In this document: piece by piece, positions 1 to 8,874 of the stretch | Position numbering within the stretch: the stretch's first letter is position 1 | Layout of the letters: each line of letters starts with the position of its first letter | Virus record (IMG/VR): IMGVR_UViG_2531839481_000001 | Location: 1 to 8,874 of that record | Direction: 5' to 3' (one strand) | Length of the DNA stretch: 8,874 nt | Source of the DNA: a virus | Lineage: Monodnaviria; Loebvirae; Hofneiviricota; Faserviricetes; Tubulavirales; Inoviridae | Translations under genes and position numbers: made by a program | The notes under the pieces: generated by a model | Told to the model about the DNA's origin: nothing | What the model saw: only the letters and a program-made list of their open reading frames with translations | Databases searched by the model: none

Positions 1-2
1 TT

Positions 3-34
3 GGTGCGCATAATGTCAACGCGTTATGTTGAAA
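3..34 (+). other. dif-like Xer recombination site (attL/attP1): exact dif XerC arm GGTGCGCATAA (3-13) + TGT, then 7 divergent bp and a degenerate XerD-like arm TTATGTTGAAA (24-34)
   Basis: E. coli dif is GGTGCGCATAA-TGTATA-TTATGTTAAAT (established). Window 3-16 matches the XerC arm plus the first 3 bp of the central region, then diverges where hybrid att sites of dif-integrating phages typically begin. Confidence 0.7.
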
Positions 35-68
35 AGGCCGCTGCGAAAATCGAATCCCGCAGCGGCCT
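35..68 (-). terminator. Perfect 11-bp stem hairpin (AGGCCGCTGCG / CGCAGCGGCCT, 12-nt loop); candidate rho-independent terminator for the - strand cargo gene and tip of the forked attP hairpin
   Basis: Arms 35-45 and 58-68 are exact reverse complements. On the - strand the stem is followed by TTTTC, and it lies just downstream of the stop of the CDS at 101-1030. Confidence 0.55.
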
Positions 69-70
69 CT

Positions 71-97
71 TTAGCATAACGTCATTGTGCGAACCAA
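71..97 (-). other. Inverted degenerate dif-like site (attP2-like): on - strand TTGGTTCGCACAA-TGACG-TTATGCTAA
   Basis: Reverse complement of 71-97 aligns with site 1: XerC-arm-like GGTTCGCACAA (85-95) is 9/11 to GGTGCGCATAA, XerD-arm-like TTATGCTAA (71-79). Positions 1-13 can pair with 85-97 at 11/13, forming an imperfect stem. Confidence 0.6.
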
Positions 98-100
98 TAG

Positions 101-1030
101 CTACTTTTTCGTATAACTCTCTTCGCATTTAGCCAAAAACAGCAGATTAGTAGCGGTTAAATGAAGGGTATAACTCGCTAAATACTCAGGAACTTTTGTT
201 ATTTCTGCCCCTTGTCCATGTCCACCTTCTTTATTTCGAATGGTTGGAATACCACTCTCAAGTAGAATTCTTATTGAAGAAAATTGATTCTGGAGGTATT
301 CAGGTACTAAATTATTTGCCAAACAACTGTTAATTAATTTTTTAGCTGTGTCAGTATCATTAAATTGCCAAGAATGTTTTTTATGTATGGCTTTCATTAG
401 ACTTTCAAAAGATTTGAGGCAATCATTTAAACATTCTTTATATCGCTGATGTCTATAATGCTCATGGGCGGATAAAAACTCATCGTTTGCTCCGTTATAA
501 CTCTTGTTCTTACCAAGAATCTGAAGCGTAGGCTTTACAACATCAGAATGAATGAATTGTGAGTCAACTTTAACCAACTCTCCTGACTCAAATTGATATC
601 CAAGACCTGCTTCTTTAAACCTGATATTAAGTTCTTCAATAGCATCATCAGGACTTTGCTTTACTGACCCTCTGAATTTCCACTCATTTGATCTTATATA
701 CCCGTCTATCAGTTTGAAACATATCTCAATGATATCCAAGCATTTTTCATGATCTCTCTCAGCTAGGAAATAGTCAAAAATTGCCCCGAAATTCGATTCA
801 GGATACTGTTTGAGAGAGAATACACCATATTCCTTACACAGCGTTTTATGAACGAGTCTGTAAAGCTTACTTGCTTCCGTTTCATAGTCACTATCTTCAC
901 CGATAGTATCTCTTACAATATGAACAACCTGAACACGAAATGCATTTGGTATATTCGTGTATTGGTAAACATCAGCTACTTCACCTCTTAATTTTTTTTG
1001 TCTTTTTGAAAATAATTCGAATATAGCCAA
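101..1030 (-). CDS. HEPN-like (Rx5H motif) abortive-infection-family candidate, AbiJ/Abi_C-like; phage cargo (moron) protein
   Basis: 309-aa ORF with no in-frame ATG until about residue 213; start is TTG at 1028-1030 preceded by GAGGA with 7-nt spacing. C-terminal RNKEGGHG fits the HEPN Rx4-6H signature. Markedly AT-rich compared with the phage backbone genes. Family assignment is from motif recognition only. Confidence 0.5.
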   Translation of the reverse strand: MAIFELFSKRQKKLRGEVADVYQYTNIPNAFRVQVVHIVRDTIGEDSDYETEASKLYRLVHKTLCKEYGVFSLKQYPESNFGAIFDYFLAERDHEKCLDIIEICFKLIDGYIRSNEWKFRGSVKQSPDDAIEELNIRFKEAGLGYQFESGELVKVDSQFIHSDVVKPTLQILGKNKSYNGANDEFLSAHEHYRHQRYKECLNDCLKSFESLMKAIHKKHSWQFNDTDTAKKLINSCLANNLVPEYLQNQFSSIRILLESGIPTIRNKEGGHGQGAEITKVPEYLASYTLHLTATNLLFLAKCEESYTKK

Positions 1031-1113
1031 TTTATAATCCTCAAAGATATGCCATTAATATGTCTGAGTTGATGAAAATCACACCGCTTTTATAGTCGTT
1101 TTCCACGGTGGAG

Positions 1114-1536
1114 TTACCAGTAATATGAGTTTCTTCTGTGCCACCAATAAAGAAGTCCGTATCCAATGATAAGAATTCCGAAAAACATCAACGACATTCC
1201 CCAGCCAGTTCCGTACCACGAAACCATATCATCGAAAACCAACCCACCCATTTCACGTACTCCGGCAGCTTCCTTAAGAATTGGTTTGAATACCGGAATC
1301 AGAAGGGCGATCGCCAGTGGAGCACCCCAGCGAACAAGACCTGTTTCCATTTTGATCCCGAAAAAGATCCCCGCACCGACAACAAGCAGCCAGACTATCA
1401 GGCCAGGCGCAGTTTCCAGTGCTGTTTGCCATTCAACATCGAAAGTTTTCATTAGCCAGGCAACAACTGCCAGACAGAAAGCAAATACGCCTACAACAAC
1501 CAGTTCAACGCCGCTTGTTTCGTTATTTCTACTCAT
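1114..1536 (-). CDS. Small integral membrane protein (about 4 predicted TM helices), unknown function; cargo partner of the HEPN-like protein
   Basis: 140-aa ORF with four long hydrophobic stretches (for example LVVVGVFAFCLAVVAWL, LIVWLLVVGAGIFFGI, GAPLAIALLIPVF, MSLMFFGILIIGYGLLYWW); ATG at 1534-1536 preceded by AAGGA with 8-nt spacing. The overlapping + strand ORFs are low-complexity P/S/T-rich antisense artefacts. Confidence 0.7.
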   Translation of the reverse strand: MSRNNETSGVELVVVGVFAFCLAVVAWLMKTFDVEWQTALETAPGLIVWLLVVGAGIFFGIKMETGLVRWGAPLAIALLIPVFKPILKEAAGVREMGGLVFDDMVSWYGTGWGMSLMFFGILIIGYGLLYWWHRRNSYYW

Positions 1537-1569
1537 CCTTTTGATCCTTTGTTGCTGTTCAAAATCCGC

Positions 1570-1607
1570 ACAATAAAGAACGTGCAGTGTAGGTAATACT
1601 GCACGTT
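1570..1607 (-). terminator. Rho-independent terminator candidate downstream of the repressor gene (10-bp perfect stem AACGTGCAGT / ACTGCACGTT, 9-nt loop, T-rich tail on - strand)
   Basis: Arms 1579-1588 and 1598-1607 are exact reverse complements; on the - strand the stem is followed by TTCTTTATTGT (1570-1578 complement). Confidence 0.55.
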
Positions 1608-1625
1608 AGTCTCATTCCTGAGACT
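1608..1625. other. Second short hairpin (7-bp stem AGTCTCA / TGAGACT, loop TTCC) immediately adjacent to the terminator
   Basis: Exact reverse-complement arms at 1608-1614 and 1619-1625. Confidence 0.4.
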
Positions 1626-1635
1626 GCTAAACCCT

Positions 1636-2082
1636 TTAATCTTCGCCTGACACTACTTTTTTCATAAACATTTTCGTACTGTAAGTATATGAACTTAATG
1701 CAGAAACTTGCCTTGCGAGAGCCAGAATATCTTGTTTATCCAGTGTTCTGATGTTCCACACAATGAAATTGTGGGCGTTAGTGGTTTCTTCATCAGTGTA
1801 ACCGTCTGCGGAAGTGATTAACTTCCTTTCAGTAGCTTCTTCTTTAACATCAATAGCATAGCCATAAGCAAGGGTGTTCAAGTCTGCACCAGTAATTTTA
1901 GCTATCTGAATTATGTCACTGAATTTAGGTTCAGTTTTGCCGGACGCTATTCTGACCAGTGTGCTAACGCTAATACCGGTTTTTTCGGCCAGTTCTTCAT
2001 AAGTCGAGTGTTCCAGAATTACCTTTTTGATACGTTCTGCTCTCTGCTTGTCCGCCATATCTTCATGCTCATTGTTGCCCAT
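1636..2082 (-). CDS. XRE/Cro-C1-type helix-turn-helix transcriptional regulator; candidate phage repressor divergent from gII
   Basis: 148-aa ORF with a classic HTH segment (EELAEKTGISVSTLVRIASGKTEPKFSDIIQIAKITG); ATG at 2080-2082 with GGAG 8 nt upstream; divergent orientation to the replication gene as in CTX-phi rstR/rstA. Confidence 0.8.
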   Translation of the reverse strand: MGNNEHEDMADKQRAERIKKVILEHSTYEELAEKTGISVSTLVRIASGKTEPKFSDIIQIAKITGADLNTLAYGYAIDVKEEATERKLITSADGYTDEETTNAHNFIVWNIRTLDKQDILALARQVSALSSYTYSTKMFMKKVVSGED

Positions 2083-2127
2083 CTACTTGGCTCCATCTTA
2101 ACAGTGGTTTTTCAATAGTTAGATTTG

Positions 2128-2184
2128 ATGCTCATTTCTGACAATTTAAACATTGCAAATGTATTGACTGTCAGAACTGAGCAT
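2128..2184. promoter_or_regulatory. 57-bp imperfect palindrome centred at 2156 between divergent repressor and gII; candidate operator and/or plus-strand origin hairpin
   Basis: Outer arms ATGCTCATTTCTGACA (2128-2143) and TGTCAGAACTGAGCAT (2169-2184) are reverse complements at 15/16; nested inner palindrome ACATT-gca-AATGT (2150-2162) shares the same centre. Confidence 0.55.
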
Positions 2185-2192
2185 ATTACATT
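2164..2192 (+). promoter_or_regulatory. Candidate sigma70 promoter for gII: -35 TTGACT (2164-2169), 17-bp spacer, -10 TACATT (2187-2192)
   Basis: 5/6 match at -35 and 4/6 at -10 with optimal spacing, about 60 bp upstream of the gII start; -35 overlaps the right arm of the palindrome. Confidence 0.4.
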
Positions 2193-2253
2193 GTGACCAT
2201 TCAATTTGCTCATAAATGACTATTGACACATATTTTGATGGGTGTGGCTACTT

Positions 2254-3306
2254 ATGATCGACTGGTTTACTGGAATCCTGCCTTGCACGCACCAACCGTT
2301 ACCGGCTGGTAGTGTCGTCAGCGTTGATGCTGATGGTGCAGTGGAGTGGGAAACAGTAAAACGGTTGACTGTTCGCGGTTCGTACGAATCTACAATGAAA
2401 GTAAGATCAGTTGGATCCGATGGCGAAGGCCGGGCAACACATCTTTATATTGATGGTAATCCGTCAAAATTTCTTCAGGGACATTCGGTTATTGGTTCCG
2501 ACGATTTGCAAGGACTGGTATTGACAGCTTACGCGAGAATACTGGCATTACTTCATATTCCCCATGACCTTCCGTCCTATCGTCAGGTAATGACAGGGCA
2601 ATATAAGGTTTCCCGTGTTGATATTAATTACATGTATTCATTGTCAACATTGGAAAATGTGCGGGCATGGCTTTATGCCGCAGAGTTTAAAGCAAAAACT
2701 CGTCATGGTCGCGCCTGTGGCAAAGGGGGAACGGTCTATTTGGGAAAAAACTCCCGTCGTTGGAGCCTGAAATTTTACTCTAAATATGATGAGCATACAT
2801 CTGGAAAAAAAGGGCACCAGATAGCAGATGAATTTGTTAACGCTGGTTTACTGGATTGGTCAAAAGATAAATTACGTATTGAATTAACATTAAGAACAAC
2901 TGAATTAATTGATTTGAATCTTACGCTTGGTAAAAACTGGAATATTGAGACGCCTAATAAAGTATTCTCTGACTATGTAGGGAGAATAGAAATGAATCAA
3001 AACACTATATTAACTGATGAAAAGATAATTAATCTCCCAAGAAAAATACAGTCTACATATTTGTTATGGAAGCAGGGCGCAAATATGAAAGAAATGCTTC
3101 CAAAGCCAACATTTTACAGGCATCGTAAAGAATTACTGTCTTTTGGTATAGATATTAATTTTTATTGTGAAGCCCCTGATTCAAATAATGTTATTCCATT
3201 AGTAAGAACACTTGAGGCTAAACCAGCCAAAATTCCATCATGGGTTTATGAGAAAGGTTTAATTTTCGATTATAACCGTATTTCACATGCCAGTAGCTGG
3301 CATTAA
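2254..3306 (+). CDS. gII: Replication initiation protein pII (rolling-circle nickase, Ff gene II family)
   Basis: Recalled M13 pII begins MID, as here (MIDWF) at ATG 2254. Shared motifs include PSKFLQGHSVIGSDDL (M13 PAKVLQGHNVFGTTDL) and NVIPLVR (M13 NVVPLVR). The ORF track extends to an upstream GTG at 2242, so the start is ambiguous by 12 nt. Confidence 0.85.
   Translation: MIDWFTGILPCTHQPLPAGSVVSVDADGAVEWETVKRLTVRGSYESTMKVRSVGSDGEGRATHLYIDGNPSKFLQGHSVIGSDDLQGLVLTAYARILALLHIPHDLPSYRQVMTGQYKVSRVDINYMYSLSTLENVRAWLYAAEFKAKTRHGRACGKGGTVYLGKNSRRWSLKFYSKYDEHTSGKKGHQIADEFVNAGLLDWSKDKLRIELTLRTTELIDLNLTLGKNWNIETPNKVFSDYVGRIEMNQNTILTDEKIINLPRKIQSTYLLWKQGANMKEMLPKPTFYRHRKELLSFGIDINFYCEAPDSNNVIPLVRTLEAKPAKIPSWVYEKGLIFDYNRISHASSWH
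2992..3306 (+). CDS. gX: pX, in-frame internal restart within gII (C-terminal 104 aa)
   Basis: In-frame ATG at 2992 gives a product starting MNQNTILTDEK, positionally and sequence-wise like M13 pX (MNIYDD...), with the same C-terminus as pII. Confidence 0.6.
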   Translation: MNQNTILTDEKIINLPRKIQSTYLLWKQGANMKEMLPKPTFYRHRKELLSFGIDINFYCEAPDSNNVIPLVRTLEAKPAKIPSWVYEKGLIFDYNRISHASSWH

Positions 3307-3317
3307 AGGAGAGTGAT

Positions 3318-3635
3318 ATGTCTAATTATGGTCTTTTCGTAAAAGGTAAGATGCTTGGTGCTCGTCAGCGTAATAAAATTAATGGGCAAGGTTATTATAA
3401 TGAAATTGGTATTGGCTTAGAGATCCCTGATGGCTTTGGTGGCACCAAGCAAGACCAGATCATTATCCGTGTATCACAAGCTCTGGTGAATTCCGGCGTA
3501 ATGAATCAGGCTAATAGCTTTATCGGAAAGTTAGTTCAGATCCCCGTTTATGTTCGTGTATGGTCAATGGAAGGTAGGGAAGGGGTAACTTATAACATTT
3601 CATCTGACGGTGGAATCACTGAAATAAAAGTTTAA
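3318..3635 (+). CDS. Gene-V-position protein, putative ssDNA-binding protein (function by synteny only)
   Basis: 105-aa ORF with strong RBS AGGAG (3307-3311) before ATG 3318, located between gII and gVII exactly where Ff gene V sits. The sequence does not obviously resemble recalled M13 pV. Confidence 0.5.
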   Translation: MSNYGLFVKGKMLGARQRNKINGQGYYNEIGIGLEIPDGFGGTKQDQIIIRVSQALVNSGVMNQANSFIGKLVQIPVYVRVWSMEGREGVTYNISSDGGITEIKV

Positions 3636-3637
3636 AT

Positions 3638-3724
3638 ATGGTTGATGTTATACAAATATTAATAGCGTCAGGCATTGTTATCTCATTTGGCCTCGGCGCA
3701 ATTACAGCGGGAGTTTTCCGTTAA
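3638..3724 (+). CDS. gVII: Minor coat protein pVII
   Basis: 28-aa hydrophobic peptide MVDVIQILIASGIVISFGLGAITAGVFR, comparable to recalled M13 pVII (…ALGIIAGGQR); start 3 nt after the gene-V stop; not in the ORF track because it is short. Confidence 0.7.
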   Translation: MVDVIQILIASGIVISFGLGAITAGVFR

Positions 3725-3819
3725 TGTATATAGCTTATTTCTTCGGGGCTTATACCTTTGGTTTTGCCCTTTTCTACGCGGTCGGTTCATTTAAATCATT
3801 TTCTGACCGCTTAATGTAA
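3724..3819 (+). CDS. gIX: Minor coat protein pIX
   Basis: 31-aa hydrophobic peptide MYIAYFFGAYTFGFALFYAVGSFKSFSDRLM; ATG overlaps the gVII stop (TAATG coupling), as in Ff. Confidence 0.65.
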   Translation: MYIAYFFGAYTFGFALFYAVGSFKSFSDRLM

Positions 3820-3838
3820 CCTTAATGGAGTTATTTAT

Positions 3839-4081
3839 ATGAAAGTTTTGTCTTTTGTTAAATCTAAAATTGCAGTAGCTTCAACAGCGCTTTTTGTTTC
3901 TGCGAGTTCTTTTGCGGCAGATGGGGCTACAGGCGGTACTGATTATGCAGGTCAGGCAATGGATGCATTACTGACTCAGGCAAATGATCTTATTGGTAAA
4001 GTATGGCCTGTCGTTGTTGCTGTGGTTGGTGCAGGCCTTGCCATTCGTATTTTTAAAAAATTCGCTTCCAAAGCAGTTTAA
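3839..4081 (+). CDS. gVIII: Major coat protein pVIII precursor
   Basis: 80-aa ORF with signal peptide ending SFA, acidic N-terminus, hydrophobic core and basic C-terminus [11 protein letters not shown]; the mature region resembles the recalled IKe-type coat (…WPVV…KKF.SKAV); GGAG RBS at 3827-3830. Confidence 0.9.
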
Positions 4082-4090
4082 AATTCACTT

Positions 4091-4114
4091 AGGGGCATTC
4101 GCTGCCCCTTTATT
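4091..4114 (+). terminator. Rho-independent terminator after gVIII (7-bp stem AGGGGCA / TGCCCCT, loop TTCGC, then TTTATT)
   Basis: Exact reverse-complement arms 4091-4097 and 4103-4109 followed by a T-rich tract; same position as the gene VIII terminator in Ff phages. Confidence 0.7.
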
Positions 4115-4127
4115 AAAGCGGGTTATT

Positions 4128-5372
4128 ATGAAAAGGAAAATATTAATTATTTCCTCTATTCTTATTTCTTCTTTTTCATATGCTGATTCATGGGAAAGCA
4201 TTACTAAATCTACTTTTCAAAGCTCTGCATATGCTGAAAGTAAGCAAATAACCAACCAAGATGGCACTAAACAAACTGTTTATTATATTGATGCAGCGAT
4301 GCAGGCTTCTGCCTGTCAGGGGGCTAAAGACAGTGCTCAGGGTGTTTTTACTCAGGTTAAACCAACTTATGAGGGAGTATGGCCTAACTCTGAATTCCGT
4401 CTTGTGTTTTCTGACGCTTGTACTTACAGCGACTCTCCAGGCCAGAAAGATAAATACTGGACTTTAACCGCTTATATTATTGGTGATATTCAACGATCCA
4501 TTCCTGATGAAAAACCTTCCGAGCCTACGCCTGAAGAGATTTGTGAAGCTAAACCCCCCGAAGAAGGTGTATTCAATAATGTCTATTCTTATGACGGCGA
4601 TCGTTATATTTATTATAACGGTTGTGAATATGAGGCCACTGGCGTCATTGTTTGCCAGAGTGATGGCACTGTTTGTGCTGCGACATGGAAGCCTACCGGA
4701 ACTGTAGCCGACCCTTCAGATAAGCCTTCTTCTCCTGCTGGCGATGGCGGTGATACTGGAGGCGGGGATACGGGTGGTGGTGATACTGGAGGAGGTGATA
4801 CAGGCGGTGGTAACCCAAGTGGCGGTTCTGGCGGTGGTAATGGCTCAAGTATTACCAAAGGAGATATTCAGTCAGCTATCGAAGGTGCTTCACCTAAAAT
4901 TGCCAGTGAGATTCATGATAAGTTAACAGAAAAAGACACCTCATCTGATGATAAAAAGTCGGCTGATGAACAGGCTAAAAATAATTTAAATCGTCTTGGT
5001 GACTCTATAAATAACCTTACTCGCGGAGCCGGACGTTTTGCTGATCCTTCTGGAGGTGATTCTCGTTATGGGAAGGGGGATTCTGAGTTAGATAGCGCTT
5101 CCACTTTAGCTGAATCTGAATTAGGAATTGCAAAGGATTCTCATGGCGCGTTATGGGAGGCTTTTTTAAATAAAGGTGCTATGTTGCCCAATTTACCCAA
5201 TGGTAATGGTTGTTCTGATTTTATCATTTTTGCAGGGGAGGTTTACCAGATTGACATTGGTTGCGATAAATTATTAACCATTAAAAATGCGCTTTCTTGG
5301 GTTTTTTATTGTTTAACATTCTGGTATGTCTTTACGTCTTTAACTTCATTGCTTCGTAAAGGGGGGGAATAA
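4128..5372 (+). CDS. gIII: Adsorption/minor coat protein pIII
   Basis: Start at ATG 4128 gives a signal peptide [19 protein letters not shown]; Gly-rich linker; the C-terminal membrane anchor (…[22 protein letters not shown]…[17 protein letters not shown]) resembles the recalled M13 pIII C-terminus. The ORF-track start at 3984 is an upstream in-frame extension through gVIII and the terminator. Confidence 0.85.
4752..4811 (+). repeat. 4 x 15-bp imperfect tandem repeat encoding (DTGGG)x4 in the pIII inter-domain linker
   Basis: Units gatactggaggcggg, gatacgggtggtggt, gatactggaggaggt, gatacaggcggtggt in the gIII frame. Confidence 0.8.
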
Positions 5373-5713
5373 TGCCTTTATTATTAGGTATCCCAGCATT
5401 GTTACGTTTTCTTATCGGTCTTGTCCCTTTATTTATTGGTTATATGGCGAGTTTTTTAGCCCGTCTTGCGACCAAAACAGGTTTAATAGCGGTTGCATTG
5501 ATCGCTTTAATTACAACAACTGTTACGCTTTTAATGCAATATCTTGCAGGGGTCATGTATAACGGTTTACCTGCTGATTTTTCACATTTAATGTCCTCTG
5601 TATTACCTGACCATTTTCAAGCCTGTATTAACGTTATTATGGTTACTCGCATCAGTGTTTTTGTTTTCGATTTAAAGAAAAAATTCCTTGATTATGCAAA
5701 CAGGGTGATTTAA
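5372..5713 (+). CDS. gVI: Minor coat protein pVI
   Basis: 113-aa hydrophobic protein beginning [14 protein letters not shown] (recalled M13 pVI begins MPVLLGIPLLLRFL); ATG overlaps the gIII stop (TAATG). Confidence 0.9.
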   Translation: MPLLLGIPALLRFLIGLVPLFIGYMASFLARLATKTGLIAVALIALITTTVTLLMQYLAGVMYNGLPADFSHLMSSVLPDHFQACINVIMVTRISVFVFDLKKKFLDYANRVI

Positions 5714-6808
5714 ATGGCTGTTCATGTAGTAACAGGTAAATTAGGCTCAGGTAAGACATTGGTTAGTGTTTCCAAAATACAGGAAAGACTTGCTAAGGGT
5801 TGTCCTGTTGCCACTAACCTAGACCTTAAATTGCATAATATGCCAATGGTAGGACGTTATGCGAAAAAAACGCGCGTTATTCGCGTTCCTGACAAGCCTT
5901 CATTAAATGATTTACTGGCTATTGGTATTGGAAATACATCTTACGATGAATCCCGCAATGGCCTTCTCGTGCTTGATGAATGTGGTACTTGGTTTAATTC
6001 CCGTTCATGGGGCGATAAAGACAGACAGCCGGTTATTGACTGGTTTTTACATGCCCGTAAATTAGGCTGGGATATTATATTTTTGATTCAGGATATTTCT
6101 ATTATGGATAAGCAAGCGCGTCTGGCGCTTGCTGAACATGTTGTGTATTGTCGCCGCTCTGATAAATTAAACATCCCTTTTATTGGCTCCATTATAAATT
6201 TAGTTTCAGGGGCGCGATTTTCCTTGCCAAAGGTACACTTTGGTATTGTTAAATATGGTGATAATGTTAATTCAATCACTGTTGATAAATGGATATATAC
6301 CGGTAAATCTCTTTACTCTGCTTACAATACCAAACAAACTTTCACAGATAACTATCCTCACGGCGCATTTTCGATTTTGCCACCATTTATCACACACGGT
6401 CAGTTTTCTGTTCACAGAGGGATTAATTATTATATGCGTCTCACTAAAATTTATTTTCGCAAATCGAACCGTCTTATATTAATGCTTTCTTTTCTGGCGC
6501 TGGGGCTTGGACTTGGTTTCTGGTTACAATCTGGTAAGAGTGCTGATGAACTCTCGGCTGTTAAATCTGCTCATGCTGAACAGGTGAGGGCGGCAATACC
6601 TGATAGTGCCGGCGATTTACCAAGACTCTCTATTAACTCTTTCTCTCAGCTTGGTTTTGATGTTTCCGTTACGTTTGTTGATGCTAAGGGTATGAAATAC
6701 CAGTATTTTGATTTAATTAAAGATGGTTATTCCGTTGATATTAAAGATGCCTGCCGAATTGTTATCAGAAAAGGCCGTTATTTACAAAACGTCACCTGCC
6801 AGGAGTAA
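5714..6808 (+). CDS. gI: Assembly ATPase pI (Zot-like, Walker A GKLGSGKT)
   Basis: 364-aa ORF with extended near-identity blocks to recalled M13 pI (…VTGKLGSGKTLVSV…LLVLDECGTWFN…QPIIDWFLHARKLGWDIIFL…); starts immediately after the gVI stop. Confidence 0.95.
   Translation: MAVHVVTGKLGSGKTLVSVSKIQERLAKGCPVATNLDLKLHNMPMVGRYAKKTRVIRVPDKPSLNDLLAIGIGNTSYDESRNGLLVLDECGTWFNSRSWGDKDRQPVIDWFLHARKLGWDIIFLIQDISIMDKQARLALAEHVVYCRRSDKLNIPFIGSIINLVSGARFSLPKVHFGIVKYGDNVNSITVDKWIYTGKSLYSAYNTKQTFTDNYPHGAFSILPPFITHGQFSVHRGINYYMRLTKIYFRKSNRLILMLSFLALGLGLGFWLQSGKSADELSAVKSAHAEQVRAAIPDSAGDLPRLSINSFSQLGFDVSVTFVDAKGMKYQYFDLIKDGYSVDIKDACRIVIRKGRYLQNVTCQE
6434..6808 (+). CDS. gXI: pXI, in-frame internal restart within gI
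   Basis: In-frame ATG at 6434 gives MRLTKIYFRKSNRL…, matching the position and sequence of recalled M13 pXI (MKLTKIYLKKFSRV…), with a TM segment following. Confidence 0.6.
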   Translation: MRLTKIYFRKSNRLILMLSFLALGLGLGFWLQSGKSADELSAVKSAHAEQVRAAIPDSAGDLPRLSINSFSQLGFDVSVTFVDAKGMKYQYFDLIKDGYSVDIKDACRIVIRKGRYLQNVTCQE

Positions 6809-6815
6809 TATTGTT

Positions 6816-8081
6816 ATGCGTTTATTTTTCATTGCTATCTTATTCACTTATTCTTTTTGCGTTTCTGCTGAGACTGTTAATCTTAATAATTCATCCGTTC
6901 GCTCATTTGTCCAGTGGTATTCATCAAAAACTGGCAAGCCCGTTATTGTTAACCCTGATGTTAAAGGAGCCGTAACGGTATTTAATGCTGATGTTAATCC
7001 CACAAATATTGATAATTTCTTTAAATCTGTACTGAATGCTAACGGATTTGTCATGCTTTCCGGCAATCCTGCGGTAGTCTCTTTGCCGTCAAAATTACCA
7101 TCACAGATGGCGTCAGACCTTGATGATGCTGATATTCGGCCTTATGACTCTTTCCCGTCTGAGCCATCTTATCAGTCAGCGCCAGTGGTGTTTACTGTCA
7201 GAAATTTTAAGCTGACAAAAGTAAGATCGTCTGATGTTCAACAACTGGTTAAAATTTATCTGGATTCTAATGGCGGTGGTAATGTTGTGGATTATCCAGG
7301 CAATAACTCCCTGATTGTTTCCGCACCTGACGAGCTGCTTCCCGTCCTTTCCGATTTCATCAATTCAGTGGATGTTGCCCGCGATCAGGTTTTGATTCAG
7401 TCGCTGATGTTTGAAACCAGTCTGTCGGATGGTGTTGATTTGTCGTTTGCAGCCGGTTCTGCATCCGGGCATAAAGTAGCAGGGGGTTTTAATACTTCAG
7501 CGTTGGGTAGCGCGTTGTCGACTGCAGGCGGCTCTTTTGGCATTTTTGATGGTAATGTTCTGGCCGTATCCCTGCGTGCGGTGCAGAGTAACTCCCGGTC
7601 TAAGGTGATTTCAACGCCTCGGATTCTTACTCAGTCTGGTCAGACAGGCTATATTTCTGTTGGTAAAAATGTACCCTTTATCACGGGTAAAGTTACGGGT
7701 GAATCTGCCGGGGTAAATAATCCGTTTCAGACCATTGAGCGTCATGATGTTGGCGTATCTCTGAAGGTGACGCCTGTTGTTATGGGGAACGGCCAGCTTG
7801 TACTTACTATTGATACCCGCGCTGATTCCATCAGCAACGATGATCAGGCATCTGATATTATTACGAACCAACGTCAGATACAGACTACAGTTCAGATTAA
7901 GGATGGCCAGACGCTCTTACTCGGTGGGCTGATTGATTCATCATCCAGCAATGCTGACCGTTCTGTACCGTTTATCAGTAAAATTCCGGTGATTGGCTGG
8001 CTTTTCAGGAGTAAAGCTGACAGTAATGAGCAACGTATTATGTATGTCCTGCTGACCGCTCATATTATTCGCGCGCTTTGA
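6816..8081 (+). CDS. gIV: Outer-membrane secretin pIV
   Basis: Start at ATG 6816 (AGGAG at 6801-6805) gives a signal peptide MRLFFIAILFTYSFCVSA. Strong similarity to recalled M13 pIV (…SVGKNVPFITGKVTGESAGVNNPFQTIER… versus M13 …SVGQNVPFITGRVTGESANVNNPFQTIER…). The ORF-track start at 6723 is an in-frame extension overlapping gI. Confidence 0.95.
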   Translation: MRLFFIAILFTYSFCVSAETVNLNNSSVRSFVQWYSSKTGKPVIVNPDVKGAVTVFNADVNPTNIDNFFKSVLNANGFVMLSGNPAVVSLPSKLPSQMASDLDDADIRPYDSFPSEPSYQSAPVVFTVRNFKLTKVRSSDVQQLVKIYLDSNGGGNVVDYPGNNSLIVSAPDELLPVLSDFINSVDVARDQVLIQSLMFETSLSDGVDLSFAAGSASGHKVAGGFNTSALGSALSTAGGSFGIFDGNVLAVSLRAVQSNSRSKVISTPRILTQSGQTGYISVGKNVPFITGKVTGESAGVNNPFQTIERHDVGVSLKVTPVVMGNGQLVLTIDTRADSISNDDQASDIITNQRQIQTTVQIKDGQTLLLGGLIDSSSSNADRSVPFISKIPVIGWLFRSKADSNEQRIMYVLLTAHIIRAL

Positions 8082-8082
8082 T

Positions 8083-8120
8083 GGGGCCGTGGCGGGTGCG
8101 TTAAGCCCCGGTACGGCCCC
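8083..8120 (+). other. GC-rich extended stem-loop immediately after the gIV stop; candidate gene-IV terminator / packaging-signal-type hairpin of the intergenic region
   Basis: GGGGCCGT (8083-8090) pairs with ACGGCCCC (8113-8120); inner CGGG/CCCG adds a further 4 bp; no U-tract follows, so classification as a pure intrinsic terminator is uncertain. Confidence 0.45.
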
Positions 8121-8230
8121 AGCAAGAGCCGGATTTTACGTCTCACCACGGAGCCTCTATATGGCCTTAAAACTGACAGGATATGAACAGAAAGACATCT
8201 TCTAGGTGATTCAATTACTTAGAGGTTTTT

Positions 8231-8479
8231 ATGTCTGTAAAAAGCAGGGTACGCGACCGCCTTCCCAGTGGTCATCTGAAGTCTTATCGACGTGTTGGTT
8301 CACACTTTACCAGTTGTTCCAGATGGTTTGATAAATCGCCGTCCTGGTATCGTAATATGATGTTGACCCGACCGGAACGCCGTGAAGTCAGAAAGCTTCT
8401 TAATCAGGTCTTGCATGGTCGTGATGCTGACGGTATAGCATTTCCTGTCAGTAACAAGCCGTTTGCATGGTGGTGGTGA
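8231..8479 (+). CDS. Hypothetical small basic Arg/Trp-rich protein (82 aa), unknown function
   Basis: ATG at 8231 preceded by AGAGG with 5-nt spacing; no similarity to Ff proteins that I recognise; lies in the region that is non-coding intergenic DNA in Ff phages. Confidence 0.35.
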   Translation: MSVKSRVRDRLPSGHLKSYRRVGSHFTSCSRWFDKSPSWYRNMMLTRPERREVRKLLNQVLHGRDADGIAFPVSNKPFAWWW

Positions 8480-8858
8480 ACTTTTTAGCCGCTAAAATTT
8501 AATACTTACGAAGTTATCGTAAACGCCGGTCAGTGACAAAACTCGTTTTGTTGCTGTCCGGGGTTGGCCAAGCCGTACAGTTTTCATTTTGAGTGTTATG
8601 GCTGATTCGGCGCGGCAGTGTTCATCTTGTCTGGAATTGGTGTCTTTAGCGCTGGGGAAGTTTTCATGTATCAGGTACAGATTTACCAACTGCAACTGGA
8701 TGAACAGGCCTGATTGGTGAGGTCAGGCCGTTCACTTACTGCTGACAGGCATTTGATTCTGATTCGTTTGGAGAAACGGATAATTTTGAATCATTGTCGA
8801 TAGTAACCAGTTGACGGCCAGTGTCAACGATTCCAGCCAGATTCCTTCTGATCCCATA

Positions 8859-8874
8859 TTGGTGCGCATAATGT
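8859..8874 (+). other. Second copy of the dif XerC arm (TTGGTGCGCATAATGT), truncated by the window edge; attR / chromosomal dif candidate
   Basis: Identical to positions 1-16; contains GGTGCGCATAA + TGT of E. coli dif. Confidence 0.7.

Follow-up and report, generated by a model that had tools for sequence, protein, structure and literature searches.

Two inverted dif-like sites form a probable CTXphi-type folded attP in a mosaic inovirus prophage of Enterobacterales

The stretch of DNA analysed here, 8,874 nucleotides in all and called the window below, is a complete inovirus prophage (Table 1). Its first 16 nucleotides recur exactly as its last 16, and the window is thus a prophage that starts at attL and breaks off after 14 nucleotides of attR. 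The attachment region sits between the end of the rightward genes and the leftward regulator. No match to the Ff (+) origin nick sequence, GTTCTTTAATAGTGGACT, was found in the window with up to three mismatches, and gene orientation served instead to decide which strand is (+): the window's + strand is the coding one, and in inoviruses the coding strand is the packaged (+) strand. Rfam, at its gathering thresholds, recognised no family anywhere in the window.

Table 1. Features of the window, from left to right
Feature	Position	Strand	Description
Putative folded attP(+), whole	1-97	+	one long imperfect hairpin: XerC-arm stem, top-strand bulge, XerD-arm stem, tip hairpin
Left direct-repeat copy (attL core)	1-16	+	TTGGTGCGCATAATGT, 16 nt; exact match to 8859-8874
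Site 1 XerC-binding arm	3-13	+	GGTGCGCATAA; exact match to E. coli dif
Site 1 central region	14-23	+	TGTCAACGCG, 10 nt; TGT at 14-16 common to the dif centre TGTATA; 16-20 predicted as unpaired bulge
Site 1 XerD-like arm	24-34	+	TTATGTTGAAA; 9/11 against dif TTATGTTAAAT
Tip hairpin	35-68	+	perfect 11-bp stem 35-45/58-68 (A35-G45 with C58-T68); variable 12-nt loop 46-57
Site 2 XerD-like arm	69-79	-	TTATGCTAAAG; 9/11 against dif; pairs with 24-34
Site 2 central region	80-84	-	TGACG, 5 nt; direct read
Site 2 XerC-like arm	85-95	-	GGTTCGCACAA; 9/11 against dif; pairs with 3-13
Cargo gene	101-1030	-	AbiJ_NTD4 + DUF7014 (AbiJ-like)
140-aa ORF	1114-1536	-	
HTH regulator	1636-2082	-	
gII	2242-3306	+	rolling-circle replication initiator; Pfam Phage_CRI 1.5e-73, G2P_X_C 1.2e-33
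gV	3318-3635	+	
gVIII	3839-4081	+	
gIII	to 5372	+	
gVI	5372-5713	+	
gI	5714-6808	+	Zot-like
gIV	to 8081	+	secretin
Right direct-repeat copy	8859-8874	+	phage-borne XerC arm plus TGT; exact repeat of 1-16

Judged by its closest matches, the phage is a mosaic in which a YpfPhi/CUS-1-like attP, regulator, gII and gV are joined to I2-2/IKe-like morphogenesis genes. Aligned with the YpfPhi locus of Y. pestis (L003), the window matched only at 1-110 (93%), 1556-3641 (90%) and 8160-8874 (78-91%), 31.5% of its length; the HTH regulator, gII and gV are 96% identical in amino acid sequence to those of YpfPhi from Y. pestis NCTC5923, and the intergenic region is YpfPhi-like, too. The morphogenesis block, from 3641 to 8160, is not: tblastn found no YpfPhi match for gVIII, gIII, gVI or gI, and gIV matched at 26% amino acid identity over half its length, while all five morphogenesis proteins (gVIII, gIII, gVI, gI and gIV) are 51-72% identical to those of I2-2 (L041) and IKe (L038). 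When the whole window was searched against the phage collection for near-identical sequences, the sole match was gene I of Lineavirus I2-2, at 76% nucleotide identity, and a distant search of that collection with bases 1-100 gave no match. The membership of the CUS-1/YpfPhi group that an earlier note on this DNA had suggested thus stands for the attP, the regulator, gII, gV and the intergenic region, but not for the morphogenesis genes.

The combination of I2-2/IKe-like morphogenesis with a YpfPhi-like replication module assigns the phage, on these comparisons, to the published UPphi group of Lineavirus-like, dif-integrating prophages of Enterobacterales (PMC7307601). Like the members of that group, the window has the same gene order, reverse ORFs just after a dif-like start and a terminal repeat of about 15 nt of dif; it differs from them in its cargo gene, which is AbiJ-like, and in a 10-nt variant of the site 1 centre. 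We compared it with the group through ECONIH2, a published UPphi reference host, which matches the window at 85.7% identity over 73% of its length, holds three copies with the same hairpin attP and a regenerated dif, and encodes morphogenesis proteins 82-94% identical in amino acids to those of the window. For the start of the genome, the paper defining the group mentions 'a copy of the dif site' and nothing of a second, inverted site or a fold; the terms attP, hairpin, inverted and fold are absent from its text (PMC7307601).

The cargo gene lies directly beside the attachment region. It is unlike the cargo of the Y. pestis phage, and E. coli NGF1 carries the window's cargo on a CUS-like backbone. 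Across relatives, the slot beside attP holds different candidates for anti-phage defence: AbiJ-like/PDC-S32, SIR2/PDC-S25, and a ThsB-like TIR protein with PDC-M50A.

Read directly, bases 1-100 have the sequence TTGGTGCGCATAATGTCAACGCGTTATGTTGAAAAGGCCGCTGCGAAAATCGAATCCCGCAGCGGCCTCTTTAGCATAACGTCATTGTGCGAACCAATAG and contain two dif-like sites in inverted orientation. When compared with the E. coli dif sequence (PMC2731167), site 1 agrees with its earlier description as a site at 3-34 with the exact XerC arm followed by a degenerate XerD-like arm, the latter matching at nine of 11 positions. The inverted and diverged second site is likewise present, although it spans 69-95 and not 71-97, as had been proposed. 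Both of the pairing counts given before are correct: positions 1-13 form Watson-Crick pairs with 85-97 at 11 of 13 positions, the exceptions being G6.A92 and T11.G87, and a perfect 11-bp hairpin lies within 35-68. The XerC-arm duplex of the window variant contains one mismatch (G6.A92) and one wobble, and the XerD-arm duplex two wobbles and one mismatch. In an A+T-rich window such as this one, single arms are no more frequent than chance predicts when up to two mismatches are allowed; composite sites, consisting of a XerC arm, a spacer of 4-13 nt and a XerD arm, are a different matter, with two seen, inverted and within 95 nt, against an expectation of 0.008 per window in dinucleotide-shuffled windows searched on both strands.

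The lengths of the two centres, 10 and 5 bp, were reread from the sequence and came out as reported before; a canonical duplex Xer substrate has a centre of 6-7 bp, and neither site is one. Homology to the dif centre is confined to the side of XerC cleavage, where the TGT of 14-16 equals the first three nucleotides of TGTATA. If the position is carried over from the mechanism of CTXphi and dif (PMC4246890), the predicted point of XerC cleavage falls between A13 and T14.

Folded as single-stranded DNA, nucleotides 1-100 of the + strand reach -32.4 kcal/mol, compared with -12.5 +/- 2.2 for shuffled sequences (z -8.9), and none of 200 shuffles was as stable; the stable structure anticipated by the earlier note is thus there. 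The minimum free energy structure pairs 1-5 with 93-97 and 7-15 with 83-91, leaves a 5-nt bulge on the top strand (16-20), resumes with 21-29 paired to 74-82, and passes through a short irregular segment into the 11-bp tip. In this model, the arms of both sites pair with each other in the (+) strand and would present XerC and XerD duplexes around an irregular centre. The anticipated fork, on the other hand, did not appear: one hairpin, stacked coaxially on the stem, takes up the roughly 36 nt that separate the sites, and the whole is straight. The - strand folds less stably, at -29.9 kcal/mol.

We recovered 24 distinct variants of the attP from E. coli, Yersinia, Brenneria, Photorhabdus, Phytobacter and IMG/VR contigs, and all the complete ones among them adopt the same fold. 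Covariation was assessed in an alignment (A1) of 14 variants, with 40 proposed pairs. Of the pair cells, 94.5% are paired, compared with 30-51% when the partners are slid by one to three columns. Double-sided, compensatory changes affect 10 pairs, against 3.2 +/- 1.3 in shuffles, none of 500 reaching 10; given that the variants are related, this shuffle control overstates the significance and is not a probability, and it is the slid controls and the pattern of constraint that bear the weight. Four of these pairs belong to the tip stem, one is T30-A73 within the XerD arms, and another four lie in the XerC arms and beyond them. The tip stem has 99.4% of its cells paired and a loop whose sequence is free to vary; the XerC-arm stem (helix 1) is 92.9% paired; and T30-A73 (alignment columns 31 and 74) has become A-T in Brenneria L006 and in L035. 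The XerC arm and the adjoining TGT show no variation in the 14 variants, and the predicted bulge, 5-6 nt following TGT, is hypervariable in both sequence and length. Across the relatives, the centre of site 1 measures 10-11 nt overall and that of site 2 measures 5 nt. An invariant XerC arm and TGT, a hypervariable bulge and a compensated tip stem make up the pattern that a folded attP predicts. Covariation of an inverted repeat, taken alone, would look the same for a hairpin of single-stranded DNA, a cruciform, an RNA hairpin or a symmetric protein-binding site.

The variants also distinguish between the two strands. The + fold beats the - fold in all 14, by a mean of 2.3 kcal/mol, and G.T cells, which pair on the + strand only, outnumber A.C cells by 50 to 10 (columns, 10 to 1). 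The signal is modest and carried mainly by three conserved wobble positions; it suggests that selection acts on the fold of the + strand.

Such an arrangement is known from CTXphi of Vibrio cholerae, whose attP we located by an attP1 sequence, matching the CTXphi records at 100%, and then folded in the same manner. The primary studies of its attP(+) are reportedly those of Val et al. 2005 and Das et al. 2010. The CTXphi region folds at -45.6 kcal/mol (z -7.6) into a XerC stem, a top segment unpaired from TGTGG onward, a XerD stem (TTATGTTGAGG) and two tip hairpins, and the comparison with CTXphi and YpfPhi that the earlier note had called for shows the same order of elements in the former and 93% nucleotide identity to the latter. 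In CTXphi as in the window, two inverted dif-like sites lie on the coding (+) strand, between the end of the structural or accessory genes and a reverse repressor gene; neither site has a canonical centre, and a XerC duplex is followed by a top bulge of about 5 nt and a XerD duplex. The centres, top and bottom, measure 12 and 7 nt in CTXphi (the second also being counted as 5-7), 10 and 5 in the window, and 11 and 5 in YpfPhi. TGT follows the XerC arm in all three, matching the host dif in CTXphi and the window alike, and the XerD-like arm starts with TTATGTTGA in both, its first nine bases being equal in the attP1 arm TTATGTTGAGG. The differences are also plain. Outside the arms, there is no sequence homology between the two; CTXphi has about 90 nt between its sites and two tip hairpins, the 'fork', in contrast to the about 36 nt and the one coaxial hairpin of the window; its TGT is unpaired, whereas T14 and G15 of the window are paired in the hairpin; and the host of the window is an enterobacterium, for which the CTXphi mechanism is presumed by likeness.

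With YpfPhi of Y. pestis and CUS-1 of E. coli O18:K1:H7 the likeness is much closer, as the cassette is the same: across the 93% identity over 1-110 to Y. pestis, the tip hairpin, site 2 and the XerD arms are identical, and the site 1 centre differs, TGTACGACTCG (11 nt) standing in place of TGTCAACGCG (10 nt). For YpfPhi, an inverted pair of XerC/XerD sites has been described and a CTX-like model proposed (PMC4266046), and YpfPhi and CUS-1 have been placed among the CTXphi-type members (PMC4246890, PMC4266046, PMC3442271); the published folding model of YpfPhi is itself a prediction. Sites of this kind have been described before, and the window's cassette hardly departs from the YpfPhi one. 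The new points are small: UPphi carries a second site with a predicted fold, and the cassette is common to backbones with unrelated replication proteins. The layout can also recur with other sequences: in L004 (Klebsiella spallanzanii) and L005, gII is 93-96% identical, and the attPs, unrelated in sequence, have the same layout with centres of 9-11 versus 6 nt.

The earlier note had suggested looking for the element at dif in related genomes, and there it is. In E. coli SCPM-O-B-12142, the prophage stands directly after hipBA, in the neighbourhood of dif, as a tandem, with the hairpin region both at the junction with the chromosome and at the junction between copies. The last copy in strain A20, like that in ECONIH2, ends in ...GGTGCGCATAATGT-ATATTATGTTAAAT, a perfect 28-bp dif. 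A perfect dif is present in 11 of the fetched loci and points the same way as the phage genes in all 11; in L001, L002, L102 and other relatives, the two phage sites lie at one end of the prophage and an intact dif lies at the other. Tandem arrays are frequent (L001, L003, L033, L099, L100 and L102), and attL retains its 10-11-bp centre. The window itself ends at nucleotide 14 of attR, and we infer from these relatives that it, too, would have a regenerated dif. At 80% coverage or more, a distant search with the 100 nt found the cassette in 230 of 5426 complete E. coli genomes.

The junctions also locate the crossover. To the left of the shared TTGGTGCGCATAATGT lies chromosome at attL and phage at the internal junctions; to its right lies phage at attL and dif at attR. 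Since the flanks switch on both sides of TTGGTGCGCATAATGT, the crossover falls inside those 16 nt, which hold the predicted XerC cleavage point, and junctions of this form would result from a cut in the (+) strand behind the site 1 XerC arm and insertion of that strand into the top strand of dif. A GGTGCACATAA arm at the first Y. pestis junction (L003, position 1011) was considered as a host-derived XerC arm that could map the crossover and was rejected, as the sequence upstream of it resembles the right end of a phage; it is probably the junction of another phage or of a remnant. The XerC arm given for Y. pestis CO92 is GGTGCGCATAA (PMC2731167).

We consider it quite probable that bases 1-97 are a CTXphi-type folded attP(+) of an integrative filamentous phage that uses the host Xer recombinases (IMEX). 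Such an attP had been proposed from the two inverted dif-like sites, and the proposal is now backed by the fold, the covariation, the strand asymmetry, the dif-integrated relatives and the fold of CTXphi. The properties of the CTXphi attP(+) have been reviewed, and the mechanism is proven for that phage (PMC4246890); by analogy with it, we infer XerC catalysis, a single-strand route, replicative resolution and irreversibility for the phage of the window. In the circular (+) single-stranded DNA, which would come from gII-driven rolling-circle replication or from infection, site 1 would pair with the inverted site 2, and the hairpin would offer a duplex XerC arm (3-13/85-95) and a duplex XerD arm (24-34/69-79). 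The centre between the arms would be irregular, its top strand of 10 nt facing a bottom strand of 5 nt and bulging by about 5 nt, and the 11-bp hairpin would cap the stem. Host XerC and XerD would bind this mimic of dif and form a synapse with the chromosomal dif; XerC would then cut the top strand after GGTGCGCATAA and swap one pair of strands, an exchange that the TGT common to the dif centre TGTATA may stabilise. As the XerD side lacks homology, a second exchange would not follow, and the pseudo-Holliday junction would be converted into a prophage by replication, with both dif-like sites at the left end and a perfect dif rebuilt at the right. With centres of 10 and 5 bp, neither site should be usable as a duplex, integration would be essentially irreversible, and new phage would have to arise by rolling-circle replication from tandem copies.

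The main rival to this reading is integration of the kind used by VGJphi, in which the double-stranded replicative form would recombine with dif through site 1 alone, with first-strand exchange by XerC and replicative resolution, the second site and the hairpin being irrelevant. VGJphi and TLCphi also use the host XerCD and dif and have no integrase of their own, and the junctions by themselves do not separate the two routes: use of a duplex site 1, with its perfect XerC arm and TGT homology, predicts the same junctions and the same dif orientation. The differences lie in the site itself. VGJphi has a single duplex site with a 7-bp centre and exchanges first through XerC, whereas the window has two inverted sites, their centres 10 and 5 nt long, and a spacing of 10-11 bp separates the site 1 arms of all variants, where dif has 6 bp and VGJphi 7 bp (PMC4246890). 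A VGJphi-type prophage, moreover, would be flanked by two usable sites, while attL here keeps the 10-11-bp centre; and both the conservation of a second site that covaries with the first and the greater stability of the + strand would be left without explanation. We regard this route as improbable, though it is the foremost of the alternatives.

Somewhat less probable again is that the inverted repeat serves mainly as a signal for transcription or replication, be it an intrinsic terminator of the leftward cargo operon ending at 101, a packaging signal or a minus-strand origin, and that only bases 3-13 are related to dif, as the scar of a junction. Hairpins of similar size are packaging and origin signals in Ff phages, and on the - strand the GC-rich, 11-bp tip stem is indeed followed by TTTTCAAC, directly downstream of the stop codon of the gene at 101-1030. 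A terminator scan made no call, however, the loop being 12 nt long and only four T residues following the stem; the place of the Ff packaging signal, right behind gIV, is taken by a separate hairpin; each of the four arms agrees with dif at 9-11 of its 11 positions, and the arms stand in the correct order and inverted orientation; and the cassette moves together with unrelated replication and morphogenesis modules and is thus not tied to one origin or packaging system. A role of the tip hairpin as a terminator on the - strand is possible as a second function, compatible with its role in a folded attP.

Integration in the manner of TLCphi, with a XerD-first exchange at a degenerate XerD arm and a phage-encoded activator of Xer, is very unlikely. 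The XerD-like arms are degenerate at their outer positions, and the window contains several small ORFs of unknown function, but no XafT-like gene was recognised among the annotated ones, and the homology to the dif centre lies on the XerC side only (TGT), with the XerD side (..CGCG versus ATA) non-homologous and hypervariable; and TLCphi combines its degenerate XerD arm with a dif-like centre in a single duplex site (PMC4246890), in contrast to the two inverted sites here. An artefact, in the form of an assembly overlap or a chance palindrome of no biological role, might be suspected from the identical 16 nt at the two ends of the window, but is already refuted by the real dif junctions, by the chance expectation of 0.008 per window, and by the presence of the same structure, at 80% coverage or more, in the 230 complete E. 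coli genomes as well as in Yersinia, Brenneria, Photorhabdus, Phytobacter and IMG/VR contigs.

A part of the region is found in another setting as well. Bases 25-98, that is, the sequence without the XerC arm and centre of site 1, occur in about 700 further E. coli records, including some 489 plasmid places, where the fragment lies just inside the left end of an element of about 2.8 kb of the IS1202/ISNCY family. The ends of this element read 5'-TGT...ACA-3', and it is accompanied by a 5-bp duplication; the end away from the fragment lies at a distance of 5 bp from a XerC arm, either that of dif or that of a dif-like site on a plasmid. As passenger it carries either a SIR2 protein (PDC-S25) or an AbiJ-like relative of the window's cargo protein. 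Insertion adjacent to dif has been published for the ISAba32/ISKpn21 subgroup (PMC10132070; bioRxiv 10.1101/2022.12.17.520857).

The complete cassette, at 84-100% nucleotide identity, was found on at least five inovirus backbones whose replication modules are unrelated and whose assembly proteins are either unrelated or 24-65% identical (the divergent backbones being those of L035, L036, L042-L045 and L097-L099), and also on a 3-kb element whose sole encoded protein is a Rep_trans replication protein. It is conceivable, if rather doubtful at present, that the hairpin attP of about 97 nt is a portable, free-standing integration cassette and that dif of Enterobacterales acts as a hub for the exchange of defence genes, with single-strand Xer integration bringing genes in and dif-targeting insertion sequences carrying them off to plasmids.

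Overall, the attP itself is a confirmatory finding rather than a surprising one, and there is more to be asked about how the cassette spreads as a module and about its neighbouring defence cargo. The folded attP nevertheless offers a concrete mechanism of integration for prophages that are widespread in E. coli and other Enterobacterales, UPphi having been known only as carriers of a dif copy. The natural series of variants, with its fixed TGT, free bulge and compensated stems, is a ready mutational map, and with E. coli as the host, the CTXphi mechanism becomes testable with the best-characterised XerCD/FtsK system. A two-site hairpin of the YpfPhi type predicts that these phages would integrate irreversibly, as single-stranded DNA and by XerC only, and that their production of new phage would depend on tandem copies.

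The genome is a clean mosaic of two blocks. The intergenic region, attP, regulator, gII and gV (window 1-110, 1556-3641 and 8160-8874) are YpfPhi/CUS-like and form a contiguous block once the genome is drawn as a circle, and the morphogenesis block (3641-8160) is I2-2/IKe-like. The inverted repeat at the end of gIV (features are listed in the table) occupies the position at which Ff phages have a packaging signal or terminator. The small ORF that follows gives no match in Pfam or PHROG; it is kept at 78-94% at the amino acid level in YpfPhi, the NGF1 prophage of E. coli, Brenneria and further relatives in UPphi, the published dif-integrating group that includes this phage, and it moves together with the YpfPhi-like intergenic block. 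The tandem repeats code for a linker rich in glycine within g3p, the attachment protein, and the UPphi study describes this repeat/linker region as the most variable one (PMC7307601).

The phages of L004 and L005 have a 93-96% identical gII and attPs that share the window's architecture, with tip and central sequences unrelated to it; in L005, the tip is a genuine fork of two hairpins. The attP and replication modules therefore swap independently of each other. The window-type cassette itself recurs in E. coli E300010, where two copies bound a 3-kb element at dif, the chromosomal XerC/XerD site. This element codes solely for small ORFs and a Rep_trans replication protein, morphogenesis genes are absent from it, and a different inovirus adjoins it, after it; it looks like a satellite IMEX (an integrative element exploiting the host Xer recombinases) that employs the window's attP cassette. 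In Y. pestis NCTC5923, the host of YpfPhi (locus L003), the XerC arms of two successive junctions differ in a single base, GGTGCACATAA at 1011-1021 vs GGTGCGCATAA at 9753-9763, and because the sequence upstream of the first junction resembles a phage right end, an older phage copy or remnant probably precedes it.

Part of the cassette (window 25-98: the first XerD arm, the tip hairpin and the entire inverted second site) is also found just within the left end of an IS1202/ISNCY-family element of ~2.8 kb, and among complete E. coli genomes the remnant occurs at ~489 plasmid places. TGT...ACA termini bound the element, which comes with a 5-bp duplication (ATGTT); its far end lies 5 bp off a XerC arm, either that of dif or that of a dif-like site on a plasmid, and its passenger gene is SIR2 or AbiJ-like. 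Targeting of dif has already been published for the ISAba32/ISKpn21 subgroup (PMC10132070; bioRxiv 10.1101/2022.12.17.520857); the inovirus attP remnant within the passenger region appears to be unpublished.

Immediately past the stop codon that closes the leftward cargo gene (gene end at 101), the minus strand carries the tip's GC-rich stem of 11 bp and then TTTTCAAC, and the hairpin may double as an intrinsic terminator; a terminator scan of the window did not call it (35-68) because its loop is 12 nt long. This cargo gene, encoding an AbiJ_NTD4+DUF7014 protein, is the immediate neighbor of attP. Relatives have alternative defence candidates in the same place, either SIR2 (PDC-S25) or a ThsB-like TIR protein with PDC-M50A. 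The position next to attP therefore looks like a slot for defence cargo in dif-integrating inoviruses.

Coordinates of the features in the window and in related loci
Feature	Sequence	Position	Strand	Remark
Cargo gene, AbiJ_NTD4+DUF7014	window	101-1030	-	PADLOC PDC-S32, 'STM4504/CBY_0614 family'; cargo-slot locus
Cargo-slot locus	L095	6073-7425
Cargo-slot locus	L002, relative prophage at dif	2605-3910
15-nt tandem repeats	window	4745-4841		GGnGGnGATAC-like
19-nt inverted repeat	window	8078-8125		84% complementary, 10-nt spacer; starts at gIV stop codon
82-aa ORF	window	8231-8479	+	between gIV and attP
attP, unrelated sequence	L004, Klebsiella spallanzanii	4986-5113
attP, unrelated sequence	L005, phage	1-110
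3-kb element at dif	L097, E. coli E300010	12001-15110		bounded by two hairpin attP copies
IS with attP remnant	L096, plasmid pLD22-1-135kb	4946-7757
IS with attP remnant	L095, E. coli WCHEC4533 chromosome	5934-8712

Follow-up and report, generated by a model that had tools for sequence, protein, structure and literature searches.

The window analysed here is a whole stretch of 8,874 nucleotides from an inovirus record, and its left end carries two minus-strand genes flanked by a dif-like att structure and by a phage repressor gene of the same strand (Table 1). This layout agrees with the one proposed in the initial annotation of this DNA, and the RefSeq annotation gives identical ends for both genes. 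As single-stranded DNA, the att structure was predicted to fold with -32.4 kcal/mol (z = -8.4). Its 16-nt repeat, TTGGTGCGCATAATGT, occurs again at positions 8859-8874, which delimits a unit of 8858 bp. Read on the minus strand, the att hairpin is followed by TTTTC, a configuration that could serve as the terminator of the cargo transcript. On the other side, the spacer that separates the repressor gene from the membrane protein gene moves together with the latter between phage backbones and may play a regulatory role. A promoter scan found no minus-strand promoter for either the 309-aa or the 140-aa gene. The location had been compared with that of ctxAB in CTX-phi; this parallel is only approximate, and ctxAB is found on the opposite side of attP.

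Table 1. Features of the att-proximal region of the window
Feature	Position	Strand	Description or evidence
att structure	1-99		Inverted dif-like sites (3-35 and 70-99) flanking a G+C-rich hairpin (36-72); left edge of the cargo slot
Exchangeable single-gene cassette (AbiJ-like gene and 83-nt upstream spacer)	99-1113	-	Homology breaks against prophages with other cargos; GC
AbiJ-NTD4 + HEPN (Abi_C/DUF7014) protein gene, STM4504/CBY_0614 family	101-1030	-	309 aa, TTG start
HEPN domain, residues 170-305	116-523	-	Pfam DUF7014/Abi_C
RNKEGGHG, Rx5H HEPN catalytic signature, residues 265-272 (R265, N266, H271)	215-238	-	Sequence
AbiJ_NTD4 domain, residues 5-168	527-1018	-	Pfam PF18863, 94.8 bits (cut-off 34), E = 9e-27
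GAGGA ribosome-binding site	1038-1042	-	7 nt upstream of TTG
Four-TM membrane protein gene	1114-1536	-	140 aa, ATG start; right edge of the cargo slot, outside the cassette
Spacer, repressor gene to membrane gene	1537-1635	-	Two hairpins; on the minus strand, a T-rich run comes after the second (about 1581-1610)
HTH (Cro/CI-type) repressor gene	1636-2082	-	Pfam HTH_3 (1.5e-9) and Phage_CI_repr; same strand as the 309-aa and 140-aa genes

The TTG start assigned to the 309-aa gene has a GAGGA ribosome-binding site ahead of it, and homologues share the N-terminus MAIFELFSKRQ that it implies. Profile searches bore out the HEPN/Abi assignment that had been anticipated from a C-terminal motif. Besides the AbiJ_NTD4 domain, the protein matched NCBIfam NF046078 with 457.8 bits (cut-off 150) over residues 23-300, covering positions 1 to 280 of the 281 in the profile, and its C-terminal region matched DUF7014 with 259 bits in the Pfam scan. 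The Abi_C profile PF14355.11 reached 12.8 bits, under its 24-bit cut-off, and the region was taken by DUF7014 instead. The precomputed assignments, however, placed both Abi_C (PF14355.13) and AbiJ_NTD4 on all 120 homologues among the matches listed, one of them 99% identical to the protein of the window, and we read this discrepancy as a matter of different Pfam versions. In PADLOC-DB v2 the sole match was the candidate family PDC-S32 (4.9e-10), over residues 6-223 in the N-terminal part of the protein, and no model of a named, validated system, AbiJ included, matched it. This outcome is in line with a published study in which none of the Abi_C proteins was reported to be matched by PADLOC (PMC13590631).

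The motif RNKEGGHG, put forward initially as the HEPN Rx4-6H signature, was conserved as expected of such a signature. In alignments of 30 and of 44 sequences, reaching down to 36% identity, R265, H271 and G272 were invariant and N266 was conserved in at least 90% of the sequences. A structure prediction built on 59 sequences, each with at least 61% identity, presented the all-alpha, up-and-down helical bundle of the HEPN fold, with the Rx5H motif preceding the terminal helix (residues 282-305). The model was confident over residues 24-150, but the catalytic loop (residues 260-275) had a pLDDT below 50, so that a juxtaposition of R265 and H271 is putative. A PDB sequence search with the family profile gave no meaningful match, and neither of the predicted models matched an entry of BFVD in Foldseek at E <= 0.001. 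Compared with its Salmonella copy, the 309-aa gene showed a dN/dS ratio of 0.117 and is under purifying selection.

The 140-aa protein has four predicted transmembrane helices, at residues 9-32, 36-62, 67-90 and 111-137, and the dN/dS ratio of its gene was 0.024. It had no match in Pfam, NCBIfam or PADLOC and a single one in PHROG, a family without assigned function. An exhaustive HMM search over 1.84 billion representatives gave 41 matches, all of them unnamed, whereas a tblastn search against deposited phage genomes found nothing. The region had been described as an AT-rich two-gene cargo, and base composition supported half of this description: the 309-aa gene has 34.7% GC (26.8% at third codon positions) against 40.8% for the phage backbone, but the membrane gene, with 46.6%, lies above the backbone. 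The AT-richness of the 309-aa gene is itself modest, as phage gene VI has 35.4% GC.

A comparison with related prophages located the limits of the variable DNA. Homology between cargo variants ended at about position 98, the end of the att hairpin, and returned at about 1089-1114, at the stop codon of the membrane gene; the cargo is therefore one single-gene cassette of approximately 1 kb. The flanks, 1-98 on the att side and 1114-2300 on the other, were 93-97% identical among these prophages, also in those with other cargos, and the interval between them held seven different gene sets. Thus, the slot is a variable accessory locus of this dif-integrating inovirus, with a fixed att-side position and cargos that vary between conserved flanks. 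The proposed horizontal acquisition of cargo beside att was borne out, with the 309-aa gene as the only one of the two genes that belongs to it. Besides the AbiJ-like gene, at least six cargos were found to occupy the slot. One encodes a DpnII/MboI-type nuclease domain and Pfam and PADLOC scans recognised no defence domain in the other five of six, so the position in the slot is by itself no proof of defence. The ORFan cassettes encode a protein of 369 aa, proteins of 155 and 123 aa, a Zn-ribbon protein with one of 159 aa, and proteins of 89 and 240 aa. E. coli UTI89 carries a filamentous prophage that shares its repressor and replication genes with the window; there the slot holds the 369-aa ORFan together with the same 4-TM gene.

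Membrane effectors are frequent in Abi systems, and the initial annotation had treated the HEPN protein and the membrane protein as a pair. Such a pair would constitute a two-gene defence or superinfection-exclusion system in which the 4-TM protein acts, for example, as an antitoxin partner or as the membrane effector that Abi systems often have (PMC12715192). The 309-aa and 140-aa genes share a strand and are neighbours 83 nt apart, they co-occur in Salmonella, and in E. coli both move within one block (1-1637, 99% identical) from one inovirus backbone to another; in NCTC9104 this block was found at 99.3% identity, though the regulatory gene and the backbone differ. However, the distributions of the two genes were uncoupled. 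Among 5426 complete E. coli genomes, the membrane gene was found in 128 and the AbiJ-like gene in 18, in all of which its ORF was intact and at least 99% identical. The AbiJ-like family comprised 3230 clusters from many phyla against 49 clusters of the membrane family, whose source names were all from Enterobacterales. In related prophages the membrane gene, with 73-98% nucleotide identity to the copy of the window, stood beside at least six unrelated cargos. Conversely, none of 55 loci with AbiJ homologues from many phyla contained a homologue of the membrane protein or a recurrent neighbour gene, and an analogue was lacking as well: an upstream ORF with at least two TM segments was present in only 2 of 41 such loci. 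In addition, the membrane gene lies outside the cassette boundaries. The uncoupled distributions largely refute the pairing, and we regard a two-gene system as very improbable. The inovirus lineage conserves the membrane gene as an accessory or backbone gene that is separate from the AbiJ-like function.

A wider role for the membrane protein would be that of a shared component (a membrane effector, gatekeeper or exclusion factor) serving whichever cassette adjoins it, in which case the att-adjacent interval of CUS-1/Ypf-phi-type Enterobacterales inoviruses would be a one-cassette defence hotspot. We consider this idea improbable; if it were true, each ORFan cassette of the slot would supply a new defence sensor for a single common effector.

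Outside this prophage group, solitary homologues of the AbiJ-like gene were found in V. cholerae superintegron arrays, on a Klebsiella plasmid and, next to proA, in an integrase islet of two genes. Homologues with 69-76% identity occurred in distant gamma- and deltaproteobacteria and kept all the motif residues invariant. From these contexts, the AbiJ-like gene appears to work as a single gene without a conserved partner. Two types of partnered systems were looked for at the locus and rejected. A HEPN-MNT toxin-antitoxin system of type II/VII was discarded because the gene is flanked by the att hairpin on one side and by the 4-TM gene on the other, and no ORF with a nucleotidyltransferase domain lies in 1-1640. 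A type III-like Abi system in the style of AbiF, AbiV or ToxIN was discarded because 1-2300 contains no tandem repeats (score of at least 30); an Rfam scan for an RNA antitoxin gave no match with E below 0.07.

Taken together, we think it probable that 101-1030 encodes a self-contained, single-polypeptide abortive-infection or defence nuclease of the AbiJ (Abi_C) kind, carried as an exchangeable cassette of about 1 kb in the att-adjacent slot of an E. coli inovirus that belongs to the CUS-1/Ypf-phi group and depends on XerCD for its integration at dif. In the lysogen the gene would be transcribed leftward, in the same direction as the repressor and membrane genes. The protein would stay inactive until its AbiJ-NTD4 domain, the presumed sensor or regulatory domain according to the NTD-sensor/HEPN-effector model for AbiJ-type proteins (PMC3710099), senses some component or state that betrays an incoming phage or another mobile element. 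The C-terminal HEPN domain, which probably dimerises and thereby brings two RN-x4-H motifs together, would then cleave RNA and stop translation. By analogy with the Abi_C protein SadR, this activity would be that of a metal-independent endoribonuclease. The infection would be aborted and the host population, on which the non-lytic prophage depends, would be protected; the 4-TM protein would not be needed for it. The closest support for such a function comes from SadR, a defensive Abi_C RNase of S. aureus that needs the R, N and H of its motif both to act as an RNase and to fend off phages and plasmids (PMC13590631), and L. lactis AbiJ also confers phage resistance (PMC13064643). With SadR as the precedent, defence would be the likeliest function of the 309-aa protein, and a nuclease activity and a defence phenotype may be expected of it. 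Our literature search found no experiment on any AbiJ-NTD4 member, a class that accounted for 3 of the 2815 Abi_C proteins in the SadR study (PMC13590631).

The same domains could be understood in other ways. The nuclease might be directed at competing single-stranded DNA elements, such as filamentous phages and conjugative or transforming DNA, and thus mediate competition or exclusion among inoviruses instead of defence against lytic double-stranded DNA phages. Escape mutants of L. lactis AbiJ (PMC13064643) and of SadR (PMC13590631) map to single-strand annealing proteins, SadR also reduces plasmid transformation (PMC13590631), and dif sites host arrays of competing IMEX (PMC12715192). However, AbiJ and SadR have N-terminal domains different from NTD4, so their triggers are not transferable to it, and the sequence of the window is silent on the trigger. 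Moreover, the carrier phage itself replicates via single-stranded DNA and would have to escape self-triggering. For these reasons we hold this target range to be rather unlikely. It is also unlikely that the HEPN protein works mainly as a toxin for addiction or stabilisation, which its own NTD would hold in check and which would penalise the loss of an unstable episomal or tandem prophage. The gene is adjoined by no antitoxin candidate, be it an MNT gene or another small conserved partner, and neither repeat RNAs nor Rfam matches were found. Post-segregational killing is beyond a lone stable polypeptide, and solitary chromosomal copies of the gene are common. Finally, the AbiJ-like gene is AT-rich with respect to its surroundings, rare in E. 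coli and without an evident promoter, which would suit inert passenger or decaying DNA with no current function. Yet, its intact, nearly identical ORF in every E. coli carrier, its low dN/dS ratio and the unchanged motif residues in distant proteobacteria make this extremely unlikely.

A defence nuclease in the cassette would offer a concrete and testable function for the long-unexplained att-end genes of CUS-1/Ypf-phi-type filamentous prophages, whose hosts include extra-intestinal pathogenic E. coli, Salmonella and, as Ypf-phi, Yersinia pestis. Very small prophages of Enterobacterales, like those of Vibrio, possess a sharply bounded exchangeable slot, which would be able to hold anti-phage genes, and the locus provides a naturally minimal context for first experimental work on the AbiJ-NTD4 subfamily. 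An AbiJ-like cassette in an inovirus extends known biology without adding a new principle.

The protein belongs to a named family, which the initial annotation had not recognised. The AbiJ-NTD4 architecture was published in 2013 with CBY_0614 as its prototype (Anantharaman et al. 2013, PMC3710099), and the family is now named by NCBI as STM4504/CBY_0614 (NF046078). The 309-aa protein is a full-length member of it and shares its two-domain architecture, RN-x4-H motif and single-gene organisation. The papers searched contained no description of an E. coli or Salmonella filamentous prophage as carrier of a gene of this family. SadR resembles the 309-aa protein in its C-terminal Abi_C-type HEPN domain, in the R-N-...-H motif and in being encoded by a single gene on mobile elements, SCCmec in its case. 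Set side by side by description, the two differ in the motif, RNEYGDAH (Rx6H) in SadR against RNKEGGHG (Rx5H) here, in the type of N-terminal region and in the Gram-positive host of SadR. L. lactis AbiJ (Abi-859), the founding member of Abi_C/HEPN, is likewise a single-gene determinant of abortive infection, borne on a plasmid, and was likened to the 309-aa protein by description. Other HEPN families without AbiJ-NTD4 are represented by HepS of the Gifsy-1 prophage (PMC13043305) and Tha of S. aureus prophages (PMC11087260). Both are triggered by tail proteins, HepS targets tRNA anticodon loops (PMC13043305, PMC11087260), and their carriers are tailed prophages whereas the present one is filamentous.

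The att-end genes described previously in this phage lineage, CUS-1 orf1/orf1a and Ypf-phi YPO2271/YPO2272, are adjacent to attL, differ between both phages and have no assigned function (PMC4266046). They occupy the same position as the cassette, from att to the repressor gene, and what the window adds is a recognisable AbiJ-type gene. CUS-1 orf1/orf1a presumably correspond to the slot genes of UTI89. No Y. pestis protein was found among the homologues of the membrane protein, and Ypf-phi therefore probably lacks the 4-TM gene. Although the literature searched gave no description of an att-adjacent cargo slot in E. coli, defence cargo on an inovirus is less unusual than had been supposed, being known from variable loci of Vibrio phages (PMC11630473, PMC12715192) and from Pf phages (PMC11341870). 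The hypervariable loci of Vibrio dif-inoviruses (PMC11630473; pHVRs, PMC12715192) and the Pf defence modules (KKP, PMC11341870) resemble the slot in lying beside the att or lysogeny end of a small XerCD-dependent filamentous prophage, and their cargos are diverse and include Abi, RM and TA genes (PMC11630473, PMC12715192, PMC11341870). The slot of the window differs from them in its Enterobacterales hosts, in its CUS-1/Ypf-phi lineage and in holding one short cassette between the att hairpin and the 4-TM gene.

Based on NCBIfam and Pfam searches, the 309-aa product of the gene next to the att hairpin belongs to a described family with a name already given by NCBI, contrary to the initial annotation, which had recognised no named system. 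NF046078 ('STM4504/CBY_0614 family protein') matched the protein across its whole length with 457.8 bits (cut-off 150), and in one recent RefSeq record its accession, WP_000963948.1, bears the label 'abortive infection family protein'. Pfam placed AbiJ_NTD4 at residues 5-168 (9e-27) and DUF7014 at residues 170-305 (1e-77). Abi_C was sub-threshold (0.14) in the Pfam version scanned here, whereas precomputed database annotation gives Abi_C and AbiJ_NTD4 in 120 of 120 listed homologues, a discrepancy that we take to be a difference of Pfam versions. CBY_0614 is the 2013 prototype of Anantharaman et al. for AbiJ-NTD4 fused with an AbiJ-type HEPN domain (PMC3710099). The motif RNKEGGHG occupies residues 265-272. 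An alignment of 30 homologues with identities as low as 36%, taken from proteobacteria, cyanobacteria, Poribacteria, Acidobacteria and one Methanothrix MAG, shows no variation at R265, H271 and G272 and very little at N266. The catalytic loop is poorly modelled in the predicted structure. Compared with the Salmonella copy, the gene has a dN/dS of 0.117. The refuting outcomes set initially for the HEPN call (no HEPN match or fold, no conservation of the motif) were thus all decided in its favour. The two ORFs proposed initially have the same ends in RefSeq, and the TTG start is credible because GAGGA lies 7 nt upstream and the N-terminus MAIFELFSKRQ is common to homologues. The proposal of an AT-rich two-gene cargo held for the AbiJ-like gene, with 34.7% GC (GC3 26.8%) versus 40.8% in the backbone, but not for the membrane gene (46.6%). 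No promoter-like site was found in a scan for the AbiJ-like gene.

Pairwise comparison with prophages carrying other cargos revealed sharp limits of this gene. Homology stops at about position 98, where the inverted dif-like arm has its final base (...GCGAACCAAT), and restarts where the membrane gene has its stop codon, between 1089 and 1114; the mobile unit therefore consists of one gene together with its RBS and spacer. Over the larger block 1-1637, the window is 99.3% identical to the E. coli NCTC9104 prophage, which differs from that of NC101 in the regulatory gene and the structural module, so that att, cassette, membrane gene and upstream spacer can also travel jointly between backbones. 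Related prophages retain the membrane gene beside other cargos (see the table). In E. coli M9, the 264-aa protein has a DpnII/MboI-type restriction-endonuclease domain (Pfam, 6.9e-59), matches PADLOC Aga_Helical-REase (1.3e-34) and has a PDC-S35 N-terminus; judged from these domains, the slot has a second occupant in M9 that resembles a defence gene. The ORFan cargo of MS8345 was found at 99% identity or more in 15 E. coli genomes, and relatives with 80-90% identity in 73 places on E. coli plasmids, which makes it a cassette common to inoviruses and plasmids.

Coordinates of features in the window and occupants of the cassette slot in related prophages
Feature	Location	Strand	Remarks
Exact 16-nt direct repeat	1-16 and 8859-8874		TTGGTGCGCATAATGT
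dif-like site	within 1-35
att hairpin	1-99		two inverted dif-like sites
Cassette	~99-1113
AbiJ-like gene	101-1030	-	309 aa, TTG start; WP_000963948.1
Membrane gene	1114-1536	-	140 aa; WP_001618449.1
Spacer, repressor/membrane gene	1537-1635		two hairpins
gII, gV, gVIII, gIII, gVI, gI/Zot, gIV secretin		+	gII by Phage_CRI and G2P_X_C domains
15-nt tandem repeats in gIII	4745-4841		(GGDT)n
82-aa ORF	8231-8479	+	after secretin gene; size and position as 82-aa hypothetical protein in NC101 and MS8345 prophages
Slot cargo, UTI89			369-aa ORFan
Slot cargo, MS8345	L063:3099-3983		155 + 123 aa
Slot cargo, 510016 and B1-56			ECs_2282 zinc-ribbon protein + 159 aa
Slot cargo, M9	L075:1462-2533		264-aa DpnII/MboI nuclease-domain protein + DUF6953
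Slot cargo, strain 8178			89 + 240 aa
Slot cargo, Yersinia enterocolitica inovirus			54 + 105 + 257 aa

The neighbouring product was rightly described at the outset as a small membrane protein with four transmembrane helices, all four being predicted here. The proposal that it forms a pair with the HEPN protein was contradicted by all distributional tests run. The AbiJ-like family comprises 3230 clusters of broad taxonomy; the membrane family has 49 clusters, with source names all from Enterobacterales, and an HMM run exhaustively against 1.84 billion proteins retrieved no more than 41 representatives. None of 55 AbiJ-like homologue loci in species-representative genomes had the membrane protein, inovirus genes or recurrent neighbours, and at only 2 of 41 such loci did an upstream ORF have at least two TM segments. 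A survey of 5426 complete E. coli genomes showed the membrane gene in 128 of them and the AbiJ-like gene in 18. Functional coupling of the two proteins is very improbable, and we are highly confident that the 309-aa product is an AbiJ-family HEPN protein carried as a single-gene cassette. A dN/dS of 0.024 indicates strong purifying selection on the membrane gene, and one guess is that its product acts in superinfection exclusion or regulation. The spacer upstream is kept along with it even beside a different regulatory gene; on the minus strand, its second hairpin (ACGTGCAGT...ACTGCACGT) is followed by TCTTTATT and looks like a terminator or attenuator.

Homologues of the AbiJ-like protein were found in mobile contexts, which answers the last refuting condition set initially, that homologues would consistently lie outside mobile or defence contexts. 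The Salmonella homologue (96% identity) is encoded in a prophage of this type, again together with the membrane gene, and a solitary one on a Klebsiella aerogenes plasmid (92%) lies beside ccdAB. V. cholerae homologues (74%) occur on a replicon of approximately 1.09 Mb in arrays of small cassettes (ParE/Phd, MqsRA, acetyltransferase and DUF645) with an integron-type integrase nearby, which look like the superintegron of chromosome 2; at one of these loci (L068) the homologue adjoins a DUF4145 (HEPN-family) gene. Several Enterobacteriaceae carry, downstream of proA (proBA), a minimal two-gene islet with a 74% identical AbiJ-NTD4/HEPN homologue and a tyrosine integrase. Deposited phage genomes held distant relatives only, such as a 'putative abortive infection protein' of Clostridium phage phiCp-A (35%). 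The pattern, a single gene on many types of mobile element, is the one expected of a stand-alone defence gene.

Concerning the element itself, the 16-nt repeat bounds a unit of 8858 bp and the window is therefore exactly one unit of an E. coli filamentous prophage; it probably derives from a tandem array or runs from attL to attR. The repeat includes GGTGCGCATAA, the XerC-arm sequence of E. coli dif. Near-identical chromosomal DNA in E. coli adjoins hipBA, frequently in tandem copies. The att region folds into a long imperfect ssDNA hairpin (-32.4 kcal/mol, z = -8.4; no shuffle was equally stable); CTX-phi, Ypf-phi and other phages that depend on XerCD are known to have this arrangement (PMC4266046). 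On the minus strand this G+C-rich hairpin is followed by TTTTC and could end the leftward transcript. Query 1-2200 matched E. coli plasmids in 484 places, of which the AbiJ gene accounted for none, the membrane gene for 3 and the repressor region for 7; most matches therefore come from the parts without a separate search (1-100 and 1031-1113), most likely from the dif-like/hairpin region 1-100. The same repressor region is present in a 9565-bp extrachromosomal record of E. coli TUM14759 (NZ_CP128883.1), a 'plasmid' assembly that probably represents a related inovirus in its replicative form. Comparison of 1636-8081 with loci L001 and L002 shows the phage of the window to be a mosaic: its repressor is of the CUS-1/NC101 type (96.6% aa identity), gVI (113 aa) and gI (364 aa) have the lengths of the DUF5455 and Zot genes in the prophages of NCTC9104 and Y. 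enterocolitica, and the DNA of gene I is 75.8% identical to Lineavirus I2-2. The repeats in gIII encode a Gly-rich linker of the attachment protein, a typical feature of pIII in inoviruses. The 82-aa ORF, without match in a Pfam scan and with only a weak JetB match (3.4e-4) in a PADLOC scan, may be the YPO2280a/YPO2281-type gene of the prophage's other end.

The best-supported reading of the AbiJ-like protein is a one-protein sensor-effector, as proposed for AbiJ-type proteins (PMC3710099): the NTD4 domain would restrain the HEPN RNase until an invader is sensed, after which the released RNase would arrest the cell by cleaving RNA. No antitoxin candidate was found when an MNT gene, repeats and an Rfam match were looked for. 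That the protein really acts as an RNase against phages or MGEs seems fairly probable by analogy. Earlier reports on Vibrio (PMC11630473; PMC12715192) and on Pf phages (PMC11341870) describe defence cargo in a variable locus of dif-integrating inoviruses, and a 2014 review of Ypf-phi gave the att-adjacent ORFs as of unknown function (PMC4266046). In the literature searched, this slot in the CUS-1/Ypf-phi lineage of Enterobacterales, its sharp boundaries and its AbiJ-NTD4 occupant are all apparently undescribed, and NTD4-type members, 3 of the 2815 Abi_C proteins in PMC13590631, have seemingly not been assayed to date. The main value of the locus is a clean experimental entry point, together with evidence of a cassette slot in CUS-1/Ypf-phi-type prophages. 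The catalytic part of the model has experimental support from the Abi_C protein SadR, whose motif RNEYGDAH (R225, N226, H232) is required for RNase activity and for phage and plasmid defence (PMC13590631), and HepS establishes that single-protein HEPN Abi systems are borne by prophages (PMC13043305).

Follow-up and report, generated by a model that had tools for sequence, protein, structure and literature searches.

Predicted operators and a candidate plus-strand origin at separate sites in a dif-flanked Escherichia coli inovirus prophage of the UPphi/CUS-1/Ypfphi type

The window, meaning the whole 8,874-bp stretch of DNA analyzed here, is an E. coli prophage bounded by dif-like repeats; it derives from an inovirus of the UPphi/CUS-1/Ypfphi type. 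Positions 1–16 are read as a prophage end because the 16-bp direct repeat found there resembles the XerC-side arm of E. coli dif, and we take the repeat to be such an arm and a marker of the prophage ends. The published description of UPphi supports this identification of the 16-bp repeats (PMC7307601). Between the two copies lies a full filamentous-phage gene set, with the following landmarks:

1–16, plus strand: left copy of the direct repeat, TTGGTGCGCATAATGT, resembling the XerC-side arm of E. coli dif
101–1030, reverse-oriented, left of gII: AbiJ-like gene
1114–1536, reverse-oriented, left of gII: gene for a 140-aa membrane protein
1636–2082, minus strand: class-A repressor gene (148 aa, HTH_3/XRE family)
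2254–3306, plus strand: gII, encoding the rolling-circle initiator pII, with Phage_CRI and G2P_X_C domains
8078–8125, plus strand: GC-rich hairpin directly 3′ of gIV, by position a probable packaging (morphogenetic) signal
8859–8874, plus strand: right copy of the dif-like repeat, TTGGTGCGCATAATGT, closing the 16-bp direct repeat that bounds the 8,874-bp window

Downstream of gII follow gV, gVIII, gIII, gVI, gI, and gIV, the last of which ends at 8081. The start codon of gII was placed at the ATG at 2254 because the residues M1-I2-D3-W4 that it opens are invariant among relatives. The structural genes resemble those of I2-2 and IKe and are nearest to those of I2-2, which has an annotated morphogenetic signal at the place equivalent to the 8078–8125 hairpin; the gII-gV module and the repressor are common to CUS-1/Ypfphi-type prophages. 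This mosaic of I2-2-like structural genes and a CUS-1/Ypfphi module fits the published UPphi group (PMC7307601), and the window belongs with UPphi901, the CUS-1/Ypfphi prophages, and phage I2-2. The pII protein is 96% identical to that of CUS-1/Ypfphi and 59% identical to that of I2-2, and shares only ∼24–29% identity with IKe pII over local alignment segments, so an Ff-type nick sequence is not expected. Over the HTH region, the class-A repressor and CTXphi RstR are 26% identical; searching the PDB with the repressor sequence returned a generic HTH protein and nothing else, and Rfam and tRNA scans of the window gave no matches. Neither the UPphi paper (PMC7307601) nor a review of Ypfphi (PMC4266046) describes an origin or operator, and in the accessible literature we found neither an analysis of origins, operators, or repressors in I2-2, CUS-1, Ypfphi, or UPphi nor nicking, footprint, or transcript experiments for the UPphi/CUS-1/Ypfphi group.

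The region between the divergent HTH repressor gene and the replication gene, 2083–2253, is arranged in the manner of the CTXphi ig-2 region, and holds the DNA at 2094–2184 in which an initial annotation had tentatively placed the phage origin. Its features are:

2096–2107, plus strand: TCTTAACAGTGG, the previously proposed nick motif, found only in class-A immunity regions
2115–2144, minus strand: candidate repressor promoter, with TTGTCA at 2144–2139, an 18-bp spacer, and AACTAT at 2120–2115; a weak match, 8 of 12 consensus positions
2128–2184, no strand assigned: 57-bp palindrome, the proposed class-A operator pair spanning back-to-back −35 boxes
2128–2143, plus strand: left arm, ATGCTCATTTCTGACA, overlapping the −35 box and spacer of the leftward repressor promoter
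2164–2192, plus strand: candidate gII promoter, with TTGACT at 2164–2169, a 17-bp spacer, and TACATT at 2187–2192; 9 of 12 consensus positions
2169–2184, minus strand: right arm, TGTCAGAACTGAGCAT (reading ATGCTCAGTTCTGACA on the minus strand), filling the 17-bp spacer of the gII promoter
2207–2221, plus strand: third, degenerate arm-like copy, TGCTCATAAATGACT, preceding TTGACA at 2223–2228

The palindrome was confirmed as described, its outer arms matching at 15 of 16 positions around a nested ACATT-gca-AATGT at 2150–2162. It is the longest inverted repeat in the window, and as single-stranded DNA it folds better than shuffled sequences (z = −4.4), 1 of 200 shuffles being equally good. Within the window, the arm pattern ATGCTCANNTCTGACA occurs without mismatch at just the two palindrome arms. 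The palindrome overlaps the best promoter matches in both directions, which are consensus matches only, and the two predicted −35 boxes stand back to back inside it; the leftward repressor promoter scores under the threshold of the initial promoter scan. With a predicted leftward transcript start at ∼2108, the complement of TCTTAACAGTGG would fall in the leader ahead of the GGAG and the ATG at 2082. The motif, which includes a −35-like TTAACA, sits between the predicted repressor −10 box and the GGAG Shine-Dalgarno sequence (2091–2094) and would thus be part of the repressor mRNA leader if the weak promoter prediction holds.

The motif itself had been read as an Ff-like nick site at 2097–2108; it is present, but one base to the left, at 2096–2107, and its resemblance to the Ff nick core is at the level of chance. 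With the M13 nick core TCTTTAATAGTGG, taken from the M13 record, as the query, the window contained 2 matches at an edit distance of ≤2 against a mean of 1.0 in dinucleotide shuffles, and at least one such match was present in 126 of 200 shuffles. When up to 3 mismatches were allowed in ungapped alignment, 5 matches were found in the window against 3.4 expected, none of the 5 falling in an intergenic hairpin. TCTTAACAGTGG agrees with the M13 core at 11 of 13 positions if one gap is introduced, a quality of match expected 1.0 times per shuffled window. The nick cores used for comparison, GTTCTTT^AATAGTGG in M13 and TGTTT^AATAGTGG in IKe, belong to sites located in hairpin loops, whereas in the predicted fold the motif lies outside any loop; the surroundings at 2093–2107 form only a marginal 3+2-bp pairing that is missing from the centroid structure. 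The palindrome, unlike the initiator-binding inverted repeat of Ff and IKe, does not abut the motif; it begins 20 bp downstream, and 2113–2127, between motif and palindrome, is the most variable stretch of the region within class A. TCTTAACAGTGG is most likely a chance look-alike of the Ff nick core.

How the motif and palindrome are distributed among relatives was determined from a sample of ∼40 loci with 85–100% identical pII. At these loci the DNA between a fixed upstream hairpin and gII exists in at least three unrelated versions: in class A, which carries the repressor of the window, the hairpin lies 672 bp ahead of the gII ATG; in class B, with a different repressor, the distance is 663 bp; and in class C, with a reverse ORF of roughly 70 aa, it is 395 bp. 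Among the ∼40 loci, TCTTAACAGTGG and the palindrome arms are confined to class A (the −672 class); both are missing from loci with 85–97% identical pII that have a different repressor, as well as from all distant relatives (39–59% pII identity). Classes B, C, and D do not have the palindrome and carry their own repeat sets at the same place. To the class-A arms (ATGCTCA..TCTGACA) there correspond inverted repeats of the GTCACAAA type in class B, three TGAACTCA direct repeats in class C, and GGACAAATATGTCC palindromes in locus L028. The repeat set is specific to the repressor allele, a property of an ig-2-like immunity region, and the motif and palindrome, being confined to one such allele, are therefore part of the immunity module. 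The upstream hairpin, GTGCAGT-GT[A/T]GGTAAT-ACTGCAC, was present at all of these loci for which sufficient upstream sequence is available, in at least three immunity classes, except for a degraded Photorhabdus remnant (L012); it therefore belongs to the replication module. A profile-based search added relatives with 39–59% pII identity, including I2-2, and most of these, I2-2 among them, carry a bipartite form of the element 330–570 bp upstream of gII.

These observations bear directly on the earlier proposal that 2094–2184 unites the origin, the promoters, and the operator, with TCTTAACAGTGG as the nick site and the palindrome as a pII-bound hairpin. The gapped match to the M13 core and the placement of the motif on the gII strand, upstream of gII and with a palindrome 20 bp downstream, speak in its favor. 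Against these stand the chance-level match, the position of the motif outside a hairpin loop, the low identity of pII to its IKe counterpart, the absence of the motif and palindrome from close relatives with other repressors and from all distant ones, and a better candidate with junction footprints at 1579–1625. The proposal is accordingly regarded as highly improbable: what it relied on is private to one immunity class, and it is the element at 1579–1625 that follows gII instead. This element has two parts:

1579–1607, plus strand: hairpin 1, with stem AACGTGCAGT (1579–1588) / ACTGCACGTT (1598–1607) and loop GTAGGTAAT (1589–1597)
1608–1625, plus strand: hairpin 2, AGTCTCA-ttcc-TGAGACT, with palindromes at the equivalent position in relatives

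Hairpin 1, which reads CGTGCAGT-GTAGGTAAT-ACTGCACG, is located ∼30 bp past the repressor stop codon and folds with a z of −7.6. The element is inherited with gII, on the same strand, down to ∼40% pII identity. In distant relatives the stems differ and still pair (GTGCAGT/ACTGCAC vs. GTCGGGT/ACCCGAC, for example AAAGTCGGGT...ACCCGACTTT), while the loop core GGT(A/G)AT-AC is conserved, and the palindromes in the place of hairpin 2 are GTCTCA..TGAGAC, GTACCA..TGGTAC, or TCCCA..TGGGA. In an alignment of 25 sequences, pairing in helix 1 is 96%, and 4 of the 10 base pairs show compensatory substitutions; neither shuffles nor slid registers came close to the observed covariation value, which stems from essentially two clades and so represents only a few events. 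The element at 1579–1625 thus combines a constant loop, a covarying stem, and another inverted repeat directly behind them, which is the architecture expected of a rolling-circle plus-strand origin of the Ff/CTXphi kind. By analogy with hairpin E of Ff, hairpin 2 is a putative inverted repeat bound by pII. Its type (GTCTCA vs. GTACCA) tracks the adjacent immunity class and not the pII clade, as illustrated by one locus (L033) that combines a class-C-like pII with a GTCTCA hairpin 2, and the idea that hairpin 2 determines pII specificity was rejected on this ground.

When the intergenic regions of I2-2, IKe, and M13 and the plasmid cassettes described below were compared with the window by BLAST, only 1578–1618 was matched, and no other stretch of the window is found in the intergenic region of I2-2. 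That phage offers no further intact candidate for a plus origin: of an IKe-like origin it retains just the right half (L001, 2553–2580), and it has separate Ff-like minus-origin remnants. The segment 8082–8858, named earlier as an alternative site for the origin, has no sequence in common with the origin regions of I2-2, IKe, M13, or the plasmids and was rejected because the matches fell at 1578–1618 only; it contains strong hairpins, which we interpret as a packaging signal and perhaps also attP or a minus origin. The bipartite hairpin at 1579–1625, some 500 bp upstream of the DNA at 2094–2184, is, on comparative sequence evidence, most likely the plus-strand origin. At this site pII is predicted to nick the loop GTAGGTAAT within G1592–A1595, from where it would prime rolling-circle synthesis and then rejoin the ends at the same site.

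The predicted position of the nick follows from naturally rearranged loci in which DNA from elsewhere in the phage is joined to the right part of the origin loop. Two sites in gII of the window correspond to such joining points:

2356–2359, plus strand: GTAA inside gII, a pseudo-nick site that other prophages show fused with the right half of the loop (junction J1)
2377–2379, plus strand: GGT pseudo-site inside gII, used in junction J3

In J1, gII ...ACAGTAA is joined to TACTGCAC, so that a truncated gII ending ...GGGAAACAGTAA runs on as TACTGCACG..., after which the repressor and gII appear a second time. This junction occurs in a class-B locus (L023) and, as an independent event, in a complete E. 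coli chromosome whose CUS-1-type prophage (L141) is of class A. In J2, from Klebsiella (L005), gIV ...CCCGTA is joined to ATACTGCAC; here a CUS-1-type gIV ...AAAGTCCCGTA continues as ATACTGCACG, and the intact partner reads ...CCCGTATATGC. In J3, from E. coli LSN03-016011/A (L140), gII ...CGCGGT is joined to AATACTGCAC, the sequence ...CGTTCGCGGT passing into AATACTGCACG, and in this locus the J1 partner site is mutated to CTA, the join falling instead at a site further along gII. Each junction gives rise to a tandem partial duplication that begins in the loop, and all three types, with their different partner sites, cross over within the loop GGTA. The microhomologies at the junctions are GTAA, GGT, and GTA (3–4 nt), and their overlap confines the crossover to G1592–A1595. 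The junctions are indirect evidence suggestive of site-specific breakage and rejoining at the loop, and they would be the expected product of false termination by pII at GT-containing pseudo-sites; they are compatible with a nick at G1593^T1594, as in CTXphi, or at T1594^A1595, as in Ff. Formally, replication slippage near the hairpin could also have generated them, as the 3–4 nt of microhomology would allow.

The hairpin is also found outside phages. A 37-bp core comprising hairpin 1 and TT[A/T]GTCTCA was detected in 44 plasmid records from E. coli, Salmonella, Klebsiella, and others, most of them non-mobilizable plasmids of 1.4–2.4 kb. These are rolling-circle plasmids whose Rep belongs to Rep_1 or is a different HUH protein; they contain a packaging hairpin resembling that of I2-2 as well as an Ff-like minus origin, share a separate putative double-strand origin, GGCGGTACTCCAAAAACACATCTTGTCC, and have no repressor gene next to the hairpin. 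Hairpin 1 was considered as the plasmids' own double-strand origin and rejected, since plasmids with the two kinds of Rep share another putative origin and these Reps differ from pII. In the ColpVC type, a complete IKe-type plus origin precedes the element by 9 nt, and the element occupies the place expected for a second phage plus origin. We tentatively suggest, at somewhat less than even confidence, that the element is the pII origin of a large and uncharacterized family of inovirus replication modules and that it has been captured by tiny plasmids, which would make these natural phagemids. The family so defined would include UPphi, CUS-1/Ypfphi, I2-2, and many environmental relatives. An inovirus satellite spread by a helper has been described in pDolos, an autonomous rolling-circle plasmid (bioRxiv 10.1101/2023.11.28.569023). 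The enterobacterial plasmids of 1.4–2.4 kb resemble it in carrying packaging-like, minus-origin, and plus-origin-like sequences; they differ in host and in sequence.

The plasmids raise the alternative that 1579–1625 is recognized by the host, as a minus or single-strand origin or a bidirectional terminator, and that the plus origin lies elsewhere. The occurrence of the core beside Rep_1 and another HUH Rep would suit this explanation, as would the A-run and T-run that flank the stems in distant relatives, as in bidirectional terminators, and the flagging of the IKe origin hairpins as potential terminators by the annotators of the IKe record. A terminator, however, needs no such loop core as is kept down to ∼40% pII identity, and in the plasmids there is no repressor gene beside the hairpin whose transcription it would end. 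The plasmids, moreover, already have an Ff-like minus origin and the separate putative double-strand origin GGCGGTACTCCAAAAACACATCTTGTCC, the ColpVC element stands 9 nt after a complete IKe-type plus origin, and I2-2 has separate minus-origin remnants and no other intact plus-origin candidate. Together with the three junction types inside the loop, these points make a host-recognized element an unlikely explanation, and a pII origin at 1579–1625 is preferred.

In CTXphi, the G^T bond cut by RstA is located in the apical loop of an Ig-1 hairpin (PMC4439123), and the Ig-1 origin adjoins the 3′ end of the divergent rstR gene (PMC4439123, PMC8265649). The CTXphi hairpin reads CCCCCGT-CTAGTATT-ACGGGGG, and its loop, TAG^TAT, resembles the TAGG^TAAT predicted for the window. 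The CTXphi origin and the candidate origin both lie outside the repressor-replication gene intergenic region, by the 3′ end of the repressor gene, and the nick, predicted in the case of the window, falls in the apical loop of a GC-rich hairpin. RstA, however, is a Rep_trans protein with no BLAST similarity to pII of the window, and the CTXphi plus-strand origin is 167 bp long, contains several hairpins, and needs HU (PMC4439123), in contrast to a conserved core of ∼47 bp in the window element. The element resembles the M13 and IKe origins, as given in their records, in that the hairpin with the known or predicted nick has another inverted repeat directly behind it on the viral strand; T-AAT-A at the boundary of loop and stem is common to M13, IKe, and the window element, and the initiators belong to the same Pfam family, Phage_CRI. 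It differs from them in sequence, matching the M13 core at 9 of 13 positions without gaps, and in position, being located before a reverse-oriented repressor gene and not in the gIV-gII intergenic region.

The region 2083–2253 is most likely a counterpart of CTXphi ig-2, serving a temperate, dif-integrated inovirus as its immunity region. The two have in common a divergent pair of HTH_3 repressor and replication genes and a short intergenic region that varies by immunity type; they differ in operator sequence and in the repressor, which has 148 aa here and 112 aa in RstR. Because the palindrome is kept in class A (where 2113–2127 varies), because the repeat sets are class-specific, and because the repressor is RstR-like, we infer that the class-A repressor uses the arms as its operators. 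According to Kimsey and Waldor, an RstR tetramer reportedly protects unusually long operators of ∼50 bp, and such a mode of binding would suit a 57-bp palindrome with arm centers 41 bp apart. Since the arms are that far apart and are not individually palindromic, two dimers or a tetramer would be needed. In the proposed mechanism, two divergent sigma-70 promoters would stand back to back inside the palindrome, and each 16-bp arm, as a predicted operator of the 148-aa HTH repressor, would cover the −35/spacer region of one of them. Repressor bound to the arms would then switch off gII and everything downstream and also control its own synthesis, and the degenerate third copy at 2207–2221 may add cooperativity. 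The part of the initial annotation that located the gII −35 box, the repressor leader, and an operator in this DNA is thus plausible in light of the promoter matches and the class-specific repeats, and such an arrangement would be ordinary for a temperate inovirus.

The palindrome could instead be bound mainly by a host factor (a RovA/SlyA-type protein, H-NS, IHF, or LexA) or act as a cruciform. RovA has been reported at the putative promoter of the gII homologue YPO2274 in Yersinia (PMC4266046), and the region is AT-rich. The repeat set, however, switches with the repressor allele while the host range stays constant, and inspection of 2083–2253 by eye revealed no CTGT-N8-ACAG LexA box. A main role for a host factor or cruciform is rather improbable, although such factors could well contribute alongside the repressor.

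Taken as a whole, the reading in which 2083–2253 is an immunity region with predicted operators, the origin lies at 1579–1625, and the Ff-like motif is a chance look-alike is held with good, though not full, confidence. An origin fused to an operator would imply replication gated by the repressor at the level of DNA, for which the evidence gives no support. In the corrected map the layout is that of CTXphi, with the origin behind the repressor gene and the operators and promoters between the repressor gene and gII. For the widespread UPphi/CUS-1/Ypfphi prophages of E. coli, Klebsiella, Salmonella, and Yersinia pestis, it supplies concrete candidate sites: a 57-bp operator and an origin of roughly 47 bp in which the predicted nick is narrowed to a 3-nt window. 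False termination by pII would account for the partial tandem duplications that occur in complete genomes, and very small cryptic plasmids emerge as possible phage-borne hitch-hikers.

Tandem partial duplications or deletions were found in prophages related to the window at four loci, one of them from Klebsiella (L005), and affect the following stretches:
L023, 985-2496
L141, ~2448-2560
L140, ~2448-2585
L005 (Klebsiella), ~4660-4710
At all four, the junction connects a GT-containing site within gene II (gII) or gIV to the right-hand half of the loop in the proposed plus-strand origin hairpin (origin loop; window 1579-1625). These junctions look like products of false termination by pII, the rolling-circle initiator encoded by gII.

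In a degraded relative in Photorhabdus tasmaniensis (L012, ~3855-3875), the origin hairpin's left arm (AACGTGCAGT) is joined directly to an intergenic region of immunity class D (TATTGACAAC...), with the repressor gene deleted and the fusion point lying outside the GGTA site. The viral contig IMGVR_UViG_2565956730_000001 (L045 / L090) has its position 1 exactly at GTAATACTGCAC, within the origin loop, which could be a genuine terminus or a place where the assembly broke at the hairpin. Predicted proteins from Klebsiella and E. coli hosts fuse the N-terminal domain of pII to a secretin domain (P0009, P0010, P0031, P0032, P0035, and P0039), and probably arose through internal gII-gIV deletions in degraded prophages.

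Other features of the window lie at the prophage ends, to the left of the candidate origin and downstream of gIV:
1-16 and 8859-8874, 16-bp dif-like direct repeat forming the prophage boundaries
22-81, inverted repeat with 24-bp arms immediately inside the left prophage end
101-1030, minus strand, AbiJ-like gene (309 aa; AbiJ_NTD4 and DUF7014 domains)
1114-1536, minus strand, hydrophobic protein (140 aa; without Pfam match) between the AbiJ-like gene and the candidate origin
8078-8125, first strong hairpin 3' of gIV, at the position of the annotated morphogenetic signal of phage I2-2
8231-8479, plus strand, basic ORF (82 aa; without Pfam match) between gIV and the right end
8522-8565, second strong hairpin 3' of gIV, with arms CCGGTCAGTGACAAAAC..GTTTTGTTGCTGTCCGG

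The AbiJ-like protein, which other records assign to an abortive infection or STM4504/CBY_0614 family, has copies of ~72% identity on many E. coli plasmids, and its gene is likely to be anti-phage cargo adjoining attL. The neighboring hydrophobic protein is kept in CUS-1-type and other relatives. Beyond gIV, the hairpin at 8522-8565 could be a minus-strand origin; neither it nor the hairpin at 8078-8125 has sequence similarity to the intergenic regions of Ff, IKe, or I2-2. A hypothetical ORF of 249 nt is annotated at the equivalent post-gIV place in CUS-1-type prophages (L003) and in the prophage of E. coli A20 (L002), which at 98.8% identity is the window's nearest relative from a complete genome. 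The gIII gene of the A20 prophage is interrupted by the IS21-family element ISEc62 (L002 6343-8309).

Traces of other origins persist in I2-2 (L001; 2535-2585 and 2400-2450), where an IKe-type plus origin survives as a remnant, with its right-hand hairpin ACTCTTGTTGCAAAATCGCAACG kept and the nick hairpin missing, and where fragments of an Ff-like minus origin lie upstream of the UPphi-type hairpin, the I2-2 counterpart of the window element. These remnants fit the idea that the replication module of I2-2 was swapped.

A filamentous-phage intergenic cassette is also present in tiny rolling-circle plasmids of 1.4-2.4 kb (loci L055 [500-960], L056, L057, L053, L054, and L004; plasmids NZ_CP041120, NZ_CP060944, NZ_CP070189, NZ_CP101268, NZ_CP023986, and pIAL7254_2). 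In this cassette, a minus origin of the Ff-like kind and a packaging hairpin resembling that of I2-2 accompany the 37-bp core of the window element (1581-1617), which is matched in 44 plasmid records; in ColpVC-type plasmids, a complete IKe-type plus origin (ggtccactctgtttaatagtggactcttgttgcgatttgcaacgg) stands 9 nt before this core. Such small cassette-bearing plasmids may be natural phagemids or satellites.

Follow-up and report, generated by a model that had tools for sequence, protein, structure and literature searches.

Here we report that an 82-codon open reading frame (ORF82) near the end of a filamentous prophage is, with a probability of roughly 0.72, a conserved accessory gene that belongs to a mobile family, is preceded by a short leader ORF and a covarying mRNA hairpin, and is regulated by translational attenuation. 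The window, i.e. the whole stretch of DNA that was analysed, comprises 8,874 nt. An earlier note on this DNA had recognized ORF82 itself and had missed both the leader ORF that precedes it and the hairpin in which its ribosome-binding site is hidden; this arrangement has not been described previously. The features of the region are as follows.

8082-8121, + strand: GC-rich 40-nt hairpin directly after the gIV stop codon; left boundary of the cargo slot
8150-8153, + strand: GGAG, Shine-Dalgarno-like sequence of the leader, 7 nt before the leader ATG (read from the sequence)
8161-8205, + strand: leader ORF of 14 codons plus stop, MALKLTGYEQKDIF, with the motif Y-x3-D-I-F
8199-8225, + strand: mRNA hairpin with 5' arm 8199-8210 and 3' arm 8214-8225 (from folding and covariation)
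8231-8479, + strand: ORF82, 82 codons with an ATG start, MSVKSRVRDR...NKPFAWWW (from the ORF listing)
8522-8565, + strand: conserved imperfect hairpin, AACGCCGGTCAGTGACAAAAC-tcg-GTTTTGTTGCTGTCCGGGGTT; right boundary of the cargo slot

The 82-aa frame ending in AWWW was found as described in the earlier note, and the gap of about 780 bp stated there measured 779 bp between the end of gIV (8081) and the dif-like XerC arm (from 8861). The ribosome-binding site that had been called good is indeed present as AGAGG (8221-8225), 5 nt upstream of the ATG, but it is sequestered in the 3' arm of a conserved hairpin. No promoter-like site was found on the + strand between gIV and ORF82. The predicted product has a mass of 9.9 kDa and a pI of 11.4, contains 12 Arg and 5 Trp residues, and is hydrophilic (GRAVY -0.82). 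AlphaFold2 predicted helices at residues 19-25, 38-45 and 48-61 and a low-confidence tail (72-82), with a mean pLDDT of 65 when an alignment of 84 sequences was used and of 50 with only 17 sequences. A Foldseek search of the PDB with the better model (pLDDT 65) yielded no fold match, and a sequence-profile search of the PDB yielded nothing. Likewise, a DNA search of INPHARED phages with positions 8082-8874 returned nothing, and tblastn against phages with ORF82 and one distant homologue returned a single unverified record of 3.6 kb.

Orthologues of ORF82 were collected from seven genera (17 sequences with nucleotide identities of 66% to 99%, i.e. not assembly duplicates of one sequence). All are exactly 82 codons long with zero indels, and the 246 nt are indel-free across the seven genera, in contrast to flanking DNA that is rich in indels. 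Variable columns were distributed over codon positions 1/2/3 as 39/30/65, pairwise dN/dS ranged from 0.05 to 0.28 with dS reaching saturation, and the median pN/pS was 0.23 in the ORF82 frame, whereas the two alternative frames gave 1.27 and 1.31. On this substitution pattern, ORF82 is a genuine protein-coding gene under purifying selection.

The leader ORF, with a start codon and a Shine-Dalgarno-like sequence of its own, is conserved as a coding unit. Its C-terminus reads GYEQxDIF-stop in 17 of 17 orthologous loci, and the conserved codons vary only synonymously (GGA/GGG, GAA/GAG, CAG/CAA, GAC/GAT, ATC/ATT), with TAG or TAA as stop codon. G-rich stretches precede the leader start in many orthologues, though not in all. 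The leader also precedes homologues that share no more than about 35% identity and come from Pseudoalteromonas, Endozoicomonas and many metagenomic contigs; it is absent from the subfamilies with MAHYKR- and MSRTY-type N-termini. Leader and hairpin together occur in about 67 distinct loci. A comparison of 60 leaders placed a Tyr at position -7 in 58 cases (TAT 37, TAC 21), and in 41 the distance from the leader start to the end of the F was 13 or 14 codons. DIF was directly followed by a stop codon in 36 of these leaders, the frame continued without a stop for 20-129 codons in 23, and the exact motif was absent from about 14 of roughly 81 loci, the D-I-F counts being partly ascertained because the motif served as sequence anchor. 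Since 23 of the 60 leaders read on, the conserved features are DIF at codons 11-13 and the hairpin, and not the termination site. Two other interpretations of the leader were rejected: it is not the tail of a longer gene that starts further upstream, as conservation begins at a Met 13-14 codons before its end, and a programmed frameshift that would join it to ORF82 is incompatible with the distance to the ORF82 ATG, which varies between 20 and 32 nt, and with the intervening stop codons.

The mRNA hairpin starts within the final codons of the leader. Its 5' arm runs from the last base of the Ile codon through the Phe and stop codons to 5 nt past the leader, and its 3' arm (8214-8225) includes the AGAGG of ORF82; the minimum free energy of the fold is -11.6 kcal/mol. 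Across 60 distinct sequences, 93.7% of the cells in the 11-bp helix were paired, compared to 80.2% in shuffled alignments (none of 500 reached the observed value) and 43-55% in slid controls. Double-sided changes in the stem numbered 99 against 36.6 expected, with covariation at pairs 31-49, 33-47, 34-46 and 35-45; because G-U pairs are frequent, the hairpin is specific to the sense strand. A covariance model of this structure (R1) recovered window positions 8173-8233 at 40.3 bits (E = 1e-7), and in 783 kb of sequence it matched only immediately upstream of family genes, one of which was an unannotated second paralogue (in locus L022). Together with the sequence signature, the model allows the leader/ORF82 module to be found elsewhere. 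A prediction of an intrinsic terminator (8199-8225 followed by TTTTT) was discarded, as the U-tract is not conserved in relatives. No Rfam family matched the leader and hairpin region; the single match within 8000-8874, OrzO-P on the minus strand (26.5 bits vs. a gathering score of 60), was treated as chance.

From this arrangement, we infer that ORF82 is regulated by translational attenuation in the style of cat and cmlA. Translation of ORF82 would be off by default because its ribosome-binding site is base-paired in the hairpin, and a ribosome positioned on the last leader codons would melt the 5' arm and thereby expose the site. We further infer that the ribosome arrests at the DIF of the leader, where it would most likely pause with Phe in the P site. 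The RNA data also agree with plain coupling, in which the hairpin is opened by any ribosome that completes the leader; what speaks for arrest is the conservation of the leader peptide, together with the lack of a conserved stop position in 23 of the 60 leaders. Part of the I-F-stop conservation could reflect complementarity to the Shine-Dalgarno sequence, but this is not its whole cause since Tyr(-7), Asp(-3) and the G-Y-E-Q of the orthologues lie outside the stem.

Attenuation of ORF82 would resemble that of cat-86, cmlA and ermC in that a short leader with its own Shine-Dalgarno sequence is overlapped at its 3' end by a single hairpin that hides the next Shine-Dalgarno sequence, a geometry that would let a ribosome held at the leader end release it. 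It differs in that ORF82 is not a recognized resistance gene and that the stop codon follows right after the putative pause site in 60% of the leaders. In the latter respect, the 36 leaders that end directly after the conserved residues are reminiscent of TnaC and MsrDL, which arrest at a stop codon, and any pause in these leaders would be at termination; unlike in TnaC and MsrDL, however, termination would not be essential, as a sense codon follows DIF in the 23 leaders that read on. MsrDL (MYLIFM) and ErmCL (..IFVI) likewise contain Ile-Phe, and Yx3DIF matches no leader motif known to us. Peptide-level conservation in more than 60 distinct loci makes the 13-codon leader a good candidate for a novel arrest peptide.

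ORF82 is a member of a broad, unannotated group of small, basic proteins with aromatic tails that are encoded on several kinds of mobile elements. One search yielded 139 representative clusters and another yielded 199 proteins; family members range from 50 to 146 aa with a median pI of 10.5. They share a C-terminal module, PxW[WY]-x6-[TN]RPxRR-x12-14-GxDxD-x3-4-[FW]P-x3-4-KP[HF]x[YW][YW][WY]-COOH, and YYW forms the C-terminus of 149 of 237 members. There was no match to Pfam even at E <= 5 (window protein and 84 family members) or to NCBIfam (window protein, 10 distant members and the 84 members), and PHROGs gave only a weak match to PHROG 12343, whose function is listed as unknown. A PADLOC match to JetB (E = 3e-4), limited to 7 orthologues, is probably driven by composition. 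The genes are found in inoviruses, on plasmids, on a tailed-phage-like contig, in a cassette-like array and in toxin-antitoxin-rich islands. The array (Pseudoalteromonas luteoviolacea, locus L018) consists of at least 10 small ORFs on the same strand, with spacers of 115-132 nt that start with (A/C)TAACAA, carry GYGTTA near their 3' ends and look attC-like; the spacer downstream of the homologue folds at -27.1 kcal/mol. A strict gap-free search for the attC pattern found nothing in this locus, and no integrase was seen in the 20 kb of sequence analysed; the homologue may sit in an integron array. The attenuated gene cmlA is an integron cassette that bears its own attenuator.

Regarding the role of the protein, we tentatively suggest, from composition and analogy alone, that the ORF82 product may bind nucleic acids or ribonucleoproteins, possibly ribosomes. 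Binding would be mediated by the Arg-rich helix TRPERREVRKLL, while the aromatic tail NKPFAWWW-COOH, which is poorly modelled and possibly disordered, would dock into a conserved host target. The phage proteins N of lambda and Nun of HK022, too, are small and basic and contain an Arg-rich helix, and Nun cannot wedge into the elongation complex without its C-terminal Trp. For ORF82, the likeness consists of a predicted helix that contains TRPERREVRKLL and a C-terminus that is invariably aromatic, and is offered as a lead only. More speculative still is the idea that Yx3DIF represents a new class of arrest leaders that senses a ribosome-directed signal, switches on a new and widespread family of small basic proteins that dock, through their invariant aromatic C-terminus, to the ribosome or to another ribonucleoprotein machine that is universally conserved, and spreads as a module. 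Candidate signals would be a natural product, the state of a translation factor or stress, and the self-contained unit of sensor and effector would spread among filamentous phages, plasmids and integron arrays, with the prophages of plague and K1/UPEC lineages among its carriers. The leader-hairpin switch, which would hold ORF82 off, makes the question of its role testable.

Among the alternative roles, that of a toxic or growth-arresting effector in addiction, abortive infection or superinfection exclusion, with leader and hairpin as a safety catch instead of a protein antitoxin, fares best, though we consider it unlikely. It would be in line with the proposed tight, default-off translational control, and leader-coupled translation is known from hok/mok. 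Toxin-antitoxin genes are recurrent neighbours: HigBA lies directly upstream of the homologue in about 10 metagenomic loci, and homologues adjoin BrnA on plasmids of Acetobacter and YafQ/DinJ on a plasmid of Proteus. In addition, one homologue is part of the cassette-like array, and an AbiJ-like protein is encoded at the other end of the same prophage. However, all-against-all clustering of ORFs from 114 loci revealed no conserved neighbour or partner gene, barring the loci linked to HigBA, which are closely related and thus represent roughly one lineage. Moreover, the hydrophilic ORF82 product is unlike type I membrane toxins, and the sole PADLOC match is the weak one to JetB. A toxic effect would concern only the role of the protein and is compatible with the attenuation mechanism.

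Judged by gene order, ORF82 is the orthologue of YPO2280a of YpfPhi, a name that was assigned from gene order and not from an annotated record, and of its counterpart in CUS-1. It is 80% identical over 82 of 82 residues to the proteins from Yersinia pestis NCTC5923 (L004) and from a CUS-1-type prophage of Escherichia coli (L002). Of 16 loci, 10 have a secretin gene just upstream of the orthologue, two more being contig fragments, and 15 have a dif site downstream of it. The ORF of 82 aa, its slot between the secretin gene and attR/dif, and the leader and hairpin that precede it are shared by the window and YpfPhi/CUS-1. In contrast, the structural genes of the window are UPPhi/Lineavirus-like and not YpfPhi-like (its gIV shares 27% identity with the secretin of CUS-1 vs. 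71-73% with those of I2-2 and IKe), and a second ORF resembling YPO2281 is present only as a deletion remnant. The window represents a dif-integrated filamentous prophage in which the structural genes are UPPhi/Lineavirus-like and the replication genes CUS-1/YpfPhi-like; it also encodes an RstR-like HTH repressor (1636-2082) and, at the end opposite to ORF82, an AbiJ-like protein. YpfPhi is carried by third-pandemic Y. pestis and CUS-1 by E. coli K1/ExPEC, including strains UTI89 and NU14; modest fitness effects of both prophages in vivo have been reported (PMC4266046). YPO2280a and YPO2281, which adjoin attR, were described as having 'no predictable functions' (PMC4266046), and reviews name the attR-adjacent ORFs of YpfPhi and CUS-1 as the open question. 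The first of these ORFs can now be placed as a conserved member of a large mobile family and as swappable cargo.

The slot that holds ORF82 is bounded by two hairpins. Folded as ssDNA, positions 8082-8230 reach -25.7 kcal/mol (z = -3.1), a fold that is dominated by the hairpin at 8082-8121. A hairpin of different sequence occupies the same place after gIV in a UPPhi-type locus (L136), and the record of phage I2-2 has a 'morphogenetic signal' annotated beside gene IV; from its position, the hairpin in the window is probably a packaging (morphogenetic) signal and/or the gIV terminator. The hairpin at 8522-8565 (-18.6 kcal/mol as ssDNA, z = -4.6) is nearly invariant among E. coli A20, CUS-1, Brenneria and Pantoea. 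L136, which lacks ORF82, has this hairpin too, and it is absent downstream of the Xenorhabdus orthologues; it belongs to the phage backbone and not to the ORF82 module. Prophages of the UPPhi901 type, whose gIV is 85% identical at the nucleotide level, keep the flanking hairpins and the dif-like attP but fill the slot with unrelated genes of 102 aa and 77 aa. Because other genes occupy the slot while attP is kept, ORF82 is swappable cargo rather than a Xer factor or an origin element. The function of the UPPhi901 accessory genes h1 and h2 between gIV and dif has been reported as unknown (Shapiro and Putonti 2020, PMC7307601). They share the slot with ORF82 in closely related prophages, but their products (102 aa, and a Cys-rich protein of 77 aa in L136) are unrelated in sequence and their genes lack the leader and hairpin, so that ORF82 is an alternative cargo and neither h1 nor h2. 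The earlier assumption that this region is intergenic as in Ff phages holds for I2-2, IKe and M13 (PMC7307601) but not for dif-integrating inoviruses, where it is a known slot for accessory genes (PMC4266046).

A role as an accessory factor of Xer/dif recombination, similar to XafT of TLCPhi, or as an excision or directionality factor is very unlikely, although ORF82 is invariably located at the attR/dif side of its prophage, is small and basic like many recombination directionality factors, and is more conserved (62-89% aa identity) than the morphogenesis genes of the dif-integrating inoviruses of Enterobacterales. The possibility of such a factor, which had been raised before, is weakened by the UPPhi901-type prophages, which are integrated at dif with the same attP and without ORF82, and by the homologues outside the dif context on plasmids, in the cassette-like array, in toxin-antitoxin-rich islands and on the tailed-phage-like contig. 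The attP of the window folds as a CTXPhi-type ssDNA hairpin, a class that to our knowledge uses XerCD without a phage factor. XafT is also a small protein encoded by a dif-integrating filamentous element, but ORF82 has no match to DUF3653/HTH or any other Pfam family, and its relatives are not restricted to Xer-exploiting elements.

Slightly less likely again is a transcriptional regulator or antirepressor that would target the HTH repressor of the prophage or its promoters, similar to RstC of the CTXPhi satellite RS1. For the broader option of a small regulator, considered in the earlier note, the evidence speaks neither way. RS1 carries rstC at its attR-proximal end, and ORF82 is likewise small, basic and attR-proximal, in a prophage that encodes an RstR-like repressor. 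However, ORF82 is also kept by prophages that have neither this repressor nor this replication module in common with the window (L003, L005 and the Xenorhabdus loci gave no match to HTH148 or gII), homologues occur in non-phage contexts, and no DNA-binding fold was confidently predicted. The weakest explanation, a non-coding region as in Ff (origin, packaging signal or structured DNA) with ORF82 as a chance frame, matches the position of the Ff intergenic region, the strong hairpins on both sides and the occurrence of alternative-frame ORFs of 80-136 aa inside real genes of the window, so that a length of 82 codons alone is not beyond chance, but it is virtually untenable given the substitution pattern and low dN/dS in one frame only and the indel-free alignment amid indel-rich flanks. 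The artefact considered in the earlier note is refuted by the same dN/dS comparison, a check that the note itself had proposed and in which the ORF proved intact and under purifying selection across genera. At the protein level, homologues with as little as about 25% identity occur in genomic surroundings that are unrelated.

The open reading frame ORF82 (8231-8479 (+); 82 aa ending in AWWW) is preceded by AGAGG 5 nt before its start and lies within the 779 bp separating the gIV stop (8081) from the att arm (8861), as the earlier note had described (a gap of ~780 bp). Its length proves nothing by itself, because the wrong frames of real genes in the window hold chance ORFs of 80-136 aa. RefSeq records of E. 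coli relatives list the same 249-nt ORF as hypothetical, and a protein search yielded 33 homologues (Salmonella, Pantoea, Brenneria, Xenorhabdus, Morganella, E. coli), the full-length ones almost all of 82 aa (one of 83), with identities down to 62%. Fourteen full-length genomic loci from other species (Y. pestis included) and a partial Klebsiella copy were fetched, and 17 copies were compared at the DNA level. All 17 have 82 codons and zero indels, with 39, 30 and 65 variable columns at codon positions 1, 2 and 3. Selection in these relatives is purifying (pairwise dN/dS 0.05-0.28, dS often saturated), and median pN/pS is 0.23 in the ORF82 frame versus 1.27 and 1.31 in the remaining two. Frameshifts amid conserved DNA, which would indicate a structured non-coding region, are not the pattern, and the suggestion of a non-coding artefact is rejected on the codon-patterned substitutions, the frame-specific pN/pS and the lack of indels. 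A minority of homologues are truncated (e.g. P0033, P0025-P0030), as expected of decaying prophages.

Judged by gene order, ORF82 is the orthologue of YPO2280a of YpfPhi; in both YpfPhi and CUS-1 the gene had been described before, as hypothetical. In YpfPhi, YPO2280a and YPO2281 adjoin attR, in a position corresponding to that of ctxAB in CTXPhi, and 'have no predictable functions' (PMC4266046). Profile searches recovered 139 clusters of 50-146 aa from 1.8 billion representative proteins and, in a second search, 199 proteins. They have a common C-terminal module, [ST]PxW[WYH]-x6-[TN]RPxRR-x12-14-GxDxD-x3-4-[FW]P-x3-4-KP[HF]x[YW][YW][WY]-COOH, in which the chain almost always ends in an aromatic triplet (YYW in 149 of 237 members), and a median pI of 10.5 (11.4 for the window protein); subfamilies are distinguished by their N-termini (MS[VI]KNKxKDR..G, MSRTY.., MAHYKRKR...). 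Pfam, NCBIfam and PDB contained no relative of the family, and matches in PHROG and PADLOC were weak. The AlphaFold2 model (84 sequences) is of moderate confidence (mean pLDDT 65); it places helices at 19-25, 38-45 and 48-61, is least certain in the C-terminal tail, and had no Foldseek match in the PDB. The family resides in varied mobile DNA: plasmids of Salmonella, Acetobacter, Komagataeibacter, Proteus and Phaeobacter, toxin-antitoxin-rich islands, a same-strand small-ORF array with attC-like spacers in Pseudoalteromonas, a tailed-phage-like contig, and a region adjoining Mob_Pre and restriction-modification genes. Clustering of every ORF from 114 loci revealed no conserved partner gene. 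Membership of ORF82 in this widespread mobile family is new relative to the sources searched.

The ~70 nt directly before the ORF82 ATG are near-invariant among relatives, and the sequence farther upstream is unrelated in the alignment. The features concerned are:
8161-8205, leader mini-ORF MALKLTGYEQKDIF-stop, with GGAG at 8150-8153
8199-8210, 5' arm of a hairpin, running from the third position of the Ile codon through Phe and the stop into the bases after it

The 5' arm base-pairs with 8214-8225, where the Shine-Dalgarno sequence (SD) of ORF82 resides. At all 17 orthologous loci the leader reads ...GYEQxDIF-stop, and its conserved codons vary synonymously only (GGA/GGG, GAA/GAG, CAG/CAA, GAC/GAT, ATC/ATT; stop TAG/TAA). 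The same layout precedes homologues of just ~35% identity, with these leaders:
Pseudoalteromonas, MYKTFGYFEKDIF-stop
Metagenome contig, MRKIERYWEMDIF-stop
Endozoicomonas, VKTIEYYYTQDIFL-stop

It also occurs in most of 80 further metagenome loci. In a MAFFT alignment of 60 distinct sequences, the 11-bp helix is 93.7% paired, versus 80.2% after column shuffling (none of 500 shuffles as high) and 43-55% with the partner slid; double-sided changes number 99 against 36.6 expected, and four pairs alternate among UA, CG, GC and AU. U-G pairs are frequent, which makes the structure sense-strand-specific and hence an mRNA feature. Tyr(-7), a residue outside the stem that played no part in sequence selection, is present in 58 of the 60 leaders with both codons in use, and in 41 leaders the distance from the start to the end of Phe is 13 or 14 codons. 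The covariance model derived from this alignment hit only directly upstream of family genes (783 kb, both strands) and scored 40.3 bits (E = 1e-7) for the window; Rfam gave no matching family. The model also uncovered an unannotated second paralogue in Endozoicomonas sp. NE40 (L022 11131-11428; MAVKNKAKDRDSRGKIKRKY...KPHYYYW), which sits among toxin-antitoxin genes at a distance of 1.2 kb from the other copy and is masked by a 113-aa gene call whose start is too far upstream. The exact DIF is absent in ~14 of ~81 loci, and the MAHYKR-type and MSRTY-type members examined have no leader. A metagenomic subgroup (MSTYNRALDR / MSIFNGAFDR; L071, L073, L075, L076, L078, L082, L084, L098, L101) lacks the DIF leader and still has its SD enclosed by a hairpin (GTGCTTTAGGACCTTAACCGGAGCTAAAGC), suggestive of another form of masking of the ribosome-binding site.

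The ribosome-binding site of ORF82 thus pairs with the 3' end of a leader that is both conserved and translatable. ORF82 would be off by default, and a ribosome at the leader end would open the 5' arm and free the SD, which begins 18 nt past the first base of the leader stop codon; cat-86 and cmlA have the same single-hairpin design. Beyond mere translational coupling, the ribosome may pause at DIF, since the peptide is conserved and not the RNA alone. In 23 of the 60 leaders DIF is not followed by a stop; translation could continue there for another 20-129 codons, entering the main ORF in a frame other than its own, so the conserved event cannot be termination. An intrinsic terminator is rejected because the U-tract is not conserved, and a leader-ORF82 frameshift fusion on account of the variable spacing and the stops in between. 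The proposed control by a covarying hairpin and a peptide-conserved Yx3DIF leader would be new relative to the sources searched.

The window is a whole dif-integrated filamentous prophage. An identical 16 nt, TTGGTGCGCATAATGT, including the dif XerC arm and three bases from the start of the central region, stands at both ends, and the full dif is found at the right end of the closest relative, the E. coli A20 prophage, in which an IS21-family element interrupts gIII. As + strand ssDNA, the circularised junction (8859-8874 + 1-104) adopts a long, forked hairpin fold (-34.3 kcal/mol), in which GGTGCGCATAATG pairs with CATTGTGCGAACC (91-103) and GCGTTATGTT with AGCATAACGT, capped by a GGCCGCTGCG...CGCAGCGGCC hairpin. 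The fold yields two inverted dif-like half-sites and thus points to a CTXPhi-type ssDNA attP, as also proposed for YpfPhi (PMC4266046); the junction sequence recurs in the UPPhi-type locus L136 (5016-5110). The prophage is a three-way mosaic of CUS-1/YpfPhi replication and repressor genes (gII, gV and repressor ~96% identical), UPPhi/Lineavirus-like structural genes, and gIV-to-dif cargo of CUS-1/YpfPhi type, not UPPhi h1/h2. Its gIV is 27% identical to that of CUS-1/YpfPhi versus 71-73% to those of I2-2, IKe and PEar phages. Such a mosaic has been described for 'UPPhi viruses' (PMC7307601); the three-way combination is limited to 6-7 of 5426 complete E. coli genomes.

The elements flanking ORF82 are:
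8082-8121, GC-rich strong hairpin directly 3' of the gIV stop
8522-8565, imperfect, nearly invariant hairpin (ssDNA fold z = -4.6)
~8589-8720, deletion remnant of a YPO2281-like second attR-side ORF

The first is probably the packaging signal; a 'morphogenetic signal' is annotated beside gene IV in the I2-2 record, and UPPhi901-type prophages carry a hairpin of other sequence at this position. The second may be a minus-strand origin, terminator or other backbone element: it is kept in A20, CUS-1, Brenneria, Pantoea and UPPhi901-type prophages, whichever cargo gene precedes it, and is absent from the Xenorhabdus relatives. The intact YPO2281-like protein of CUS-1 and Brenneria (65 aa, MTHQELKVMLLKDPAFRAAYEAE...NWMNRPDW) has no Pfam match; the window copy, with ~150 nt deleted and a 2-nt indel, keeps the 3' end alone. 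In complete E. coli genomes, UPPhi901-type prophages match the window only in gIV (~85% nucleotide identity). Among them, locus L136 retains the post-gIV hairpin, the counterpart of 8522-8565 and attP, and has two genes unrelated to ORF82 (102 and 77 aa) in the slot. In prophages with otherwise unrecognisable genes, no protein is better conserved than ORF82 (62-89% identity). On these observations leader and ORF82 transfer as a module into the slot bounded by the two hairpins. ORF82 is accordingly swappable cargo rather than phage machinery, a role new relative to the sources searched.

The most economical guess, at a probability of roughly one in four, is that the protein binds nucleic acid or ribonucleoprotein and has a docking tail, given its charge, a predicted helix rich in arginine (TRPERREVRKLL) and the conserved C-terminal aromatic tail (low-confidence in the model). 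The guess also draws on presence across phyla, which would imply a universally conserved target, and on control by a leader proposed to sense the ribosome; products of leader-controlled genes often act upon what the leader senses. The main alternative, a toxic or exclusion effector, is rather unlikely, and the two readings are mutually compatible. A phage-specific antirepressor is rejected because ORF82 is conserved across prophages whose remaining genes are unrecognisable. The recombination accessory factor of the earlier note, as a Xer accessory factor, fails on the CTXPhi-type attP, the lack of a Pfam match and the UPPhi901-type prophages, which have a dif-like attP and reside at chromosomal dif without ORF82. 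The observation in that note holds, and its interpretation holds in part: the ORF is a real gene, and the artefact and recombination options fall.

At 8702-8798 (-), Rfam's OrzO-P type I antitoxin RNA matches below threshold (26.5 bits, gathering score 60; E = 0.07), probably by chance. The attL end carries one further gene:
101-1030 (-), 309-aa ORF with AbiJ N-terminal domain 4 (E = 9e-27) and DUF7014 (E = 1e-77)

Its domains mark it as a defence protein of abortive-infection-like type that the prophage carries as cargo. The near-identical prophage of A20 encodes a TIR-domain protein in this slot and CUS-1 has other genes there; with such varied occupants the slot looks like a defence-gene hot-spot.

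Follow-up and report, generated by a model that had tools for sequence, protein, structure and literature searches.

Half-dif repeats delimit a probable integrase-less filamentous prophage at the E. coli dif site

What does a 16-nt direct repeat at both ends of an inovirus record mean? The window, that is the whole stretch of 8,874 nt analysed here, begins and ends with TTGGTGCGCATAATGT, and the original prediction was that the two copies are the attL and attR of a prophage inserted at dif. A motif search of the whole window found the repeat as predicted, with exact matches on the + strand at 1-16 and 8859-8874. The chance of an exact 16-mer at two pre-specified positions is ~4^-16. When up to three mismatches were allowed, the mean number of matches after shuffling was 0.14, and three or more matches were reached in 0 of 200 dinucleotide-preserving shuffles. 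A third copy, absent from the original prediction as was the hairpin to which it belongs, is inverted and degenerate; it is located at 82-97 on the minus strand, reads TTGGTTCGCACAATGA and has three mismatches. This inverted copy is the key to the mechanism. We interpret the window as one complete attL-to-attR unit of an integrase-less filamentous phage lysogenised at E. coli dif, and assign this interpretation a probability of roughly 0.88.

The genomic surroundings of the phage were obtained from contigs found by an exact-protein look-up of the 82-aa ORF at 8231-8479, followed by BLAST. In the assembly collection, 133 blocks contain exactly this protein. Exact-pattern scans for the right junction gave no match in IMG/VR or in the GTDB species-representative genomes. 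Positions 1771-10644 of a 501-kb contig (L008, assembly GCA_026377335.1) are 100.000 % identical to the whole window (8874/8874), and the flanks of the prophage in this contig match E. coli chromosomes at 100 %. The unit in a metagenome scaffold (L005) is also 100 % identical to the window, and L003, L004 and L007 each differ from it by one mismatch. Both L008 and L003 contain the prophage as a single copy. The attL core is preceded in these two contigs by the hipA-side chromosome, where hipB-hipA are followed by ...cttggtttatg leading into position 1. At the right junction the repeat runs on as ATATTATGTTAAAT to give GGTGCGCATAATGTATATTATGTTAAAT, the full E. coli dif. In the source contigs generally, attR either continues in this way into an intact dif or enters the next tandem copy. 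The contigs with the identical sequence end in ...GGTGCGCATAATGT followed directly by ATATTATGTTAAAT; so does a 98.8 % relative in the complete genome of E. coli A20, again with an intact dif. The host primer published for the UPΦ integration check, GTGTGTGGATGTGAATGGTG (IntCheck_FW; PMC7307601), has an exact site in the right flank of L003-L008.

The unoccupied site was searched for with a 616-nt query composed of 300 nt of left flank, one repeat copy and 300 nt of right flank. Many complete E. coli chromosomes, those of PSUO2 and M-17 among them, match it over 616/616 positions without a break. The host is therefore E. coli, and the event was a precise insertion at dif. The attL/attR assignment was thus borne out by the contigs with identical sequence together with the empty site in E. 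coli genomes, and the suggestion that the right copy may continue into an intact chromosomal dif proved correct, as ATATTATGTTAAAT follows the identical 8874 nt.

Other states of the same element were also observed. Two head-to-tail copies with a period of 8858 nt are present in L004, L005/L007 and L006; the junction between the copies reads ...cccataTTGGTGCGCATAATGTcaacgcg..., and only the last copy adjoins dif. At the ends of a unit, ...CTTGGTTTATG before position 1 with ATATTATGTTAAAT after 8874 would mark a single copy, and CAACGCGTTATGTTG after 8874 would mark a tandem. A 91 % relative in the complete genome of SCPM-O-B-12142 is also arranged in tandem and adjoins hipBA. The episomal form of a related phage was found in Salmonella as a 7,938-bp circular record annotated as a plasmid (L045). 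The circle holds one copy of ATTGGTGCGCATAATGT, within the same hairpin as in the window and with phage right-end sequence before it. Since the motif occurs once in the circle, one of the two prophage copies comes from the phage and the second from dif. The tandem array and the circular form had originally been listed as alternatives to a prophage; both states are real, but they belong to the same element and do not compete with the prophage reading.

Two loci deserve a separate remark. The tandem dimer in L006 (2846-18427) lacks the same 1075 nt in both copies (window 4899-5973), which take in gene VI together with 3' sequence of gene III and 5' sequence of gene I. Because the loss is the same in both copies, a defective phage was duplicated, or re-integrated, as a unit. 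A 25-kb contig in a 'Candidatus Nanosynbacter' MAG (L013, JARKOR010000214.1) carries an enterobacterial inovirus 84-95 % identical to the window with an E. coli-type attL, and its placement in that MAG is almost certainly a binning error.

The exact limits of the repeat were read in contigs with the identical 8874 bases. Chromosomal ...tttatG lies before the left copy and Caacgcg after it; phage ...cccatA lies before the right copy and Atattatg after it. As the flanking bases of the two copies differ (G vs A before, C vs A after), the maximal repeat measures exactly 16 nt. The attL core has the same sequence as the XerC side of E. coli dif; the identity covers exactly TT, the 11-nt arm and TGT, and the next base diverges. 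That the identity stops after TGT had been stated from the window, which itself stops there and so cannot show it; the contigs with the identical 8874 bases bear it out. It is established from Xer biochemistry that XerC cuts between the 11-nt XerC arm and TGT. Xer exchange, which had been placed at about the end of the identity, is therefore near that point, but the exact spot has to be moved, as XerC cleavage lies 3 nt earlier, between arm and TGT. The TGT common to both sites serves as the short homology through which the swapped strand can pair again (PMC4246890).

The gene content is in line with a phage that relies on the recombinases of its host. A Pfam scan assigned the ten large ORFs to inovirus genes, an HTH repressor, an AbiJ-like protein and a 140-aa protein without match (Table 1). 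No integrase, recombinase or transposase was found among these ten ORFs in the scan, and no recombinase is listed in the RefSeq annotation of relatives. As judged from its genes, the window is a complete integrase-less inovirus, with the full inovirus gene set on the + strand. The strand packaged by filamentous phages is the sense strand of these genes. Because the inovirus genes lie on the + strand, the + strand of the window is the viral strand. The repressor sits in the position of RstR in CTXφ and of YPO2273 in YpfΦ, by positional analogy (PMC4266046). The product of the leftward gene beside attL has relatives that NCBI names STM4504/CBY_0614 family and gives a weak PADLOC match to PDC-S32 (5e-10); the gene looks like an abortive-infection (AbiJ-like) gene. 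In gene III, 15-nt tandem repeats at 4745-4819 encode Gly-rich linker repeats of approximately GGDTG, analogous to the variable 'GGGES' repeats of UPΦ g3p but different in sequence (PMC7307601).

Table 1. Features of the window, with amino acid identities to the UPΦ901-type (L009, L045) and YpfΦ-type (L012, L029) phages.
Feature	Position	Strand	Description	UPΦ901-type	YpfΦ-type
attL core	1-16	+	TT, 11-nt XerC-binding arm (3-13, GGTGCGCATAA), TGT (14-16)		
Folded attP(+)	1-97	+	Forked hairpin on the viral strand; two inverted dif-like sites paired		
attP1	3-34	+	GGTGCGCATAA-TGTCAACGCG-TTATGTTGAAA: XerC arm, 10-nt centre, XerD-like arm		
attP1 extended 'central region'	14-23	+	TGTCAACGCG, 10 nt		
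attP1 XerD-like arm	24-34	+	TTATGTTGAAA, 2 mismatches to dif arm TTATGTTAAAT; pairs with 70-79		
Apical GC-rich stem-loop	36-67	+	GGCCGCTGCG, 12-nt loop, CGCAGCGGCC		
attP2, inverted dif-like site	69-95	-	3' arm of the hairpin		
Cargo gene beside attL, 309 aa	101-1030	-	AbiJ_NTD4 and DUF7014 (Pfam E 9e-27, 1e-77)		
Conserved protein, 140 aa	1114-1536	-	No Pfam match; 98 % aa identity to UM146 prophage homologue		
HTH (Cro/CI-type) repressor, 148 aa	1636-2082	-	HTH_3 1.5e-9	no match	97 % (Y. pestis L012)
Gene II, rolling-circle replication initiator, 350 aa	2254-3306	+	Phage_CRI 1.5e-73, G2P_X_C	86 %	96 %
Gene V, ssDNA-binding protein	3318-3635	+	Putative_G5P 1.6e-51	92-93 %	96-97 %
Small virion-tip genes VII (3638-3724) and IX (3724-3819)	3638-3819	+	Gene calls in L003, L004; PF19978 Inovirus_G7P_2		
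Gene VIII, major coat protein	3839-4081	+	Phage_coatGP8 7e-19	90-91 %	no match
Gene III, attachment protein, 414 aa	4128-5372	+	G3P_pilus-bind 2.5e-24	85 %	no match
Minor coat protein in gene VI position	5372-5713	+	DUF5455	93 %	no match
Gene I, Zot-type assembly ATPase	5714-6808	+	Zot 3.2e-40; 75.8 % nt identity to I2-2 gene I	94 %	no match
Gene IV, secretin, 421 aa	6816-8081	+	Secretin 4e-45	92 %	26 %
attR-side accessory ORF, 82 aa	8231-8479	+		absent	80-83 %
attR	8859-8874	+	Phage-derived XerC arm and TGT at the right end		

The inverted third copy of the repeat belongs to a hairpin. Folded as DNA, positions 1-97 of the + strand reach -32.4 kcal/mol (z = -8.9), and none of 200 shuffles was as stable. 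Read on the minus strand, attP2 consists of GGTTCGCACAA (95-85, XerC-like), TGACG (84-80, the 5-nt centre) and TTATGCTAAAG (79-69, XerD-like). In the fold, the XerC arm pairs with the XerC arm and the XerD-like arm with the XerD-like arm; TCAAC (16-20) is bulged and the TG of TGT is paired. The centres of attP1 and attP2 are 10 nt and 5 nt, as compared with 6 nt in dif, and the attP1 centre is 10-11 nt in 19/19 aligned variants.

A pattern scan for the form of the site returned seven loci in species-representative genomes (Yersinia pestis, Lelliottia, Phytobacter, Rosenbergiella, Erwinia, Kluyvera and one mis-binned MAG) and 28 IMG/VR contigs. Of 35 unique variants, 34 gave the same fold; their sources include E. 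coli, Y. pestis, Lelliottia, Kluyvera, Erwinia, Phytobacter and Rosenbergiella. In the alignment of 19 distinct variants, 98.2 % of cells pair, as opposed to 29-50 % when the partners are slid by 1-3 columns. Compensatory double changes occur in three pairs, a number reached by 0 of 500 shuffles, and two of the three lie in the apical stem (alignment columns 37/64 and 44/57). The covariation signal is real but small, because the search pattern fixed the 5' arm and 24 of the 35 pairs are invariant. The sole hypervariable stretch of the hairpin is the central region just after TGT (alignment columns 15-20 in the 19 variants).

The hairpin is found beyond the close relatives of the window. Twelve inovirus contigs without other blastn-detectable similarity to the window carry the ~95-nt hairpin at 84-99 % identity, and the apical stem is conserved although it is free of the constraint of dif mimicry. 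The hairpin on unrelated contigs suggests that the attP module is exchanged between backbones, or that the stem has an extra function. A second role of the apical stem (36-67) in terminating transcription of the leftward genes is unsupported: a consensus scan for intrinsic terminators did not flag the stem, whose 12-nt loop falls outside the criteria of the scan.

The anatomy of the window fits the CTXφ paradigm point for point (PMC4246890). CTXφ of Vibrio cholerae represents the CTX-type IMEX (integrative mobile element exploiting Xer), whose members include YpfΦ and CUS-1Φ (PMC4246890). Like CTXφ, the window phage has no integrase and has two inverted dif-like sites; these fold in the (+) ssDNA into a functional attP in CTXφ and, by analogy, would do so here. 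The attP1 centre is over-long and the attP2 centre short in both, with 12 and 5-7 bp in CTXφ and 10 and 5 nt in the window (PMC4246890). Further features common to both are a dif identity confined to the XerC arm and neighbouring bases, regeneration of an intact dif on one side, the occurrence of tandem arrays and leftward transcription of a repressor in the RstR position (PMC4246890). The window phage differs in its Enterobacteriaceae host, in having no detectable nucleotide similarity to CTXφ and in the spacing between its sites, which is 34 nt (35-68, with the 32-nt apical stem-loop at 36-67) as compared with ~90 bp. It has its own secretin gene IV, unlike CTXφ, and an AbiJ-like gene as cargo where CTXφ carries cholera toxin.

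In CTXφ, neither of the attP sites is usable as a duplex; the ssDNA folds, the junction is resolved by replication and integration is irreversible (PMC4246890). The exchanged strand is stabilised by a few identical bases beside the XerC arm, the XerD side is without homology, and virions are produced from tandem prophages by rolling-circle replication (PMC4246890). The 8858-nt genome of the window phage has one copy of TTGGTGCGCATAATGT, which mimics the XerC half of dif and the first 3 nt of its centre. By analogy with CTXφ, attP1 (3-34) would pair with the inverted attP2 (69-95) in positions 1-97 of the packaged (+) strand, giving a double-stranded dif-like site whose centre is an asymmetric bubble. 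Host XerC and XerD would bind the folded site and dif, and XerC would cut after the XerC arm, between 13 and 14 of the window and at the equivalent position of dif. XerC would then swap one pair of strands, and the shared TGT would permit re-pairing of the exchanged strands. No second exchange is expected, because the XerD side has no homology, and replication would turn the pseudo-Holliday junction into a prophage. After integration each prophage end has one copy of the motif; the left copy leads into the remainder of attP1, which is predicted to be non-functional, and the right copy with chromosomal ATA-TTATGTTAAAT rebuilds a working dif. By the same analogy, duplex attP1 and attP2 are probably both non-functional. 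Integration would be effectively irreversible, because duplex attP1 with its 10-nt centre and attP2 with its 5-nt centre would both be improper Xer substrates. New virions would arise by gene-II rolling-circle replication across tandem copies; gene II of the window is intact. Catalysis by XerC only, resolution by replication and irreversibility are carried over from CTXφ in this scheme, and the ssDNA/XerC route is a proposal for YpfΦ too. The viral strand of the window carries the dif top strand, XerC arm then TGT, which is the strand that XerC cuts. This agreement is a non-trivial consistency check on the sequence, as single-strand exchange from ssDNA requires it.

The junction sequences alone would look alike if duplex attP1 had recombined with dif, and a route of the VGJφ type has to be weighed. 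A duplex replicative form would then recombine with dif via attP1 alone by XerC exchange, the hairpin and attP2 would be irrelevant, and excision would be possible. If crossing-over took place within the 16 bp shared by duplex attP1 and dif, the same attL, attR and tandem junctions would be expected, and circular duplex forms of relatives exist, as in the Salmonella record. IMEX of the VGJφ and TLC types likewise lack an integrase and depend on XerCD and dif, but they use a single duplex attP with a centre of normal length and integrate reversibly, whereas the window has two inverted sites with abnormal centres (PMC4246890). The attP of VGJ-type phages is a single 29-bp site with a near-normal centre, in contrast to the two inverted sites of the CTX type (PMC4246890), and the duplex attP1 centre of the window (10 nt) and of all 19 aligned variants (10-11 nt) exceeds the 6 nt of dif. 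Moreover, attP2 is conserved and co-varies with attP1, which is unexplained if attP1 alone matters. We consider the duplex route improbable, and the folding of the viral strand as in CTXφ is the preferred mechanism.

A different question is which copy of the phage the window represents. It could be one unit of a tandem array, with the right repeat being an inter-copy junction (duplex attP1, an 'imperfect dif') instead of the attR-dif junction. The dimers of the identical sequence and the tandem relative in SCPM-O-B-12142 point this way, as do the arrays typical of YpfΦ and UPΦ (PMC4266046, PMC7307601). The single copy was the commonest arrangement among the 24 contigs read (L003 stands for 17 places and L008 for one), though short-read assemblies can collapse tandems. 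A unit from an array is a rather unlikely but serious reading, and it would concern only a different copy of the same element with the same mechanism. A technical origin of the repeat, by linearisation of a circular phage contig with 16-nt terminal redundancy or by assembler overlap, might be entertained, as the window circularised to 8858 nt gives the real attP junction of tandem arrays and relatives exist as small circles. However, 16 nt is not known as a usual overlap length of common assemblers. The repeat stops exactly at the points where dif and attP diverge, and in the identical sequence both copies lie inside chromosomal contigs of 220-586 kb. These two observations exclude the assembler overlap that had been named as a possible refutation, and an artefact of any kind is hardly credible.

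The relationship to known dif-integrating phages depends on the part of the genome compared. The attP hairpin of YpfΦ of Yersinia pestis and CUS-1 of E. coli O18:K1:H7 is ~94 % identical to that of the window and differs mainly in the bulge. These phages share with the window the integration at dif with an intact 3' dif, tandem copies and variable ORFs adjacent to attL (PMC4266046), with a different attL-side cargo. YpfΦ has inverted XerC/XerD sites like those of CTXφ, rebuilds an intact dif at its 3' end and occurs in arrays of 2-4 copies separated by an imperfect dif; its ORFs next to attL vary (PMC4266046). In a comparison of the window with the Y. pestis phage (L012), matches of 79-94 % nt were confined to the hairpin, the module of repressor, gII and gV, and the right end. 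Genes VIII to IV gave no blastn match to the YpfΦ type. The ~99 % nt identity over the ~7.1-kb shared core that characterises the YpfΦ/CUS-1 lineage (PMC4266046) was not found in the window, and membership in this lineage was rejected because the structural genes are unrelated.

The structural genes lead instead to UPΦ (UPΦ901; Lineavirus-like, Enterobacterales), which integrates at dif beside the same host flank. UPΦ is recognised by the Lineavirus-like core genes I-VI and VIII and by >75 % nt identity to UPΦ901 over more than 1 kb. With L009 and L045 as proxies for UPΦ901, the window agrees with both: the core genes are present, and L009, the UM146 prophage, is 84-86 % identical to the window (84 % nt over 5.8 kb in the comparison of the two). 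It is of the UPΦ901 type because it has an exact site for the UPΦ901 phage primer IntCheck_RV, CTGGCAGAACGAACGATTAC (PMC7307601), a site that the window lacks. An assignment of the UM146 prophage to CUS-1 was rejected, as this primer site is present and its gene II shares no more than 80 % identity with that of the Y. pestis phage. Over 83-90 % of its length, the structural module of the window has ~67 % nt identity to IKe and I2-2. The two right-end ORFs of L009 are, from their position, probably h1 and h2 of UPΦ; tblastn of these ORFs against positions 8000-8874 of the window gave no match better than E = 1.0. The window further differs from UPΦ901 in length (8858 nt vs 7560 nt), in its YpfΦ-type repressor and in genes II and V, which are closer to YpfΦ. 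The YpfΦ-like parts extend over 1556-3641 and 8160-8874, and the UPΦ/Lineavirus-like part over 3839-8081. From the module-wise identities in Table 1, the window is a recombinant that combines UPΦ-type morphogenesis, YpfΦ-type immunity, replication and right end, and a cargo of its own.

The leftward gene slot next to the attP hairpin is hypervariable among otherwise similar phages. It holds the AbiJ_NTD4 and DUF7014 gene in the window (101-1030, minus strand) and in Kluyvera (L016), a TIR-domain protein in E. coli A20 (L002 2047-2910), a DpnII/MboI-nuclease-like gene in L024 and a Doc-family toxin in the Salmonella circle (L045 2138-2872). Several Pfam-less proteins also occur in the slot, some with hydrophobic, membrane-like stretches as read from their sequences. 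By these contents, the slot looks like a hotspot for defence and addiction cargo at dif. In E. coli A20, the attL hairpin and TIR cargo (L002 1438-3000) are linked to a backbone that has 98-99 % identity to the window from 1089 onward, and gene III is interrupted by the IS21-family element ISEc62. The arrangement of this locus indicates that a near-identical phage exchanged its cargo and was later inactivated by the IS element.

Homologues of the cargo are also found on plasmids. A homologue of the AbiJ-like gene with 85 % nt identity is located on a conjugative Klebsiella aerogenes IncFII plasmid (NZ_CP139388.1; L046 2490-3550), beside a decayed distal part of the hairpin from which the XerC arm and TGT are missing. 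'STM4504/CBY_0614 family' homologues were among the plasmid matches listed (H61, H64), and many of the 447 plasmid records, of which 397 are conjugative, may be due to such homologues. Most plasmid matches are cargo-gene homologues or small circular phage forms and do not speak for a plasmid origin of the window. The backbones that carry the hairpin and slot include the YpfΦ type, the UPΦ type and several without other nucleotide similarity. We tentatively propose that the ~95-nt folded attP and the adjoining slot may be a portable lysogeny-plus-cargo cassette that moves between unrelated Enterobacterales inovirus backbones, a reading to which we give somewhat less than even odds.

Half-dif repeats at the ends of Xer-exploiting prophages are already known from CTXφ, YpfΦ/CUS-1, UPΦ and Vibrio inoviruses. 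The repeats of UPΦ match about the first 15 nt of dif in a paper that gives no hairpin description (PMC7307601), and Vibrio inoviruses have a 17-bp one-armed attP (PMC12715192). The window is thus a clean and textbook-like case of a filamentous prophage that exploits Xer in E. coli, and it changes little in this picture. Its 16-nt repeat and 97-nt hairpin give the prophage exact borders, which automatic tools often miss. The modules for morphogenesis, replication and immunity, and cargo recombine freely among the dif-integrating enterobacterial inoviruses. Portable-cassette ideas of a similar kind have already been published for Vibrio. If the cassette reading is true for the Enterobacterales as well, the chromosomal dif would be a fast-exchanging hotspot for anti-phage and addiction genes, and the window would be a fresh recombinant.
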